Source: Syntrophorhabdaceae bacterium
GTDB taxonomy: Bacteria > Desulfobacterota > Syntrophorhabdia > Syntrophorhabdales > Syntrophorhabdaceae
Direction of reading: 5' to 3'
DNA: 64,000 bases
Assembly (NCBI GenBank): GCA_963666485.2
Contig: CAXXUO010000001.1
Coordinates: 448,001-512,000, forward strand
A program made the position numbers and the translations under genes. Of this stretch, positions 1 through 64,000 are shown one piece after another; position 1 is the stretch's first letter, and every line of letters begins with the position of its first letter. The notes beneath the pieces are model-generated. The model worked only from the letters and a program-made list of their open reading frames with translations, searched no databases and had not been told where the DNA came from.

Positions 1-2028
1 GAGGCCCAAACCTGAACCCTGTCCAGCTTCTTTGGTTGTGAAGAACGGATCGAAGACTTTCTTGATAATACCTGCAGGTATTCCATGCCCGGAATCACTG
101 ACACAGAGCTCAAGATACTTGCCCGGCCCCATGTCAGGGCAGGGCACTCGTCTTCTTGACGTGAATTCTCTTTCCGACACCTCTATCCTGATCGTCCCAT
201 GGTAATTCCCTATTGCCTGGGCGGCATTGGTTGCCAGATTCATAATGACCTGCTGTACCTGCGCCGGATCGCCTAACATTGGTCCGGAGACAGTCTGAAA
301 ATCAGTTTTCAAGGCTATTGTGCTCGGCAGGGAACCCCTCAGGAACCTGATAGTTTCTTTCACCAGCGGGACGAGATGCATCGGGCCTCTTTGCATTTCG
401 CTTTTCCTGCTGAAGGTCAATATCTGCCTCACAAGATCACGTGACCGGTGGCATGCTTTGATAATGTTCTCAAGGTTTCGCCTGGCGCTGTCGTCCATGA
501 CATCGTCCATGACCAGTTCCGCATTGCCCAAAATGGTTGCAAGCATATTATTGAAATCGTGGGCAATACCGCCGGCGAGTGTGCCGATAGCCTCCATCTT
601 CTGCGCATGGAGGAGTTGCTTTTCGGCCTGAACGCGCTGTTTCATCTCCGACAGGAAACTATTGTATGCCTTTTCTACTTCTTCAGTCCTTTGCTTCACG
701 CGCAATTCCAGCTCGTCCCGCGATCTGCGGAGATCGTCCTCCATCTCCCTGCGCTCCGTAATATCTTGCAGGGTCCCGAAAACACGGAACGGAACCTCCT
801 CGCGGGTCCTGATAACTTCTCCCTTCGAATGCACCCAGCGAACAATCCCATTCGGACGGACAATTCGAAAAGTTACATCATATAAAGATATACCGGCGAT
901 CGCGTCATGCAATGCCTTTTGTACATTCGGCCGGTCTTCGGGATGTATATGATCAAAAAAGAACTGTCCGTCAACATTGCACGTCCCGGGCTCAAAGCCA
1001 AAGATACGGAACATTTCATTGGACCAGATGACCTTTTGTGAAGGCAATTCGCGCTGCCAGTGCCCTATATGTCCCATCTCCTGCGCGCGGGCAAGCATTA
1101 TCTGGCTTTCCCTCATCGCTCCTTCCATCTGTTTGCGCCGGCTTATGTCTTCCGATGTGCCCAGGATATAGAGAAATTTCCCGCTATCATCATAGACGGG
1201 ACGAGCGCTTAAGGATCCCCACACGATGCTTCCGTCCTTACGGCAAAACCGGGCTTCAAAATTATCCAGAAAACCCTGCTTCTTCAGGAGACCAAAAGCC
1301 CGATCCCGATCTTCCGGGTCGCAATAGATCTGTTTACCTATATCATTGACGGAATCCAGGAGGTCATTCAACGAATCATACCCAAGGTTCCGTATCGCGG
1401 CGGGGTTTGCGGTGAGAAATCTTCCCTCGGGACTCGTACGGTAAAGGCCGATCGGAATGATCTCGAAAATATCCCGGTATTCTTTTGTTATTTTTTCCAA
1501 CTCCTCTTCGACCTGCTTGCGTTCCGTAATATCGATCTCTGAGCCGTCCCAGACGAGCATACCGTCAGCCTGATAACGCGGTCTCGAGATGTATTCGAAC
1601 CATCGGACACGGCCGCTCGGCAATCGCAGGGGCACCTCGATATGCAGGATGCTCAGATTCTTCGCTGCTTCTTCCTCGCGTTCCTTCACGAACGCGCGAT
1701 AATCGGGCAGGACCTGCCCATAGATCTCGTTTGCGTCCGCCAATACTCTTTCCGCAGTTGTTTCGTTCAGCCTTTCCACCGCATGTGAAACATACGTAAA
1801 GCGCCTGCCGCCTTTATCATCGGCGATCAACTGGTAGATCATGACATTAGATAGATTATCCGTGATAAAATGAATTCGATCGTCGCTTTCCCTGAGCTTC
1901 TGTTCCATCTCTTTACGGCAGTCCGATTCCATTTCGAAACGGACCTTCATGTCTTCGATGACCGCCTGAAGCTCCCGGATCTTCCCCCGTGCCTCACGTA
2001 ATTTATCAGGGAGAGTATCTCGCGCCAT
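1..2028 (-). CDS. multi-PAS sensor histidine kinase (runs off window start; absent from ORF track)
   Basis: ATG at 2028 after GAGGTG; several PAS/PAC repeats, H-box LAGGIAHDFNNMLA, N-box QVIMNLATNA, in-frame FDPFFTTKEAGQGSGLGL at the window edge. Confidence 0.9.
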   Translation of the reverse strand, partial: MARDTLPDKLREARGKIRELQAVIEDMKVRFEMESDCRKEMEQKLRESDDRIHFITDNLSNVMIYQLIADDKGGRRFTYVSHAVERLNETTAERVLADANEIYGQVLPDYRAFVKEREEEAAKNLSILHIEVPLRLPSGRVRWFEYISRPRYQADGMLVWDGSEIDITERKQVEEELEKITKEYRDIFEIIPIGLYRTSPEGRFLTANPAAIRNLGYDSLNDLLDSVNDIGKQIYCDPEDRDRAFGLLKKQGFLDNFEARFCRKDGSIVWGSLSARPVYDDSGKFLYILGTSEDISRRKQMEGAMRESQIMLARAQEMGHIGHWQRELPSQKVIWSNEMFRIFGFEPGTCNVDGQFFFDHIHPEDRPNVQKALHDAIAGISLYDVTFRIVRPNGIVRWVHSKGEVIRTREEVPFRVFGTLQDITERREMEDDLRRSRDELELRVKQRTEEVEKAYNSFLSEMKQRVQAEKQLLHAQKMEAIGTLAGGIAHDFNNMLATILGNAELVMDDVMDDSARRNLENIIKACHRSRDLVRQILTFSRKSEMQRGPMHLVPLVKETIRFLRGSLPSTIALKTDFQTVSGPMLGDPAQVQQVIMNLATNAAQAIGNYHGTIRIEVSEREFTSRRRVPCPDMGPGKYLELCVSDSGHGIPAGIIKKVFDPFFTTKEAGQGSGLGL

Positions 2029-2207
2029 CACGACACCTCACACTATTTTGGCAATCGATCTATTAAAACAATATCACAAGAATGGAAATTCGGAGCACAA
2101 TTTACACCGTACACAGCAAGCATGCAGTAAAAGCCGGCCCAACCCCAGCCTTCAGCCTCCATTCCACCGCCTGCCAACGCTGAATACCTCCATCAAGGAG
2201 CCACCTT

Positions 2208-2453
2208 AAGAGAGCGCATAATTGAATTCGGCATTTTCCGGCCCCGGATTGGCCCGAAATCGAGAGTACGTCGACGATTTGGCCCGCCCCAGTGAACGAA
2301 GAGAGCGCATAATTGAATTCGGCATTTTCCGGCCCCGGATTGGCCCGAAATCGAGGCGCCAAGGCCGAGCAAACCGGAAGCGTACATTTGTACGCTGAGG
2401 ATTTGCGACGCCGCAGGCAACGAAGAGAGCGGGCCAATCCGGGGCCGGAAAAT
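2208..2453. repeat. 57-bp direct repeat (2208-2264, 2299-2355) plus an element with perfect 24-bp inverted ends (2324-2347 / 2430-2453)
   Basis: AAGAGAGCGCATAATTGAATTCGGCATTTTCCGGCCCCGGATTGGCCCGAAATCGAG occurs twice; ATTTTCCGGCCCCGGATTGGCCCG is exactly reverse-complemented at 2430-2453; internal GCGTACA-TT-TGTACGC hairpin. Confidence 0.9.
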
Positions 2454-2480
2454 AAAACCCCCTGGTTGGGTGCCAGGGGG
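2449..2480 (-). terminator. Rho-independent terminator
   Basis: minus strand CCCCCTGG-cacccaa-CCAGGGGG followed by TTTTATTTT. Confidence 0.8.
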
Positions 2481-2655
2481 AAGGGGGGTTATTATGAGAA
2501 GCTTGTGGAGGTGAATTTCGAAGTTATTATGTGAAATATTGCACGTTGTTCTAAATTTACTTTCGTGCGTTCATCATAATGAACAAATACGGCATAACAA
2601 TGTTCCCAACTTCAAAGGCCATAGTGTCATTATGTGAATTATTTCCCATATCTTG
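2449..2655 (-). ncRNA. candidate small RNA (or 30-aa small-protein mRNA)
   Basis: AT-rich segment between a sigma70-like promoter and an intrinsic terminator; three CAUAAU(A/G)AC motifs and a CACCUCC anti-SD motif. Confidence 0.4.
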
Positions 2656-2660
2656 ATGGT

Positions 2661-2689
2661 ATATTAATGCATGGGTACCTTTTTGTCAA
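2661..2689 (-). promoter_or_regulatory. sigma70-like promoter
   Basis: TTGACA (2689-2684), 17-bp spacer, TAATAT (2666-2661). Confidence 0.55.
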
Positions 2690-2720
2690 CTAATTTTTTT
2701 TATCACATAGAAACGGATAC

Positions 2721-3833
2721 TTACGAGATCATCAGAGGCAGTTTATCCGCAAAAAGATACCCCTTCAGGGTGGGTATTATCCGTTCGCCCTCGATCCTGA
2801 AGAATCCGGAATCACAAAGTGCGGTGATGCGCTCTCGGGAAGGCGGCGGAACGATATCCCGAACATGTATCCCCCACATGGTCCGGGAACCGAAGAGAAT
2901 TTTTTCGAGGTTCATCTGGCTGTACGATAAGTCCTCCGAACCCCCGACCGGGGTACGGCCTGCGTGCACAAATTCGAGATACGTGCCCACGTCCCGGACG
3001 TTCCACCATCTTGTATTATCTCCAAATGAATGGGCGGACGGCCCGAGCCCGAGGTACGGGGTGTGCTGCCAGTATTTTACGTTATGGCGTGCGACCTTTT
3101 CACTTCCCCGCGCAAAATTGGACACCTCGTAATGGACAAATCCCGAGCCGGTGAGATATTCCGATGTGCCGACAAAAAAGTCCGCCCCGAGCGCATCGTC
3201 CGGCATCGGGAACCTTCCCTCTTTGGCCAAACGCGCGAACGCGGTCTGTCCCTCGACGGTAAGCTGATAACATGAAAGATGGTCCGGCTGAAACGATAGA
3301 GCCCTTTCCACCGTCTTCAGCCAGGCCTCGATCGATTGACCGGGCAGCCCGTACATGAGGTCGATTCCAAATTCAAGGAAGCCGGCCCCGGCGACCGCTT
3401 CCGCGGCGGTGAGCGCCTGCCTCGCCGTGTGGCGCCTGCAAAGGAACCGGACCTCATCGTCCGCGAATGACTGTACTCCAAGGCTTATCCTGTTCACGCC
3501 GAGAGATCTGTAAAGCCGCAGCCTTTCCGGGGTGACGTCGTCAGGGTTCATCTCCACCGTCACTTCTGTTTCGGGTAGGAAATGGAATATGCTGTTCAGG
3601 CCCGTGATGAGTTCCGTTATCTGCCTGTCGCCGAGCAGCGATGGTGTTCCCCCGCCGATGTACAGGGAATCGAACCCGTCGGGCCCGGGATACATCCGGG
3701 CCTCCCGAAGGAGGGCCTCGCACCACCCGTCGATAAGGGATGTGTCCGTTATGGAATAAAAATCACAATAAGGGCACTTCGTTTTGCAGAAGGGCACGTG
3801 GACGTAGAGACCGGGGAGGTCCGTTCTATTCAT
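2721..3833 (-). CDS. hemW: radical SAM heme chaperone HemW (HemN-like)
   Basis: [17 protein letters not shown] (CxxxCxxC), GGGTPS, YEVSNF, HNVKYW motif; directly after lepA; start moved to ATG 3833 overlapping the lepA end. Confidence 0.88.
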
Positions 3834-5622
3834 CGTCTGTCTTGAGGGCTGCGAGGAATGCGCTTTGCGGTATCTCGACATTACCCACGATGCGCATGCG
3901 TTTCTTTCCTTTTTTCTGTTTTTCGAGGAGCTTCCTTTTGCGGGTAATGTCGCCGCCGTAGCACTTCGCCGTGACATCCTTCCGGTACGCCGAGACCGTC
4001 GAACGGGAAATGATCTTGCCCCCGATAGCACCCTGTATCGCTATCTTGAACTGCTGCCGCGGGATCTCGTCTTTGAGCTTCTCGCATACCTTCACGGCAC
4101 GGTCGCGCGCATTGTCCTTATGCACGAGGATCGACAGGGCGTCGACCTTTTCACCATTCACGAGTATGTCGAGCTTCACGAGGTTGCTCTCGCGGTAATC
4201 CGTTATCTCGTAATCGAATGAACCGTATCCCTGCGTGATGCTCTTGAGTTTGTCATAGAAGTCAAAGATGACCTCCGCGAGCGGCAGATCGAATGTCACC
4301 TCCACCCGGCCGGGTGTGGGATAGCTCAAATGGGAGTTTACGCCGCGCCTCTCCATGCAGAGCTTCATCACCGCACCGACATATCTTTCCGGTATCAGGA
4401 TGCTTGCCCTGATGTAGGGCTCCTCCGAACTTTTTATCTGGCCGGGATCGGGGTAGTACAGCGGGTTGTCGACGTCGAGCCGGGTCCCGTCATCCAGAAA
4501 AAACCGGTACTGCACGCTCGGCGCGGTCATGATGATGGACTGGTCGAACTCGCGCTCGAGCCGCTCCTGTACGATCTCGAGGTGAAGAAGGCCGAGATAG
4601 CCGCAGCGGAAGCCCTGCCCGAGTGCGGCGGATGAATCCTTCTGGTATACGAGTGAGGCGTCGTTGAGCTTATATTTCTCGAGCGCCTCGAGAAGCGATT
4701 GGTAATCGTCGGAAGCGATCGGGTAGATCGATGAAAAAACGACCGGCTTGACATCCTTGAACCCGGGAAGAGGCTCCGGGGCGGGGTTGGCGTCGAGGGT
4801 AATCGTGTCCCCTATCCGTGTGTCGCTCACCGTTTTTATTCCTGCAATAATATAGCCGACCTCTCCCGCGGACAGGTCTTTTTGCGGTTCCCGGTTGAGG
4901 CGGAACACCCCGACCTCTTCAACGCGGTAGGTCGTGCCCTGCGACATCAAGCGTATGATGTCCCCCTGTTTTACCGTGCCGTCAAATACCCGGCAGCTGA
5001 CGATGGTGCCCCTGAATGAGTCGTAATGGGCATCAAATGTCAGGGCCGTCAGCGGTTTGTCGGGGTCGCCCGTGGGCGGTGGTATCCTCTCCACGATGGC
5101 CTTGAGGATGTCCTCGATACCGGTGCCTTCCTTGGCCGAGCAGAGGATGGCCGTTTCGGGGTCGAGGCCAAGCTCGGCATCTATCTCGTTCTTCACCCGT
5201 TCCACGTCAGCGACCGGCAGGTCGATCTTGTTTATCACGGGGATAATGACAAGGTTGTGCTCGAGCGCCGCATAGAGGTTCCCGAGTGTCTGCGCCTCGA
5301 CGCCCTGCGCCGCATCGATGAGCAGGAGCACCCCCTCGCACGATGCGAGGGCCCGTGACACCTCGTAGGAAAAATCCACGTGGCCCGGCGTATCGATGAG
5401 GTTCAGCTCATATTCCTGCCCGTTCTCATCGACATACGGCAAGTCGACGGTCTGGCTCTTGATCGTGATGCCGCGCTCGCGCTCGATATCCATCGTGTCC
5501 AGTATCTGGTCTCGGAACTGCCGGTCCTCGACCAGGTGTGTGTACTGGATAAGGCGGTCGGCAAGCGTTGATTTGCCATGATCTATATGGGCTATGATGC
5601 TGAAGTTCCGTATATGCTTCAT
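3826..5622 (-). CDS. lepA: elongation factor 4
   Basis: [61 protein letters not shown]. Confidence 0.98.
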
Positions 5623-5650
5623 TTGACTGGGGCTTGCGCCGCCCCTTCCC

Positions 5651-5995
5651 TTACCTTTTCACTATTTCGACATCGACTTCGCCCCCGAAAACGTCGGCGA
5701 GTTCCCTGTTAAGACTGATCATATCGTCTTCTTTCTCTGCTTCAATCACAAGTTCCCGGTCATCCAGGACCTTCAGTTTCCCGTACTTCTTCACGACATC
5801 TATCACTTTCTTCGGATCGGTCGTGACCCACCCTTTCATTCTTTTGACCAGTTCTTCCCCGTTAAAGGACCTTTCGATAGTGAGGTCGACCCTGCGCTTC
5901 TTTGCCTCCCAACCAACCAATGCCGGCTGGGCAACCATGGGCGTCACCGGATCATGCATGGCCGCGCACCTGAACCACAATTTTGCCCTGACCAT
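5651..5995 (-). CDS. hypothetical protein
   Basis: GAGGAGGG RBS before ATG, plausible composition, same strand 28 bp upstream of lepA. Confidence 0.75.
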
Positions 5996-6068
5996 AACGC
6001 ACCCTCCTCGATAAGCATTGAGAAAAACAACATTAAATTAATGGTTTATAAGGGGAAAGTCAATGAAG

Positions 6069-6260
6069 AACGGCGTACGGCTGACGGCGTAAGGCGTACG
6101 GTGAAACGGGAAAAGCAAAAGGCAAAGAAAAGACGAAAGGCGAGGAAGAAAGTCCCGCTTATTCCAAAGGAACATTAGCGGGTTTGGGTACTTCCCGAAC
6201 ATAGCATAAAACCTGAGGCGGTTTTTTCCGTACGCCGTACGCCGTCAGCCGTACGCCGTT
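6069..6260. repeat. inverted pair of heptamer arrays (ACGGCGT/ACGGCTG family) with AAAAGGC-type units
   Basis: AACGGCGTACGGCTGACGGCGTAAGGCGTACGG near 6069-6101 is mirrored by CCGTACGCCGTACGCCGTCAGCCGTACGCCGTT at 6228-6260. Confidence 0.85.
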
Positions 6261-6487
6261 TAATTTTTCGCTCTCCAGCCCTTTTTCTCGAGACAAATCC
6301 TTGTCCCGTCGTTGACGGCTGCTCAGGTGTCGGGGAGGCCGCGGACTGCGAGGTCCTTTCTCACCTGGGCCTCGCAGGCGGTCCTGTCTTTTTCGAAATC
6401 ATCCCCGGTCTTGCCGGGCTTGGTGTATACGGTCGCGCAACCTGCGAGAAGCATGGCGGCCGCAAATAATAGCAGGGTCCTTTTCAT
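6260..6487 (-). CDS. small lipoprotein with in-frame UGA at codon 55, candidate selenoprotein (75 aa)
   Basis: MKRTLLLFAAAMLLAGC lipobox; ATVYTKPGKTGDDFEKDRTAC...GLPDT-UGA(6325-6323)-AAVNDGTRICLEKKGWRAKN-TAA; SECIS-like hairpin follows the UGA. Confidence 0.75.
6276..6322 (-). promoter_or_regulatory. candidate bacterial SECIS element
   Basis: CGGGACAA-GGAU-UUGUCUCG stem-loop with the loop starting 22 nt after UGA; CAGCC/GGCUG lower stem is possible. Confidence 0.65.
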
Positions 6488-6541
6488 GAAATACTTAACT
6501 CCGGATAGGTATTCATTACAGTGCCCTTAACGGGCAGGCAA

Positions 6542-7429
6542 TCACTTGAAATCAACGGTAACGGGGTTGTTGAATTCCAGCTTCAGGCCCTCTATTCCCT
6601 TTACCATTGATTTGATCTCTTCAACCGATTGAGGCTGCGCCTCGTTTATTTTTTTCAGAAGCGCTGCATCGCCGACCAGTTTCCCGAAATCCATGTCGAT
6701 AAGCGTTATCTTCTTGTCCGTACGATATGTCGCGTTCGTGCTCACTATGTCGCCCATCATGTTGAGGACGATGCTGACCTTCATGTCCTTGAACATCGAT
6801 TTCATCATCTCGACCGCATTCGGGTCTTCGGCTTCGTCTTTTTTCTTGGCCTCGTCCTTCTTATCTTTCTTGTCTTCCGTTTTCGGCGGCGGCATCGTTA
6901 CCGAAAGCCGTGAAACCGGGCCTTTCTTGAATGCAAACTTTATGTTGTCATCCGCCGCCGCGCTGGCGTCATCTTTCTTTGAATCGCCCGGCGTCTTCTT
7001 GCCCGGGTTCTGATTGAGGGTCACCTTGCTTATGTCATTGAAACTGTAGATGGCCGTATATCCCGAGGCCGTTTTGGTCTTTGCCGGTTTTGCCGAGACG
7101 AACTTCACGCCTTCGCCGTAGTCCTTCGCATTGGTCTTCGCTTTCTCCATCATTTCGTCTATGAAAGAATCGTCCCCCTGCGGTTTTGCGCTTTCGGCCT
7201 TCCCCTTGTCTTCTCCCGCCGCCTCGTTCAAACCCTTTGTCAGGCCCTGCATCATCTCTATAAAGGAATTTCCCATGAGCACCGTCTCTTCAATCGTGCC
7301 GCTGCCGTCGGGCTTGATGTTCAATACCATGTTGTCCTGTATGCACCCGGAGAGAAGAAATATCGCGGCGCAAACGGCACTTAATTTCAGGGTCATCCAA
7401 AAACGGTGCGGCTTTTTCGCTGCGGTCAT
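6542..7429 (-). CDS. lipoprotein of unknown function (LppM/DUF3153-like N-terminus)
   Basis: GGAGGA RBS before ATG 7429; lipobox LLSGC followed by ..LNIKPDGSGTIEET. Confidence 0.8.
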   Translation of the reverse strand: MTAAKKPHRFWMTLKLSAVCAAIFLLSGCIQDNMVLNIKPDGSGTIEETVLMGNSFIEMMQGLTKGLNEAAGEDKGKAESAKPQGDDSFIDEMMEKAKTNAKDYGEGVKFVSAKPAKTKTASGYTAIYSFNDISKVTLNQNPGKKTPGDSKKDDASAAADDNIKFAFKKGPVSRLSVTMPPPKTEDKKDKKDEAKKKDEAEDPNAVEMMKSMFKDMKVSIVLNMMGDIVSTNATYRTDKKITLIDMDFGKLVGDAALLKKINEAQPQSVEEIKSMVKGIEGLKLEFNNPVTVDFK

Positions 7430-7508
7430 GGGGCATCCTCCTGAAAGGGCTTTCAATCTTGAAAAACTACCACATGCTATCAATGCGGACAGGGCGAGTC
7501 AAGACAAT

Positions 7509-8534
7509 TCACGGGGACGTGATGCCCTGCATATCGGGGATATCACCGGGCGTGCGCTTTCTGTATCTCGGGTATGTCCGGCCAAGCTCGTCGATGACCT
7601 CGATGAGCCCCTCCTTCGTGCCCGTCCGGAAAGCCCTGTTCCGCAAGGGCCGCAGCCCCCCGAGACCGCGCGTATACCAGATGAAGAACTTGTGAAAGAG
7701 ACCGACCCCCCGTTTTTCACCCCAGTGCTCAACGGCCATATCCAGGTGGCGTTTCATGACAGCGATGCGCTCGGATACGTCGGGCCTCGGGATGATCGTC
7801 CCGTCCGTCATGTAGCGTATCGTCTCGGTGAATATCCACGGGTTGCCGAGCGCCCCGCGGGCGATGGCGACGCCGTCGCAGCCCGTTTCGCTGAACATCC
7901 TGCCGATCTTCTCCCGCGAGAGATTATCCCCGGAGGCTATAACCGGTATCCTGAGCGCCTGCTTTACAGCCCTGATGACCTCGTAATCCACCATGCCGCT
8001 GTATCCCTGCACTTTTGTCCTGCCGTGAATGAAAAGGCAGGCTATGCCCGCATCCTCGGCACGCAGGGCCACATCCCGGGCGTTCACCGAATCGGCATCC
8101 CACCCCGCCCTTATCTTGACGGCGACAGGAACGGGGCTTTGCCGGACAAGGGCCGAGAGGATCCCGGCGAGCCTCTTCGGCTCCTTCATGAGGGCCGCGC
8201 CCTTCCCTTTGCGCGTGACCTTCGGCGACGGGCATGCGGCGTTGAAATCCACGAGGTCGACGGCCCGCCCGTCAAGTCGCTCTATGGCGAGCGGTACCTG
8301 CGATTCGCTGCTCCCGAGGAACTGCACCCCGAGCGGTGAGTCTTCCGGTGACGATGAGAGCATGTGCGTCGTCCGCTTGTCTCTTTGCGATATCGCATTG
8401 ATGTCGATCATTTCCGTAAAAGCCAGCGGCGCGCCGAACGAGCGGCTGATAAGCCTGAACGGCAGATCGCTCACCCCGGCCATGGGGGAAAGCATGACGG
8501 GAACGGGAAGCGAGATAGCGCCGATCTTGAGCAT
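7509..8534 (-). CDS. dusB: tRNA-dihydrouridine synthase DusB
   Basis: LSPMAGVSDLPFR, FTEMI, DFNAACPSPKV..KGKGAALM, VKIRAGW, IHGRT, ASGD, IARGALGNPWIF. Confidence 0.92.
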   Translation of the reverse strand: MLKIGAISLPVPVMLSPMAGVSDLPFRLISRSFGAPLAFTEMIDINAISQRDKRTTHMLSSSPEDSPLGVQFLGSSESQVPLAIERLDGRAVDLVDFNAACPSPKVTRKGKGAALMKEPKRLAGILSALVRQSPVPVAVKIRAGWDADSVNARDVALRAEDAGIACLFIHGRTKVQGYSGMVDYEVIRAVKQALRIPVIASGDNLSREKIGRMFSETGCDGVAIARGALGNPWIFTETIRYMTDGTIIPRPDVSERIAVMKRHLDMAVEHWGEKRGVGLFHKFFIWYTRGLGGLRPLRNRAFRTGTKEGLIEVIDELGRTYPRYRKRTPGDIPDMQGITSP

Positions 8535-8550
8535 GTCTATTGTAACCACA

Positions 8551-8665
8551 GGCGAGGGGCAATAGGCAATAGGCGATGGGAGAAAATTCTTTTGATCATC
8601 TATTACCCATCACCTATTACCTATTACCCGATAACCCATTGCCCATCGCCTATCGCCCCTCGCCT
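8551..8665. repeat. inverted pair of degenerate heptamer arrays (ATAGGCA / TCGCCTA, TTACCTA)
   Basis: GGCGAGGGGCAATAGGCAATAGGCGATGGG mirrored by ..ACCTATTACCTATTACCCGATAACCCATTGCCCATCGCCTATCGCCCCTCGCC. Confidence 0.75.
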
Positions 8666-8728
8666 GTCTTATTTAAAATCATTGATAATTCGCCGTTTCC
8701 TGTGTTATAAAAACGAGGATTTTTTGAC

Positions 8729-9601
8729 ATGTACTTTCAGGACCTCATACTTGCACTGCAAAAATTCTGGGCTGAACGGGGATGCATCGTCCAGCAGCCC
8801 TATGATATGGAAGTCGGGGCAGGCACTTTTCATCCCGCCACTCTGCTTCGGTGCCTCGGTCCCGAACCATGGAACACGGCCTATGTCCAGCCGTCGCGCA
8901 GGCCTGCCGACGGACGCTACGGTGAGAACCCCAACCGTCTCCAGCACTATTACCAGTTCCAGGTCATCATGAAGCCCTCGCCGAAGGATATCCAGAACAT
9001 CTACATCGAAAGCCTGAAGAGCTTCGGTATCGATACCGGGTACCACGACATACGCTTTGTCGAGGACGACTGGGAATCACCGACGCTGGGCGCCTGGGGG
9101 CTCGGCTGGGAGGTGTGGCTCGACGGCATGGAGATCACCCAGTTCACCTATTTCCAGCAGGCGGGAGGGATCAACCTTTCCCCCGTATGCGTGGAGATCA
9201 CGTACGGCATCGAGCGCATCGCGATGTACCTGCAGGACGTCGACAACGTGTACCACGTGAAGTGGAATAAAGATATCCTCTACGGCGACGTCTTCCTCGA
9301 ACCGGAGAAGGAATTTTCCATATACAATTTTGAAGAATCCGACCCCGTCATGCTGAGAAACCTTTTCGACACATTCGAGCGTGAAGGGGAGAAACTTATC
9401 AAGACGCGGGGGCTCATCTACCCGGCTTACGACTTCTGTCTGAAATGCTCGCATGTCTTCAACCTTCTCGATGCCCGCGGTGCGATCAGCGTCACCGAGC
9501 GCGCCAATTACATTGCGCGGGTCAGGAATCTCGCGAAGATGTGCGCGGAACTTTACGTCCAGAAGCGTGAAGAACTCGGCTTCCCCCTGCTCAAGCAATA
9601 A
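8729..9601 (+). CDS. glyQ: glycine-tRNA ligase alpha subunit
   Basis: [54 protein letters not shown]. Confidence 0.98.
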
Positions 9602-9649
9602 TACGGCTCCGTATCGGAGTGGCTTCAATACGTTGCGAAGGAAAGGAAC

Positions 9650-11725
9650 ATGAGCGAATTTTTGCTTTTAGAGATCGGGACGGAAGAGATACCGGCCCGG
9701 TTCCTCGAGCCGGCCAAAGAAGGGCTCCTCAAGCTCGTCCGCGACACGTTCACCCAGTCGCGGATAGGCTTCGGCGCCGTAAATATACAGGCGACGCCGC
9801 GCCGCATGGCGCTTTTTGTCCAGGACGTCGCGGAAAAACAGGAAGAGACCGTTACCGTGAAGTTCGGGCCTCCCTACAACCGCGCATTCGATGAATCCGG
9901 AAACCCGACAAAGGCCGCCATCGGCTTCGCAAAATCGCAGGGCGCTGAGGTCGGCGACCTGACCAAAGGCATAAAAGACAACGTCGAGTTCGTAACGCTC
10001 GAAAAGCTGGAAAAGGGTGAACCCACCATCGATATGCTCCCCCGGCTTCTTCCGGACATTATCGCAAAGATCCCCTTCCAGAAGAAAATGCACTGGGGGT
10101 CGGAGACCTACGAATACGCGCGTCCCATCCAGTGGGTCATGTGCATACTGGGCGGCCGGGCGATAACGTTCCCCGTTGCGGACGTGGTGAGCAAGCCTGT
10201 CACGTTCGGCCACCGGTTCCTGTCGAGCGGCCCGATCGATATCAGCCATCCCCTCGACTACGTCGATGCGCTCAGAAAGAACTTCATCATAATAAATGAA
10301 GATGAGCGCCTCGAGATCATACGGGACGGCATAGCCAGGATCGAGAAAGAAACGGGAGGCCAGGCGATCAGGGACGAAGAGCTCGTCAGGGAGATCCTCT
10401 ACATAACCGAATATCCTTATCCCCTCAAAGGCTCTTTCGAAGAGGTGTACCTCACCATACCGAAGGAGGTCCTCGTCAATGTCATGAAGGCCCATCAACG
10501 GTACATCCCGATCGAAGACTCAACGGGCAGACTTTTGCCTTATTTCATATTCTTTGCCAACACCGTCCCGAAGGACGATGCAAACGTCGTCCGCGGCAAT
10601 GAAAAGGTCCTTCGGGCACGCCTTGCGGACGCCCGGTTCTTCTTCGACGAGGACAGAAAAATAAAACTGGCGGACCGTTTCGAGCGCCTTTCCTCCGTCG
10701 TTTTCCACGTCAAACTGGGAACACTGAAGGACAAGATGGACCGGGTTAAAAAGATCTCACTCGATCTTGCCTCCCTTGTTGACCCGTCGGCAGCGCCGCG
10801 GCTCGAAAGGCTTGTCCCGCTCATGAAGACCGACCTTGCGACGCACATGGTCGGCGAGTTCCCGGAATTGCAGGGGACGATGGGGCGGATATACGCCGCG
10901 CTCGAGGGAGAAGATGCCGAGGTGGCGAGCGCCATCGAGGAACATTACCTGCCGACAGGCGGGATGAGCAGCCTCCCGGAGACATCCGTCGGCTCAATAG
11001 CGGCGATCGCTGACAAACTCGATTCCATCGTCGCGTTCTTCTCGGTCGGCATCAACCCGACGGGGAACCTCGATCCTTACGCGCTGCGCCGCCAATCGCT
11101 TGGCATTATCAAGATAGTGATCGACCGTGCCTTGCTGCTGCCCCTCCAGGCGATCATCGAGAAAGCCTACGAGGCGGGAGCGGGCATACAGAAGAGGCTC
11201 CCTCTCGACGAGGCGCGGGCCTCTATAACCGAGTTCATATCCACCCGCTTCAAATTCGCCATGCTGGAAGAAGGCCACAACCAGGACTTCGTCGAGAGCG
11301 TCCTGCCCTGCGTTGCCGCCGATATTTACGACGGGTACACGCGGCTTATGTCCCTCGAGACGCAAAGGTCCATGGAAGATTTCCAGAGACTTATGGTCGG
11401 CTTCCGCCGGGTGTATAATATTACGAAGCAGATCACCGGTGCCGCACCCGTTGATCCGGCTGTGCTCTTCCTCGACGAGGAGAAAGAGCTGTTCCGGCTT
11501 TACTCGGCCAAAAAAGATACCTTCTTCAGCCATGTGAAAGAACGCGACTATGACAATGCGCTTGCCCTTCTTGTCGGCTTCAAGGAAACGATCGACAATT
11601 TCTTCGATAAGGTCTTCGTCATGGACAAGGACGAAACCGTCAAGACGAACAGGCTCGCATTGCTGACGCATATAAAAGATATGTTCTTGACCTTTGCAGA
11701 TTTCTCAAAGATACACTTCGAATAA
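9650..11725 (+). CDS. glyS: glycine-tRNA ligase beta subunit
   Basis: LLEIGTEEIPARF, TPRR, GNEKVLRARLADARFF, MVGEFPELQG, DPYALRR; follows glyQ. Confidence 0.97.
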   Translation: MSEFLLLEIGTEEIPARFLEPAKEGLLKLVRDTFTQSRIGFGAVNIQATPRRMALFVQDVAEKQEETVTVKFGPPYNRAFDESGNPTKAAIGFAKSQGAEVGDLTKGIKDNVEFVTLEKLEKGEPTIDMLPRLLPDIIAKIPFQKKMHWGSETYEYARPIQWVMCILGGRAITFPVADVVSKPVTFGHRFLSSGPIDISHPLDYVDALRKNFIIINEDERLEIIRDGIARIEKETGGQAIRDEELVREILYITEYPYPLKGSFEEVYLTIPKEVLVNVMKAHQRYIPIEDSTGRLLPYFIFFANTVPKDDANVVRGNEKVLRARLADARFFFDEDRKIKLADRFERLSSVVFHVKLGTLKDKMDRVKKISLDLASLVDPSAAPRLERLVPLMKTDLATHMVGEFPELQGTMGRIYAALEGEDAEVASAIEEHYLPTGGMSSLPETSVGSIAAIADKLDSIVAFFSVGINPTGNLDPYALRRQSLGIIKIVIDRALLLPLQAIIEKAYEAGAGIQKRLPLDEARASITEFISTRFKFAMLEEGHNQDFVESVLPCVAADIYDGYTRLMSLETQRSMEDFQRLMVGFRRVYNITKQITGAAPVDPAVLFLDEEKELFRLYSAKKDTFFSHVKERDYDNALALLVGFKETIDNFFDKVFVMDKDETVKTNRLALLTHIKDMFLTFADFSKIHFE

Positions 11726-11737
11726 AAGGAGGAGCAC

Positions 11738-14521
11738 ATGGCAAAAAACAAGATGGTATATTTCTTTGGCGGAAAAAAATCCGAAGGCAGCCTGAAGCTC
11801 AAGAATCTCCTGGGCGGAAAAGGTGCCGGTCTCGCCGACATGTCCAACCTCGGCATACCTGTTCCTCCGGGCTTCACTATCACGACCGAAGTTTGCACCC
11901 TCTTCTATGAAAACAAAGGGAAGCTTCCGAAAGGCCTCGACAAGGAAGTTGCTGAAAATATCAAGAAGGTCGAAAAGATCATGGGCGCGAAGTTCGGCGA
12001 CCCCAAAAACCCCCTTCTCTTCTCCGTCCGTTCCGGCGCGCGCGTCAGCATGCCCGGCATGATGGACACCGTCCTCAACCTCGGCCTCAACGAAAAGACC
12101 GTCGAAGGCCTTGCGAAGCTGACGAAGAACCCCCGTTTTGCCTATGACTGCTACCGCCGCTTTGTCCAGATGTACGGCGACGTCGTCCTCGGCCTCAAGC
12201 CGGAAAAAGAGGGCGAGCATGACCCGTTCGAGGTTATCATCGACAAGAAGAAGAAACAGCGCGGTACCACATCGGACACGGACCTCACGGTCGATGATCT
12301 CAAAGACCTGGTGAGCGAATTCAAGAAGACGATCAAACAGCGCCTTCGCGTGACCTTCCCGGAAAATCCCATGGACCAGCTGTGGGGCGCTATCGGTGCG
12401 GTCTTCAAATCATGGAACACCGACCGTGCCATCGCCTATCGCCAGCTCAACGATATCCCCGGCGACTGGGGTACGGCCGTCAACGTGCAGTGCATGGTCT
12501 TCGGGAACATGGGCGAGGATTGCGGTACGGGCGTGGCATTCACGAGAAACCCGTCATCCGGTGAAGATGCATTCTACGGCGAATACCTTATTAACGCCCA
12601 GGGCGAGGACGTCGTCGCGGGCATCAGGACGCCGCTTCCCATAAACAAGAAGCAGAAGACGGACAAATCCGTGAAGTCGCTCGAAGAGGTCTGGCCGGGC
12701 ATTTACAAAGAGGTCATCAAGATACGTGACACACTCGAGAAGAACTACCGCGATATGCAGGACGTCGAGTTCACGATACAGAATAAGAAGCTCTGGATGC
12801 TCCAGACACGGACCGGCAAGAGGACCGCTTTCGCGGCATTCAAGATTGCCGTCGACATGGTCAGGGAAAAACTCATCACAAAGGAAGAGGCCCTGATGAG
12901 GGTCGAGCCGGACCAGTTAAACCAGCTGCTTCGCCCGATCTTTGACCCGAAGGAAAAAGAGAAGGCACTGAAATCCGGGAGCCTCCTGTCGAAAGCCCTC
13001 AACGCGGGGCCCGGCGCAGCAGCAGGCAAGGTTGTCTTCAACGCGGCCGATGCGGAAACATGGGCGGCCCGCAAGGAAGACGTTATTCTCGTCCGCATCG
13101 ATACATCTCCAGAAGATATCCGCGGAATGAACGCCTCCCAGGGCATCCTCACGTCCCGCGGCGGCATGACAAGCCATGCAGCACTCGTCGCCCGCCAGAT
13201 GGGCAAGGTGTGCGTGGCCGGGTGCGGCGATCTGGACATTGATTACGCGAAAAAGGTCATCCGCGTGAATGGCAAGACCATCAAAGAAGGGGACTGGGTA
13301 TCCATCGACGGGACCACGGGAGAAGTCTTCCAGGGAAAGATAAAGACAATCCCGTCGGAAGTTCTCCAGGTCATGATCGACAAGACGCTGAAGCCGGCAA
13401 AATCCCAGATTTACCGCGATTTCGCGCTCCTTATGAGCTGGGCTGACGAGGCCCGGAAGCTCGGCATCAGGACAAACGCAGACCAGCCCGACCAGGCCGC
13501 CATCGCGGTTGCGTTCGGCGCCGAGGGCATCGGCCTGTGCAGGACCGAGCACATGTTCTTCGAGGGCAACCGCATCGACGCGGTCCGCGAAATGATCATC
13601 GCCGATGACGAGGCGGGGCGGAGAAAGGCACTGGCAAAACTCCTTCCCATCCAGAAGAAAGACTTTGTCGGCCTGTTCCAGGTCATGAAGGGCCTCCCCG
13701 TGACGATCAGGACCCTCGACCCGCCGCTGCACGAGTTCCTTCCGCACACCGAAAAAGAGATGCGCCTGCTCGCAAAGCAGATGGGCATATCCTACGAGAA
13801 AGTCCTCGCCAAGGTAGACAGCCTCCACGAGGCGAACCCGATGCTCGGGCACCGCGGCTGCCGCCTCGGCATCACCTTCCCGGAGATCACCGAGATGCAG
13901 GCGAGGGCCATTTTCGAGGCCGCCGTCGATGTAAAGAAGAAAGGCATAAATGTAAGACCGGAGGTCATGATACCGCTTGTCGGCAACGTCAACGAGTTGA
14001 AGCTCCAGAAGGATATAGTCGTAAAGGTCGCAGAAGAGGTCCTGAAAAAGAACAAGGTAAAGATCGATTACATGATCGGGACCATGATCGAGATCCCGCG
14101 GGCTGCCATAACTGCGGACGAGGTGGCCAAGGAAGCCGAGTTCTTCTCATTCGGCACCAATGACCTGACCCAGATGACGCTCGGCATGAGCCGTGACGAT
14201 GCCGGTAAATTCCTCGGCGATTACGTCCAGAAGGAGATATATGCATTCGACCCGTTCCAGAGGATCGATGAGGGCGGCGTGGGAAGGCTTATGGAGATCG
14301 GCGTCGCATTGGGGCGCGGCGTGCGCAGGGACCTCAAGGTCGGCATCTGCGGCGAGCACGGCGGAGAACCCAATTCCGTCGAATTCTGCCACCGGACCGG
14401 GCTCAATTATGTCAGCTGCTCCCCGTTCCGCGTGACGATCGCAAAACTTGCCGCAGCACGGGCCGCAATAAAGGAAAAACAGTCCAAACCCGCTAAGAAG
14501 AAGGCTGCAAAGAAGAAATAA
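11738..14521 (+). CDS. ppdK: pyruvate, phosphate dikinase
   Basis: [34 protein letters not shown] phospho-His, [29 protein letters not shown]. Confidence 0.98.
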
Positions 14522-14547
14522 GGGAACTCTACGGTCAGACATTCATC

Positions 14548-14578
14548 AGGACCCCGCGATCATTCGCGGGGTCCTTTT
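14548..14578 (+). terminator. Rho-independent terminator after ppdK
   Basis: AGGACCCCGCGA-tcat-TCGCGGGGTCCT followed by TTT. Confidence 0.85.
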
Positions 14579-14725
14579 GCATCACCTGATCGCCCGGCGC
14601 GCCGACCCTCCGGAAGATTTCTGCATCATTAACGCGAAGCCCTTGAAATAACGGGATAATTTAGGGGTTGCTTTTCAAGGGCCATCCGTAATAAACAGTA
14701 TACGGTCAGGGCGCCACAATACCTC

Positions 14726-17700
14726 ATGAAAGATCCGATATCCTCTCTTCAAAAAGATGCCGAAGGCCTCGCAAGGCATATCCTCAGTCGCCATGATTTT
14801 GCGGGTCCTGAGGCTGATGGCGCGGTGCCGGTCGCAGCCGATCTCATACGCGCCCTTGCCGACAGCATAAAAATGATGCAGCCTGCCACCTTCCTCAATG
14901 CCGTTGCCCTCAAACGGGATGAAAGGGCTTCCTTTGTCGACGGTTTCGTCTCAATGCTTGAAGAAGCGGTTATGGAATGGGACATGATATCGCGCCAGAC
15001 ACGCTTCCTCTGGAGTGTTTTCCACGAGGCCCGATCGCAGTCCGTCGTGCCCGGGGAAAATCACGACGAGGGACAGCTGCTGCCGGGTTCCGAACAGTTC
15101 CTGGCCGATATCGCCGACCGTATCCCCGGCATCATTTTTCAATTTTACGCAAAGAACGACGGAACGATGGGGATATCTTATTTAAGCGGCCGGTCTTTCG
15201 AGATCTTTGGTGATGATCCGGCCCCTTCTGAAAGGCTTGACTTTTTTCTTTCCCATGCGGCCCCGTCCTGCAGGCAAGACCTGCTTGAATCGATACAGAA
15301 TGCGGTTGCCAACGAAACTGATTGGGAGTTTGAAGGCGAATACATCAAGGATTCCGGTGAATCCGTATTCTTCTCGGGAAGGTCGACCCCTGTGAGGACC
15401 GGTGACACCCTGCTTTTCACAGGCGTTCTCCTCGACATAACAGCCCGCAGGATAGCTGAAACAAAACTTGTCGAGAGCGAACGAAAATTCAGTGTCATTG
15501 CCGACCTTATGCCCCAGGTCATCTTTGAGGTCGACGAAAAGGTGAACGTCGTTTTTATCAACAAGCGGGCGTTCGAGCTCTTTGGTTACGAGGAGAGCGA
15601 TTTCCCGGAGGGTTTCAATTGCTTCGAGCATATCGCACCGGAAGATCATGCGCGGGCGATGGAAAATATCGAGAAGCTGGCCCGGGATGATGAGTCGTTC
15701 GGAAATGAGTATACCGGGATCAGGAAGGACGACACCCGATTCCCGATCATGATCTACGCAAGCAGGGTCATGCAGGATGGCCGGCTGAAAGGGTATCGCG
15801 GCATCGTCGTTGACATAACGCGGAGAAAACAGGCGGAAGAAGCGGTGAAGGAAGGCGAGGAACGTCTCCGTCAGATCATCGACCTGGTCCCCCACTTTAT
15901 ATTCGCAAAGGATGCGGACGGAAGGTTCATACTGGCGAACAAAGCTGTTGCTGGCGCATACGGTGTCGAGGTCGACGACCTTATCGGCCAGCTGGATCCC
16001 CGTTCTTTCTCGTCCGACCATCAAAGATCCGCCCTGCAGGATGATCTCGAGGTGATCCATAAGGGAACGTGCAAATATATACCGGAAGAAATCATTACGG
16101 ACGCACAGGGGAATATCCGGCATCTACAGACAATCAAGATCCCTTTCACGTTTTCGGGTACGCAGGCGCCCTCTCTTCTCGGGGTGTCCGTCGATATAAC
16201 GGAGAGAAACACAGCCCTGGAAGCCTCAAGAAAAAGCGAGGAGAGATTCAGGAAATATTTCGAAGTCCCGCTCATCGGGGTAACGATCCTCGATCCTTCG
16301 GGGAAATGGCTGGAAGTCAACGACAAATTTTGCGAAATGGCCGGGTATTCCCGCGACGAACTTCTTTCGATGAAATGGCAGGATATCACGCCTCCGGAAG
16401 ATCTGTCCCGGGAAATGGAGAAATACCTTATCTTTCTCGAAGACAGTTCCGCTTCCGTAGCGACCCGCGAAAAGAGGTATCTCCGCAGGGACGGGACCTT
16501 GATCGATGTTATCATTGCAACCCATTGCGTGAGGAAAGACGACGGCACGCCTGATTACTTATTGTGTGTCATCCAGGATATATCGCTCCGGAAAGCGGCT
16601 GAACGGAAAATGGCCCGGTCGGAACAGGAACTGCTCACCATTCTGTCCGCGTCGCCCATAGGTATCGGAAGGGTCCGCGACCGCGTGGTTGAATGGGTCA
16701 ATGAATCGTTATGCGCTATCTCCGGCTATTCGCTGGAGGAATTTACCGGGCGTGATACGAGCTATCTTTATTCAACCCTGGCCGAATACGAAAGGGTCGG
16801 CGAGCAGATCTACCGGGAAGGACAGGCCGAAACACAATGGGTAACGAAAGACGGCCGCATTGTCGATGTCTTGCTCCAGGTGTCACCGGCTGACAAGGGT
16901 GCGTATATATGCACGGTCACCGATATGACGCGCCTGAAGCGCGCGGAGGACTCCCTGAGATTCACACAATTTTCCGTGGACAGTGCCCTCGACAATATCT
17001 ACTGGATGGACGGCGGCGGCCGGTTCGCCTATGTCAATGACAGCGCCTGCAGGTCTACGGGATATAGCCGGGAAGAGCTCCTGTCGATGTCGATCCATGA
17101 CCTCGACCCGAACTACCCGGCTGAAATGTGGCCTCAGATGTGGGAGAAAATTATCAGGACGGGTTCGCGCCAGTTCGAGTCCATGCATCGAAGAAAGGAC
17201 GGCTCCCTTTTCCCTGTCGAGATAAACGTCAGCTATCTCTCTTACGACGAATTCCAGTACGCGTGTGCCTTTACCCGGGACATAACGGAACGCAAGCGGG
17301 CCGAGGAGGCCCTGCGCGAAAGCGAGGAGCGCTGGCAGTTCGCCCTCGAAGGGTCCGGCGATGGCCTGTGGGACTGGGATGTGCCGGGGAAAAAAGTGTA
17401 TTTATCAAAGCAGTATAAGGAAATGATCGGTTTTGCCGACGACGAGTTCCCGGACTCGCTTGGGGAATGGGAAAGCCGCCTTCACCCTGACGATAAAGCC
17501 GATGTTTACGCAAAACTGAACAGCCACCTTGAAGGCAAGTCGCCGGTATACATCAGCCAGTATCGCCTCAGGTCGAAGGACGGCTCTTATAAATGGATCC
17601 TGGACCGGGGCAAGGTGATCACCCGGACCGAGGACGGCAAGCCGCTTCGGGTCATCGGCATCCACACGGACATCACGGAGCGCAAGCACCTTGAGTCGCA

Positions 17701-18835
17701 GCTTCTCCAGTCCCAGAAGATGGAGGCGGTGGGAACGCTCGCGGGCGGGGTCGCGCACGACTTCAATAACCTTTTGAGCGCCATCATGGGGTACGCCAGC
17801 CTTCTCCAGATGAAGATGGACAAGCATGACCCTCTTTACTCCTACGCCGCTCACATCCTGACATCGTCGGAAAAGGCGGCGAACCTTACCCAGAGCCTGC
17901 TTGCCTTCAGCCGCAAACAGGTCATAGACCTCAAGCCCATCGCCTTGAACGACACGGTGGAAAAACTGCACAAACTCCTCGAACGCCTTATCCCCGAGGA
18001 TGTCGAGTTCAAGGTCCAGAAGATCGATGAGCGCCTGATCGTCATGGCCGATGTGGGACAACTCGACCAGGTCATCATGAACCTCGTCACCAATGCCCGT
18101 GATGCCATGCCCCGCGGGGGGAAACTGACCATACGGATAGACCGGGCGGCGGCGAACAGCCGCTTCATGACGACAAACAAGAATGTCGATCTCTCCGATC
18201 ATGCACTCATCGAGATATCGGACACCGGCGTCGGCATGGACAAGAAAACGATCGAAAAGATATTCGAGCCATTCTACACGACCAAGGAACTGGGCCGGGG
18301 GACCGGGCTCGGGCTCTCCATCGTTTACGGCATCATCAAACAGCACAACGGGTACATAGATGTCCGGAGCCAGCCCGGAGAAGGAAGTGTTTTTTCGGTC
18401 TATCTGCCGCTCGTCTGGATGGAGCCCGAGGACGACCGCGACATCTCGCAGATCGTCGGCGGGATAGAGACAATATTGATCGCCGAGGACAACAAAGAAC
18501 TATGCCAGCTTTCGACAAGGGTCCTCCGCGATCACGGGTACAGCGTCCTTGCCGCCATGGACGGATCCGCGGCCGTTGACATGTTCCGCCGACATTCCCA
18601 GGAAATAGCCCTCGTGATCCTCGACGTCGTCATGCCAAAAATGAACGGCAAGGAGGCATACGAGGCCATCAAAAAGCTTGACCCCTCCGCGAAGGTCATT
18701 TTCACCAGCGGGTATACGGATGACATCATCGTCGAAAGAGGCGTCGAGAACGAGCAGTACGACTTCCTGAACAAGCCCCTCACCCCGGCTACGCTGCTTA
18801 GGAAGATACGGGAAGTGCTGGATAGAAGAACGTAA
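14726..18835 (+). CDS. hybrid multi-PAS sensor histidine kinase / receiver
   Basis: about seven PAS/PAC repeats, GTLAGGVAHDFNN, NLVTNARDAM, FYTTKELGRGTGLGL, C-terminal receiver (LIAEDN..LDVVMP..FTSGY..KP). Confidence 0.95.
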   Translation: MKDPISSLQKDAEGLARHILSRHDFAGPEADGAVPVAADLIRALADSIKMMQPATFLNAVALKRDERASFVDGFVSMLEEAVMEWDMISRQTRFLWSVFHEARSQSVVPGENHDEGQLLPGSEQFLADIADRIPGIIFQFYAKNDGTMGISYLSGRSFEIFGDDPAPSERLDFFLSHAAPSCRQDLLESIQNAVANETDWEFEGEYIKDSGESVFFSGRSTPVRTGDTLLFTGVLLDITARRIAETKLVESERKFSVIADLMPQVIFEVDEKVNVVFINKRAFELFGYEESDFPEGFNCFEHIAPEDHARAMENIEKLARDDESFGNEYTGIRKDDTRFPIMIYASRVMQDGRLKGYRGIVVDITRRKQAEEAVKEGEERLRQIIDLVPHFIFAKDADGRFILANKAVAGAYGVEVDDLIGQLDPRSFSSDHQRSALQDDLEVIHKGTCKYIPEEIITDAQGNIRHLQTIKIPFTFSGTQAPSLLGVSVDITERNTALEASRKSEERFRKYFEVPLIGVTILDPSGKWLEVNDKFCEMAGYSRDELLSMKWQDITPPEDLSREMEKYLIFLEDSSASVATREKRYLRRDGTLIDVIIATHCVRKDDGTPDYLLCVIQDISLRKAAERKMARSEQELLTILSASPIGIGRVRDRVVEWVNESLCAISGYSLEEFTGRDTSYLYSTLAEYERVGEQIYREGQAETQWVTKDGRIVDVLLQVSPADKGAYICTVTDMTRLKRAEDSLRFTQFSVDSALDNIYWMDGGGRFAYVNDSACRSTGYSREELLSMSIHDLDPNYPAEMWPQMWEKIIRTGSRQFESMHRRKDGSLFPVEINVSYLSYDEFQYACAFTRDITERKRAEEALRESEERWQFALEGSGDGLWDWDVPGKKVYLSKQYKEMIGFADDEFPDSLGEWESRLHPDDKADVYAKLNSHLEGKSPVYISQYRLRSKDGSYKWILDRGKVITRTEDGKPLRVIGIHTDITERKHLESQLLQSQKMEAVGTLAGGVAHDFNNLLSAIMGYASLLQMKMDKHDPLYSYAAHILTSSEKAANLTQSLLAFSRKQVIDLKPIALNDTVEKLHKLLERLIPEDVEFKVQKIDERLIVMADVGQLDQVIMNLVTNARDAMPRGGKLTIRIDRAAANSRFMTTNKNVDLSDHALIEISDTGVGMDKKTIEKIFEPFYTTKELGRGTGLGLSIVYGIIKQHNGYIDVRSQPGEGSVFSVYLPLVWMEPEDDRDISQIVGGIETILIAEDNKELCQLSTRVLRDHGYSVLAAMDGSAAVDMFRRHSQEIALVILDVVMPKMNGKEAYEAIKKLDPSAKVIFTSGYTDDIIVERGVENEQYDFLNKPLTPATLLRKIREVLDRRT

Positions 18836-18841
18836 GGGGGT

Positions 18842-18872
18842 TAACGGCTAACGGCTAACGGCTAACGGCTAA
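18842..18872. repeat. (TAACGGC)4 heptamer array
   Basis: TAACGGCTAACGGCTAACGGCTAACGGCTAA just after the kinase stop codon. Confidence 0.9.
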
Positions 18873-18946
18873 AAGATTTTTTACAGGTGTAAACGTTCCG
18901 ACCTTGCAGGACAATCCCTTCCGTATAATCCCTAACCTCCATCTTC

Positions 18947-19055
18947 CGTCTTCCCGGCCCCCGAGCCGGGACCCAAGGTTTTTCTTTTTGGTTTTTCAAA
19001 AACATAAATACTAAAAAAACAGAACCTTGGGTCCCGGGTCAAGCCCGGGAAGACG
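18947..19055. repeat. REP-like doublet (REPIN-like hairpin), copy A
   Basis: CGTCTTCCCGGCCCCCGAGCCGGGACCCAAGGTT..T-rich/A-rich spacer..AACCTTGGGTCCCGGGTCAAGCCCGGGAAGACG. Confidence 0.85.
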
Positions 19056-19227
19056 ATAAAAATACGTTAAGTACAAAGCCGGCCTGCCAGAATGTGACGC
19101 TGGTTACTTCATTTAATTTTTGTCCTGGAAGATCGGAACCTTTACAACAGGAAAAATACCACATATCGGGAAGTATTTAGCGCGGGGGACATCTTTTTTA
19201 AATTTTTTTGACAGGTGAGGAGAAGCC

Positions 19228-19875
19228 TTACGCCTTACTATTCTTCAATTTGTGTTTCAGAAACTCGATAACCCCCGGCATTATTGACAATATGATTATT
19301 GCAAAGATGACGAGCGTGAAGTTGCGCTTGACCATGGGGATGTTGCCGAAAAAGTAACCGGCATAGGCGAAGGCGCCGATCCACAGGATGCCTCCGATGA
19401 CGTTATAGCTGATGAACTTTCCGTAGGTCATGCTCCCTATCCCGGCGACGAAGGGGGCGAAAGTCCTGATGATGGGGACAAAACGGGCGATGATGATCGT
19501 CTTCCCGCCGTATTTTTCGTAAAACTCATGCGTCCTGTCGAGGTATTTCCTGTTCAGGAACCGGACGTTCTCGTTGTGGAACACCTTCGGTCCGACTATT
19601 TTCCCTATCCAGTAATTGACCGTATCACCCAGTACCGCTGCGACAGACAGCAGGACAAAAAGCCAGAACACGTTGAAATCGCCGCGGGCCGCAAAGGTCC
19701 CGGCCGCGAAAAGAAGGGAATCCCCGGGCAGTAAAGGTGCGACGACGAGACCCGTCTCGCAGAAAATGATCAGGAAAAGTATCAGGTACGTCCAGACCCC
19801 GTAACTGCGTATCAGTTCGCTTAAATGAAGGTCTATATGAATGATGAAATCGATAACCAGCTTGATAAAGTCCAC
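19228..19875 (-). CDS. dedA: DedA family membrane protein
   Basis: FCETGLVVAPLLPGDSLLFAAG, GDTVNYWIG, ARFVPIIRTFAPFVAG. Confidence 0.95.
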   Translation of the reverse strand: MDFIKLVIDFIIHIDLHLSELIRSYGVWTYLILFLIIFCETGLVVAPLLPGDSLLFAAGTFAARGDFNVFWLFVLLSVAAVLGDTVNYWIGKIVGPKVFHNENVRFLNRKYLDRTHEFYEKYGGKTIIIARFVPIIRTFAPFVAGIGSMTYGKFISYNVIGGILWIGAFAYAGYFFGNIPMVKRNFTLVIFAIIILSIMPGVIEFLKHKLKNSKA

Positions 19876-20048
19876 CGCCTAACCTCTCCTTTTCGCCTTG
19901 CACGTTCCGCTGAAAAATTCCCTGTATACTACACTTTGATGCTTACCCAAGTCAATGAAATGGTTGGCCGTTATTTTTTTGCCCTTCACCTTGTAGTTGC
20001 CACTGCTCTGCCTTATACTATCAACACCTTGAAGCAAAAGGACGTCAG

Positions 20049-22235
20049 ATGCCCGAAAAAATAGAGCTTCCGATCACCGGCATGAACTGTGCCGCCTGTG
20101 CCGCCCGTATCGAGAGAGAGCTCAATAAAATGGAGGATGTGAAAGAGGCGCGGGTCAATTTTCCCCTCAAAAAAGCGGTCATCATGCCGAAACATGACCT
20201 CGAGTTGAAAGAGGTCATTACCCGCATCCGCGACATTGGGTACGACGTCGATATAGAAGGCGATATCACGGTCCGCGCTAAAAAGGAAGAAGCCGAACTT
20301 CGGAAGGATTTTACCTGGTCAATTCTTTTAAGCATCCCCATCATGGTCTTTTCCATGTGGATGGTGCTTCCCTACAATAACTATATACTCCTCGTGCTTA
20401 CCCTGCCCGTGCAATTCTATTTCGGCCTGAGATTCCACAGATCGGCCCTTGCAAACCTCAGGCATTTCACCGCGGACATGAACACGCTCATCTCGGTGGG
20501 AACGTCGGCCGCCTTCTTTTACAGCGCTTTCGTGACATTCTTCCCGCACGTCGTCATGGCAGCGGGCGTATCGATGATGACATATTTTGATTCAAGCGCC
20601 ACCATCATCTCGCTCATACTTCTTGGCAGGTATTTTGAATCGAAGGCCAAGACCAGGACATACACGGCCATAAAGCTGCTCTACGAGCTCGCGCCGAAGG
20701 AGTGCATCGTCCTGAAAGACGGGACCGAGACACGCGTACCGACGGATTCCCTCGAGGTCGGGGACATGGTGCTCATCCGGCCGGGTGAAAAAGTCCCGAT
20801 AGACGGCACGGTCGTGGAGGGGAACACGTATGTCGACGAATCAATGATCACGGGAGAGAGCATGCCGGTCCACAAGGCGCCGAAAAGCGAGGTGATCGGC
20901 GGGACCATTAACGGAAAAGGCTCGGTCACGATCAGGACGACGCGTATCGGTGCCGACACGGTCCTCGCGAAGGTGATCCGGCTTGTCGAGGAGGCCCAGT
21001 TCACGAAAGCGCCCGTCCAGCGGCTCGCTGACAGGGTGGCGGGCGTGTTTGTCCCCATAGTCATCGGGATCGGCATCTGCGCCTTTATCGTATGGTTTTT
21101 CTTTGGACCCGAACCAAAGGTCACGAATGCCGTCCTTTCCTTTGTAAGCGTCCTTATCATAGCGTGCCCCTGTGCTCTCGGCCTCGCCACGCCAACGGCC
21201 ATCATGGTCGCAACCGGAGTGGGTGCGAGGCGGGGGATCCTCATTAAGAGCGCCGAGGCCCTCGAGCTGACCAACAGGACCCGCCATGTCCTTTTTGACA
21301 AGACCGGGACCCTTACCGAAGGAACGATCGTCCTGGCGGATATCATCCCCTTCGACCATTGTACGGATGAAGAGGTCCTCCGGATAGCGTACAACCTCGA
21401 GCGGCCTTCCGAGCACCCCTTTTCCGAAGCACTGAGAAAAAAGACGCAGGAGATGAACATCCCGTCGGCCGGCGTCGACAACTTTGAGGCGATTGCGGGA
21501 AAAGGGATCAGGGCAACGGTAGACGGGACAGTTTACCGGATGGGGAACAGGACCTTCTACGAAGATGAAGGAGGCGCCCTCGACGAAAAAGTACTGCACG
21601 TTTATGAAGAAAAAGAGAACTCGGCCGCTTCGCCGGTTATCCTGTGGGACGACTCGGGCATAATAGCCCTTCTGACCTTCAGCGATACCGTGCGCGAAGA
21701 ATCGGCCGGCGTTGTGACCGAACTCAAGAAAATGGGCATCGACCCGGTGATGATAACAGGCGACAGCCAGAACGGGGCGCGATCGATAAGCTCGCGGGTC
21801 GGGATCGACACGTATTTCTCCCGGGTCCTTCCGGACGGGAAGGCATCGATCGTGGAGGATTTCAAAAAGAGGGGCGTCACCATCATGGTCGGGGACGGCA
21901 TCAATGACGCGCCGTCGCTTGCGGCCGCCGACATCGGCGTCGCCATGGGCAAGGGCACGGACATAGCCATAGAATCGGCGGACGTGGTCCTGATGAAAGG
22001 TCAGCTGTCGCGGCTCGTCAGCCTCATAAAGCTCTCAAAAAAGACGATCAGGATCATACGGCAAAACCTGTTCTGGGCGTTTATCTATAACGTTCTCGGA
22101 ATACCCATCGCGTTCGGCGCACTGTATCCTTTCTTCGGTATAAGGCTCGAGCCGATATTCGGCGCGGCCGCTATGGTCGTGAGCTCCATCTCCGTGGTGA
22201 GCAATTCATTAAGGCTCAGGCTGTTCAAAGACTGA
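20049..22235 (+). CDS. copA: heavy-metal (Cu+-type) translocating P1B ATPase
   Basis: GMNCAAC HMA domain, TGES, CPCALG, DKTGTLT, SEHP, GDGINDAP, YN and MxxSS motifs. Confidence 0.92.
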   Translation: MPEKIELPITGMNCAACAARIERELNKMEDVKEARVNFPLKKAVIMPKHDLELKEVITRIRDIGYDVDIEGDITVRAKKEEAELRKDFTWSILLSIPIMVFSMWMVLPYNNYILLVLTLPVQFYFGLRFHRSALANLRHFTADMNTLISVGTSAAFFYSAFVTFFPHVVMAAGVSMMTYFDSSATIISLILLGRYFESKAKTRTYTAIKLLYELAPKECIVLKDGTETRVPTDSLEVGDMVLIRPGEKVPIDGTVVEGNTYVDESMITGESMPVHKAPKSEVIGGTINGKGSVTIRTTRIGADTVLAKVIRLVEEAQFTKAPVQRLADRVAGVFVPIVIGIGICAFIVWFFFGPEPKVTNAVLSFVSVLIIACPCALGLATPTAIMVATGVGARRGILIKSAEALELTNRTRHVLFDKTGTLTEGTIVLADIIPFDHCTDEEVLRIAYNLERPSEHPFSEALRKKTQEMNIPSAGVDNFEAIAGKGIRATVDGTVYRMGNRTFYEDEGGALDEKVLHVYEEKENSAASPVILWDDSGIIALLTFSDTVREESAGVVTELKKMGIDPVMITGDSQNGARSISSRVGIDTYFSRVLPDGKASIVEDFKKRGVTIMVGDGINDAPSLAAADIGVAMGKGTDIAIESADVVLMKGQLSRLVSLIKLSKKTIRIIRQNLFWAFIYNVLGIPIAFGALYPFFGIRLEPIFGAAAMVVSSISVVSNSLRLRLFKD

Positions 22236-22243
22236 CCCGCCGG

Positions 22244-23107
22244 TTATTTCTGCTGCTCGTCGAAATATTTCCCGTTTACCTCCCATCCGATGACAGCAAA
22301 ATCGGCATGTGAGGTTGCAAGCGGATCCGACTTCCAGGAAAAACCGAGTGACGGCACGCTTACCTTTGCTTCCGCCTCGGCCTTTGCCCGGAACCCCTCA
22401 AACCGGAAATGTTTCTGCTTATCCTCGATAACGAGCGCCTCCGGCATCGCTGTCCATACAACCTTCAGGCTCATCACCGCGGGCACATACCGGGCTGTGA
22501 GTTCCGGCCATTTCGGCTGGTCGATGACCGGTGTAACGATCTCAAGGGTCGCCTGTTTCGCGTCGGGCGAGACGGTGAGGCTGCCCTTTGGCACGGGGGC
22601 AACCCAGTACAGCCCCGAAGGCGCGATAGCAGGATGAAAATCGTGGATCTTTTTCCCCCCGGCGACCGCCGGGCCCTCAAAGAGGGTGAGTCATATATGG
22701 GAAAATGTTCCCGCGTGCTCCTGCCGGCCCGCGAAATATTTCCCCTCCATGAAGGAAAAATCGGTGCTGGGGGCCCCGAACGCTATGCGGTTGCCACGAT
22801 CATCAGTTCCCATTCCGGTAAAGGCGTTGCTTCGCGCCACGTGCCCTTTGAAATGGTATATGCTCGACGGTTCCATGCCCGGTCCCGGCGATTGGTTCTG
22901 GCTCCCATTCTTGTCAAGCCAGGGTATCGGGAAAGGATCGCTGCCCCCGTTTGAGGGTTCGCTCCACTCTTCGGCGGTCTGACCAATCCCGTGGTTCGCA
23001 AAAAGAAGGGACGCCCCGGCGATAAGGAGCACGCCCGATCCCATCATTTCGCGCCTCGTCAGACCGTTGATCCCGCCAGGTCTCTTTTTACCGGAATACT
23101 CCATCAT
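22244..23107 (-). CDS. Tat-signal protein with in-frame UGA at codon 139, candidate selenoprotein (287 aa; split in two in the ORF track)
   Basis: GAAGGAGG RBS; LTRREMM plus hydrophobic signal; ..GTFSHI-UGA(22693-22691)-LTLFEGPAVAGGKKIHDFHPAIAPSGLYWV.. stays open in frame to TAA 22244; SECIS-like hairpin follows the UGA. Confidence 0.75.
22658..22690 (-). promoter_or_regulatory. candidate bacterial SECIS element
   Basis: CCCGGC-GGUC-GCCGGG stem-loop with the loop starting 23 nt after UGA. Confidence 0.65.
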
Positions 23108-23238
23108 GGGCCTCCTTCGATCTTTGGTAACATTATCAAAATACTAATCATTTTCCTGCTGCGGGCAAGCATTCCGCCTCGTCCGGCCTTGCAGGGCTTT
23201 CCTTCCGGTACCCGAGACTGTGTCCCAATAAGCCATTA

Positions 23239-23394
23239 CGTCATTCCGCCGGCTTTTGCGGCGGAATCCAGCGTCTTTATCTTCTTTATCCAACTCCATG
23301 GGGAGAAGCATAGTTGTGGCTGTTATCCTATCTTACTGATATTATGGGAGAACAAAACACCAAAGACACTGGATCCCGGCAAGCCGGGATGACG
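23239..23394. repeat. divergent REP-like doublet, copy D
   Basis: CGTCATTCCGCCGGCTTTTGCGGCGGAATCCAG....CTGGATCCCGGCAAGCCGGGATGACG. Confidence 0.7.
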
Positions 23395-23543
23395 GGATGT
23401 AGTTTATATCCATAATTTCCGCACTTCCCTGTGGGAATAAAGACTCTGACACCCGTGGTTTGCCTGGAAATCTATGTACGTTGTAGAATATAGAGGATAT
23501 GTTACAATTCTCGGATAGACCTATTATCAAGGAAGGGGGAGTC

Positions 23544-23981
23544 ATGAAGATACCGGAGTATATTACAAAAGTCGAGGTCACAAGATTCTGCAAGGAGCTG
23601 AAGATCAGGGATTGGGCGAAACTGAAAACCGCGAAGGTATTGCCAAAAGAAGCGAAGGCCATCCTTGCCGCGGTGAACGAGTCAAAGATGAACATCGATC
23701 CGGAAGAATTCCTCAAAGGTCTCGAGGTGGAACTCGAGCACGGCGTCAGGTTCAAGGATGCCAATATCACCAATAACCACCCTCTGGTCACCGGCAAGAT
23801 CGTCATCGCCCATCTCAAGGAGTCCCTGGACTATTACAAGCTTCTCGAAGTAGCGGAGCTTGAGGGCGACCTGCATAAGGCCGTGGTAGCAGGGGATATG
23901 AAAAAGATAAAAAAGGAATACAAGAAATTGGCGCTGGCGAAGATAATTCTGGCGAAAACGGTGGCGGCGCAGGTGAAATGA
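23544..23981 (+). CDS. DUF5661-like protein
   Basis: GGGGGAG RBS; EEFLKGLEVELEHG..NIT..KIVIAHLKESLDYYKLL motif. Confidence 0.8.
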   Translation: MKIPEYITKVEVTRFCKELKIRDWAKLKTAKVLPKEAKAILAAVNESKMNIDPEEFLKGLEVELEHGVRFKDANITNNHPLVTGKIVIAHLKESLDYYKLLEVAELEGDLHKAVVAGDMKKIKKEYKKLALAKIILAKTVAAQVK

Positions 23982-23985
23982 AAGC

Positions 23986-24085
23986 GGTTCTGCGTTCTGC
24001 GTTCTGCGTTCTAGGCTCTGCGTTAGAAAATAAACCTACAATTAGGCATAAAACGTAGAACGCGGAACGTAGAACGCGGAACGCT
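23986..24085. repeat. inverted pair of (GTTCTGC)n heptamer arrays between convergent genes
   Basis: GTTCTGCGTTCTGCGTTCTGCGTTCTAG.. mirrored by AACGTAGAACGCGGAACGTAGAACGCGGAACGC. Confidence 0.85.
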
Positions 24086-24091
24086 TCGCGA

Positions 24092-24781
24092 TTATCGCAG
24101 CATCTCTTTTAACACGTTAAGAGCTTCGTTGCTCGTCGGGTCGAGGGACAGGGCTTTTTGCGCATTTTCTATCGCCTCGGCTATCGCGCCGCTTTTTATG
24201 AGGACCCGGGCGAGGCCGATGTATGCCTTTGCATTGTCCGGGTTTTCCTTGATCGCATCACGAAAGACCCCCACCGCGTCCCGGACATCCCCTTTGCGCG
24301 CGAGGCCCGTCGCGACCGCGACGAGAACGTTTGACATATCGTCCTTCACCTTCTTGCCCTTCGGGCTCGAGGACATGATCTCCCGGACGTATGTCAGCGA
24401 ACTCTCGAAATTCCCCTTTCCGAGTTCATCAAAGGCTGCTCCCATGAGGGCATCGAGAAGTATGTCGAACGCCTGCGACTTGAAATCATCCGGCGACAAA
24501 CGGTAGGCCTGGCGCAAGGCAGGCAGCGCCTTTCCATAGTTCTTCATAGTGAGATACGTCCTGCCGAGGTACAACTGGGCCTCATAATAATCGGGCTCCC
24601 TCTCCGCAGCCCTCTGAAAAAAAGGCAGGGCACTGTCAAATTTCCCCTGGTTGAAAAGGTTGAGCCCGGCATTAAAATCCGCCCTGGCCTCCGGGCTTGT
24701 CCCAACTCCGGCACAGGAAACGAGAAAGATGGCTGCAACAGCCAGTATTAAAAAGCCTGATAAAAAACCTTTAAAATTCAT
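24092..24781 (-). CDS. TPR-repeat lipoprotein
   Basis: lipobox FLVSC; several TPR units (AQLYLGRTY, AYIGLARVL..ALSLDP). Confidence 0.88.
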   Translation of the reverse strand: MNFKGFLSGFLILAVAAIFLVSCAGVGTSPEARADFNAGLNLFNQGKFDSALPFFQRAAEREPDYYEAQLYLGRTYLTMKNYGKALPALRQAYRLSPDDFKSQAFDILLDALMGAAFDELGKGNFESSLTYVREIMSSSPKGKKVKDDMSNVLVAVATGLARKGDVRDAVGVFRDAIKENPDNAKAYIGLARVLIKSGAIAEAIENAQKALSLDPTSNEALNVLKEMLR

Positions 24782-24826
24782 GAAACATGCTCCTGCACAA
24801 TGTCCTCGTCATCCCTTCGCTCTCGC

Positions 24827-24943
24827 CGTCATCCCGGGCTTGACCCGGGACCCAAGGTGTTGCCTTTGTTTTGATACTTATAAAACCATCAAAAAAATAC
24901 AAAAAAACAAAACCTTGGGTCCCGGGTCAAGCCCGGGATGACG
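24827..24943. repeat. REP-like doublet, copy B
   Basis: CGTCATCCCGGGCTTGACCCGGGACCCAAGG....CCTTGGGTCCCGGGTCAAGCCCGGGATGACG, perfect inverted arms. Confidence 0.9.
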
Positions 24944-25039
24944 AAATTTGGGGCCTGAATGACGGTAGCTGGGGCCAGGATAACTTATAGCTGGGCCCGG
25001 GATGATGGATAAAAGCCCACCCATCGCTGATTGCCTTTA

Positions 25040-25160
25040 TCCGTTCGCCCATTGCCTTTCGCCTTTTCCCTTTTCTCTTTCGCCTTTTGCCTTTTGCCTT
25101 TTGCCTTTTGCCTTTTGCCTTTCGCCGTTAGCCGTACGCCGTTAGCCGTACGCCGTTCCC
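25040..25160. repeat. heptamer array (GCCTTTT)n / (GCCGTTA, GCCGTAC)n
   Basis: period-7 run directly after the stop codon of the YdbL-like gene; same family as 6069-6140. Confidence 0.9.
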
Positions 25161-25748
25161 CTACTTCTTCTGCCATCCCCCCTGATCGTTCTGTATCCAC
25201 CAACCGGACTGTGACTTGTCACGCCAGCTGTTTGCGAATATCTTCTGGATCTTCGGCAGGGAGTCGGCGCCGAGTTTGTTCGCGCGCATGATCTCATTGT
25301 AGAGGGCGGTGCGGTTATTGTTCTCCGCGCCCATGACGCGGTTCAGGTCGGCCTTTTCCTTCAGGTTGAGGCTGCCCGTATCCCGCTGTTCCAGCATCCC
25401 CATATTGTTCTCGCCTATAGCGCCTTTGTCGTAGAAATTCTTCAGCTGCGGATAATTGTCTTTCATCGCTTGCTTGAGACTGCGTATGGCGGGTGTGGAA
25501 ACATCGATATTGATCTGGGCATGCGCCTCAGTTGGCCCGATCAGGCCTTTCAGCGAATCGAAAAGCCGGCTCTGCTTGTCGCTCTTTTTCTCTTCGGGCT
25601 GTTTCTGGTCCTTTGTCCCGCGCACATCGTCGACTATCTCGTCCGCCGCCTTCTGAATGGCTGCAGCCGGGAAATATATATTGACCGTGACACACGCCGC
25701 GAACAGTATCATGAAACTCAATGCCAGGTGACGTAATTTTCTGATCAT
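25161..25748 (-). CDS. DUF1318/YdbL family lipoprotein with YnbE-like N-terminus
   Basis: lipobox FAAC-VTVNIYFPAAAIQKAADEIVDDV; GAIGENNMG..ENNNRTALY..GWWIQNDQGGWQKK. Confidence 0.85.
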   Translation of the reverse strand: MIRKLRHLALSFMILFAACVTVNIYFPAAAIQKAADEIVDDVRGTKDQKQPEEKKSDKQSRLFDSLKGLIGPTEAHAQINIDVSTPAIRSLKQAMKDNYPQLKNFYDKGAIGENNMGMLEQRDTGSLNLKEKADLNRVMGAENNNRTALYNEIMRANKLGADSLPKIQKIFANSWRDKSQSGWWIQNDQGGWQKK

Positions 25749-25770
25749 TGGATCCTCCTTTGTAAATCCC

Positions 25771-28410
25771 TTAGTTGACCTTTATTGTCGGGCCGGTCCC
25801 ATCCTTGCTCTTATGGAAGACCCGGCCTATCCTTTCCTGCATATCCTTGAAGCTTACCATATTCCGGGGGTCCCTGTTGACAACATCTATCCCCCGCAAA
25901 AAAGCCCTTCGTATCAGGTATTCCTTGCCGCCTTCGACAATCTTTCCCCTGATATTAAAATTGTCGTTTTCCAGCGTGCACCTGATCCCGATCCTGCTGT
26001 AAGGATACTCCTTGAAGAACTTGTTGATCCCGCTTTTCAGGATCGCCCCGATACCCCCGGTCCCCGTCCCCAGTATTGAAATGTTCTCGATCGCGTCGAC
26101 CGACACCTTGCGCGGCACGCCGCGCGCCTTCACGGTATCGAGATCGAAAACAAAACGGGAGGGCTGGCCGTACTCGACCTCGAGGTCTTTCATGGAGCCT
26201 TCGATAATTCCGGTTATCTTCCCGATCTTGATCGTCTCCGTTATTTTCCCGAGGTCTATGTTGCTGAATACGATATCGCCCCCTATCCTGCGCGAGGGCG
26301 CAAAAAGGTCCCTGGCGTACATATCGAGCACCTCGATCCTGCCGCCGAAGATGTCGACGGACATGCCGCCCTCGGTCTTCAGTTCACCGTTCTGGTAGGC
26401 GACCATCGGAAAACGCGCCTTCACGCTGCCGGGAAATGTAAGGCCGGTAAGGTCGTTGAGCAGCCGGGGAAGATCGATGCCCGTTACCGTCCCGGCAAAA
26501 GAGAACCGGGGCGACTCGCCGAGCACGTCCTTCGCGACCACGTCACGGATGCGTACCGCCCCGCCGTAAAAAGGAACGGAGATCACTCCCGTTGCGATCA
26601 CGTCAGTCCCTGAGGCAATAACGGGTATCTTCAGCTCGGGAAGGTTGTATTCCCCTTTTCTGAACCCCGAGATCGTGATCCAGCCCGGTCCGTGCTGTTC
26701 ATCCTTTGGACCGGTGCCCGCCTGCCCCGCAGACGCAAGGTCGAACGGGACGTCGACCTCCAGGGCTTTGACATCAAGAGCCAGGGCCGGAAGCGTGAGC
26801 GACGACGCTGCCAGCCTGATATTTCCTCTCGCTTCCCGTTTCTTTTCAAAGGATGCCAGCGAAACATCCGCGCTTAAGCTGCCGTCGGCGGCAATACCCT
26901 TGAGCGACGGCGCGGTTTCGGCAAGGTAGGCTGACAGGAAATCGGATACGATCCTCTTTATCGCCATGTCCCGGGCAGATACATGGAAACGCCATCCCTC
27001 CCTGCCAAAGTAGCCGTCATATGAGTATTGGCCTGTGTTGAAGAGGTCGCACTCCCCTTTGATCCGCGACCCGGCCTTGCTGCTTGTCAGGATGTCCGCA
27101 TTTGTCGAGAAACCGGCACGCTCCTTGGACAGGTCCTTATAGTACTTGCCCCAGAGATATTCCCCCGAGGATATCCGCGACGATACCTTGAGCGATGTGT
27201 CCTTGTCCCCCCGCGGCACTGTAAAATTCATAATGACGAGCCCGTTTATCCCCTGCGCCGCCTTTGAGCCGTCGGGCGATGCAAATCCGCCCTTCTTAAT
27301 GTCCATGGTGAGGTTCCCGGAAAGGGATGGCGACCCGCCGGAAAGCGTGCCGGCCATACGGCCTTTCAGGGCACCCCGGCCCTCGATCGACCATTTCTTC
27401 GCCTCTTCCTGTGTCATCAGGGATTTTGCCATCGAAAAGACGCTCGAAAAGTTGAGCTCGCGTGTCTCGAGCGCTGCAGTTATGGGCATCGTCCCTTTAA
27501 GCTTGAGGCGGGCGGCACCGTTAAGCGTACCAATGCCGGGCATGGTGATCCGGATATTATCGGAGGAAAGATCGCCGGTTTTCGTATCGTACCGGGTATC
27601 TATGCCAATAGCGGAATTCTTGAGAAGCGCCTTCCCGGAGTCCGCGAGGAGCGCAAATTCTTCAATGCCGATGGCCGACCGCACAATAACAATGCGGTCT
27701 TTTTCAAATTGAACGGGGACTATAAATTTCAACCCCTTCATCGTGACCTTGCCGGCCGCGAACACCCCTATATCCAGCTCGATGGTCCCTTTTCCCAGCA
27801 TGTCGGGGAAGATCCCGGTCAGCTTGAGCGTGCCCTTACATTTTCCCGTTACGAAGAATTCGGACTTTTCCGGTTCATTGACACCAACGAGTCCCGTGAA
27901 TGAGAGCGTCCCCCCGCGCTCGGGGGAGAAATCTTTCACCGTCAGGTCGATCTTTTTCAGGTCGATCCGCGTGTTCGACCCCTTGAAGAGGAGCGTGAAT
28001 TCCCCGTTCTCCATGGTGAGCAGGCGGACCGCCGGTATTTTCTTTATGAATGACAGGTCGGTTTCCGTTTCCTTCTTATCCCCGACGCGTATGCGTATCT
28101 TCGCGTCTTTGAGACGTATCCTTTCGACCTCGCCGCGAAAGACCTCCTTCGGCGTTGTATTCACCGTGAGGCGGGAACTCGTGAAGATAAAATTCTGATT
28201 GCGCGTATCAGCGAAGGTGAAACCTTTCAGGTCGGCCTTTACCAGGGGAAAGAAGAAGAAAGACTCGGCATTGACATCGTAACCATAAAGGGGGCCGCTC
28301 AGCATCGCGACGGAACGGAGAAGAAGGGGGGTCCTTGCAAGGACGGCAAGGCCTGCCGCACATACACCGACGAGGACAACGATCGTCAGGATGAATCTCT
28401 TGTTCCTCAT
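25771..28410 (-). CDS. AsmA-like/YdbH-like intermembrane bridge protein
   Basis: single N-terminal TM, long beta-rich body, repeated (F/Y)GG turns, C-terminal YSRIGIRCTLENDNF; upstream of YdbL-like gene. Confidence 0.75.
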   Translation of the reverse strand: MRNKRFILTIVVLVGVCAAGLAVLARTPLLLRSVAMLSGPLYGYDVNAESFFFFPLVKADLKGFTFADTRNQNFIFTSSRLTVNTTPKEVFRGEVERIRLKDAKIRIRVGDKKETETDLSFIKKIPAVRLLTMENGEFTLLFKGSNTRIDLKKIDLTVKDFSPERGGTLSFTGLVGVNEPEKSEFFVTGKCKGTLKLTGIFPDMLGKGTIELDIGVFAAGKVTMKGLKFIVPVQFEKDRIVIVRSAIGIEEFALLADSGKALLKNSAIGIDTRYDTKTGDLSSDNIRITMPGIGTLNGAARLKLKGTMPITAALETRELNFSSVFSMAKSLMTQEEAKKWSIEGRGALKGRMAGTLSGGSPSLSGNLTMDIKKGGFASPDGSKAAQGINGLVIMNFTVPRGDKDTSLKVSSRISSGEYLWGKYYKDLSKERAGFSTNADILTSSKAGSRIKGECDLFNTGQYSYDGYFGREGWRFHVSARDMAIKRIVSDFLSAYLAETAPSLKGIAADGSLSADVSLASFEKKREARGNIRLAASSLTLPALALDVKALEVDVPFDLASAGQAGTGPKDEQHGPGWITISGFRKGEYNLPELKIPVIASGTDVIATGVISVPFYGGAVRIRDVVAKDVLGESPRFSFAGTVTGIDLPRLLNDLTGLTFPGSVKARFPMVAYQNGELKTEGGMSVDIFGGRIEVLDMYARDLFAPSRRIGGDIVFSNIDLGKITETIKIGKITGIIEGSMKDLEVEYGQPSRFVFDLDTVKARGVPRKVSVDAIENISILGTGTGGIGAILKSGINKFFKEYPYSRIGIRCTLENDNFNIRGKIVEGGKEYLIRRAFLRGIDVVNRDPRNMVSFKDMQERIGRVFHKSKDGTGPTIKVN

Positions 28411-28546
28411 GGGACTCCCGGAGGAGGCCCGCGGGTCTGCGGGCCGTTTCGGCCGCCTGCGGCGGCAGTTTCAAGTTTCGAGAGAATGCATCATGAATAA
28501 AGACGCCAGCCTCTCTTGTCTTTCAGTATTATATCCGTTATTGTAG

Positions 28547-30826
28547 TTGAAGGCTATGCCTTTGGCTCTTATTTTTTCACTGATCGTCCTCGGTTTTTCC
28601 GGGATCGTGGCGCAGACGGTCCTCATCAGGGAAAGCCTTATCATTTATGGCGGGAATGAGCTTTCCCTGGGGATCATCATCGGTGCGTGGGTTATCTGGG
28701 AAGCACTCGGAGCGTATGCCGGGGGACGCGTGCCGCAAGGCGATGAACGGGTGCCGGGGGGTCTTGTCACCGCCAACATAGTGTTCGTCCTTTTCTTCCC
28801 GGCAACGATAGCGGCGATACGGACACTCAAAATAATCATCGGGCTTCCGCCCGAGATGTCTCTCGGGATCACATCGATCTTTTTCTCATCACTCGTCATA
28901 TTCCTGCCGTGCGCGACCACCCACGGTTATGCTTTTACCGCGGCATGCCGCATGTACGAGCGCTCGTCCGCACCAGGGGGACAGCCCGCGGCCCGCGGCT
29001 ACTTCTTCGAGATGGCCGGGACTGTCATCGGCGGCATTGTTGTGAGCTATATTCTCCTGGCCCGGCTTAACCCGGTCCGTATAGCTTTCCTCGTATTCGG
29101 AATTATGTCATTCGCGTGTTTTGTCCTCGGTCTTGGCCGGACGCCTCCCGGGACACGGCAGCGAAAGGCTTTCACTGTTGGAGGTCTCCTCCTGACCACA
29201 GCGGTTGTGGTATGCACGGCGTCCGGCCTCGATACCTTCATCGAGAACCGGTCGATCAGTGCGGAATGGCATGGCCGCACCATCGTATCGTACCGGAATT
29301 CACCCTATCAGAACATTGTCGTCACGAAAGAACAGGAACAGTACACGTTTTTCACCGACGGGACGCCGGCCGCGACCCTGCCGACACCCGATATTGTCCG
29401 TATCGAGGAGATCGTCCATATACCCGGCCTGGCGCACGGGTCGCCCCGGGAGGTCCTTATCATCCACGGGGGGGCCGGCGGGGTTATAAGCGAAATGTTG
29501 AAATACCCGGTGCTTCGCCATATCGATTACGTCGAGATAGACCCTGAGTACCTTGACACCATAGCGCGTTTTCCTTCCGGGCCTGTCAGGTCGGAGCTCA
29601 CCGACGGGCGGGTACGGGTCCATTACACGGACGGGCGGCGCTTTGTCAAAGAAACCACCGGCAGGTACGATATCGTGCTTTCCGGTATCCAGGCCCCCCG
29701 CACGCTTCAGGCCAACAGGTTCTTCACCTCGGAATTCTTTCGTGAGATCAGGAATATACTCAAACCGGGCGGCATATTCATATACACCCTGCCCGGTTCT
29801 CTCGCTTATTATGACCGGGAGCTCAAGGACATGAACGCATCGATACTGCTGACCGCCAGGGAAGTCTTCGGAAGCGTCGCTATCGTTCCCGGGGAAGAGA
29901 ACATATTCATGGCATCCCCCGTGAAGACGGCGCTCGATCTTTCCCCCGACCTGATGGATAAACGGCTCAAGGAATTCCGCCTCCCGCTCAAGCTCATCTC
30001 CCTTCCCCATCTTTCCTACCGTCTCGACCCGGAGAGGCCGGCATGGTTCCAGTCAGCGATACGGGACTCCCGGGCAAGGGCCAATCACGACCTGGCCCCG
30101 ATGGGCCTGTGGTATACGCTCGCTTTTGACAACGCCCTCCATGACCCCTCGTTGCGGCGGTCATTTGCATTGCTCGAAAAATATGGCTTCCTGTTCCTCC
30201 TCCTCGCGAGCTCCTGCGTTGCTGCGGCCGGCTTTGCCTTAAGCCGAAGGTCCGCCGCCGCTCCCGTCTGCTTCGTCGCATTGACAACAGGCTTCGGCGC
30301 GATGGTGCTCGAATTGCTGCTCATATTCATATACCAGGTATGGTCCGGCTATGTCTTCCACGAGATAGGGATGCTCATCACGATGCTCATGACCGGTATG
30401 GCGCTCGGCGCCCTCGCAGCAGGGAAGTGCCTCAAAAAGTTCGCGACCGCCTTCCGGGCCCTAATCGCAACGGAGGCCGTCCTTGCAATAACAGGCCTTA
30501 TCGTGCCCGCCATATTCCTGATCACCGGCATCTACCGGGGACCGGGCCAGTTATCCGCGCGCCTCCTGTGCATGCTGCTCCTCTTCCTGTCAGGGTTCTT
30601 CGCAGGGATTGAATACCCCCTTGCGGTGGACGCATACAGGAAGGTGCATCCAAAAAGAACGGCGGTGGGGCCTGTCTATGGCCTCGATCTTATCGGGGGT
30701 TTTGCCGGGGGGGTTGCCGGGGGGTTCTTCCTGTTCCCCGTCATGGGCCTCGCAAAAACCTGTGTCTTTCTGTTTGCGATCAAGGTGTGCGCCATTCTTA
30801 TGCTGTTATCTGCCAGGCAAAAATAG
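28547..30826 (+). CDS. membrane-fused spermidine-synthase-like (class I SAM fold) protein
   Basis: multi-TM N- and C-terminal regions flanking SPYQNI..EVLIIHGGAGG..YVEID..DGRRFV..FTSEFF..LKPGG; start uncertain (TTG 28547 or ATG 28556). Confidence 0.85.
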   Translation: MKAMPLALIFSLIVLGFSGIVAQTVLIRESLIIYGGNELSLGIIIGAWVIWEALGAYAGGRVPQGDERVPGGLVTANIVFVLFFPATIAAIRTLKIIIGLPPEMSLGITSIFFSSLVIFLPCATTHGYAFTAACRMYERSSAPGGQPAARGYFFEMAGTVIGGIVVSYILLARLNPVRIAFLVFGIMSFACFVLGLGRTPPGTRQRKAFTVGGLLLTTAVVVCTASGLDTFIENRSISAEWHGRTIVSYRNSPYQNIVVTKEQEQYTFFTDGTPAATLPTPDIVRIEEIVHIPGLAHGSPREVLIIHGGAGGVISEMLKYPVLRHIDYVEIDPEYLDTIARFPSGPVRSELTDGRVRVHYTDGRRFVKETTGRYDIVLSGIQAPRTLQANRFFTSEFFREIRNILKPGGIFIYTLPGSLAYYDRELKDMNASILLTAREVFGSVAIVPGEENIFMASPVKTALDLSPDLMDKRLKEFRLPLKLISLPHLSYRLDPERPAWFQSAIRDSRARANHDLAPMGLWYTLAFDNALHDPSLRRSFALLEKYGFLFLLLASSCVAAAGFALSRRSAAAPVCFVALTTGFGAMVLELLLIFIYQVWSGYVFHEIGMLITMLMTGMALGALAAGKCLKKFATAFRALIATEAVLAITGLIVPAIFLITGIYRGPGQLSARLLCMLLLFLSGFFAGIEYPLAVDAYRKVHPKRTAVGPVYGLDLIGGFAGGVAGGFFLFPVMGLAKTCVFLFAIKVCAILMLLSARQK

Positions 30827-30857
30827 TATAATCGCAGGAAATGGGCAAGGTTCCATA

Positions 30858-31976
30858 ATGAACGACCGGATGAAAAGACGGGATTTCCTGAAGATGGCCG
30901 GCCTCGTGCCTCTTATGATCTCGCTCGGTCCCGGTGTAGCCTCGGCTGTCCAGCAGGTCCCCGGGCACCAGGAGGCCAGGTATTACAAAAAGGGCCCCGC
31001 AAGAGCGGTGGATTGCCTTCTGTGCCCCCGCCAGTGCAGCCTTCCCGATGGCGAAACGGGGTTCTGCCGGGCACGCCGGAATACAGGGGGAAAGCTCTAT
31101 TCTCTCGGTTACGGCTGGCCGTGCGCGGTCCATGTCGACCCCATCGAAAAGAAACCGTTCTCCCATGTGCTTCCCCGGACATCTTCCTTTTCCCTTGCCA
31201 GCGCCGGGTGCAACTTTCGCTGCAAATTCTGTCAGAACTGGCAGATATCGCAGGTGTCGCCCCTCGAAACGAACAACATGAAAATGTCCCCGGACGACGT
31301 CGTCAACGCCGCCGGGCAAAAGGGCTGCAGGAGCATCGCCTATACCTACAGTGAACCTTCCAATTTTTACGAGTACATGCTCGATATCGCGAAGATCGCG
31401 CGCAAGCGCGGCATATTGAACGTGTCGCACAGCAACGGCTATATCAACCAGGCACCGCTCAAAGAACTCGCGAAATACATGGACGCCGTCAATATCGACC
31501 TGAAAGGCTTTTCATCGTCCTTCTACGCCACGATGTGCGAGGGTGAGCTTGAACCGGTCCTTTCAACGATAAAGACCCTCAAGCGCTCCGGGGTCTGGGT
31601 GGAAATAACCAATCTTGTCCTGCAGGGATACAACGACGACGAGAAAATGATAAAGGCCATGTGCACGTGGCTTGTCAAAGAAGCCGGGGCCGACACTCCC
31701 GTCCATTTTTCCCGTTTTTATCCCATGTATAAACTGACCGGCGTCTCCCCGACACCCGTGAAAAGCCTCGAGCGCGCCCGGGAGATCGCGATCGCTTCGG
31801 GCCTGAAATTTGCCTATGTAGGAAATATCCCGGGCCATACAGGGGAAAACACCTACTGCCCGAAATGCGGCAAACTCCTTGTGCAAAGATCGGGCTATAA
31901 TGTGCTTGCCAACGTCATAAAAGACGGTACATGCCCTGATTGCTCGACACGGATAGGAGGCATATGGAACCGATGA
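30858..31976 (+). CDS. amrS: AmmeMemoRadiSam radical SAM enzyme with twin-arginine signal
   Basis: MKRRDFLK signal; CLLCPRQC..GFCRAR, VDPIEKKPF, GCNFRCKFCQNWQISQ, AYTYSEP, YVGN..TYCPKC. Confidence 0.92.
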   Translation: MNDRMKRRDFLKMAGLVPLMISLGPGVASAVQQVPGHQEARYYKKGPARAVDCLLCPRQCSLPDGETGFCRARRNTGGKLYSLGYGWPCAVHVDPIEKKPFSHVLPRTSSFSLASAGCNFRCKFCQNWQISQVSPLETNNMKMSPDDVVNAAGQKGCRSIAYTYSEPSNFYEYMLDIAKIARKRGILNVSHSNGYINQAPLKELAKYMDAVNIDLKGFSSSFYATMCEGELEPVLSTIKTLKRSGVWVEITNLVLQGYNDDEKMIKAMCTWLVKEAGADTPVHFSRFYPMYKLTGVSPTPVKSLERAREIAIASGLKFAYVGNIPGHTGENTYCPKCGKLLVQRSGYNVLANVIKDGTCPDCSTRIGGIWNR

Positions 31977-33448
31977 TAGTAAAGAGACGCGTCTACCCGC
32001 TCGCCTTATTTGCAGCCTTTTTATTGTTTTTTACCTTTTCTGTGCTGGCAGACCCGGCCAGCCCTCCCGTTAAAAAGGCGGGCTTTGCCGGCGCGTTCTA
32101 TCCGGCAGCGAGGCAGGACCTTGAGAAGGCGGTCGACGATTATCTCAAGAATGCCGCTTCCGCAGGGTGTTCAGGCGCGCCCGGCACTTTCGCGGTCATG
32201 GCCCCCCATGCGGGATACATCTATTCCGGACAGGTCGCGGCATGCTCCTACTCGGCGCTCAAGGGCACGAAGGCAAGAACGGTCATTCTGCTCGGGTCGA
32301 GCCACCGGGCCTCTTTCGATGGCGTCGCTTTGTATCCGGACGGAAGCTGGGAAACCCCGCTCGGCCCTGTCGCGATCGATGCCGCGGCGGCGAAGGCTTT
32401 AGCGCCCCCCGGAGGTATCCTCAAGGCCCTGCCGGGTGTGTTCGACGGGGAACATTCCCTTGAGGTCCAGCTTCCCTTCCTCCAGAGGACGTTTAAGGAT
32501 GTGAAGATCGTTCCCCTGCTCACAGGGCGCATCGACAAACAGGGCATTGCCCAATTAGCGGATGCCCTGAAGGGGGCCATTGCCAGGGACAAGGGCCGGA
32601 CGGTGCTCGTCGTATCCTCAGACATGTCTCACTACCGCTCGTACACCGCAGCGGAGACCATGGACGTATCGACCTTGAAGCAGATCGAGGGGCTCTCCTG
32701 GGAGGGCCTTCTTAACGGCGTCTCGCGCGGCGAAAATGAACTGTGCGCGGCCCCCGCAGTCGTTGCGGCGATGAAGGCGACGAGAGACATGAACGGGGAA
32801 GCGCACATCCTCGGTTACGCGAATTCCGGCGATACGGGCGGGGACAGGTCCCGGGTTGTCGGGTATGGTTCGGTGTCGTTCGTACTGCCGGAGAAAAAAG
32901 ACCTCCCTCCTCTCACAGAGGCCCAGAAGAAGAAACTCCTTTCGCTTGCCCGCAAAACCCTCGATGAATATGTTTCGTCGAAGACCATCCCGGCCGTCGA
33001 GATGAAGGACGCCAGGCTCACGGAGCGGTCGGGGGTATTTGTCACCCTGAACAAGCACGGGCAGCTCAGGGGCTGCATCGGGTATATACGGCCGATCGCG
33101 CCGCTTTACCGGTCCGTCGTCGAGATGACCGTGGCAGCGGCATCGCGCGACACGAGGTTCCTTCCCGTGACGGCCAAGGAGACGAAGGATATAGCGATAG
33201 AGATATCGGTGCTTTCGCCTCTCAAGATCATACGGTCGCCGAATGAGATCGTGATCGGCAGGCACGGCCTGTATATCGTAAGGGGCGGCGTATCCGGCCT
33301 CCTTCTGCCGCAGGTGGCGACCCATTACACGTGGAATCGGGAGGAGTTCCTCCGCAATACATGCTCGAAAGCAGGGCTGCCCGAAGATGCCTGGAAGGAT
33401 AAAGAGGCAAAGATCTTTATTTTCTCGGCTGAGATCTTCTCGGAGTAG
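31964..33448 (+). CDS. AmmeMemoRadiSam protein B (Memo) - protein A (AMMECR1) fusion with signal peptide
   Basis: AGAFYP, PHAGYIYSG, EHSLEVQLPFLQ, SSDMSHY, VVGY (Memo); GVFVTL..LRGCIG..EISVLS..GRHGL..LLPQVA (AMMECR1); start 31964 or 31973. Confidence 0.92.
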   Translation: MEPMIVKRRVYPLALFAAFLLFFTFSVLADPASPPVKKAGFAGAFYPAARQDLEKAVDDYLKNAASAGCSGAPGTFAVMAPHAGYIYSGQVAACSYSALKGTKARTVILLGSSHRASFDGVALYPDGSWETPLGPVAIDAAAAKALAPPGGILKALPGVFDGEHSLEVQLPFLQRTFKDVKIVPLLTGRIDKQGIAQLADALKGAIARDKGRTVLVVSSDMSHYRSYTAAETMDVSTLKQIEGLSWEGLLNGVSRGENELCAAPAVVAAMKATRDMNGEAHILGYANSGDTGGDRSRVVGYGSVSFVLPEKKDLPPLTEAQKKKLLSLARKTLDEYVSSKTIPAVEMKDARLTERSGVFVTLNKHGQLRGCIGYIRPIAPLYRSVVEMTVAAASRDTRFLPVTAKETKDIAIEISVLSPLKIIRSPNEIVIGRHGLYIVRGGVSGLLLPQVATHYTWNREEFLRNTCSKAGLPEDAWKDKEAKIFIFSAEIFSE

Positions 33449-33481
33449 TAATGCCACGTACTATCAGATAAGGGAGTCTGA

Positions 33482-33847
33482 ATGAAGATCAGTTGTTCCG
33501 TAAACACCGAAAATAGTATTAATCAGGACCGGGACAGGTTCCTCACGTCCTGCATGGGCGCCTGCTGGCATGAAAAAACCGGCGAGCCTGTCACGAAGTT
33601 CGCGTCCAAAGGTTTCATATGCATAAAATGCGGCATGTTCTTTACCGCGCAGAACAATTACTCGATGCCTGAAGATTTTTTGAAACTGTACGAATGGGCC
33701 AAAAACGACAGCGGTCTCGACGAATTTGTAAAGAAATTCAAGCCTGCAGATTTCCTGAATGAAAAGAAGGGGCCGCGTACGAGAAAATCATTCGCTGACG
33801 GCCTCTTCGCACTGCTTTCCGCCCGGGAGGAAAAGAGCGATGTTTGA
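33482..33847 (+). CDS. hypothetical protein with CWH and CxxC motifs
   Basis: AAGGGAG RBS; FLTSCMGACWH..FICIKCG; stop overlaps next start. Confidence 0.75.
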   Translation: MKISCSVNTENSINQDRDRFLTSCMGACWHEKTGEPVTKFASKGFICIKCGMFFTAQNNYSMPEDFLKLYEWAKNDSGLDEFVKKFKPADFLNEKKGPRTRKSFADGLFALLSAREEKSDV

Positions 33848-35042
33848 TAAAGGGATACGGGAAAAATATGCCGACGTCCTGTTGTGGGGACTTACGACCG
33901 CCCGGAAAGGGGCATTCAAGAAAGGGGATGTTATCCTTATCCAGTATGACCCTGCCGCACGGGAACTCGCCGAGACGATCTACCGCAAGGTCCTCGAGAG
34001 GGGCATGTACCCCCTCCAGCGGATGGGGCTTACCAACACGATGGAACACACATTTTATGAAATGGCGAACGAGCAGCAGCTGAAATTCCTGCCGCCGGGT
34101 GACAGGGAGCTCTACCAGGCAATAAACGGCCGCATCTTCCTTCGCGCGCCCGAGTCGCTCACATATCTGAAGGATATCGATCCCTCACGCATCGGGAAGG
34201 TCCTTGTTTCACGCAAGCCCTTCCGGGAAATAATGGACAGACGGGAAGAAAAAGGAGTGTACAGCTGGACATTGTGCACCTATCCGACGGCGGGCCTGGC
34301 AAAGCAGGCAAAGATGCCGCTTTCAGCTTATGCCGCCCAGATCAGGAAAGCCTGTTTCCTCGACCTCAAGGACCCGGTCCGGAAATGGGAGGCCATACAC
34401 GCGAAAGCGACTGAGATCAAGAAATGGCTGAGCAGTCTGCACGTCGAATATTTTCGGGTGGTCTCCCGGAATATGGACCTTGTCCTCACACCCGGGGACA
34501 AGAGAAAGTGGGCAGGCATCTCCGGTCACAACATACCGAGCTTCGAGGTTTTCCTCTCACCTGACTTTCGCGGCACCGAGGGCGTTTACTACGCGAACCT
34601 GCCTTCCTTCCGCAGCGGAAATTACGTCGAGGGCGTACGGCTCGTCTTCAGGAAAGGGAAGGTCGTTGAGGCCGAAGCGAAAAAGGGCGGGGAATTCCTG
34701 AAAAAGCAGGTTGCCATGGACAAGGGGGCCTGCCGGGTCGGCGAGTTTTCACTCACGGACAAGCGATTCTCCCTTATCGACCGTTTCATGGCGGATACGC
34801 TGTTCGACGAGAACTTCGGGGGTAGCGACGGCAATTGCCATCTTGCTCTCGGGGCATCCTACAGTGACACGTATAGCGGCAACCCGGCCCGGCTGACGAG
34901 GGAGGTCAAGGCCAGGCTTGGCTTCAACGACTCGGCCCTGCACTGGGACCTTGTGAATACCGAGCCGAAGACGGTGACTGCCTATCTTAAAGACGGCAGG
35001 GAAATGGTCATTTATGAAAAAGGCGTCTTTCGGAAACCGTGA
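33840..35042 (+). CDS. aminopeptidase (M29 family)
   Basis: KYADVLL, HNIPSFEVFLSP, VGEFSL, DTLFDENFGG..HLALGASY, NDSALHWDLV. Confidence 0.9.
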   Translation: MFDKGIREKYADVLLWGLTTARKGAFKKGDVILIQYDPAARELAETIYRKVLERGMYPLQRMGLTNTMEHTFYEMANEQQLKFLPPGDRELYQAINGRIFLRAPESLTYLKDIDPSRIGKVLVSRKPFREIMDRREEKGVYSWTLCTYPTAGLAKQAKMPLSAYAAQIRKACFLDLKDPVRKWEAIHAKATEIKKWLSSLHVEYFRVVSRNMDLVLTPGDKRKWAGISGHNIPSFEVFLSPDFRGTEGVYYANLPSFRSGNYVEGVRLVFRKGKVVEAEAKKGGEFLKKQVAMDKGACRVGEFSLTDKRFSLIDRFMADTLFDENFGGSDGNCHLALGASYSDTYSGNPARLTREVKARLGFNDSALHWDLVNTEPKTVTAYLKDGREMVIYEKGVFRKP

Positions 35043-35137
35043 GATTTCAACCCGGGACAACCGGGCAACGGCATTGTCCGCGTATTTCATCTGTGCTAGA
35101 ATACCGTGCATATTACTATGAGAAAGGGCGTTTATCT

Positions 35138-35524
35138 ATGGGTAAGGCAATATCAGGCAGTCTGTTGAAAATGTGGGAACTTCTCCCCGACGAGATACAG
35201 GACGCTCTCCTGTTGGCCACAGAAAAGTATCGGCATGCCGACAGGGACAACACGGTCAATTCGTGCCCGCACTGCGGGGACCACAATACGATGGACTGCT
35301 CCAATATAGACCCTATCAATGACGCCACGGTGGGCCTATGCTGCGTCTGCGGGTATCTCTGGTGCACGGAATGCGATGCGTCATTGATGCACGGGATAGA
35401 CTGCGGCCACTGGCAGATATGCACCGCATGCCCCGAAAAGAAGGAATCAGGCTTCTGCGGCACGCTCGTCTGGGAATGCCCCCGCATCAAGGAATGGCTG
35501 AGAAAGAATCATCCGGTAGTATAA
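35138..35524 (+). CDS. Cys-rich putative metal-binding protein
   Basis: CPHC, CCVC, CTEC, CGHWQICTAC..C..C; start at ATG 35138 inferred. Confidence 0.7.
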   Translation: MGKAISGSLLKMWELLPDEIQDALLLATEKYRHADRDNTVNSCPHCGDHNTMDCSNIDPINDATVGLCCVCGYLWCTECDASLMHGIDCGHWQICTACPEKKESGFCGTLVWECPRIKEWLRKNHPVV

Positions 35525-35530
35525 TAAGAG

Positions 35531-35616
35531 AGGCGATGGGCAAGGTGCGATAGGAAAGGACATTCTCCCTATAGCCTATCGCCTATCGCCTATAGCCTAT
35601 AGCCTATCGCCTATAA
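35531..35616. repeat. heptamer array (GCCTATA/GCCTATC)n with short inverted partner
   Basis: CCTATAGCCTATCGCCTATCGCCTATAGCCTATAGCCTATCGCCTATA; AGGCGATGGGC..GCGATAGG upstream. Confidence 0.85.
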
Positions 35617-35635
35617 CTATTTTAAGGAGCTATCG

Positions 35636-35809
35636 ATGGACAAGAAAGCTGTAATGGAAAAAGTTAAAACCCAGCTGCAGGACGGGAAGATCTCGTGCCA
35701 GAGGGCCCGCAAGCTCGCCGAAGACGAAGGCATTACCTACAAGGACATGGGCGATCTGCTCAACGAGAACAAGATCAAGATAATGGGCTGCCAGCTCGGC
35801 TGCTTCTGA
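35636..35809 (+). CDS. small protein (57 aa) ending CQLGCF; absent from ORF track
   Basis: TAAGGAG RBS; MDKKAVMEKVKTQLQDGKISCQRARKLAEDEGITYKDMGDLLNENKIKIMGCQLGCF; hairpin plus T-run follows at ~35812-35842. Confidence 0.85.
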   Translation: MDKKAVMEKVKTQLQDGKISCQRARKLAEDEGITYKDMGDLLNENKIKIMGCQLGCF

Positions 35810-35921
35810 TAAACGCGGTCCCCGGAACGGGGCCCGCGTTTTCGGGTACCCGCATGCCCTTGCTTAGCTCTCCCTGTTCTGTTACAATTTTCTGATAGAA
35901 TCCGATGAGAGGTAATCATTC

Positions 35922-36830
35922 ATGAACATTCTTTCCGCAATCGGCAATACGCCACTCGTGGAATTGTGCAATATCAACCCCAACCCGAACGTAAAGGTCC
36001 TGTGCAAACTGGAGGGGTGCAACCCCGGGGGCTCGGTGAAGGACCGCCCCGCCCTGTACATGATAACAAACGCCGAGAAACGCGGGGAGCTCACCAAGGA
36101 AAGAACGATCCTCGAACCGACGTCCGGCAATACCGGGATTGCGATCGCGATGATCGGGGCGGCGAAAGGTTACCATGTCGAGCTGTGCATGCCGGCGTGC
36201 GTCAGCAACGAACGGCGCCTGATACTGCAGGGCCTCGGCTCCGAGGTGTTTCTCACGCCCGCGAAAGAGAACATAGACGGTGCCATCCGGCAGGCGCACA
36301 TTTTCTTGAGCGACGAACCGAAAAAATACTACATGCCGAACCAGTATGAGAACCCGGACAATGTCCTTGCGCATTTCGAGACAACCGGGCCGGAAATATA
36401 CCGCCAGACCGACGGGGAGATCGATTATTTTGTAGCGGGCATGGGAACGGGAGGTTCATTGATGGGGACCGGAAAATACCTCAAGTCGGTGAAGCCCTCC
36501 GTGAAGATCGTCGGCGTCGAACCGGTGATGGGCCATACCATCCAGGGGCTGAAGAACATGACGGAATCCATTGTCCCCGGGATATACCACCAGGAAAAAC
36601 TCGACATGAAGGAGATGGTGGAAGATGGTGAGGCCTTCGAATTGACAGGGCTCCTCGCCCAGAAAGAAGGCATCTTCGTCGGAACGTCAAGCGGCGCCGC
36701 AGCAGCCGTCGCCTTGAGGATCGCCCAGAGGATCGATCACGGGACGATAGTCGTTCTCTTCCCGGACCGCGGGGACAGGTACTTAAGCACCATGCAGTTC
36801 AGGTCCATCTGCGCCAAGTGCCCGCCCTGA
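35922..36830 (+). CDS. PLP-dependent cysteine synthase family protein
   Basis: IGNTPLVEL, KLEGCNPGGSVKDR, EPTSGNTG, GMGTGG, FPDRGDRYLST; C-terminal SICAKCPP. Confidence 0.93.
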   Translation: MNILSAIGNTPLVELCNINPNPNVKVLCKLEGCNPGGSVKDRPALYMITNAEKRGELTKERTILEPTSGNTGIAIAMIGAAKGYHVELCMPACVSNERRLILQGLGSEVFLTPAKENIDGAIRQAHIFLSDEPKKYYMPNQYENPDNVLAHFETTGPEIYRQTDGEIDYFVAGMGTGGSLMGTGKYLKSVKPSVKIVGVEPVMGHTIQGLKNMTESIVPGIYHQEKLDMKEMVEDGEAFELTGLLAQKEGIFVGTSSGAAAAVALRIAQRIDHGTIVVLFPDRGDRYLSTMQFRSICAKCPP

Positions 36831-36892
36831 GACCATTCAATTGTGCCGTCGAACCAGCAACTGCATGACATCATACCGTGCAGGAGCCGTAA

Positions 36893-37228
36893 ATGAGGGA
36901 GATAGCAAACACCAATCTCACAGAAAAAGACATCCCGCCCCCCGGTGCACAATACTGGGGCCTGATCGATCGCTTCGCGCTTTCTTTTGACGGATACAAA
37001 TACTGGGGCACATTCGAAAAATGCGCTGAGATCTCAAATAACCGGATAAACGCCTGGCACGAGGCGAAAACCTTGCCTGCCTCATTGACCGAATTGCGAA
37101 CGTGCTTATTTATGCAACAAAGGGCCTGGAAACATCTGGAAGAGCATCCCGATGAAAAGGCCATGATATATATCCGCGCTCTCGTTGAGGCGATCAGAAA
37201 CAAAGTTCAGAAGAATGAATTAGAGTAA
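36893..37228 (+). CDS. hypothetical protein
   Basis: AGGAG RBS; FALSFDGY..LTELRTCLFMQQR. Confidence 0.75.
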   Translation: MREIANTNLTEKDIPPPGAQYWGLIDRFALSFDGYKYWGTFEKCAEISNNRINAWHEAKTLPASLTELRTCLFMQQRAWKHLEEHPDEKAMIYIRALVEAIRNKVQKNELE

Positions 37229-37393
37229 TCCAGGATCTGGTTTGCTTCATCTTCGTTGTTACCGGGACGCCATACAGTTCAGGCCCATCCGTGCCAAATA
37301 CCCCCTTCAAAAGATCTTCAGGCCCGGAAGGCTCCGGGTAAACATTATTAAGCCGGCCCGGCTCACATCTGTTCTATTCGCGTGACAATATCA

Positions 37394-37422
37394 TTGACAT
37401 TTTTATGGACATAATCTACACT
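37394..37422 (+). promoter_or_regulatory. sigma70-like promoter of the Fic gene with a palindrome in the spacer
   Basis: TTGACA-17 bp-TACACT; TTATG-GA-CATAA at 37403-37414. Confidence 0.6.
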
Positions 37423-37459
37423 TATTGTATCATAACTTATGGACTATTAAGGATATATA

Positions 37460-38614
37460 TTGGACAAAATACTTACAATAAGGACGTTCAAATCGGGACA
37501 TATCTATTTCAGCTCCCGGTATCAGGATTCCACATTACGGGAAACTTTCACAGAGGCAAGAACCCTCTATGCAACAATTAAAGATCTGCCCATCATTCCG
37601 CAGTATGCATCCTTTCTGGAAGAAGAGCTTGTAAAGCGTTCTATCTTTGGGACGGCTGCAATTGAAGGAAACCCCCTTTCAGAAGAGAAAATTAAGAGAA
37701 TTATAGAAAAAACTCCAGACACTTCCGGATCAATGGGGCAGTTCGAACAAGAAATAAGAAATTTGAACGAGGCGTACAATAATTATGTGATTAGATGTAA
37801 AAAAAACGTTATGCCAGCATATCTTACCGAAGACAATATAACTGAAATTCACCGGATCGTTACCAATAAGATCGATTATGAGCACAATGTTCCCGGTCAT
37901 TACAGGAATGAACGTGTTCAGGTCGGCGATAAAGAACATGGCGGAGTATACACGCCTCCCAAGGTCCTCGATGACATTAGAATTTTAATGAAAGCCTTTG
38001 TAGACTGGATAAACAGCGACGAACTGCTGCGCCTGGAACCAATCATCCGGGCGGCTTTAGCGCATTATTATCTGGGACTTATCCATCCGTTCAGGGATGG
38101 GAACGGGAGAACTGCACGAATAATTGAGGCATATCTTCTGACCTGCAGCGGCTACAGGTATGTACCAGTTATGCTATCCAATTTTTACTACAAGAACATC
38201 GATAAGTATTTTTTGGCCTTCTCCGTTACTGAAAAAAACAAAGACCATGATTTGACCTATTTTCTGGAGTTTGTGACGGGAGGATTTGTAGAGTCCCTGA
38301 AAGAAATCAAGGACCGCATTATCTTCATGATCAGAAAGTTGGCACTCAAAGATTATTATTCATTTCTGAAAGAAAGGTCGGAGATCAACCAGAGACAATG
38401 CGATCTGTTGTCCATTTTACTCGCCCGGCCTGCAGCTTTCTCTTTTCGGGATTTATTTGAAAATCCCGTTTTTTCGATCCTCTTTAGGAATGTCGTGGAT
38501 AGAACTGCTAAACGGGACCTGAAAAAGCTATGCGGGATGAACCTTTTAACATATCAAGACGATAAGTACCTTCTAAATTTCAAGGTTCTGGATCCATTCA
38601 GCAATATCCCGTAG
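37460..38614 (+). CDS. Fic family protein with C-terminal HTH-like region
   Basis: HPFRDGNGRTAR catalytic motif, TAAIEGN inhibitory motif, RTAKRDLKKL; AT-rich; TTG start. Confidence 0.93.
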   Translation: MDKILTIRTFKSGHIYFSSRYQDSTLRETFTEARTLYATIKDLPIIPQYASFLEEELVKRSIFGTAAIEGNPLSEEKIKRIIEKTPDTSGSMGQFEQEIRNLNEAYNNYVIRCKKNVMPAYLTEDNITEIHRIVTNKIDYEHNVPGHYRNERVQVGDKEHGGVYTPPKVLDDIRILMKAFVDWINSDELLRLEPIIRAALAHYYLGLIHPFRDGNGRTARIIEAYLLTCSGYRYVPVMLSNFYYKNIDKYFLAFSVTEKNKDHDLTYFLEFVTGGFVESLKEIKDRIIFMIRKLALKDYYSFLKERSEINQRQCDLLSILLARPAAFSFRDLFENPVFSILFRNVVDRTAKRDLKKLCGMNLLTYQDDKYLLNFKVLDPFSNIP

Positions 38615-38654
38615 ACGTTTGCCATTGATAAACGTCGATCCCTGCCCGACCGGG

Positions 38655-39110
38655 TCACTGCTTCGCTTTACAGATATCTGCGATCAGCCTGTCGAGGATA
38701 GAACCGGCAGGGAACTTTTCCCACTTTTCGGCCACTGGCGAGGCGGAGTATGTGTGCAGGACCGCACCCGTGGCACTGTATGCAATGGAGCTTTGCATGC
38801 CGCACGCCAGCTTGTCGCAGTCGCAAGCGTAATTGAACATGTCGTAATTCCAGGAATCGTAGCTTTTCTTATAGGCTCCCTTCTTCTTTTCCTCGTCTAT
38901 CAATTCGCGGAGCTTCTCTTTTGTGTAGACGACCTTTACCCAGAAAACGACGATGCCCGTGCGGGTCCCGCTCAGACTTTCCTTATCGTAGTACCATTTT
39001 CCCGAATTGTCGGCATCAAGATACGTCCAGACATCCGCACCCGCATGTGTCGGGCACAGGCAAAAACAAAAAGTCAGGGCTAATAATGAAATTACGATGA
39101 TATGTTTCAA
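38655..39110 (-). CDS. secreted hypothetical protein (surface-adhesin-E-like)
   Basis: GAGGGGG RBS, signal peptide, W..YYD..S..V.FW..DC..W..PAGS..IC pattern. Confidence 0.7.
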   Translation of the reverse strand: MKHIIVISLLALTFCFCLCPTHAGADVWTYLDADNSGKWYYDKESLSGTRTGIVVFWVKVVYTKEKLRELIDEEKKKGAYKKSYDSWNYDMFNYACDCDKLACGMQSSIAYSATGAVLHTYSASPVAEKWEKFPAGSILDRLIADICKAKQ

Positions 39111-39180
39111 TTGTCTTCCCCCCTCGGATCTTTTGTGTATCCATGATACTTTTTTGCAGAAATAATATCAAGGAACGAAG

Positions 39181-40509
39181 CTATTTCAGGTCGGTGATCT
39201 TCAGGCTCCTCCATCCATGCACCGGGTCATGTGCCTGCCTCAGCCTGTCGTATATTTCCCGCTCTTCGGCCGAGCCTGCCGGCGGCGGTTCGTCCCCGGA
39301 CCTCTCGTACGCGTCCAGGACATCGTTTATCGTGATATCGTCGAAAGGCCGTGCCGGATGAAAACAATCCTTTCGCTTCTCATCGGCCACTTCGATGATG
39401 AGCCCCAAATCCTTCAGATTACCGAGGGCCTCTTCAACGAGTTTCACAGGCATTTGAAGGCGGCTCGCTATCTGCCGCGCCTCGAGCGGCCCTTCCCCGG
39501 ATTGAAAACGTTTCACGATCAGGTGAAATACCCTCACCATGAATAATTTTCGGGCCGCGTCCCCGATCCTTGCAAGGTCGGGATGGATACCGAAAGTGTC
39601 CGAATACTCTGCCGCGTGTGCGATCTCTGCCCCGAAAAGGACTATCATCCAGCTTATCTGGAGCCAGCCGAGAAAGAGCGGAATGGCCGCAAAAGTTCCG
39701 TAAATGGCACCATGTCCCGATATGGCCATCTGGATCTCGAGGTAAATGAATTGTATGACCTGGAACCCGGTGCCGGCAATGATCCCTGCGAGGAGACCGG
39801 AACGGACCGCGACCCGGGTGTTCGGCATGACGATGTAAAGCACGATAAGGAGTATCCAGGTGGCAATATACGGCAGGAGCTTGATAAGGACGATCATCTC
39901 TTTGCTCAGGGAGCCCAGGAATGATATTTCATTCGTGATGGACGTGAGCTGCCCGGTAATAACCACCGTTGCGCTCGCCGATACGGCAAAAAGGATCGGT
40001 ACCACAACGAGTATCGACATGTAATCGGAGAATTTCCTTATCAGGGTCCTGGCTTTTTTCACTTCCCAGATCCTGTTAAAGCTGTCCTCTATCCTTCCCA
40101 GGATCGATATGACCGTCCAGAGCAAAAGAACTATCCCGACACCGGCAATGATACCGCCACGGGCATGCTTCAGGAGGGAATTGGAGAATATCACGACCTG
40201 GTTCGCCATCTCGGGATCGAGGTGTGCCGTGTCGGCCATCTGCATGATATACCCCTGTATCACCCGCCGCAGGCCGAATCCCTTGGCAATGGCAAATACA
40301 ACGGCAACGAGTGGTATAAAATTGAGGACCGAATAATAGGTCAGGACCGATGCCGTCCGCAGGGAATCGTTTCGCCTGAAATTTCGCGCGGCCAGGATCA
40401 CCGTCCTCAGGTACCGGATAAAGAGCGCGTACAGGGCCGGAAGGTCACGCATCCTCACTTCCCAGATACCTTTTTTCAGAAAATCGGTGAGCCTGGCGAT
40501 GTGTCCCAT
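39181..40509 (-). CDS. YihY/BrkB family membrane protein with C-terminal wHTH
   Basis: ASVLTYYSVL..P, IEDSFNRIW, YIVMPN, IYGTFAAIPLFLGW..GAE; start 40509 inferred. Confidence 0.9.
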   Translation of the reverse strand: MGHIARLTDFLKKGIWEVRMRDLPALYALFIRYLRTVILAARNFRRNDSLRTASVLTYYSVLNFIPLVAVVFAIAKGFGLRRVIQGYIMQMADTAHLDPEMANQVVIFSNSLLKHARGGIIAGVGIVLLLWTVISILGRIEDSFNRIWEVKKARTLIRKFSDYMSILVVVPILFAVSASATVVITGQLTSITNEISFLGSLSKEMIVLIKLLPYIATWILLIVLYIVMPNTRVAVRSGLLAGIIAGTGFQVIQFIYLEIQMAISGHGAIYGTFAAIPLFLGWLQISWMIVLFGAEIAHAAEYSDTFGIHPDLARIGDAARKLFMVRVFHLIVKRFQSGEGPLEARQIASRLQMPVKLVEEALGNLKDLGLIIEVADEKRKDCFHPARPFDDITINDVLDAYERSGDEPPPAGSAEEREIYDRLRQAHDPVHGWRSLKITDLK

Positions 40510-40727
40510 TTCCCATACTTTTTCATATCTGCCGGGAACAATCAAACCATTTGTCATAAATCCCCGGTACCGCGACAAAACGCTCGCGGCAAAAGCACTG
40601 CCGGCGCGTGTCGGCGCCTCCCCTTTAAATTTGCCGTGTACGATGCCTTTAGGCTAAAGTACTGTTTTACAACCGTGTTACGCGCGCCGCACATTGACAG
40701 GCATCGCCGCTTGCCCCATGTTTAGAC

Positions 40728-41675
40728 ATGGGAATGACGAACATCCAGGCGGCCCGGCCGCTCATTCTCCGGCTCAGCCTTTTTTTCGCCCTCTCCCGGA
40801 CCCCGCACTGTCTTATCGACCTTGCCACGCCGGTCCTTACGGCCATATTGTGTTATGGGGGTTTCCCGCCCGGGCGCGTCCTGTGGCTCGGGATAGTGAC
40901 GGCGTTTGCAGGATATACGAGCGTGTATGCGTTAAACGATCTTGTGGATTATCATGCGGACCGCGAGCGCTTCCTCCGTAAGCTCACGTCTTCGGGCCCT
41001 GTCGACCTCGATTCGATCTTTGCGCGACATCCCGTAGCGTCGGGCCGCCTGTCGCTGATCGATGCGGCGATATGGGCGGCGGCCTGGGGAGTCATCGCGG
41101 TCATCGGGGCATTGATATTGAATCCCCTGTGCATTGTGATCTTTCTCGCGGCATGCTGCCTCGAGGCTTTGTATTGCCAGGCATGGCAAACGAGCTGCCT
41201 CAAGGTCTTCGTGAGCGGGGCGGTAAAGACGGCGGGGCCCCTTGCCGCCATATACGCCGTCGATCCTGAACCATCCCCATCATTTGTCGCCATCGTCTTC
41301 TTCTGGCTCTTCCTCTGGGAGGTCGGGGGACAGAACATACCCAACGACTGGTCCGATATAGACGAGGACACACGGATGGACGCCTCGACCTTCCCCGTTC
41401 GTTTTGGAACGTCGCTCAGCGCCGACATCGTGCTCGGGTGCCTCTACCTCGCGTTGTGCCTCGGTGCCGTGGCCGTCAATTCATCCCGGGTACCCCATAG
41501 TTTCATCTCCACGCTCCTGTCGATCGCTGCCGCGATGTACCTCCTCATATTCCCGGCATTGAAGCTCAACAGGACACAGGGCAAAGCTGACGCGCTCTCC
41601 CTCTTCAACAGGGCTTCATATTACCCGGCGGCCATGCTCCTGTTTGTCAGTGCGGGATGCCTTCGCGGACCTTGA
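40728..41675 (+). CDS. UbiA family prenyltransferase
   Basis: YALNDLVDYHAD..RHPVASG and PNDWSDIDED Asp-rich motifs; multi-TM. Confidence 0.9.
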   Translation: MGMTNIQAARPLILRLSLFFALSRTPHCLIDLATPVLTAILCYGGFPPGRVLWLGIVTAFAGYTSVYALNDLVDYHADRERFLRKLTSSGPVDLDSIFARHPVASGRLSLIDAAIWAAAWGVIAVIGALILNPLCIVIFLAACCLEALYCQAWQTSCLKVFVSGAVKTAGPLAAIYAVDPEPSPSFVAIVFFWLFLWEVGGQNIPNDWSDIDEDTRMDASTFPVRFGTSLSADIVLGCLYLALCLGAVAVNSSRVPHSFISTLLSIAAAMYLLIFPALKLNRTQGKADALSLFNRASYYPAAMLLFVSAGCLRGP

Positions 41676-41704
41676 ACGAGGGTGGGCTTGAAAGGACGCG
41701 ACAC

Positions 41705-42448
41705 ATGAAAGAGATAGACCGGGCCGGGCTTGCAGCAAACAACGGTACCAACGGAAAGCCCCTCTGGGTGGCTTACGAGGGGAAGGTCTTCGACCTGTCG
41801 GAAAGCGTCCTGTGGGAAGGCGGCGAACACATGGGGAGCCATAACGCCGGGGGGGACCTGACCGAAGAACTGGGAGGGGCCCCTCACGGGCCTGAAATGC
41901 TCGAACGTTTCCCGCAGATCGGGATACTGAGGGATAGAAATGGTCTCCATGCCGAAAAGGAGCCCTCTCCGAAAGAGGGGGCATCTGCGCGCTCCCTGCC
42001 CGATCTTTTCACCCGGTTCCCGATATTGAAGAGGCATCCTCACCCGATGACGGTCCATTTCCCGATCGTCCTTGGCATATTTGCGCCGCTCCTTATCATC
42101 CTTTTTTTCATTTTTGACAATCCCGGGTTCGAACTTGCGTCCTTCTACTGTCTCGGGGCAGGCCTTGTTTTCATCCCGGTCGCCATGATAACCGGGTACA
42201 TCGCCTGGCGGGTCAATTACGGCCGCCCGATACGGGCCGTCACGATCAAGAAGGCTCTTTCGGTCGTACTCCTTCTGCTCGATGTTGCAGCGTTTGCCTG
42301 GCGCTTTGCGGACCCCGGCATATCACGGCATATCACGGGGGCCGGCGCCTTCTATTTTGTCCTTGTTCTCCTTCTCATGCCGATCGTTGCCGTGACCGGG
42401 TGGTACGGGGCAACACTGACATTCCCCTTAGCAAAGCCAAAAAGGTAA
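41705..42448 (+). CDS. cytochrome b5-like domain + DUF2231 membrane domain protein
   Basis: WVAYEGKVFDLS..WEGGEHMGSH.AG.DLT..APH; HPMTVHFPI followed by four TM helices. Confidence 0.88.
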   Translation: MKEIDRAGLAANNGTNGKPLWVAYEGKVFDLSESVLWEGGEHMGSHNAGGDLTEELGGAPHGPEMLERFPQIGILRDRNGLHAEKEPSPKEGASARSLPDLFTRFPILKRHPHPMTVHFPIVLGIFAPLLIILFFIFDNPGFELASFYCLGAGLVFIPVAMITGYIAWRVNYGRPIRAVTIKKALSVVLLLLDVAAFAWRFADPGISRHITGAGAFYFVLVLLLMPIVAVTGWYGATLTFPLAKPKR

Positions 42449-42454
42449 AGACAG

Positions 42455-43201
42455 GTGGAAACCGGCGGGCTCGTTGATTTCGGATTTGAAAAGGTATCGA
42501 AGCCGGAGAAAGAGCGCCTCGTCAAAGAGCATTTCGAGACCATTGCCCACAGGTATGACCTTGCAAACACTATCGCGAGCTTCGGGATGCATTATCTCTG
42601 GAAACGCGAGGCGGTCCGTTTTCTTGAACTCAAACCCGGTGAAAAGGTGATCGATGTCTGCGGGGGCACCGGTGACCTTGCCGTGCTCATGAAGCGCAAG
42701 GTGGGATGCCCGGGCCTTGTCGTCCTTGCCGACATAAACGGGCCCATGATACGCGCAGGGAGGTACAAATCGACACATGCCGCCGAGCGGAAAAAGATCG
42801 TGTATGTTCAGAGCGATGCGGAGGGCATCGCCATAAGGTCCTCGTCCTTCGACGCCGCCATTGCAGGTTTCGGGATACGGAACCTTGTTGATATGCGCAC
42901 AGGCCTTAAGGAAATACACCGGCTGCTGCGGCCGGGAGGCCGCTTTGTCTGCCTCGAGTTCTCGCACCCCGAAAAGGCCTGGTTCCGCAAGGTGTATGAC
43001 ATGTATTCATTCCGGGTCATGCCGCATCTCACCCGTGCGGTCCTCGGGTCCCGGAAGCCTTTCCTGCACCTGTCGGAATCGATCCGGGTCTTCCCCGGTC
43101 CCGATGAATTCTCCGGCTATCTTGCCGGGGCGGGTTTCCGGAATATCGCATACCGCCTCCTCACAAACGGCATTGTGGCCGTGCACAGGGGAGAAAAGTA
43201 G
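42455..43201 (+). CDS. ubiE: UbiE/MenG family quinone methyltransferase
   Basis: DFGF..V..HF..IA.RYDLAN..SFG.H..WK, DVCGGTGD, FGIRN, LEFS, LSESI..FP. Confidence 0.9.
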   Translation: METGGLVDFGFEKVSKPEKERLVKEHFETIAHRYDLANTIASFGMHYLWKREAVRFLELKPGEKVIDVCGGTGDLAVLMKRKVGCPGLVVLADINGPMIRAGRYKSTHAAERKKIVYVQSDAEGIAIRSSSFDAAIAGFGIRNLVDMRTGLKEIHRLLRPGGRFVCLEFSHPEKAWFRKVYDMYSFRVMPHLTRAVLGSRKPFLHLSESIRVFPGPDEFSGYLAGAGFRNIAYRLLTNGIVAVHRGEK

Positions 43202-43807
43202 ATGAAGCTCAACTGGGCCGAACGGTGGGTGGTGAACAACCCTTTACGGGTCATCGAGCAGCGCATCGAAATTGGAAAACTTGTGCGGGCAATGCCGCTT
43301 CGCCCCGGGTCTCAGTGCCTCGAGATAGGCGGCGGCAGGGGGGCGGCGGCAAAGATCATACTCGAGTCATTTCGGCCGGCGTCTCTGACGGTGACCGACC
43401 TTGATCCCGAGATGCTCGATCGGGCGGTCAGGTTCATTCCGGGTGATATCAGGGGTGAAGTGGCGCTCGCTGCGGCCGACGGGCATGACCTTCCCTTCCG
43501 CGACGGCTCGATGGACGCTATCTTCTGTTTCGGCGTGCTCCACCATATACCCGACTGGAGGGGCGCGCTCGGCGAGATCGAACGGGTTTTAAAGACGGGC
43601 GGCCGCTTTTTCTTCGAAGAGCTCTACCCCGGCGTATATCAGAATTTCATTACCCGGCACATCCTCGCCCACCCGGAGCACGACCGCTTTCAGGGACGGG
43701 ACCTTCTTCATGCAATGCACCGCCTCAGGCTCTCTCTCGCGTGGTCGAGGGAGTTTAAGCACCTCGGCATCCTCGGTATCGCCGTCAAGAACGGGGCCCG
43801 TCGGTAG
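43202..43807 (+). CDS. class I SAM-dependent methyltransferase
   Basis: LEIGGGRG, DLDPEM, LPFRDGSMD, VLHH, RVLKTGG. Confidence 0.9.
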   Translation: MKLNWAERWVVNNPLRVIEQRIEIGKLVRAMPLRPGSQCLEIGGGRGAAAKIILESFRPASLTVTDLDPEMLDRAVRFIPGDIRGEVALAAADGHDLPFRDGSMDAIFCFGVLHHIPDWRGALGEIERVLKTGGRFFFEELYPGVYQNFITRHILAHPEHDRFQGRDLLHAMHRLRLSLAWSREFKHLGILGIAVKNGARR

Positions 43808-43922
43808 GGCGCTCCCCCATCCCGTTTTTCTTACTTTCCTCTTTTGAACAGCCCCAAATAATGATAAATAATCCCGAAGCCGGATTTAAGGCCAGACCGA
43901 AAATACCGCCGGAGGAGATAGT

Positions 43923-44750
43923 ATGAAAACGCCCCGCTGCCATACACGAAAAAGACTGAGCGCGATCGCCCTGGCGATGTGCGTGATATCCCTCGCACTG
44001 TCGGGGACGCCGTCGGCCACCTTGGCGGAAGGCCCCGGTACCATCCTCGACATGACGTATGCCTATGATTCGCAGACAATTTACTGGCCCAACGCCTCAC
44101 CTTTCACATTGTCACCGGAATTTAACGGGATGACCGAGGGCGGCTACTGGTATTCGGCGAATTTCTATTCCGCCTCTGAACACGGGGGGACCCATGCCGA
44201 TGCTCCAAAGCATTTTTCCCGGAACGGCCGAACCATAGACCAGGTCCCGCTTGCCGAATGGATCGGCCCCGCGGTGAAGATCGACGCGACCCGGCAATGC
44301 TCCGGCGACCGCGACTACCTCCTTTCCGTCGATGATATCCTCGCCTGGGAAAAGAAGCATGGCCGGATCCCCGACGGGTCATGGGTCGTCATGTATACGG
44401 GGATAGGGACACGCTTCTATCCCGATCCCAAAAAGGTCCTGGGAACCGACAAAAAAGGCCTGCCCGCACTGCCTGAGCTCTCCTTCCCCGGTTTTTCCCC
44501 GCAATCCGCAGAATTTTTGACGAGGGAGCGGAACATCCGGGGCATAGCGCTCGACACCCCGAGTATCGATTACGGAAGGTCGAAAGATTTCATGGTCCAT
44601 CGCATTATGTGCGCCGCAGACAGGCTGGCCCTCGAAAATATTGCGAACCTGGACAAGCTCCCGGCGACCGGCGCGGTCCTCTACGTTATCCCGATGTCGA
44701 TAAAGGGCGGGTCGGGCGCGCCGGCGCGCGTTTTCGCCATCCTGCCTTAG
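43923..44750 (+). CDS. cyclase family (KynB-like) metal hydrolase with signal peptide
   Basis: SEHGGTHADAPKHF, FPG, DTPSID, ENIANL, GGSGAPARV. Confidence 0.9.
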   Translation: MKTPRCHTRKRLSAIALAMCVISLALSGTPSATLAEGPGTILDMTYAYDSQTIYWPNASPFTLSPEFNGMTEGGYWYSANFYSASEHGGTHADAPKHFSRNGRTIDQVPLAEWIGPAVKIDATRQCSGDRDYLLSVDDILAWEKKHGRIPDGSWVVMYTGIGTRFYPDPKKVLGTDKKGLPALPELSFPGFSPQSAEFLTRERNIRGIALDTPSIDYGRSKDFMVHRIMCAADRLALENIANLDKLPATGAVLYVIPMSIKGGSGAPARVFAILP

Positions 44751-44791
44751 CCCTTGCGCCTTACGGCGCGAAGGGTTCTTGCCGGTTCACG

Positions 44792-46183
44792 CTATATCGC
44801 GCTCTTCCTCGGAATGCCGTACTGTTCCATTTTTTTATTGAGGGTGGGGCGGGACATGCCGAGGGCCTTGCAGACATTCCCGTAATGCCAGCGGTTCTTT
44901 TCAAGAGCCTGCAGGATGAGGTCCTTTTCGCTTGCCGTACGCCTGCCCGGTGTCCCGCTTTCGTTCACCGGGACCGGCGCATTCGTCCTTTCCGCCTCTT
45001 CGATGAGCGGGGCGACCGAAGAATCGAGGATGATATCCCCCTGTGTATACATGGCGGCCCGGGTCAGGATATTTTCCAGTTCACGGACATTGCCCGGCCA
45101 TGAATACTCCATCATCCTCCGCAACGCCTTCTTCTCGATCTGTTCGATCCCTTTTCCCAGGTCGCGGTTTATCTTCTTCAGGACATACTCAGTGATCAGG
45201 GGAATGTCGTCGCTGCGCTCCCGCAGGGGCGGGACTTTGACGGAGGCCACGTTGAGCCGGTAGAAGAGGTCCTCCCGGAACTTCCCCTCTTTTACCATCA
45301 CCGCGAGGTCCCTGTTCGTGGCGGCGATCACGCGGGCGTTGGAATGTATCGACCTTTCGGAGCCGACCCTGTGGAATTCTTTCTGCTGGAGAAATCTCAA
45401 AAGCTTCGTCTGCAATTCCATGGGTATCTCCCCGATCTCGTCGAGGAGGATCGTCCCGTTCGAAGCGAGCTCGAATTTGCCCTTCTTTGTCGATATGGCC
45501 CCGGTAAAAGCCCCTTTTTCATGGCCGAACAGCTCGCTCTCAAGCAGTCCCTCCACAATGGCGCCGCAGTTTATAGCCATGAACGGCTCGTCCTTGCGCG
45601 GGCCGTGAAAATGTATCGCCCGGGCAACAAGTTCTTTTCCCGTTCCCGTCTCGCCCTCGATAAGGACCGTCACGCGGTTCCCCGAGAGCAGCCCGATGCT
45701 CTTGAAGATCTCCTTCATTTCCCGCGTCTTGCCTATGATGTCCCCCTCTTCGAAATCACGCGGGGGGCTGGCGCGTAGACCGCCCGGGCGCGTCCGGGAG
45801 AGGTCGATCGCCCTTTGTATCGCTGCCTCGAGATCGTCAACATCTATCGGCTTGGGGATGTAATCGAACGCGCCGAATTTCATCGCGCGTATGGTCGTTT
45901 CCATGTCGTGAAAGGCCGTGATGATAATAACGTGGGGAGGGTTCTTCCTGCGCTTTATCTCCCGAAGGATATCGAGGCCGTTCATATCGGGGAGCCTCAC
46001 ATCGAGGACCACGACCCGGGGATCGGCCTCATCGAGCTGCTTTAAGCATTCCCGGCCGTTCACGGCACACACGATGTCATAACCCTTTTCAGAAAGGTAA
46101 ACCTCGAGAAGCTCCAGGGAAGACGGCTCATCATCGACGATGAGCACGCGCGCTGATCTATGGGCCGGATCGGTTTTCGTCAT
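44792..46183 (-). CDS. sigma54-dependent response regulator (NtrC/AtoC family)
   Basis: receiver domain, GETGTGKE, ESELFGHEKGAFTGA, FREDLFYRLN, WPGNVREL, C-terminal HTH. Confidence 0.96.
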   Translation of the reverse strand: MTKTDPAHRSARVLIVDDEPSSLELLEVYLSEKGYDIVCAVNGRECLKQLDEADPRVVVLDVRLPDMNGLDILREIKRRKNPPHVIIITAFHDMETTIRAMKFGAFDYIPKPIDVDDLEAAIQRAIDLSRTRPGGLRASPPRDFEEGDIIGKTREMKEIFKSIGLLSGNRVTVLIEGETGTGKELVARAIHFHGPRKDEPFMAINCGAIVEGLLESELFGHEKGAFTGAISTKKGKFELASNGTILLDEIGEIPMELQTKLLRFLQQKEFHRVGSERSIHSNARVIAATNRDLAVMVKEGKFREDLFYRLNVASVKVPPLRERSDDIPLITEYVLKKINRDLGKGIEQIEKKALRRMMEYSWPGNVRELENILTRAAMYTQGDIILDSSVAPLIEEAERTNAPVPVNESGTPGRRTASEKDLILQALEKNRWHYGNVCKALGMSRPTLNKKMEQYGIPRKSAI

Positions 46184-47700
46184 TTCTCCGGTACCGCGGG
46201 TATGGTGAAGACTGCGCGGGTCCCGGCCGGTTCAGCCGGTACGATCTCGATCTTCCCCCCGTGGGCCTCGATTATCTTTTTTGCATTCGCAAGGCCAAGG
46301 CCGGTCCCTTTGGTCTTTCGCGTGAAGAAAGGATCGAATATAAAGGGCATGCTCCCGGGCTCGATGCCATGCCCGTTGTCCGTGATGTGGACGGCGAGAT
46401 CATGGGTACCCCGTACGCGTTTGATGGCGATATCGATCCGCCCTTCCCTGTCGACCGCCTCGACGGCGTTGAGCAGGAGGTTTATAACCACCTGCTCCAT
46501 CTTCCCGGGGTCCATAGTGACGAGGGGCAGTTTGCCGGGAAATTTTCGGGTCACCGTGATCCCTTTTTCGAGGATCTTCGCCTCTATGGCTTCGAGGCTC
46601 GACCTGATAAGGGCAGCGAGCGACCCCGTCTGAAGGGCGAACCTCATCGGTTTCGCAAAATCGAGCATCTCCGAGACGATCATGTTGAGCCGGCCCACCT
46701 CCTGCGACAGGATCTCGAGGCGCCGCTTTTCATTCCCTTTGAAGGAATGGCTCTTGAGGAGCATCTGGATGCTCATCCGGGCAGCTGAAAGGGGGTTGCG
46801 GATCTCATGGGCCAGGCTCGCCGTTATCTCCCCGATGTGTGCGAGGTTTTCTGCCTCCCGGACCCGCTTCTCTATCTCCAGCCGTTCAGTTATATCCCGG
46901 CAGATGCCGAGTGCGGCCTGCTTTCCTTCATACACGGTCAGGACCACCTTGTTCTCAGTGGGAAGCGACGTGCCGTCCCTGTGCCTGCGGTAATACACGT
47001 AATGTTCCCGGGCCTTTCCGGCCTCTATCCTGCTCTCATAGGTCTTCGTTACCTCCTCGAGGGATTCCGGGGCAACGAAATCCGTGTATGGCCGCCCGAC
47101 GACCTCGTCCACGGTATACCCGTGCATACTGGCGAATGCCTTGTTGGAGAAGACGATCTTCCCATCCTGGTTCACAAAATAGCCATCACGTATCTCCTCG
47201 ACCAGGGTACGGTATTTCGCTTCCGACTCGGCGAGTTCCCGTGTCCTGTCCCGGACCTTGATCTCGAGCATCTGGGCATAATTGCGGATCTCTTTCTCCG
47301 ACAGGGCCTGGAAGAAATCGCTGAACAGGTGGATGGTGTAGTCGAGGCACACCTGGACCCGGTCGATGGCGGCAATCGTTTCCGGTACGGAACCGGACAT
47401 TTCCTTGACGATCCGGGGCATCGCGAGGTAGCCGAACATCTCGAATGCCTTCTGCACTTCGGACAGGGTGAACCCCGCCTTGAAGCGGAATTCGCCTATC
47501 TCCTGCACGACGTCGTCTATCCGGGAATAATCGTTGAAAACAAGCGCATTGTAATACGCCTCGTACGCGGCATTGATCGTCTGCTCATATTCCTCGACGG
47601 GACGGCTCGAGTACCGGGGGCTCACCTCAGACCTCAGCCGTCGTTTCCACTCACGCACGATCGCGCCATGATGCCTGTCGAGAAACTGCTTAAAATCCAT
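46180..47700 (-). CDS. cytoplasmic sensor histidine kinase (RsbRD-N-like + PAS)
   Basis: GGAG RBS before ATG 47700; GF.LSEVQKAF, PAS, LAHEIRNPL, NLLLNA, FFTRKTKGTGLGL; overlaps regulator start. Confidence 0.92.
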   Translation of the reverse strand: MDFKQFLDRHHGAIVREWKRRLRSEVSPRYSSRPVEEYEQTINAAYEAYYNALVFNDYSRIDDVVQEIGEFRFKAGFTLSEVQKAFEMFGYLAMPRIVKEMSGSVPETIAAIDRVQVCLDYTIHLFSDFFQALSEKEIRNYAQMLEIKVRDRTRELAESEAKYRTLVEEIRDGYFVNQDGKIVFSNKAFASMHGYTVDEVVGRPYTDFVAPESLEEVTKTYESRIEAGKAREHYVYYRRHRDGTSLPTENKVVLTVYEGKQAALGICRDITERLEIEKRVREAENLAHIGEITASLAHEIRNPLSAARMSIQMLLKSHSFKGNEKRRLEILSQEVGRLNMIVSEMLDFAKPMRFALQTGSLAALIRSSLEAIEAKILEKGITVTRKFPGKLPLVTMDPGKMEQVVINLLLNAVEAVDREGRIDIAIKRVRGTHDLAVHITDNGHGIEPGSMPFIFDPFFTRKTKGTGLGLANAKKIIEAHGGKIEIVPAEPAGTRAVFTIPAVPEK

Positions 47701-47716
47701 TTTTACTCCGTAAAAA

Positions 47717-47818
47717 TGTTCCAGGTTCCACGTTCCACGTTCCACGTTAAAAACTGATTGCGAAAACCGGACCATGGGATTTTTAAGCGTGGAACTTGAA
47801 ACGTGGAACGTGGAACTC
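47717..47818. repeat. inverted pair of (GTTCCAC)n heptamer arrays
   Basis: GTTCCAGGTTCCACGTTCCACGTTCCACGTT mirrored by CGTGGAACTTGAAACGTGGAACGTGGAAC. Confidence 0.88.
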
Positions 47819-47868
47819 TATTCTTTTGCGATAATACCATTCGCTATTCTTTCCGTAAAGTACTTTGG

Positions 47869-48735
47869 TCAATCGGGCGGGTCAATTCCGAGGATGCGCC
47901 GCAGGGCTTGCAGTTGAACACCTTCGAGCGTCCCTCTGCTTTCTGCCATCTGCAAAGCCATTTTTGAAAGGGCCATGTATATCTCCCTGTGGAGCGGCAT
48001 ATCGGACATTGCCTCAAGGTGGGCGGCCACCGTCTTGTCGTCCCCGCGCACGATGGGGCCCGTGAGCGCATCGACCGGGCCTTTTGTTTCGATATTCTTC
48101 ATCGTGGCGCGTATGATCGGTATGAAAGGCTCAAAATCGATGTCGATCCTTTTCATAACGCCTTCTCCCGCCTGCATAAGAGCGGACAGGAGATTGCATA
48201 CAAAGACCGCGGCCAGGTGGTAGTAGACCTTGTCCTCGCCTGCGACGACATACACCTTCGCCCCGAGGTTCTCCCCGAGGAAACGAAGCGCCTCGCGCGC
48301 CCTGTCATCTCCTTCGATAAAAATACTGGTATCGGGCAGGACATCGATGGCACTTTCGATGTCGGGAAAGGTCTGGAGAGGGTGAAGCGACCCTATGCTT
48401 GCGCCCTTCGCTTCGAGCGGTGAAAGCACCGTGGACGGGTCGGCGCCGCTCGTATGAAAAAAGAGCTTTCCCCGGATGTCTGACACCCTGTCGGCGACAG
48501 ACTGCGCCGCCTCTCCTATGAGCCTGTCCTGCACCGCTATCGCTATAACGTCGCACGCATCGACGATCTCAATGTTATGGAGAGTGTAAAGCGTGTCCGC
48601 CCCTAAGAATCCCCGCGCCCTGTCGAGGGCCCCCCTGTTTACGTCGGAGATCCCGACAACATCGATCCCGTTGCTCCTGAGCACATACCCCAGCGAGATC
48701 CCGACTTTGCCTGCCCCAATGATCCCGATCTTCAT
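47869..48735 (-). CDS. Rossmann-like + DUF2520 oxidoreductase (PanG-like)
   Basis: IGAGKVG, HTSGA, LHPLQTF, YHLAAVFVCN, ALTGPIVRGD..H. Confidence 0.9.
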   Translation of the reverse strand: MKIGIIGAGKVGISLGYVLRSNGIDVVGISDVNRGALDRARGFLGADTLYTLHNIEIVDACDVIAIAVQDRLIGEAAQSVADRVSDIRGKLFFHTSGADPSTVLSPLEAKGASIGSLHPLQTFPDIESAIDVLPDTSIFIEGDDRAREALRFLGENLGAKVYVVAGEDKVYYHLAAVFVCNLLSALMQAGEGVMKRIDIDFEPFIPIIRATMKNIETKGPVDALTGPIVRGDDKTVAAHLEAMSDMPLHREIYMALSKMALQMAESRGTLEGVQLQALRRILGIDPPD

Positions 48736-51700
48736 TTGATCTCAAAGACCTCCTTCGGGAAAACGAGGATATTCCTCAGGATCTCGAGCGATTTCGCGCC
48801 GACCGTCCCGACATAGTTCGTTTTGATGTCGGGATCATCGAACGGGCCCGAAACGGTGTACGTGACGTAGAGAAAACCTTTATTCTTGTTCTTCACTATG
48901 CTCCGGACGATGGGGATGTTGTCGATCGTCCTGTCGAGTGCCACAAGCGGCGACACCTCGAGGGTGCCATTCAGCGTCTCCTTGTTGAGGTCGATGTCCC
49001 CGGTCCCGGTAATGACCATCGACTGGCTGTCGAGGAGGAAATTCTTCGTTCGAAAAACACCATGATCGATAACGAATGTGGCACCCATCTTCTTATATAT
49101 TAAACCATCTTTGCCGAAATCGATCTTTCCGCGTACGAGGTCATACACATTCAGGGCCGCAAATACCTTCGACAACATGTTCCAGCGCTTTATGACGCCG
49201 TCCCTGCTGTACACAGAGGTGTCCCCGCTGAGATTGGCCTTGAGCTCTTTCGAGGTCGCGCCCTCTGACTTCAAGGTGCCGGTAACATAACCGTCGCCGC
49301 TTATCTCCTGGGATGTGCTTCCCATGGCGGCAGATAATATGCCCGGTTTGACATGCGTCATCCGGCCATTCATATAAAACGAGGGTACGGGGCCCGAGAG
49401 GTCCACCATTCCCTTGAGATCGGCATCTCCCCCGAATACGCGGAGTTTCAGGTCGGCTATGTTGACCTTTCTGTCTGTCATGAAGGCGTTGACCTCGAGG
49501 TCCTTTGCCGCGACCTTGCCGAATGCCGCACCGTTTGCCCTTAAGGATATCTTACCGCTCGATACCGCGAGCGCGCTGTCTTTCCGGATGCTCCGCAGCG
49601 TAAGATCGCCGCCCGTCTTGAAATCCTTTGAATCCAGGCGGTCCATGCTGATGATCATGTCGAATTTCGGGGCCTCGAAGCCTTTTACCTTGAGAGACGC
49701 CTTTTTAAGGACGCTCGACCCGGTCGTCAACCCGTTTAAGACAATGTCACATTCATATCCCCTGAAATCAGCGTTGAGATCTATGTCCTTCATCACTGAC
49801 GGCATCCCGGGGAGCTTGACGAAGCCTTTCTTCATCTGTACGTTCCCGACGACCCAGGGGAGTTTTTCCACGGGAAACACAAGGTCCTTGACGGTGAGGT
49901 CGATATTTACCTCACCTCCCTTGAGATCACCCGCCAGGTTGAACAGCGACATGGCCCTGCCCGAATCTTTCGTGCGCACGGCTATCTTCGTGTCGATCTT
50001 CCGCGCCTGCGATATCATGACCGATGCCTGGACACTGATCACGTCGAGGGACCCGGAAAGGTCGTCAATCGTAATCTCCCCGGTCTTCTTCCGGGTAAGC
50101 TTGAACTGGGCCCTGCAGGGAACACCCTTCGCTTTTTTGAAATAACCGGGGACTGTATATGTGACATCATCCATCATGAGATGGGCATTCGTCACAACCT
50201 GGCTGTCGGCGACCGAGATATTTCCGTCAAACTGGACCTTTCCGGATATCGCTGCGGGGCTGCCTGTAATCGGTTTTACAAGCCCGGCGTCGGCGTATCC
50301 CCTGAACGACGACACAAGTCCTTTCGGCCCCCACCTGCCGTTCACAGTAACGGCTGTATCTTTTCCCAACAGTGTTATTGCATTGAATATCAATTCCTGG
50401 CCGGACAGCTGGAACGGGCCATGGATGGTAAACGGTTGTCCCTTCCATTCGACAACCGCATTATTTACCCTGCCCGAACCACCAAGGGCAAGGGCTTTTT
50501 CCTTCGCGCTGTCGAGTTCGATGACCCCGTCCGCGGTCCCTTTCTGGATAGTTACCTCTTTCAGTTCGACAAAATAGGGGATATGCGTAAGGTCCGCCGT
50601 GTATTTGCCGGTCAGCCGCACCCGGGGTTTCTTGCCAAAACCGATCGTTCCCTTCAGGTCATGAAAGGAGGTTGCCCTGAAAGATACTCTGCCCTCCGAA
50701 AAAGTCCCCCTGTCATCTTCTATATCGAGGTTCCCCGAGATATCGGTGAGCTCGTTTCCGTTATACGTGCCGGTGGTCTGCTTCAGTTCCAAGTTCGCGG
50801 TGAAAGGCCGGTCTTTTTCGTACGTCAATTTTTTCATCTTGAGATAACCGTCCTTGATGTACGCCCAGATATCATACCCGACCTCGTCCATCTTCACATA
50901 TTCTCTGACGACGCTTAACGGGACAGGTCCTGACGTGATATCGAGCCGCGCGAACGCGAAGTTCTTCATAGAGGTGTCAACGGTGAACGGGGCATTGGCA
51001 TACCCGGTATCGTATACCTTTATCGTGATATCCGACCCCCTGGCCGTGATGGTCGACTTTGCTTTTACCCTGTCGACGACGAGCGGCTTCCTGAGCCAGG
51101 TGTCGCGCAGGATGAGCTTCGGCGATTCGCATGTCCCCGCGAGGGTCAGGGCACCATCGTACAATGTGAACTCGCCTTTGCCGTTGACAACGCCGGCGAG
51201 GATAGGGTCGATCTTCTCAAGGCCGAAAGAATCTACTTCGATCGAGCCCTTGATCCTGTGCTTCGCCTTCTCTATGGTACTGCTCCCCACTATCCGCACC
51301 TTCCCGGCATGATCGGGATCGGAGATCGATGCGATAAATTTCATCGGTTTTTTTGTATTGATGTTCTCGGCGACAATGGATGCGACAACGAACTTTCTTC
51401 CGTTCGCATCTACAGTACCGTTACTTATATTGAGAAGACCGATCCTGGTATTGAAATCCTTGTTTTTCATCTTGAGCTTGTCGCTGATCACCAGGTTGAA
51501 ATCCTTCATGGATATGGTATCAAAAAAGACCCCGCCCGAAAGATAGATCCGCGTCGACACCTGGCCGATCTTTCCCGAAACCGGCCCTTTGAAAGAAAGG
51601 TTGTTGAGCTCGACCGACAGTGTGCCGTCTTCAAAGAGAAAGTGGGCCTTCTCGATCTTGACCGGTATCCCCGACCGGCTTAAAAAACCGGATATGATCG

Positions 51701-51782
51701 CCGGCAGGTTCCGCGAGACGACGAAGGTCCCCGACGCGATAAGAGCGAGGCATATGAGGACTATGACAATGGCTTTTTTCAT
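48732..51782 (-). CDS. AsmA-like (YhdP-like) protein
   Basis: N-terminal TM, long beta-rich body, AsmA-like C-terminus (G.IDL..IPIV..Y.VSGPFDDP). Confidence 0.8.
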   Translation of the reverse strand: MKKAIVIVLICLALIASGTFVVSRNLPAIISGFLSRSGIPVKIEKAHFLFEDGTLSVELNNLSFKGPVSGKIGQVSTRIYLSGGVFFDTISMKDFNLVISDKLKMKNKDFNTRIGLLNISNGTVDANGRKFVVASIVAENINTKKPMKFIASISDPDHAGKVRIVGSSTIEKAKHRIKGSIEVDSFGLEKIDPILAGVVNGKGEFTLYDGALTLAGTCESPKLILRDTWLRKPLVVDRVKAKSTITARGSDITIKVYDTGYANAPFTVDTSMKNFAFARLDITSGPVPLSVVREYVKMDEVGYDIWAYIKDGYLKMKKLTYEKDRPFTANLELKQTTGTYNGNELTDISGNLDIEDDRGTFSEGRVSFRATSFHDLKGTIGFGKKPRVRLTGKYTADLTHIPYFVELKEVTIQKGTADGVIELDSAKEKALALGGSGRVNNAVVEWKGQPFTIHGPFQLSGQELIFNAITLLGKDTAVTVNGRWGPKGLVSSFRGYADAGLVKPITGSPAAISGKVQFDGNISVADSQVVTNAHLMMDDVTYTVPGYFKKAKGVPCRAQFKLTRKKTGEITIDDLSGSLDVISVQASVMISQARKIDTKIAVRTKDSGRAMSLFNLAGDLKGGEVNIDLTVKDLVFPVEKLPWVVGNVQMKKGFVKLPGMPSVMKDIDLNADFRGYECDIVLNGLTTGSSVLKKASLKVKGFEAPKFDMIISMDRLDSKDFKTGGDLTLRSIRKDSALAVSSGKISLRANGAAFGKVAAKDLEVNAFMTDRKVNIADLKLRVFGGDADLKGMVDLSGPVPSFYMNGRMTHVKPGILSAAMGSTSQEISGDGYVTGTLKSEGATSKELKANLSGDTSVYSRDGVIKRWNMLSKVFAALNVYDLVRGKIDFGKDGLIYKKMGATFVIDHGVFRTKNFLLDSQSMVITGTGDIDLNKETLNGTLEVSPLVALDRTIDNIPIVRSIVKNKNKGFLYVTYTVSGPFDDPDIKTNYVGTVGAKSLEILRNILVFPKEVFEIK

Positions 51783-52474
51783 AGGGGCGTCCTCGCGAGG
51801 GCGAAGAGGACGACGTCCGAGGACCCGGCCCTCACGAGGGTCCGGGCCGCCTCGGCCGCGGTATACCCCGTCGTGAAAAGATCATCGACAAGCAGGATCC
51901 GCCTGCCGCTTAACTGGTCGGGTCTGTTCACCCGGAACGCTCCGCGTACATTCTTCTTCCGCTCATTCCTTGAAAGGCTGAACTGGTCACGCACGCCTTC
52001 GTTCTTGGCAAGCAGGGCATACTCAACGGAAAGCCCTGTGAGGGCCCCGATCTCTTCAGCGATTATGTACGACTGGTTGAAACCCCTTTCCCGGAGCCTT
52101 TTCGCCGACACCGGCACGGGCACGACGAAATCGACCTCCCTGTCGATACCGTGAAGCTTATGCGATACAAGCCGCACGAGCTCGCGGCCTATCTTTTTGA
52201 ACCCCTGAAATTTGAACGCATGGATGGCTTCCCGTACCGCCCCGTCGTACTCGAACCCAAACGAACCCCGGCTGAACCACATCTTTGTCCTGCTGCACGA
52301 ACCGCACACCACGGAACGCCCGAGCCAGCGCCCGCACACCGGGCACACTTCGTCATCCCGGACAATGCGGAACCCGGCAGTGCACTTCTCGCAGAGAACA
52401 TCGCCCTCTGCGCCGCAGACTCCACATGATTGGGGGTAAAAGAGACGTAACGCTGAGTTGAGAAAACTAAGCAC
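51779..52474 (-). CDS. comF: ComF family protein
   Basis: double zinc ribbon (CGVC..CEKC..CPVC..CGSC), ERGFNQS, LVDDLFTTG; GTG 52474 overlaps upstream stop. Confidence 0.9.
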   Translation of the reverse strand: MLSFLNSALRLFYPQSCGVCGAEGDVLCEKCTAGFRIVRDDEVCPVCGRWLGRSVVCGSCSRTKMWFSRGSFGFEYDGAVREAIHAFKFQGFKKIGRELVRLVSHKLHGIDREVDFVVPVPVSAKRLRERGFNQSYIIAEEIGALTGLSVEYALLAKNEGVRDQFSLSRNERKKNVRGAFRVNRPDQLSGRRILLVDDLFTTGYTAAEAARTLVRAGSSDVVLFALARTPL

Positions 52475-53663
52475 CGTACTTGTCGAGCCGCCCCCCGTGC
52501 GCAAGGGCAAGGGACATGAGGTCTTTGCTGTATAGTGTTCCTACACTCCCGGCAAGGCAGTTTTTTTCGTGAAAGACCATGCCGTCCGTTTCCCCGGTCT
52601 TTGTCACGATGAGGGCCGGCACCGGATGCCAGCTATGGCCTTTCATCGGGCACGGCGTCGAATGGTCCCCTGTAATGACGAGGGTGTGCGGGTCGAGCCC
52701 GGCGATCTCCGGGAGGAACGTGTCAACGTTCTCGATGGCCTGCACCTTTTCCGCAAAATTACCGTCCTCTCCTGCAAGGTCCGTTTCCTTGACATGGAAG
52801 AAGAAAAATTGGTAATCGCTGTAATTCTTTTTCAGGATCGCGACAGCCTCGTCGTAGTTTGCCGGTTCGTCCCTGACATCCATCCCGAGGACCTTCGCTA
52901 TACCGCGGTACATCGGGTATGTGGCGATCGCCAGCGCCTTCATGCGATATTTTGCGGTAAACGGCGTGATGTCGGGCTTTAAGGAAAAACCGCGCAGAAG
53001 CGCCCCGTTTGCGACAGGCTCCACCTTCAGGATGTCCATAACCCGTTCGATAAAACCGTTGACGACGCGCGCGGAGAACTCGGCGTCCGGGGATTTCGCC
53101 GATGTGTAGACGAACGGTTTGTTGTCCTTGTGGGGATCGGCATCCGAAAGTTTATCAGTAAGGTTCTTTCCCCTGAATATGACGGCAAACCGGTGGGATT
53201 TGCCGGGCTTTATAATAACCTCGCACCCTTCGACCTTTTCCACCTGCGAACTGATGAGCTTGCAAAGGCGCTCGGTTTCCGATGTCGGTATCCGGCCTGC
53301 CCTGCGATCGGTGACAAGGCCGTTCTTGACGGTGCAGAAATTCGCGCGGGCGGCGAGGTCGCCGTCCTTGAGGTCCATGTTGAGCCCGAGGACCTCGAGC
53401 ACCCCGCGCCCTATTTCATGGACTTGCGGGTCGTACCCGAAAAGGCTCAGGTGGCCCGGGCCGCTCCCCGGGGTGATGCCGATATCGACGGGAGTGATGC
53501 GGCCGAGGACGCCCCTCTTTGTCGCGAGGTCGTCCATGTTGGGTTTTTTCGCGGCCTCGAGCGGGGTCTTCAGGCCAAACGCCGGATTGGGAATGTCCCC
53601 GAGGCCGTCCAGTATGAGGAAGATAACCTTGTTGTCGTTTGACAGCAGCAGTTCATCCATCAT
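52467..53663 (-). CDS. apgM: 2,3-BPG-independent phosphoglycerate mutase (ApgM type)
   Basis: LDGLGD..TPLEAA..P..D, PGSGPGHLSLFGYDP, DLAGEDG, TGDHSTP..HSWHPVP. Confidence 0.93.
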   Translation of the reverse strand: MMDELLLSNDNKVIFLILDGLGDIPNPAFGLKTPLEAAKKPNMDDLATKRGVLGRITPVDIGITPGSGPGHLSLFGYDPQVHEIGRGVLEVLGLNMDLKDGDLAARANFCTVKNGLVTDRRAGRIPTSETERLCKLISSQVEKVEGCEVIIKPGKSHRFAVIFRGKNLTDKLSDADPHKDNKPFVYTSAKSPDAEFSARVVNGFIERVMDILKVEPVANGALLRGFSLKPDITPFTAKYRMKALAIATYPMYRGIAKVLGMDVRDEPANYDEAVAILKKNYSDYQFFFFHVKETDLAGEDGNFAEKVQAIENVDTFLPEIAGLDPHTLVITGDHSTPCPMKGHSWHPVPALIVTKTGETDGMVFHEKNCLAGSVGTLYSKDLMSLALAHGGRLDKYGA

Positions 53664-55030
53664 GGTTCGCTCCGCGTCCACTCCGCTTCGTCATAGAGGG
53701 TCCTCAGTTCGGTCATGTCGCCGTGCAGAAAATCCTCTTTCTTCACATTTATCGTATTCCAGCTGTAGCAGCTTTCGCAATAATCGCTCCATTTTTCCTT
53801 GAGGGAATTGCATTTCGTGCAGACAAAAGGAATATACACCGATTCGTCCATCGGGAAGGCGTCCTTGAATTCCTGAACGGCGTTCTCCAACTCGCCCCTG
53901 TGGACGTAGGCCTCGGCCATGGCCCTGTGCAGGCCTTTGAAATCCTCGCCTTCCGCCATGAGGGAATTCAAAGTGTCGATGGCCTCATCGATCATTTCGA
54001 GCCTTAAGCACAATCTGGCATAGAGAAAGGAGATCAGGTGGTCATCGGGAGAGACGTCGAGGACCCTCCGGTAGATCTTGAGGATGACCTCGGGGTCGCC
54101 CCTGTCAATATAGAGGTCTTCCATCTTCAGGAGGAACTCTATGTGGCCGGTCTTTGTGTATCCCCTGCCGTAGATCCTTCCGGCCTCGTTCAGTTTCCCG
54201 GTCTTTTTGTACGCCTCCCCAAGCAGGACATACGCCGGTATAAACCTCTTATCCTCGCCGATGATCTCTTTGAGCTCATCGATGATCGTCTCCGCGTTCA
54301 GCTGGAACTGGTCATTGAAAAGGGCATAAGCCTTCTGGTAGCGGATCCCGATAAGGCGCTTTCCTTCCTCCTCGGTTTTCACGTAACGCCGTATCTTCTT
54401 CTCTACGTCGTATGCCCCGTCCCAATCCTTCTTCCATACGTAGAGGTCCCGCATGAGCCGCAGGGCATCGAGGCTCGACTCGTTGACCCTGAGAATATCC
54501 TTGAGTATAGCTTCGTTCCTGGCGTAATCCCTGGCTTTCATGTTCAGTCTGACCTTCTTGAACAGAATGCTTTCGACCTTGCCTAAGCTCGCCTCGGCGA
54601 GGTCCAGGGTTTCCCGCGCCTTGTCATAATCCTCCATCGAGACGTAGATATCGGCAAGGGCAATGTAGGTCTCTTCGCGGCCCGGGTTCCTGCGCGCAAG
54701 CCTGTCAAGGTGTTCTATGGCCTTCTCGCGGTCGCCTTTGAGGTCGTAATGACGGGCTTTTTCCAGGAGTTCCAGGTATTCTTCGCTTCTGCGCTCGGCA
54801 CGTCTCGCCATCCACGACGTCACGGCTGTTTTCAGGTCGTAGAAAAAGCTGACGATAATGGAGATAACGACGCCGAGACAGAACGCCGCAATAATGAATT
54901 CCGCGAGGGAGAGTTCGATGGGGCGGTGCCCACCGTAGTAAAACTTGACGTTTTCCGGGTTCAGGTGGGCAATATAGAAGTAGAAGACAAGGAAGAGTGC
55001 GAGAACGAAAAAGAATATCTTATAGCGCAT
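53660..55030 (-). CDS. LapA-like membrane domain + LapB-like TPR/rubredoxin protein
   Basis: two N-terminal TMs around NPENV, TPR repeats, C-terminal CTKC..W..CESC..W. Confidence 0.8.
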   Translation of the reverse strand: MRYKIFFFVLALFLVFYFYIAHLNPENVKFYYGGHRPIELSLAEFIIAAFCLGVVISIIVSFFYDLKTAVTSWMARRAERRSEEYLELLEKARHYDLKGDREKAIEHLDRLARRNPGREETYIALADIYVSMEDYDKARETLDLAEASLGKVESILFKKVRLNMKARDYARNEAILKDILRVNESSLDALRLMRDLYVWKKDWDGAYDVEKKIRRYVKTEEEGKRLIGIRYQKAYALFNDQFQLNAETIIDELKEIIGEDKRFIPAYVLLGEAYKKTGKLNEAGRIYGRGYTKTGHIEFLLKMEDLYIDRGDPEVILKIYRRVLDVSPDDHLISFLYARLCLRLEMIDEAIDTLNSLMAEGEDFKGLHRAMAEAYVHRGELENAVQEFKDAFPMDESVYIPFVCTKCNSLKEKWSDYCESCYSWNTINVKKEDFLHGDMTELRTLYDEAEWTRSEP

Positions 55031-55034
55031 TTCT

Positions 55035-55388
55035 TTATAATCCTTTCTCCTCCATTTGTCGCTTACACGTTATACAATAACGTGCTACGGGATTTGCTTC
55101 AAGTCTTTTCTCGCTGATCTTCTCCTCGCATTCCTCACAGATGCCGTAGGAGCCCTTGTTCAGCTTGTCGAGCGAATTGTCGATATCCTTGAGGATGGTG
55201 AGGTCGTTGTCGCTTATGCTCATGAGGATGTCGGCATTGTACGTATTGCTGGCGGCATCGGCCATGTCCTGGATGCCGTCCGTGCCAAGGTTATATGAGT
55301 CCTCTTTGAGCTTTTTCGCCTTGTTGAGGATGTTCTCGCGCATCTTCAGCAGCCTCTTCCGGTATAACTCTATGGTCTGTTTATTCAT
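55035..55388 (-). CDS. dksA: DksA/TraR C4 zinc-finger protein
   Basis: DMADAA coiled-coil tip, GSYGICEEC..RLEANP.ARYCITC. Confidence 0.88.
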   Translation of the reverse strand: MNKQTIELYRKRLLKMRENILNKAKKLKEDSYNLGTDGIQDMADAASNTYNADILMSISDNDLTILKDIDNSLDKLNKGSYGICEECEEKISEKRLEANPVARYCITCKRQMEEKGL

Positions 55389-55755
55389 TGCCCACCTCTA
55401 TATCCTTGTTTTCTTTTTTTATTCTGTATTTTTTGGCCTCCAGCCACAGGCTTTCGAGATCATACAGTTCCCTCAGCGAGGACAGAAAAATATGGACGAT
55501 AACACTCTGAAAATCAAGAATAACCCACCGTCCTTCGTCGTACCCTTCCGATGCGGCGGGCCGCATCTTTTTTTCCTTCATGCCTTCGCGGACCCCGTCC
55601 GCGACCGTTCTTACGTGACGCTCGCTTGTGCCGCTGGCGATGACGAAATAATCGGCAATGTCCGTAAGGCCTTCGAGGTTCATTATAACGATGTCCCCCG
55701 CTTTTTTGTCATCTGCCAGCCTGCCGAGCTCTTCGGCTAATTCTTCAGGTTTCAT
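55381..55755 (-). CDS. rsfS: ribosome silencing factor
   Basis: DKKAGDI..IADYFVIASG.SERH..WVILD..VHIF..RELYDLESLW. Confidence 0.95.
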   Translation of the reverse strand: MKPEELAEELGRLADDKKAGDIVIMNLEGLTDIADYFVIASGTSERHVRTVADGVREGMKEKKMRPAASEGYDEGRWVILDFQSVIVHIFLSSLRELYDLESLWLEAKKYRIKKENKDIEVGNE

Positions 55756-55756
55756 G

Positions 55757-56392
55757 TCAGGACCTGTACAACCCCCTTTCACGTATGATCTTCTCGACCG
55801 GAGCGGGGACAAGGTATTTTATCGACCTTGAATCCCTGTGCAGGGCACGCACCTTCGTCGACGAGATGTCTATCTTTGTCACAGCCCGTAGATATATCAT
55901 TTTACCCGATTCATGCCTGTAAACATTTTCCTCCTGCGCGCTAAGTTTAGCACGAATGCGCTCAGGAAGCATCCCGGGGATGTCAGGCTGCCCCGGTACG
56001 GGCCGCGTCATGACGATAAAGTTCGTATGGTAAAAAAGTTCCTCATAATGGTACCAGGTATCGATGAGCATGAAAGCGTCGATACCGATAATAAAATAGA
56101 TATCGTTGAAGCGGCGGCCGAGCTTTTTCAAGGTCTCGATCGTGTAGGAGACACCGCCCCGCCTTATCTCGAGATCGGACACCCGGAAGAGAGGGTTTCC
56201 CCTGACAGCTGCCTTAAGCATTCTCAGCCGGTCTGACGACAGGGCCGCCCCGTCGCTGTCTTTGTGGGGCGGCAGATGGGACGGCACAAAATAGACGGCC
56301 TCGAGGCGGAAATCCTCCCGTATCTCCTCGGCCACGCGCAGGTGACCTACGTGCACAGGATTGAAGGTTCCGCCAAAGACCCCTATTGCCAT
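55757..56392 (-). CDS. nadD: nicotinate-nucleotide adenylyltransferase
   Basis: GGTFNPVHVGH, PPHK, SYTIETL, IIGID, ISSTKVR. Confidence 0.95.
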   Translation of the reverse strand: MAIGVFGGTFNPVHVGHLRVAEEIREDFRLEAVYFVPSHLPPHKDSDGAALSSDRLRMLKAAVRGNPLFRVSDLEIRRGGVSYTIETLKKLGRRFNDIYFIIGIDAFMLIDTWYHYEELFYHTNFIVMTRPVPGQPDIPGMLPERIRAKLSAQEENVYRHESGKMIYLRAVTKIDISSTKVRALHRDSRSIKYLVPAPVEKIIRERGLYRS

Positions 56393-56401
56393 CAGTCTAC
56401 C

Positions 56402-57646
56402 CTATGTCCTTACCTGCCCGCTGCCGAAACCGATGAATTTCGTAACGGTAAGCTCTTCGAGCCCCATGGGCCCGAATGCGTGAAGCCTCGTCGTGCTTAT
56501 CCCCATTTCTGCGCCGAGGCCAAGCTGGAAGCCGTCGTTGAGCCGGGTCGACGCGTTGACCAGAACGAGCGACGAGTTTACCTCGCGCAGAAATTTCCAG
56601 GCCCTGTCATAATTGGTCGTGATGATCGCCTCGGTGTGACTCGAGCCATACTTCCGGATGTGAGCGATGGCATCGGCCATATCTTTCACGACCTTCACCG
56701 ACAGCGTCAGGTCGAGGTATTCCCTGTACCAGTCCGCATTCGTCGCTTTCTTTATCCCCTTCAGTATGGCTGCTGTCTTTTCGCAGCCCCTGACAACCAC
56801 GCCCTGCCGTGTCAGTTCCTTGTGGACCTTCGGCAGGAAGGACCGGGCTATCTTCTCGTTGACGAGGAGCGTTTCCAGTGCGTTGCAGGTGGCGGGCTTC
56901 TGGACCTTCGCGTTTATCGAAACGTCCATGGCCAGTTTCTCGTCGAACTCGTCGTCAATGTATATATGACAAACACCCTTGTAATGCTTGAGGACGGGTA
57001 TCCGGGACCGTTCCACGATGCTGCGTATCAGCGCCTCCCCGCCGCGGGGAATGACGAGGTCTATCTCCTCCTCCCGTTCGAGCAGCGAATAAATGAAATC
57101 ACGGTCCGCCGTCTCGACAAACTGGATGGCATCGGGCGGTATGTCCGATTCTTCCAACGTTTCCACGATCAGCCTGTACAGGGCCTTATTTGAATGATAC
57201 GCCTCGGAGCCCCCTTTCAGGATCACGCAGTTGCCGCTTTTCAGGCACAGGGAAAAGGCCTCCACGGTGACGTTCGGCCGTGATTCGTAAATGATCAGGA
57301 TGACGCCGATGGGTATCCTCATTCGCCCGACGAGAAGGTCGTTCGGCCTCTTCCAGGTCTTGACGATCTCTCCTACGGGGTCGGGAAGGGCCGCAACATC
57401 TTTGAGGCTCCCCTGCATTTCCCGCAGGACCTTGTCATCTATCCTCAACCGGTCGATAAGGCTCCGCGCAAGGCCTTCTTTCTCTGCGGCCTTTATGTCC
57501 TTTGCATTTTCCTCGTACAGGTACCCCTGGTTCTTTCCCAGTTTTTCGGCTAGCCGTACGAGGACCCGGTTCTTTTCATCGGTCGTGGCGTGCGCCAGGA
57601 CGTCGGACGCCCCTTTCGCCCTCTGCGCCAGTTTTTCCGCTTTCAT
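56402..57646 (-). CDS. proA: gamma-glutamyl phosphate reductase
   Basis: IYESRPNVT, LKGGSEA, IPRGG, CNALET, VNASTR..DG..GAEMGIST. Confidence 0.97.
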   Translation of the reverse strand: MKAEKLAQRAKGASDVLAHATTDEKNRVLVRLAEKLGKNQGYLYEENAKDIKAAEKEGLARSLIDRLRIDDKVLREMQGSLKDVAALPDPVGEIVKTWKRPNDLLVGRMRIPIGVILIIYESRPNVTVEAFSLCLKSGNCVILKGGSEAYHSNKALYRLIVETLEESDIPPDAIQFVETADRDFIYSLLEREEEIDLVIPRGGEALIRSIVERSRIPVLKHYKGVCHIYIDDEFDEKLAMDVSINAKVQKPATCNALETLLVNEKIARSFLPKVHKELTRQGVVVRGCEKTAAILKGIKKATNADWYREYLDLTLSVKVVKDMADAIAHIRKYGSSHTEAIITTNYDRAWKFLREVNSSLVLVNASTRLNDGFQLGLGAEMGISTTRLHAFGPMGLEELTVTKFIGFGSGQVRT

Positions 57647-58737
57647 ATGACCACCATGTTGTCCCTGTGCACTATTTCTTCGGTATATTTGTACCCGAGC
57701 TCCCGTTCGATATCGAGGCTCTTCAAGCCTTTTATCCTGTCCATTTCGGACGACGAGTAATTGGCGATCCCCTTCGCGACCACGGTCCCCGATGCGTTCT
57801 TCATCTCGATGCAGTCACCGCTCGCGAAATGGCCCTCGATCCGGACAACGCCCGACGGCAGGAGGCTCTTGCCGTTCGAGACGATCGCCCGCTCCGCTCC
57901 CTCGTCGACCCACACGGTCCCCTTCGCCTTGAAGGCAAACGCGGTCCACCACTTGCGCCGCGCCAGCTTGCGGCCGGGCAGGAACAGGGTCCCGACCTCT
58001 TTGCCCGCTATGACATTGAGGATGACGTCCTTTTTGCCGCCGAGGACGACCCGGGTCGGTATCCCGTACATACCGGCTTTCTTAGCTGCTTCGAGCTTGC
58101 TTATCATGCCGCCGACACTTTTTTCGCTTGCCGATTGCGCAGCGCTTCCCTCGATGTCTTCATCGATCCTCCGCACGACAGGTATCATCTTCGCGTGGGG
58201 GTTCCGGTTCGGGTCGCAGTCGTAGAGCCCTTCGACATCCGACAGGATGAGGAGCAGGTCGGCGGATGCGATCTGGGCGATCATGGCCGAGAGATTGTCG
58301 TTGTCACCGAACTTTATCTCCGTGAACGAAAGCGCGTCGTTTTCGTTTATCACGGGAACGATGCCCATCCTGAGAAGGGTATCGAGCGTGTTGGTAAGGT
58401 TGAGGCACCGTGTCCTGTTCTTGATGTCCTCATGGGTGAGCAGGATCTGGCTCACCTTCATGGCCTTCTTCTCGAAGTTCTCACGGTACATCTTCATGAG
58501 AAGGACCTGGCCGATGGACGCAAGGGCCTGCTTCTTGGCGATCTCTTTCGGCTTGCGGGAGATGCCGATGGTCTCCATGCCGCATCCCACGGCGCCGCTC
58601 GACACGATGATGACCTCCGTGCCGGCATCTCGTGCCTTTTTCACCTGTCGCGCGATATCGCGTATCTTGTCGGAACTTATCTTCTTATCGTCGTCAAGAA
58701 GCACGGATGTCCCGATTTTAATGACAACCCGGTTCAT
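57643..58737 (-). CDS. proB: glutamate 5-kinase with PUA domain
   Basis: VIKIGTS, VSSGA, PVINEND, FGDNDNLSA, GGM.SK, VHRDN. Confidence 0.97.
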   Translation of the reverse strand: MNRVVIKIGTSVLLDDDKKISSDKIRDIARQVKKARDAGTEVIIVSSGAVGCGMETIGISRKPKEIAKKQALASIGQVLLMKMYRENFEKKAMKVSQILLTHEDIKNRTRCLNLTNTLDTLLRMGIVPVINENDALSFTEIKFGDNDNLSAMIAQIASADLLLILSDVEGLYDCDPNRNPHAKMIPVVRRIDEDIEGSAAQSASEKSVGGMISKLEAAKKAGMYGIPTRVVLGGKKDVILNVIAGKEVGTLFLPGRKLARRKWWTAFAFKAKGTVWVDEGAERAIVSNGKSLLPSGVVRIEGHFASGDCIEMKNASGTVVAKGIANYSSSEMDRIKGLKSLDIERELGYKYTEEIVHRDNMVVI

Positions 58738-59780
58738 TCAAAAACCTCGGCACTATCTTTTTTCGCGGTCCCCTCGAGAGCAAGGTCCTGCTTCAACGAG
58801 TGAATGCTGCTTGAAATTGCGGTCTTGAGCTCCCGGATCCCCGCCCGGGTACGCGCGCTCACGACGACGGCCTTCTCTCCCGAACCCTCAAGGTCTGCCT
58901 TCCGCCGGGCGGCCTCGTCCGCCGGCACCAGGTCCGCTTTGTTGAGGACAATGATCCGCGGTTTTGCCAGCATCGCGTCCTTATAGGTCCCGAGCTCGTC
59001 AAGCAGTGTCGCGTAATCCCCTGCGACGTCGCCCGAAGAAAGATCGAGCACGATGAGGAGCGCACCCGTTCTTTCGATATGCTTCAAAAATGCGAGGCCA
59101 AGTCCCTTCCCCTGAGATGCCCCTTCGATGATGCCGGGGATATCGGCGATCACGAACTTCTTTTCGTCGTCATCGTCGAGCACGCCGAGGCTGGGCTTGA
59201 GCGTCGTGAAAGGATAATCGCCAACCTTGGGCCTTGCCTGCGTGAGGCGGGAGATGAGCGTCGATTTCCCGGCATTCGGGTGGCCGACAAGCCCGATGTC
59301 CGCGAGAAGCTTGAGGTCAAGATAGAGCCAGCGTTTTTCGCCCTCTTCCCCGGGGTCGAACTCGAGGGGCGCCTTGTGCGTCGGCGTGACGAACCGGGCA
59401 TTGCCGCGGCCGCCGCGGCCGCCTCTCGCTGCAACACGGACCTCGCCGTCCTTTAAGACCTGGAATAGAACAACTGATGCGTCACGGTCAGTCACGACCG
59501 TGCCGAGGGGCACGTTTATTGTGATGTCGCTGCCTTCCCTGCCGGTCTTGTTCCTGCCCGACCCGGCCTTTCCATTTTCGGCTTTGTACGTGCGCTTGTA
59601 TCTGAAATCGTGGAGGCTTGCGAGGTCCTTATTGCCTGCTATGATAACGTCTCCTCCCTTCCCGCCATCACCGCCGTCAGGCCCGCCTCGCGGAATGAAC
59701 TTTTCTCGTCGGAAACTTACACAGCCGCTCCCACCCCGTCCCGCTTCAACGTATATGGTCGCTTCATCAATGAATTTCAT
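58734..59780 (-). CDS. obgE: GTPase ObgE/CgtA
   Basis: MKFIDEA..GGPDGGDGG, PNAGKST, YPFTT, ADIPG, NKAD. Confidence 0.97.
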   Translation of the reverse strand: MKFIDEATIYVEAGRGGSGCVSFRREKFIPRGGPDGGDGGKGGDVIIAGNKDLASLHDFRYKRTYKAENGKAGSGRNKTGREGSDITINVPLGTVVTDRDASVVLFQVLKDGEVRVAARGGRGGRGNARFVTPTHKAPLEFDPGEEGEKRWLYLDLKLLADIGLVGHPNAGKSTLISRLTQARPKVGDYPFTTLKPSLGVLDDDDEKKFVIADIPGIIEGASQGKGLGLAFLKHIERTGALLIVLDLSSGDVAGDYATLLDELGTYKDAMLAKPRIIVLNKADLVPADEAARRKADLEGSGEKAVVVSARTRAGIRELKTAISSSIHSLKQDLALEGTAKKDSAEVFE

Positions 59781-60031
59781 CAAGCGGGAAGAACATGCGC
59801 CCTTCTCTTGTCACCTGACACGTCGAATTTCACGATACCGTCGATCAAGGCAAAGAGGGTGTCGTCTTTGCCGATGCCAACATTCTGCCCCGGATGGATC
59901 TTTGTGCCATGCTGCCGTACGATGATGCTTCCGGCCTTGATGGACTGCCCGCCGTATATCTTCACGCCGAGCCTCTGGCCCTGCGAGTCCCTGCCGTTCC
60001 GTGAGCTTCCGCCTGCCTTCTTGTGCGCCAT
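59780..60031 (-). CDS. rpmA: 50S ribosomal protein L27
   Basis: [16 protein letters not shown]. Confidence 0.99.
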
Positions 60032-60032
60032 T

Positions 60033-60350
60033 TTATGCCTCCACTACGATCTTTTCTACAAGCAGTTCCGTAAAAGGCTGCCGGTGACCTTTTTTCACCT
60101 TGTAGTCTTTCCGTCTCTTGTACTTGAAGACCGTGATCTTCTTGTCTCTTCCCTGGGCAACGACCTTTCCGTTGATGTATGCACCTGAAACGTAGGGACT
60201 TCCGATAAGCGTTGCCTCTCCCGTGTTGACGGCAAGAACGTTCTCGAGTTTCACCTCGTCGCCTTCCGCGCCGGCAAATTTCTCGAGCCTGACCTTCTTC
60301 CCTTCTTCGATCTTGTACTGCTTGCCGCCGTTCTCGATGATCGCGTACAT
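60033..60350 (-). CDS. rplU: 50S ribosomal protein L21
   Basis: [24 protein letters not shown]. Confidence 0.99.
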
Positions 60351-60497
60351 GTAATGCTCCTTAGACTTAGGTTCTGAAAAAAACTACATATATTATGATA
60401 AGGACGTCAGAAAAGTCAATAGAAACGAGCCAGATACGACGCTTTGGGCCCAAAAGTATGGACTTTTAAAAACCTATTCGTTATATTAGGTATTCAT

Positions 60498-60573
60498 CGG
60501 GGCGTAGCGCAGCATGGTTTAGCGCACCTGCTTGGGGTGCAGGAGGCCGCAGGTTCAAATCCCGTCGCCCCGA
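60498..60573 (+). tRNA. tRNA-Pro(GGG), CCA not encoded
   Basis: acceptor CGGGGCG/CGCCCCG, D arm GCGC/GCGC, anticodon arm CCTGC-TTGGGGT-GCAGG, TTCAAAT T-loop. Confidence 0.96.
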
Positions 60574-60600
60574 TATTTTATTTTCAAGACCGGGTAATTC

Positions 60601-61353
60601 TTGCTTATCCTTCTCACCAACGATGATGGAATCCACTCAAAAGGCATCCTGACCCTCGAAGAACACCTCGCGAAAAGGCATGACGTCTACGTGATCGCGC
60701 CCGAGCGCGAGCGCACCTGTGTCGCCCACGCGGTGACGCTGCACAAACCGCTTCGGGTCCGGGAGGTGTCGGAGCGCGTCTTTGCCTCGAACGGCACCCC
60801 TGCCGACTGCGTTCTCCTCGGCGTGAACACCGTTTTGCCGCGAAGGCCCGACTTCATCGTGTCGGGCATCAACACCGGGCCCAACATGGGGCAGGACGTG
60901 AATTATTCCGGGACCGTTGCAGCCGCCAAAGAGGGGGCCTTCCTCGCTATCCCGTCCATGGCCGTCTCGATATGCGCCCGGGAAGACTTCCTTTTCGATG
61001 ATGCGGTCGTGGTCGCCGGACACGTGATCGAGGCATTAAGCGAAGGTGAACTTCCGGAGGGGACCTTCGCTAATGTCAATATTCCCAACCTTCCGCGCGA
61101 TATGCTCAAGGGCTTCACCGTGACAAGGCTCGGCAAAAGGATATATAATGATATTGTCCACGAAAGGATCGACCCGCGAGGCGGAAAATATTACTGGATC
61201 GGCGGCAATGGTGATAAGTACGAACGCAGGCGCGGCACTGACTTCTACGCAGTTGAAAAAGGCTTCGTATCCATTACCCCCCTTGGTCTTGATATAACGA
61301 ACGTGCGTTCGATGAAGATCTACAAAGATCATTTCAAGAGGAGGTTGCCATGA
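60601..61353 (+). CDS. surE: 5'/3'-nucleotidase SurE
   Basis: ILLTNDDG, NGTPADCV, SGINTGPN.G.DVNYSGTVAAA.EG, SITPL. Confidence 0.96.
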   Translation: MLILLTNDDGIHSKGILTLEEHLAKRHDVYVIAPERERTCVAHAVTLHKPLRVREVSERVFASNGTPADCVLLGVNTVLPRRPDFIVSGINTGPNMGQDVNYSGTVAAAKEGAFLAIPSMAVSICAREDFLFDDAVVVAGHVIEALSEGELPEGTFANVNIPNLPRDMLKGFTVTRLGKRIYNDIVHERIDPRGGKYYWIGGNGDKYERRRGTDFYAVEKGFVSITPLGLDITNVRSMKIYKDHFKRRLP

Positions 61354-62447
61354 AGATAACGTTGTCCATTATCAAGGCGGATATCGGAAGCATCGGCGGT
61401 CATCTCTGTCCAAGCAAACCACTCGTTGATAAGGTCAAAGATTTTGTAGCATCGGAGAGCAAGGACCTCGTGAGCGATTTCTTTGTAAGCCACACCGGCG
61501 ATGACATCGCAATTCTTTTTGCCCATTACAATGGCGAGGGATATGGGAAGCTCCACAAGCTCGCCTGGGATGCCTTCCTTGCAGGCACGCAGGTCGCGAA
61601 GGGCCAGGGCCTCTACGGCGCGGGGCAGGACCTGCTGAAAGACTCTTTTTCCGGCAACGTCAAGGGTATGGGCCCGGCCGTCGCCGAAATGGAGTTCGAG
61701 GAACGCACGAACGAGCCGTTCGTGATGTTCGCCGCTGACAAGACCGACCCGGGCGCATACAACCTGCCCCTTTATCTCATGTTCTGCGACCCGATGTATA
61801 ATTCCGGCCTCATCCTGTCCCCGAACATGGCCAAGGGCTTCAAGTTCGTCATAATGGACGTCGCGAACACCGAGGGCGACAAGGTCATCGAGCTCGAGGC
61901 ACCCGAGGAACTGTACGATATCGCGGCGCTCCTTCGCGATAACGAGCGGTACGTCGTCGAGAAGGTCTATTCCCGTGAAACAGGTGACATCGCGGCCTCA
62001 TGCTGCACGTCCCGCCTTCACAATATCGCGGGGAAATACACCGGAAAAGACGACCCGGTCATGCTCGTACGCTGCCAGGGCTCCTTCCCGGCAACGGGCG
62101 AAGTGCTCGCACCCTTCAACATCGGCCACTACGTCGCCGGCTTCATGCGCGGAAGCCACAACGGGCCTCTCATGCCTGTCAAGATGAACTCCACCGTTTC
62201 GTTCTTCGATGGCCCTCCCGTCGTCTCCGCGACGGGATTCTGTGTGCACGAAGGCAAACTGACCGACCCCGCGGACTGCTTCGATCACCCCTACTGGGAC
62301 TACATCAGGGCAAACGTCTCCCGCAAGGCGACAGAAATTCGCCAGCAGGGCTTCTCCGGAGCCGCAATGCTTCCGTACAGCGAACTGGAATATGGGGGGA
62401 TAGTGAAGAAGATGGAGAAACTGGAGCCGAGGTTTAAGGTGAGATGA
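61350..62447 (+). CDS. fbp: bifunctional fructose-1,6-bisphosphate aldolase/phosphatase (class V)
   Basis: IKADIGSIGGH, GDD, GLYGAGQDLL, DKTDPGAYN, GKDDP, FMRGSH, ELEY. Confidence 0.95.
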   Translation: MKITLSIIKADIGSIGGHLCPSKPLVDKVKDFVASESKDLVSDFFVSHTGDDIAILFAHYNGEGYGKLHKLAWDAFLAGTQVAKGQGLYGAGQDLLKDSFSGNVKGMGPAVAEMEFEERTNEPFVMFAADKTDPGAYNLPLYLMFCDPMYNSGLILSPNMAKGFKFVIMDVANTEGDKVIELEAPEELYDIAALLRDNERYVVEKVYSRETGDIAASCCTSRLHNIAGKYTGKDDPVMLVRCQGSFPATGEVLAPFNIGHYVAGFMRGSHNGPLMPVKMNSTVSFFDGPPVVSATGFCVHEGKLTDPADCFDHPYWDYIRANVSRKATEIRQQGFSGAAMLPYSELEYGGIVKKMEKLEPRFKVR

Positions 62448-62452
62448 AAACC

Positions 62453-62487
62453 GTTCTGCGTTCTGCGTTCTGCGTTCTGCGTTAGAA
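62453..62487. repeat. (GTTCTGC)4 heptamer array
   Basis: CGTTCTGCGTTCTGCGTTCTGCGTTCTGCGTTAGAA just after the fbp stop. Confidence 0.9.
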
Positions 62488-62624
62488 CTGGTGCAAAATT
62501 TGTACTTTATTTAAGACCGTGTTAAGTTAAATGCCGAACTTGACATGGTCTTTTTTAATTATATGGGGTCTTTAAGGTAGAACATCATTTATGAAATTCC
62601 TGATTGAAAATCGCTGCCCTCTAG

Positions 62625-62741
62625 CCGTCATCCCGGCCCCCGAGCCGGGACCCAAGGTTTTTCTTTTAATCTTTTTAGGAGCCAAAGATAAAATAACAAA
62701 AAAACAAAACCTTGGGTCCCGGGTCAAGCCCGGGATGACGG
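62625..62741. repeat. REP-like doublet, copy C
   Basis: CCGTCATCCCGGCCCCCGAGCCGGGACCCAAGGTT....AACCTTGGGTCCCGGGTCAAGCCCGGGATGACGG. Confidence 0.9.
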
Positions 62742-62787
62742 TGTTGGCGAGATCAAGGCAGAGTCGGAATCCAGGGTCCGAAACGAT

Positions 62788-64000
62788 ATGAAATTCTTGA
62801 TCGAAAATTTTGGCTGCCAGATGAATGACCATGACATGGAGAAAATGGGGTCTGTCCTCGTCGATCATGGACATTTGCCTGCGGCGGGCGTTGACGATGC
62901 CGACATTGTCATTGTCAATACGTGCTGCATCCGGGAGAAGGCGGAACAGAAATTCTACAGCCTCATGGGGAGGCTCCAGCATGTCCGGAGAAAGACGGGC
63001 CTTATCCTCGGGGTGACCGGGTGCATTGCGGAGCAGGAGAAAGAGAACATCTTCGAGCGCCTTCCGTTCATAGATTTCTCTCTCGGCCCGTCGAATATCC
63101 ACAAGGTCGCCGAGGCGGTCGACAATGCGAAGGAAAGCTTAAGGACAGAGGGGTTCGGCGATGACGGCTGCTCCCCATCCCTTCTGATCAGGCCGCACAA
63201 CACGCGGCAGGGGATCAAGGGTTTCGTGACCATCATGAAGGGCTGCAACAACTTTTGCAGCTACTGCGTTGTGCCCTATGTCAGGGGGCGCGAGGAGTCG
63301 AGACCGAGTGCGGATGTACTGTCCGAGGTCCGCGAGATGGCCGACCGCGGCATTATCGAGGTGACCCTTCTCGGGCAGAACGTCAATTCGTACAATAATG
63401 GCAGCGACGACCTGCCGTTCCCCGCACTCCTCAAAGAGATCGACGATATACCCGGGATCTCGCGGGTCCGGTTTGTGACATCGCACCCCAAGGACATTTC
63501 CCGGGAGCTCATCGCGTGCTTCGGAACGCTCGGGACCCTGTGTGAATCGATCCACCTGCCGTTCCAGTCAGGCTCCGACCGGATACTCAAACTGATGAAC
63601 AGGGGGTACACCGCGGCCGAGTACCTCGAAAAGGTCGACGCCCTGAAAAAGCAGTGCCCCGAAATATCGCTTACCGCCGACTGCATCGTCGGGTTCCCGG
63701 GCGAGACGGATGAAGATTTTGAACAGACGATGAAACTCGTGGAGAGCGTGAGGTTCGACGGCATATTCTCCTTTATTTACTCTGCCCGGAAATTCACCGC
63801 CGCGGCGAAGCTGACGGGGGCCGTCCCTTCGTCGGCCGCACACGAGCGGCTCGCGCGTTTTCAAAAACGCCAGAGGGAAATAACGCTCGAATCGAACAGG
63901 AATGTGGAGGGAAAAACGGTGGAAGTCCTCGTCGAGGGCCCGAGCAAGAACTCACCCGATGAACTCTCAGGCAGGACGCGGACCGGCAAGATAGTCAATT
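62788..64000 (+). CDS. miaB: tRNA methylthiotransferase MiaB (runs off window end; absent from ORF track)
   Basis: MKFLIENFGCQMN.HD, NTCCIREKAEQK, GCNNFCSYCVVPYVRG, LLGQNVNSY, TSHP, HLPFQSGS, IVGFPGET, start of TRAM domain. Confidence 0.96.
   Translation, partial: MKFLIENFGCQMNDHDMEKMGSVLVDHGHLPAAGVDDADIVIVNTCCIREKAEQKFYSLMGRLQHVRRKTGLILGVTGCIAEQEKENIFERLPFIDFSLGPSNIHKVAEAVDNAKESLRTEGFGDDGCSPSLLIRPHNTRQGIKGFVTIMKGCNNFCSYCVVPYVRGREESRPSADVLSEVREMADRGIIEVTLLGQNVNSYNNGSDDLPFPALLKEIDDIPGISRVRFVTSHPKDISRELIACFGTLGTLCESIHLPFQSGSDRILKLMNRGYTAAEYLEKVDALKKQCPEISLTADCIVGFPGETDEDFEQTMKLVESVRFDGIFSFIYSARKFTAAAKLTGAVPSSAAHERLARFQKRQREITLESNRNVEGKTVEVLVEGPSKNSPDELSGRTRTGKIVN

Follow-up and report, generated by a model that had tools for sequence, protein, structure and literature searches.

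The window, by which we mean the whole stretch of 64,000 nucleotides that was analysed, carries on its minus strand a reading frame that runs from the ATG at 23107 to a TAA at 22244-22246. Read directly, this frame (22244..23107) consists of 287 sense codons followed by the TAA, with one internal stop among them, an in-frame TGA at 22691..22693 that occupies codon 139. An earlier reading made from the sequence only (the sequence-only reading) had described one frame split by this single TGA, and the description was confirmed: 148 codons follow the TGA in frame to the TAA, and the two open reading frames listed for the region (22691-23107 and 22244-22594) are pieces of the same frame. The two open reading frames are a single gene. 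The TGA lies within GTFSHI-U-LTLFEG (the residues around the junction being TFSHI-U-LTLFEGPAVAGGK), where U marks the proposed selenocysteine (Sec), and the whole gene is proposed to encode the preprotein of a Tat-type exported selenoprotein. A ribosome-binding site, GAAGGAGG at 23111..23118 on the minus strand, was read directly 3 nucleotides upstream of the ATG, and a twin-arginine motif, T-R-R-E-M-M at residues 17-22 (23042..23059, minus strand), is followed by the hydrophobic run GSGVLLIAGASLLF. Both the strong ribosome-binding site and the TRREMM sequence had been picked out at the N-terminus beforehand, as had the absence of cysteine from the 287-residue product, and each of these observations was found to be correct. 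The stretch was reproduced with 0 differences in two separate run assemblies, both of one sample that is possibly the window's own source.

The conservation of the TGA was examined in 82 homologous loci read as DNA. They comprise two loci in genomes (L004 and L005, from a MAG titled Syntrophorhabdus sp. and a MAG titled Deltaproteobacteria bacterium UBA5329) and 80 metagenome contigs (L007-L086), which are the best 80 of 359 confirmed matches. A TGA stands at the Sec column in 82 of the 82 loci, or in 83 of 83 sequences when the window is included. All 82 loci are colinear with the window across the TGA and fused in frame, as the sequence-only reading had expected of homologues, and their protein identity to the window is 52-77% on both sides of the TGA. 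When the window was compared with its nearest relative (L004), pN was 0.11 and pS 0.58 after the TGA, and 0.09 and 0.59 before it. The C-terminal half compared with that of L005 gave a pN of 0.12 and a pS of 0.73, and pN was 0.12-0.33 in eight further comparisons past the TGA; over all comparisons past the TGA, pN ranged from 0.11 to 0.33 and pS from 0.58 to 0.85. To judge from these aligned loci, the codons after the TGA are under purifying selection equal to that on the N-terminal half, and the TGA is not a defect. TGA also ends three of the 11 neighbouring genes in the window, and the codon is therefore not reassigned in this organism.

In protein databases the family appears mainly in pieces. 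A word-indexed search returned 78 homologues, 57 of which are N-terminal pieces that end exactly at column 138, just before the TGA, and 11 of which span the junction with tryptophan (8), glycine (1) or cysteine (2) at the column. An exhaustive HMMER search gave 382 representatives at 50% identity. Among the 148 representatives newly listed by it, 16 span the junction and 27 are N-terminal parts ending exactly at the column; the remainder are N-terminal parts ending elsewhere (36), C-terminal parts only (65) and other forms (4). The metagenome loci of the family amount to at least 359 confirmed matches. The contigs behind the tryptophan entries are 1-7 kb long and belong to JGI or Logan data. 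One of them, P0010, is encoded by two of the metagenome loci (L018/L019) with a TGA, and P0002 continues through the family's normal stop, again with a tryptophan. Because the DNA behind P0010 has a TGA and P0002 reads a true stop as tryptophan, the tryptophan at the junction is, on the evidence of these sequences, an artefact of code-4 gene calling in which TGA is read as Trp, the DNA having been checked for one of the eight proteins. The sequence-only reading had named tryptophan at this position in homologues as grounds for abandoning selenocysteine; with the tryptophan attributed to TGA-as-Trp calling (shown by DNA for one of the eight proteins), the Sec reading survives.

These observations bear on the explanation that the TGA marks a pseudogene or a sequencing or assembly error, in which a TGG or TGC has become TGA and only 138 residues are made. 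A single base change turns TGG, TGC or GGA into TGA, and database homologues do print tryptophan, glycine and cysteine at the column, which speaks for such an explanation; the tryptophan calls, however, are TGA read as tryptophan, with P0002 reading through a stop in the same way. A defect of this kind is moreover hard to reconcile with a TGA in 83 of 83 DNA sequences down to 52% identity, with purifying selection on the codons past it, or with the agreement of the two run assemblies with the window (from the same sample). We consider this explanation very improbable.

The same can be said of a split gene whose halves are translated separately and assembled afterwards, an arrangement that would explain why gene callers list the halves separately and why 65 of the 148 newly listed representatives are C-terminal only. 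No start codon or ribosome-binding site lies at or near the junction. The first possible start past the TGA is a GTG at 22594, 32 codons downstream in the window, and on direct reading no Shine-Dalgarno-like run is visible before it, which bears out the earlier remark that the downstream part has no evident ribosome-binding site of its own. The codons that would be skipped are conserved and include the invariant HDFHP motif. In addition, the C-terminal half is without a signal peptide, and a predicted strand (residues 129-144) runs through the junction in the structural model described below.

We also asked which other residues occur at the Sec column. Cysteine is found in P0009 (a cluster of 10 members from several contigs) and in P0138, glycine in P0005 (from a 675-kb NCBI contig), serine in P0080 and glutamate in P0081. 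The cysteine homologues anticipated by the sequence-only reading thus exist, as a small minority. As the Ser, Gly and Glu forms attest at the level of sequence, the residue at this column is dispensable in some lineages, which is not usual for a Sec with a catalytic role. When 42 rows were placed in a maximum-likelihood tree, four non-Sec forms fell inside or beside the Sec clade (support 96/97), a placement that is unsure for such long branches; the terminal branches of the non-Sec forms measure 0.5-1.9 versus a median of 0.14. This pattern fits a loss of Sec followed by faster change, with the direction unproven under a root placed at the midpoint only. According to the accessible part of PMC13188914, cysteine homologues are normally far more abundant than Sec forms. 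In this family, the Sec forms found strongly outnumber the Cys forms, the reverse of the usual pattern as that part of the article gives it.

As to the organisms that carry the gene, two N-terminal fragments are named in NCBI, under Candidatus Angelobacter and Candidatus Sulfotelmatobacter (both Acidobacteriota). Within a sample of the phylum, the gene was found in the window's genus only, in two of 401 genomes counting that of the window (G000), and a scan of genomes with a single protein found it in only two, the sources of L004 and L005.

Downstream of the TGA, positions 22658..22673 of the minus strand form a SECIS-like hairpin, CCCGGC-GGUC-GCCGGG, composed of a 6-bp stem (CCCGGC at 22673-22668 and GCCGGG at 22663-22658) and a 4-nucleotide loop (GGTC in the DNA, 22667-22664), with a predicted energy of -11.6 kcal/mol when folded alone. 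The sequence-only reading was right about a 6-bp GC stem with a GGUC loop and wrong in having the stem begin 23 nucleotides after the UGA: the stem begins at 17 nucleotides, and it is the loop that begins at 23. GGUC is also the apical loop of the SECIS element of E. coli fdhF. We compared the hairpin with the bSECIS constraints as set out in the accessible part of PMC13188914, namely a loop of 3-9 nucleotides with G in loop positions 1-2, a stem of at least 4 bp, a spacing of 16-37 nucleotides and a minimum free energy of -7.5 kcal/mol or lower. In agreement with the bSECISearch model as given there, the window hairpin passes all of them (GGUC loop, 6-bp stem, 23-nucleotide spacing, -11.6 kcal/mol). 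By the same constraints, 77 of 83 family sequences pass. Among 490 control positions, taken from other codons in these genes, 68 pass. The six family sequences that fail carry a mismatch within an otherwise similar stem. The constraints are loose in this form, being passed by 14% of the control positions.

Covariation was assessed in an alignment (A3) of 73 distinct 63-nucleotide stretches from the TGA onward. The large soil group possesses a 7-bp helix that starts 13 nucleotides after the UGA and carries a GGC loop at +20. Over the 73 sequences this helix is 94.9% paired, and five of its seven pairs have changed on both sides, three of them in large counts (GC/AU 30:29, AU/GC 41:21 and CG/AU 45:26). 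The covariation score was reached by none of 500 shuffles, and pairing dropped to 30-58% when the partner was slid by 1-3 columns. With the frame read off the alignment, three covarying pairs each couple a second codon position whose change alters the amino acid (Arg/Gln, Val/Ala and Pro/Gln) with a third position whose change is synonymous (Pro CCC/CCT, Gly GGA/GGG and Ala GCG/GCT). To judge from the codons involved, covariation between such positions goes beyond what protein selection alone would produce.

The window group of five sequences has one extra codon, and its hairpin is shifted by 3 nucleotides relative to that of the soil group. In a departure from the bSECIS consensus model, the family has two registers: the loop is GGUC and lies at +23 in the window group, whereas the soil group has GGC at +20; no lower stem or bulge is conserved in the family. 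The window hairpin is kept in the four closest homologues, where the sole compensatory change is an outer C-G pair that has become G-C in L007, and across the family the loop has an invariant GG followed by U or C. Compared with shuffles of this GC-rich sequence, the 63-nucleotide stretch of the window does not stand out in fold energy (z = -1.13); the case for a SECIS element is accordingly made by conservation and covariation and not by energy. A search of Rfam with positions 22500-22800 at E <= 10 returned one chance row and no SECIS family. The SECIS-like hairpin that had been proposed to follow the UGA is thus present and covarying.

The machinery for Sec insertion was looked for in the window genome, which is 99% complete. 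It encodes two copies of SelA, two matches to SelB over the curated cut-off, a tRNA-Sec (73.7 bits versus a threshold of 47) and a SelD gene that itself has an in-frame TGA, with a downstream hairpin whose loop is CGGGU. SelA is present also in the genomes of L004 and L005 (G372 and G401), and hence in three of the three genomes checked. The co-occurrence with Sec machinery foreseen by the sequence-only reading was accordingly observed, as selA, selB, selD and tRNA-Sec in the window genome and as selA in two related ones.

With this machinery in view, we weighed whether the UGA could be recoded other than as Sec, with a near-cognate tRNA (for Trp, Cys or Arg) reading through it independently of any SECIS and the hairpin serving only to stimulate read-through. 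Downstream hairpins can promote read-through in general, and the Ser, Gly and Glu forms show that the encoded residue is not a strict requirement in all homologues. Such a stimulator would nevertheless not account for a loop with the bacterial SECIS features (GG, then U or C) at the right spacing, nor for SelA in three of three genomes and SelB, SelD and tRNA-Sec in that of the window. Furthermore, the TGA in 83 of 83 sequences has not drifted to a sense codon, which points to a residue that no sense codon gives, and lineages without the TGA sit on long branches. Recoding as a residue other than Sec is therefore, in our estimation, improbable. The selenoprotein reading is the one that we prefer, and the window frame 22244-23107 is very probably a genuine selenoprotein gene, an estimate that refers to the gene and not to any guess at its function. 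Sec at codon 139, as first proposed, is supported by the conserved TGA, the cysteine homologues, the Sec machinery and the covarying hairpin, from which we infer selenium insertion at the UGA.

In the mechanism that we propose, translation would start at the ATG at 23107, and SelB with Sec-tRNA(Sec), tethered to the GC-rich hairpin 17-33 nucleotides downstream (loop GGUC), would insert Sec at the UGA (22693-22691). Translation would not terminate there and would yield a 287-residue preprotein with a twin-arginine signal, to be exported by the Tat pathway, presumably in folded form. In the mature protein, a conserved segment of some 35 residues would lead into a soluble beta-barrel roughly 200 residues long. 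Sec139 would lie in the middle of a strand with H137 on the same face, H155 and H158 (of HDFHP) would lie on the neighbouring strand, and H85 would stand at the start of the first strand.

The Tat consensus consists of an S/T-R-R-x-F-L-K-like motif, after which come first a hydrophobic and then a cleavage region. Of the 83 family sequences, 82 show an RR motif whose +2/+3 positions are hydrophobic, and the one exception is cut at its 5' end. It is from this conserved twin-arginine motif only that we infer Tat export: the TAT_signal family of Pfam matches two of 17 homologues (E 6e-4) and not the window protein, and Pfam returned no other relevant family for those 17. For the read-through protein of the window (P0001), Pfam and NCBIfam gave no families at E <= 1.

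The structure of the protein was modelled with AlphaFold2 from a 36-row alignment (model ma1ebda4561a8, mean pLDDT 76.7). Residues 82-287 (22247..22864, minus strand; block pLDDT 75-98) are predicted to form an all-beta barrel of twelve strands, with Sec139 in strand 129-144. Residues 1-81 were modelled without confidence, including the highly conserved PIPWLDKNGSxNQ. This motif lies in a highly conserved stretch, residues 53-88, in the N-terminal part of the mature protein (NGG..PIPWLDKNGSxNQ..EPSxIYHFKG; 22844..22951, minus strand; pLDDT 33-44), recognized from invariant columns in alignment A4. Among the 83 sequences, H85, D156 and H158 are conserved in 83, and H137 and H155 in 82. To judge from the strand pattern, H137 and U139 would share one face of their strand, and H155 would lie diagonally on the next one. 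A further histidine, H70, is present in 81 of 83 sequences and is replaced by Gln in the window. Column 93 holds a cysteine in 69 of 83 sequences; an essential partner cysteine forming a selenenyl-sulfide pair with Sec was considered and rejected, this column being Ser in the window.

For a protein that the sequence-only reading had left as of unknown fold, the model thus predicts a soluble and generic beta-barrel. A wide structural search with VIA-align returned generic small beta-barrels. The predicted domain 84-279 aligns to soluble 8-stranded barrels of the NspA-like, hemophilin/SLP, nitrobindin, YceI and AttH types, namely to NspA (1p4t_A, Z 9.6, the best of the search; rmsd 4.0 with 139 residues aligned), to hemophilin (7re4_A, Z 7.0), to YceI (3q34_A, Z 5.7) and to nitrobindin (3ia8_B, Z 5.5). 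These matches have an identity of 2-14% and Z values in the range of a common arrangement, so that they give no ground for asserting kinship or a common function. Foldseek against the PDB gave nothing at E <= 0.001, a profile run against PDB sequences gave rows at chance level only (E 0.3), and the protein atlas queried with the cysteine homologue P0009 gave scores of at most 0.82, which are leads without weight.

With respect to function, our guess, at somewhat less than an even chance, is that Sec and His form the centre of a site for binding a metal or cofactor. That the protein is a periplasmic redox or chalcogen-handling catalyst is a somewhat less likely guess. A Sec/His metal or cofactor site is favoured, with low confidence, over a thiol-type oxidoreductase because of the Tat-type signal, the histidine cluster and the lack of a partner cysteine. 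At its most specific, and doubtful in this full form, our proposal would be a previously undescribed, Sec-dominant selenoprotein family, widespread in soil Acidobacteriota-type metagenomes and also found in Syntrophorhabdaceae. A lone Sec in a barrel strand, with four near-invariant histidines around it, would here make up a new type of metal or cofactor centre with selenium as a ligand, put together in the cytoplasm before Tat carries the protein out.

Periplasmic formate dehydrogenases (FdnG/FdoG/FdhA) are Tat-exported selenoproteins, with a Sec-UGA, a SECIS hairpin directly downstream and export in folded form. They are molybdopterin/Fe-S enzymes of about 1000 residues in which Sec ligates Mo or W. 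Like them, the window gene combines an in-frame UGA, a downstream SECIS-like hairpin and a twin-arginine motif; unlike them, its product is a 287-residue predicted barrel that has no recognised cofactor motif and no sequence or fold relation to these enzymes. A second likeness is with the families of Haft (bioRxiv 10.1101/2022.07.06.499078), for which the accessible portion of the preprint describes database proteins that end abruptly at the Sec site while the frame continues. Those families, as described there, have CU motifs or known domains, in contrast to the lone Sec in H-I-U with no nearby cysteine found here, and a search of the text of the preprint (10.1101/2022.07.06.499078) found no Tat-signal or acidobacterial family of this kind. 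A search for the motif in Table S1 of the BSepDB supplement returned nothing, and the family may stand in the family table of that resource under a generic name. In the literature searched, no description of such a Tat-signal or acidobacterial hypothetical selenoprotein family was found; a prior listing as 'hypothetical protein' is possible. The mechanism appears to be that of an ordinary bacterial selenoprotein gene, and the family itself appears to be new.

If this reading is true, the known set of bacterial selenoproteins would gain a large family, with 382 representatives (50% identity) and no fewer than 359 loci in metagenomes. Public databases hold it mostly as broken halves or code-4 mistranslations, and the use of selenium in soils, especially by Acidobacteria-like organisms, would therefore be undercounted. 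A tryptophan at the junction in metagenome proteins calls for a check of the DNA before a selenoprotein is rejected. Among selenoproteins the family would be unusual in having no CxxU-type motif, a Sec within a predicted beta strand, a Tat-type signal and few Cys counterparts. It would be well suited to asking why certain sites are so dependent on selenium, and it may hold an Se-His active site of a new kind.

Lastly, we inspected the gene neighbourhoods, which revealed no consistent functional clue. In the window, a gene for an HMA-containing P-type ATPase (20049-22235, plus strand) converges on this one and ends 8 bp from its stop. The sequence-only reading had reported this convergence on copA at 8 bp, correctly, and had left it as possibly meaningful, an idea that did not hold up: the convergent neighbour in L004 and L005 is a Kup K+ transporter gene. 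The ATPase lies beyond Kup in L004; among the scanned metagenome neighbours, a P-type ATPase appears only once, as a fragment (L066), and a multicopper oxidase once (L069). With Kup in L004 and L005 and the ATPase absent from most metagenome loci, a copper or heavy-metal locus, with copA adjacency as the clue, was rejected. Among its nearest relatives the gene is a solitary one, flanked by a divergent DUF5661-like gene and, at its other end, by a convergent gene. A DUF302 gene, with or without DUF202 and often as a DUF202 fusion (in soil loci), adjoins on the same strand in 18 of the 82 loci; a role of DUF302 in sulfur oxidation is speculated in the accessible part of PMC5037610. The other neighbours are varied, and scattered ones of redox type were seen among them (ferritin/Dps, rubrerythrin, peroxiredoxin, thioredoxin-like, pyridine-nucleotide-disulfide oxidoreductase, rhodanese and cytochrome P460), each in only one or two of the 101 neighbours scanned, and they hint at redox stress.

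The window's own genome (G000) was found to encode SelA and SelB in two copies each: SelA on contigs C3 (L001, G000:C3:23114-24217) and C1 (L002, G000:C1:229872-230966), and SelB on contigs C3 (L088, G000:C3:20129-21340) and C4 (L087, G000:C4:168611-170485), with about 1.8 kb separating the SelA and SelB genes of C3. Such two-copy Sec-insertion machinery is uncommon. The duplication could be linked to the two SECIS registers (loop GGUC at +23 in the window group, loop GGC at +20 in the large soil group) or to different selenoprotein sets. SelD of this organism (L089, G000:C2:512556-513467, minus strand) is itself a Sec form, because its gene carries its own in-frame TGA (FVRGGG-U-ASKIGPGDL); the hairpin downstream of this codon has the loop CGGGU.

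Metagenome gene calls show the Sec column of the selenoprotein family as W (entries P0002-P0008, among which P0005 is a Gly form, P0010 and P0011) because TGA was translated as Trp, as checked for one of the eight W proteins, P0010, whose encoding DNA (L018/L019) has TGA at this position. The translation of P0002 also extends beyond the true stop. Candidate selenoproteins could be refuted wrongly by such W-bearing entries.

The window's protein is atypical of the family at two conserved positions, because Gln70 (22898-22900, minus strand) and Ser93 (22829-22831, minus strand) depart from the His of the SHNQ motif (81 of 83 sequences) and the Cys of the VARC motif (69 of 83), respectively.

A same-strand DUF302 protein adjoins the family gene in 18 of the 82 homologous loci, which comprise two genomes and the best 80 of 359 metagenome matches (L015:2072-2908; L077:1933-2910; L009:1542-1946; L034:1016-1402; and 14 more). 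It measures 128-152 aa when it stands by itself and about 280-325 aa as a DUF202 fusion, and the genes often lie 0-50 nt apart or overlap. No DUF302 gene was seen beside the window's copy. Upstream of that copy, a 158-aa ORF (23342-23818, minus strand) is probably a shadow of a plus-strand DUF5661-like gene (23499-23981; Pfam E 6e-7). Since this gene keeps its place and orientation in both related genomes (L004 and L005), the selenoprotein gene is probably monocistronic. On its downstream side, 8 bp separate its stop from the TGA stop codon of a CopA-like P-type ATPase with one HMA domain (20049-22235, plus strand), whereas the congener L004 has an inserted Kup transporter gene separating the ATPase gene from the selenoprotein gene. 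The window also encodes a large hybrid sensor kinase (14726-18835, plus strand; 1369 aa), in which five or more PAS domains are combined with HisKA, HATPase and receiver domains.
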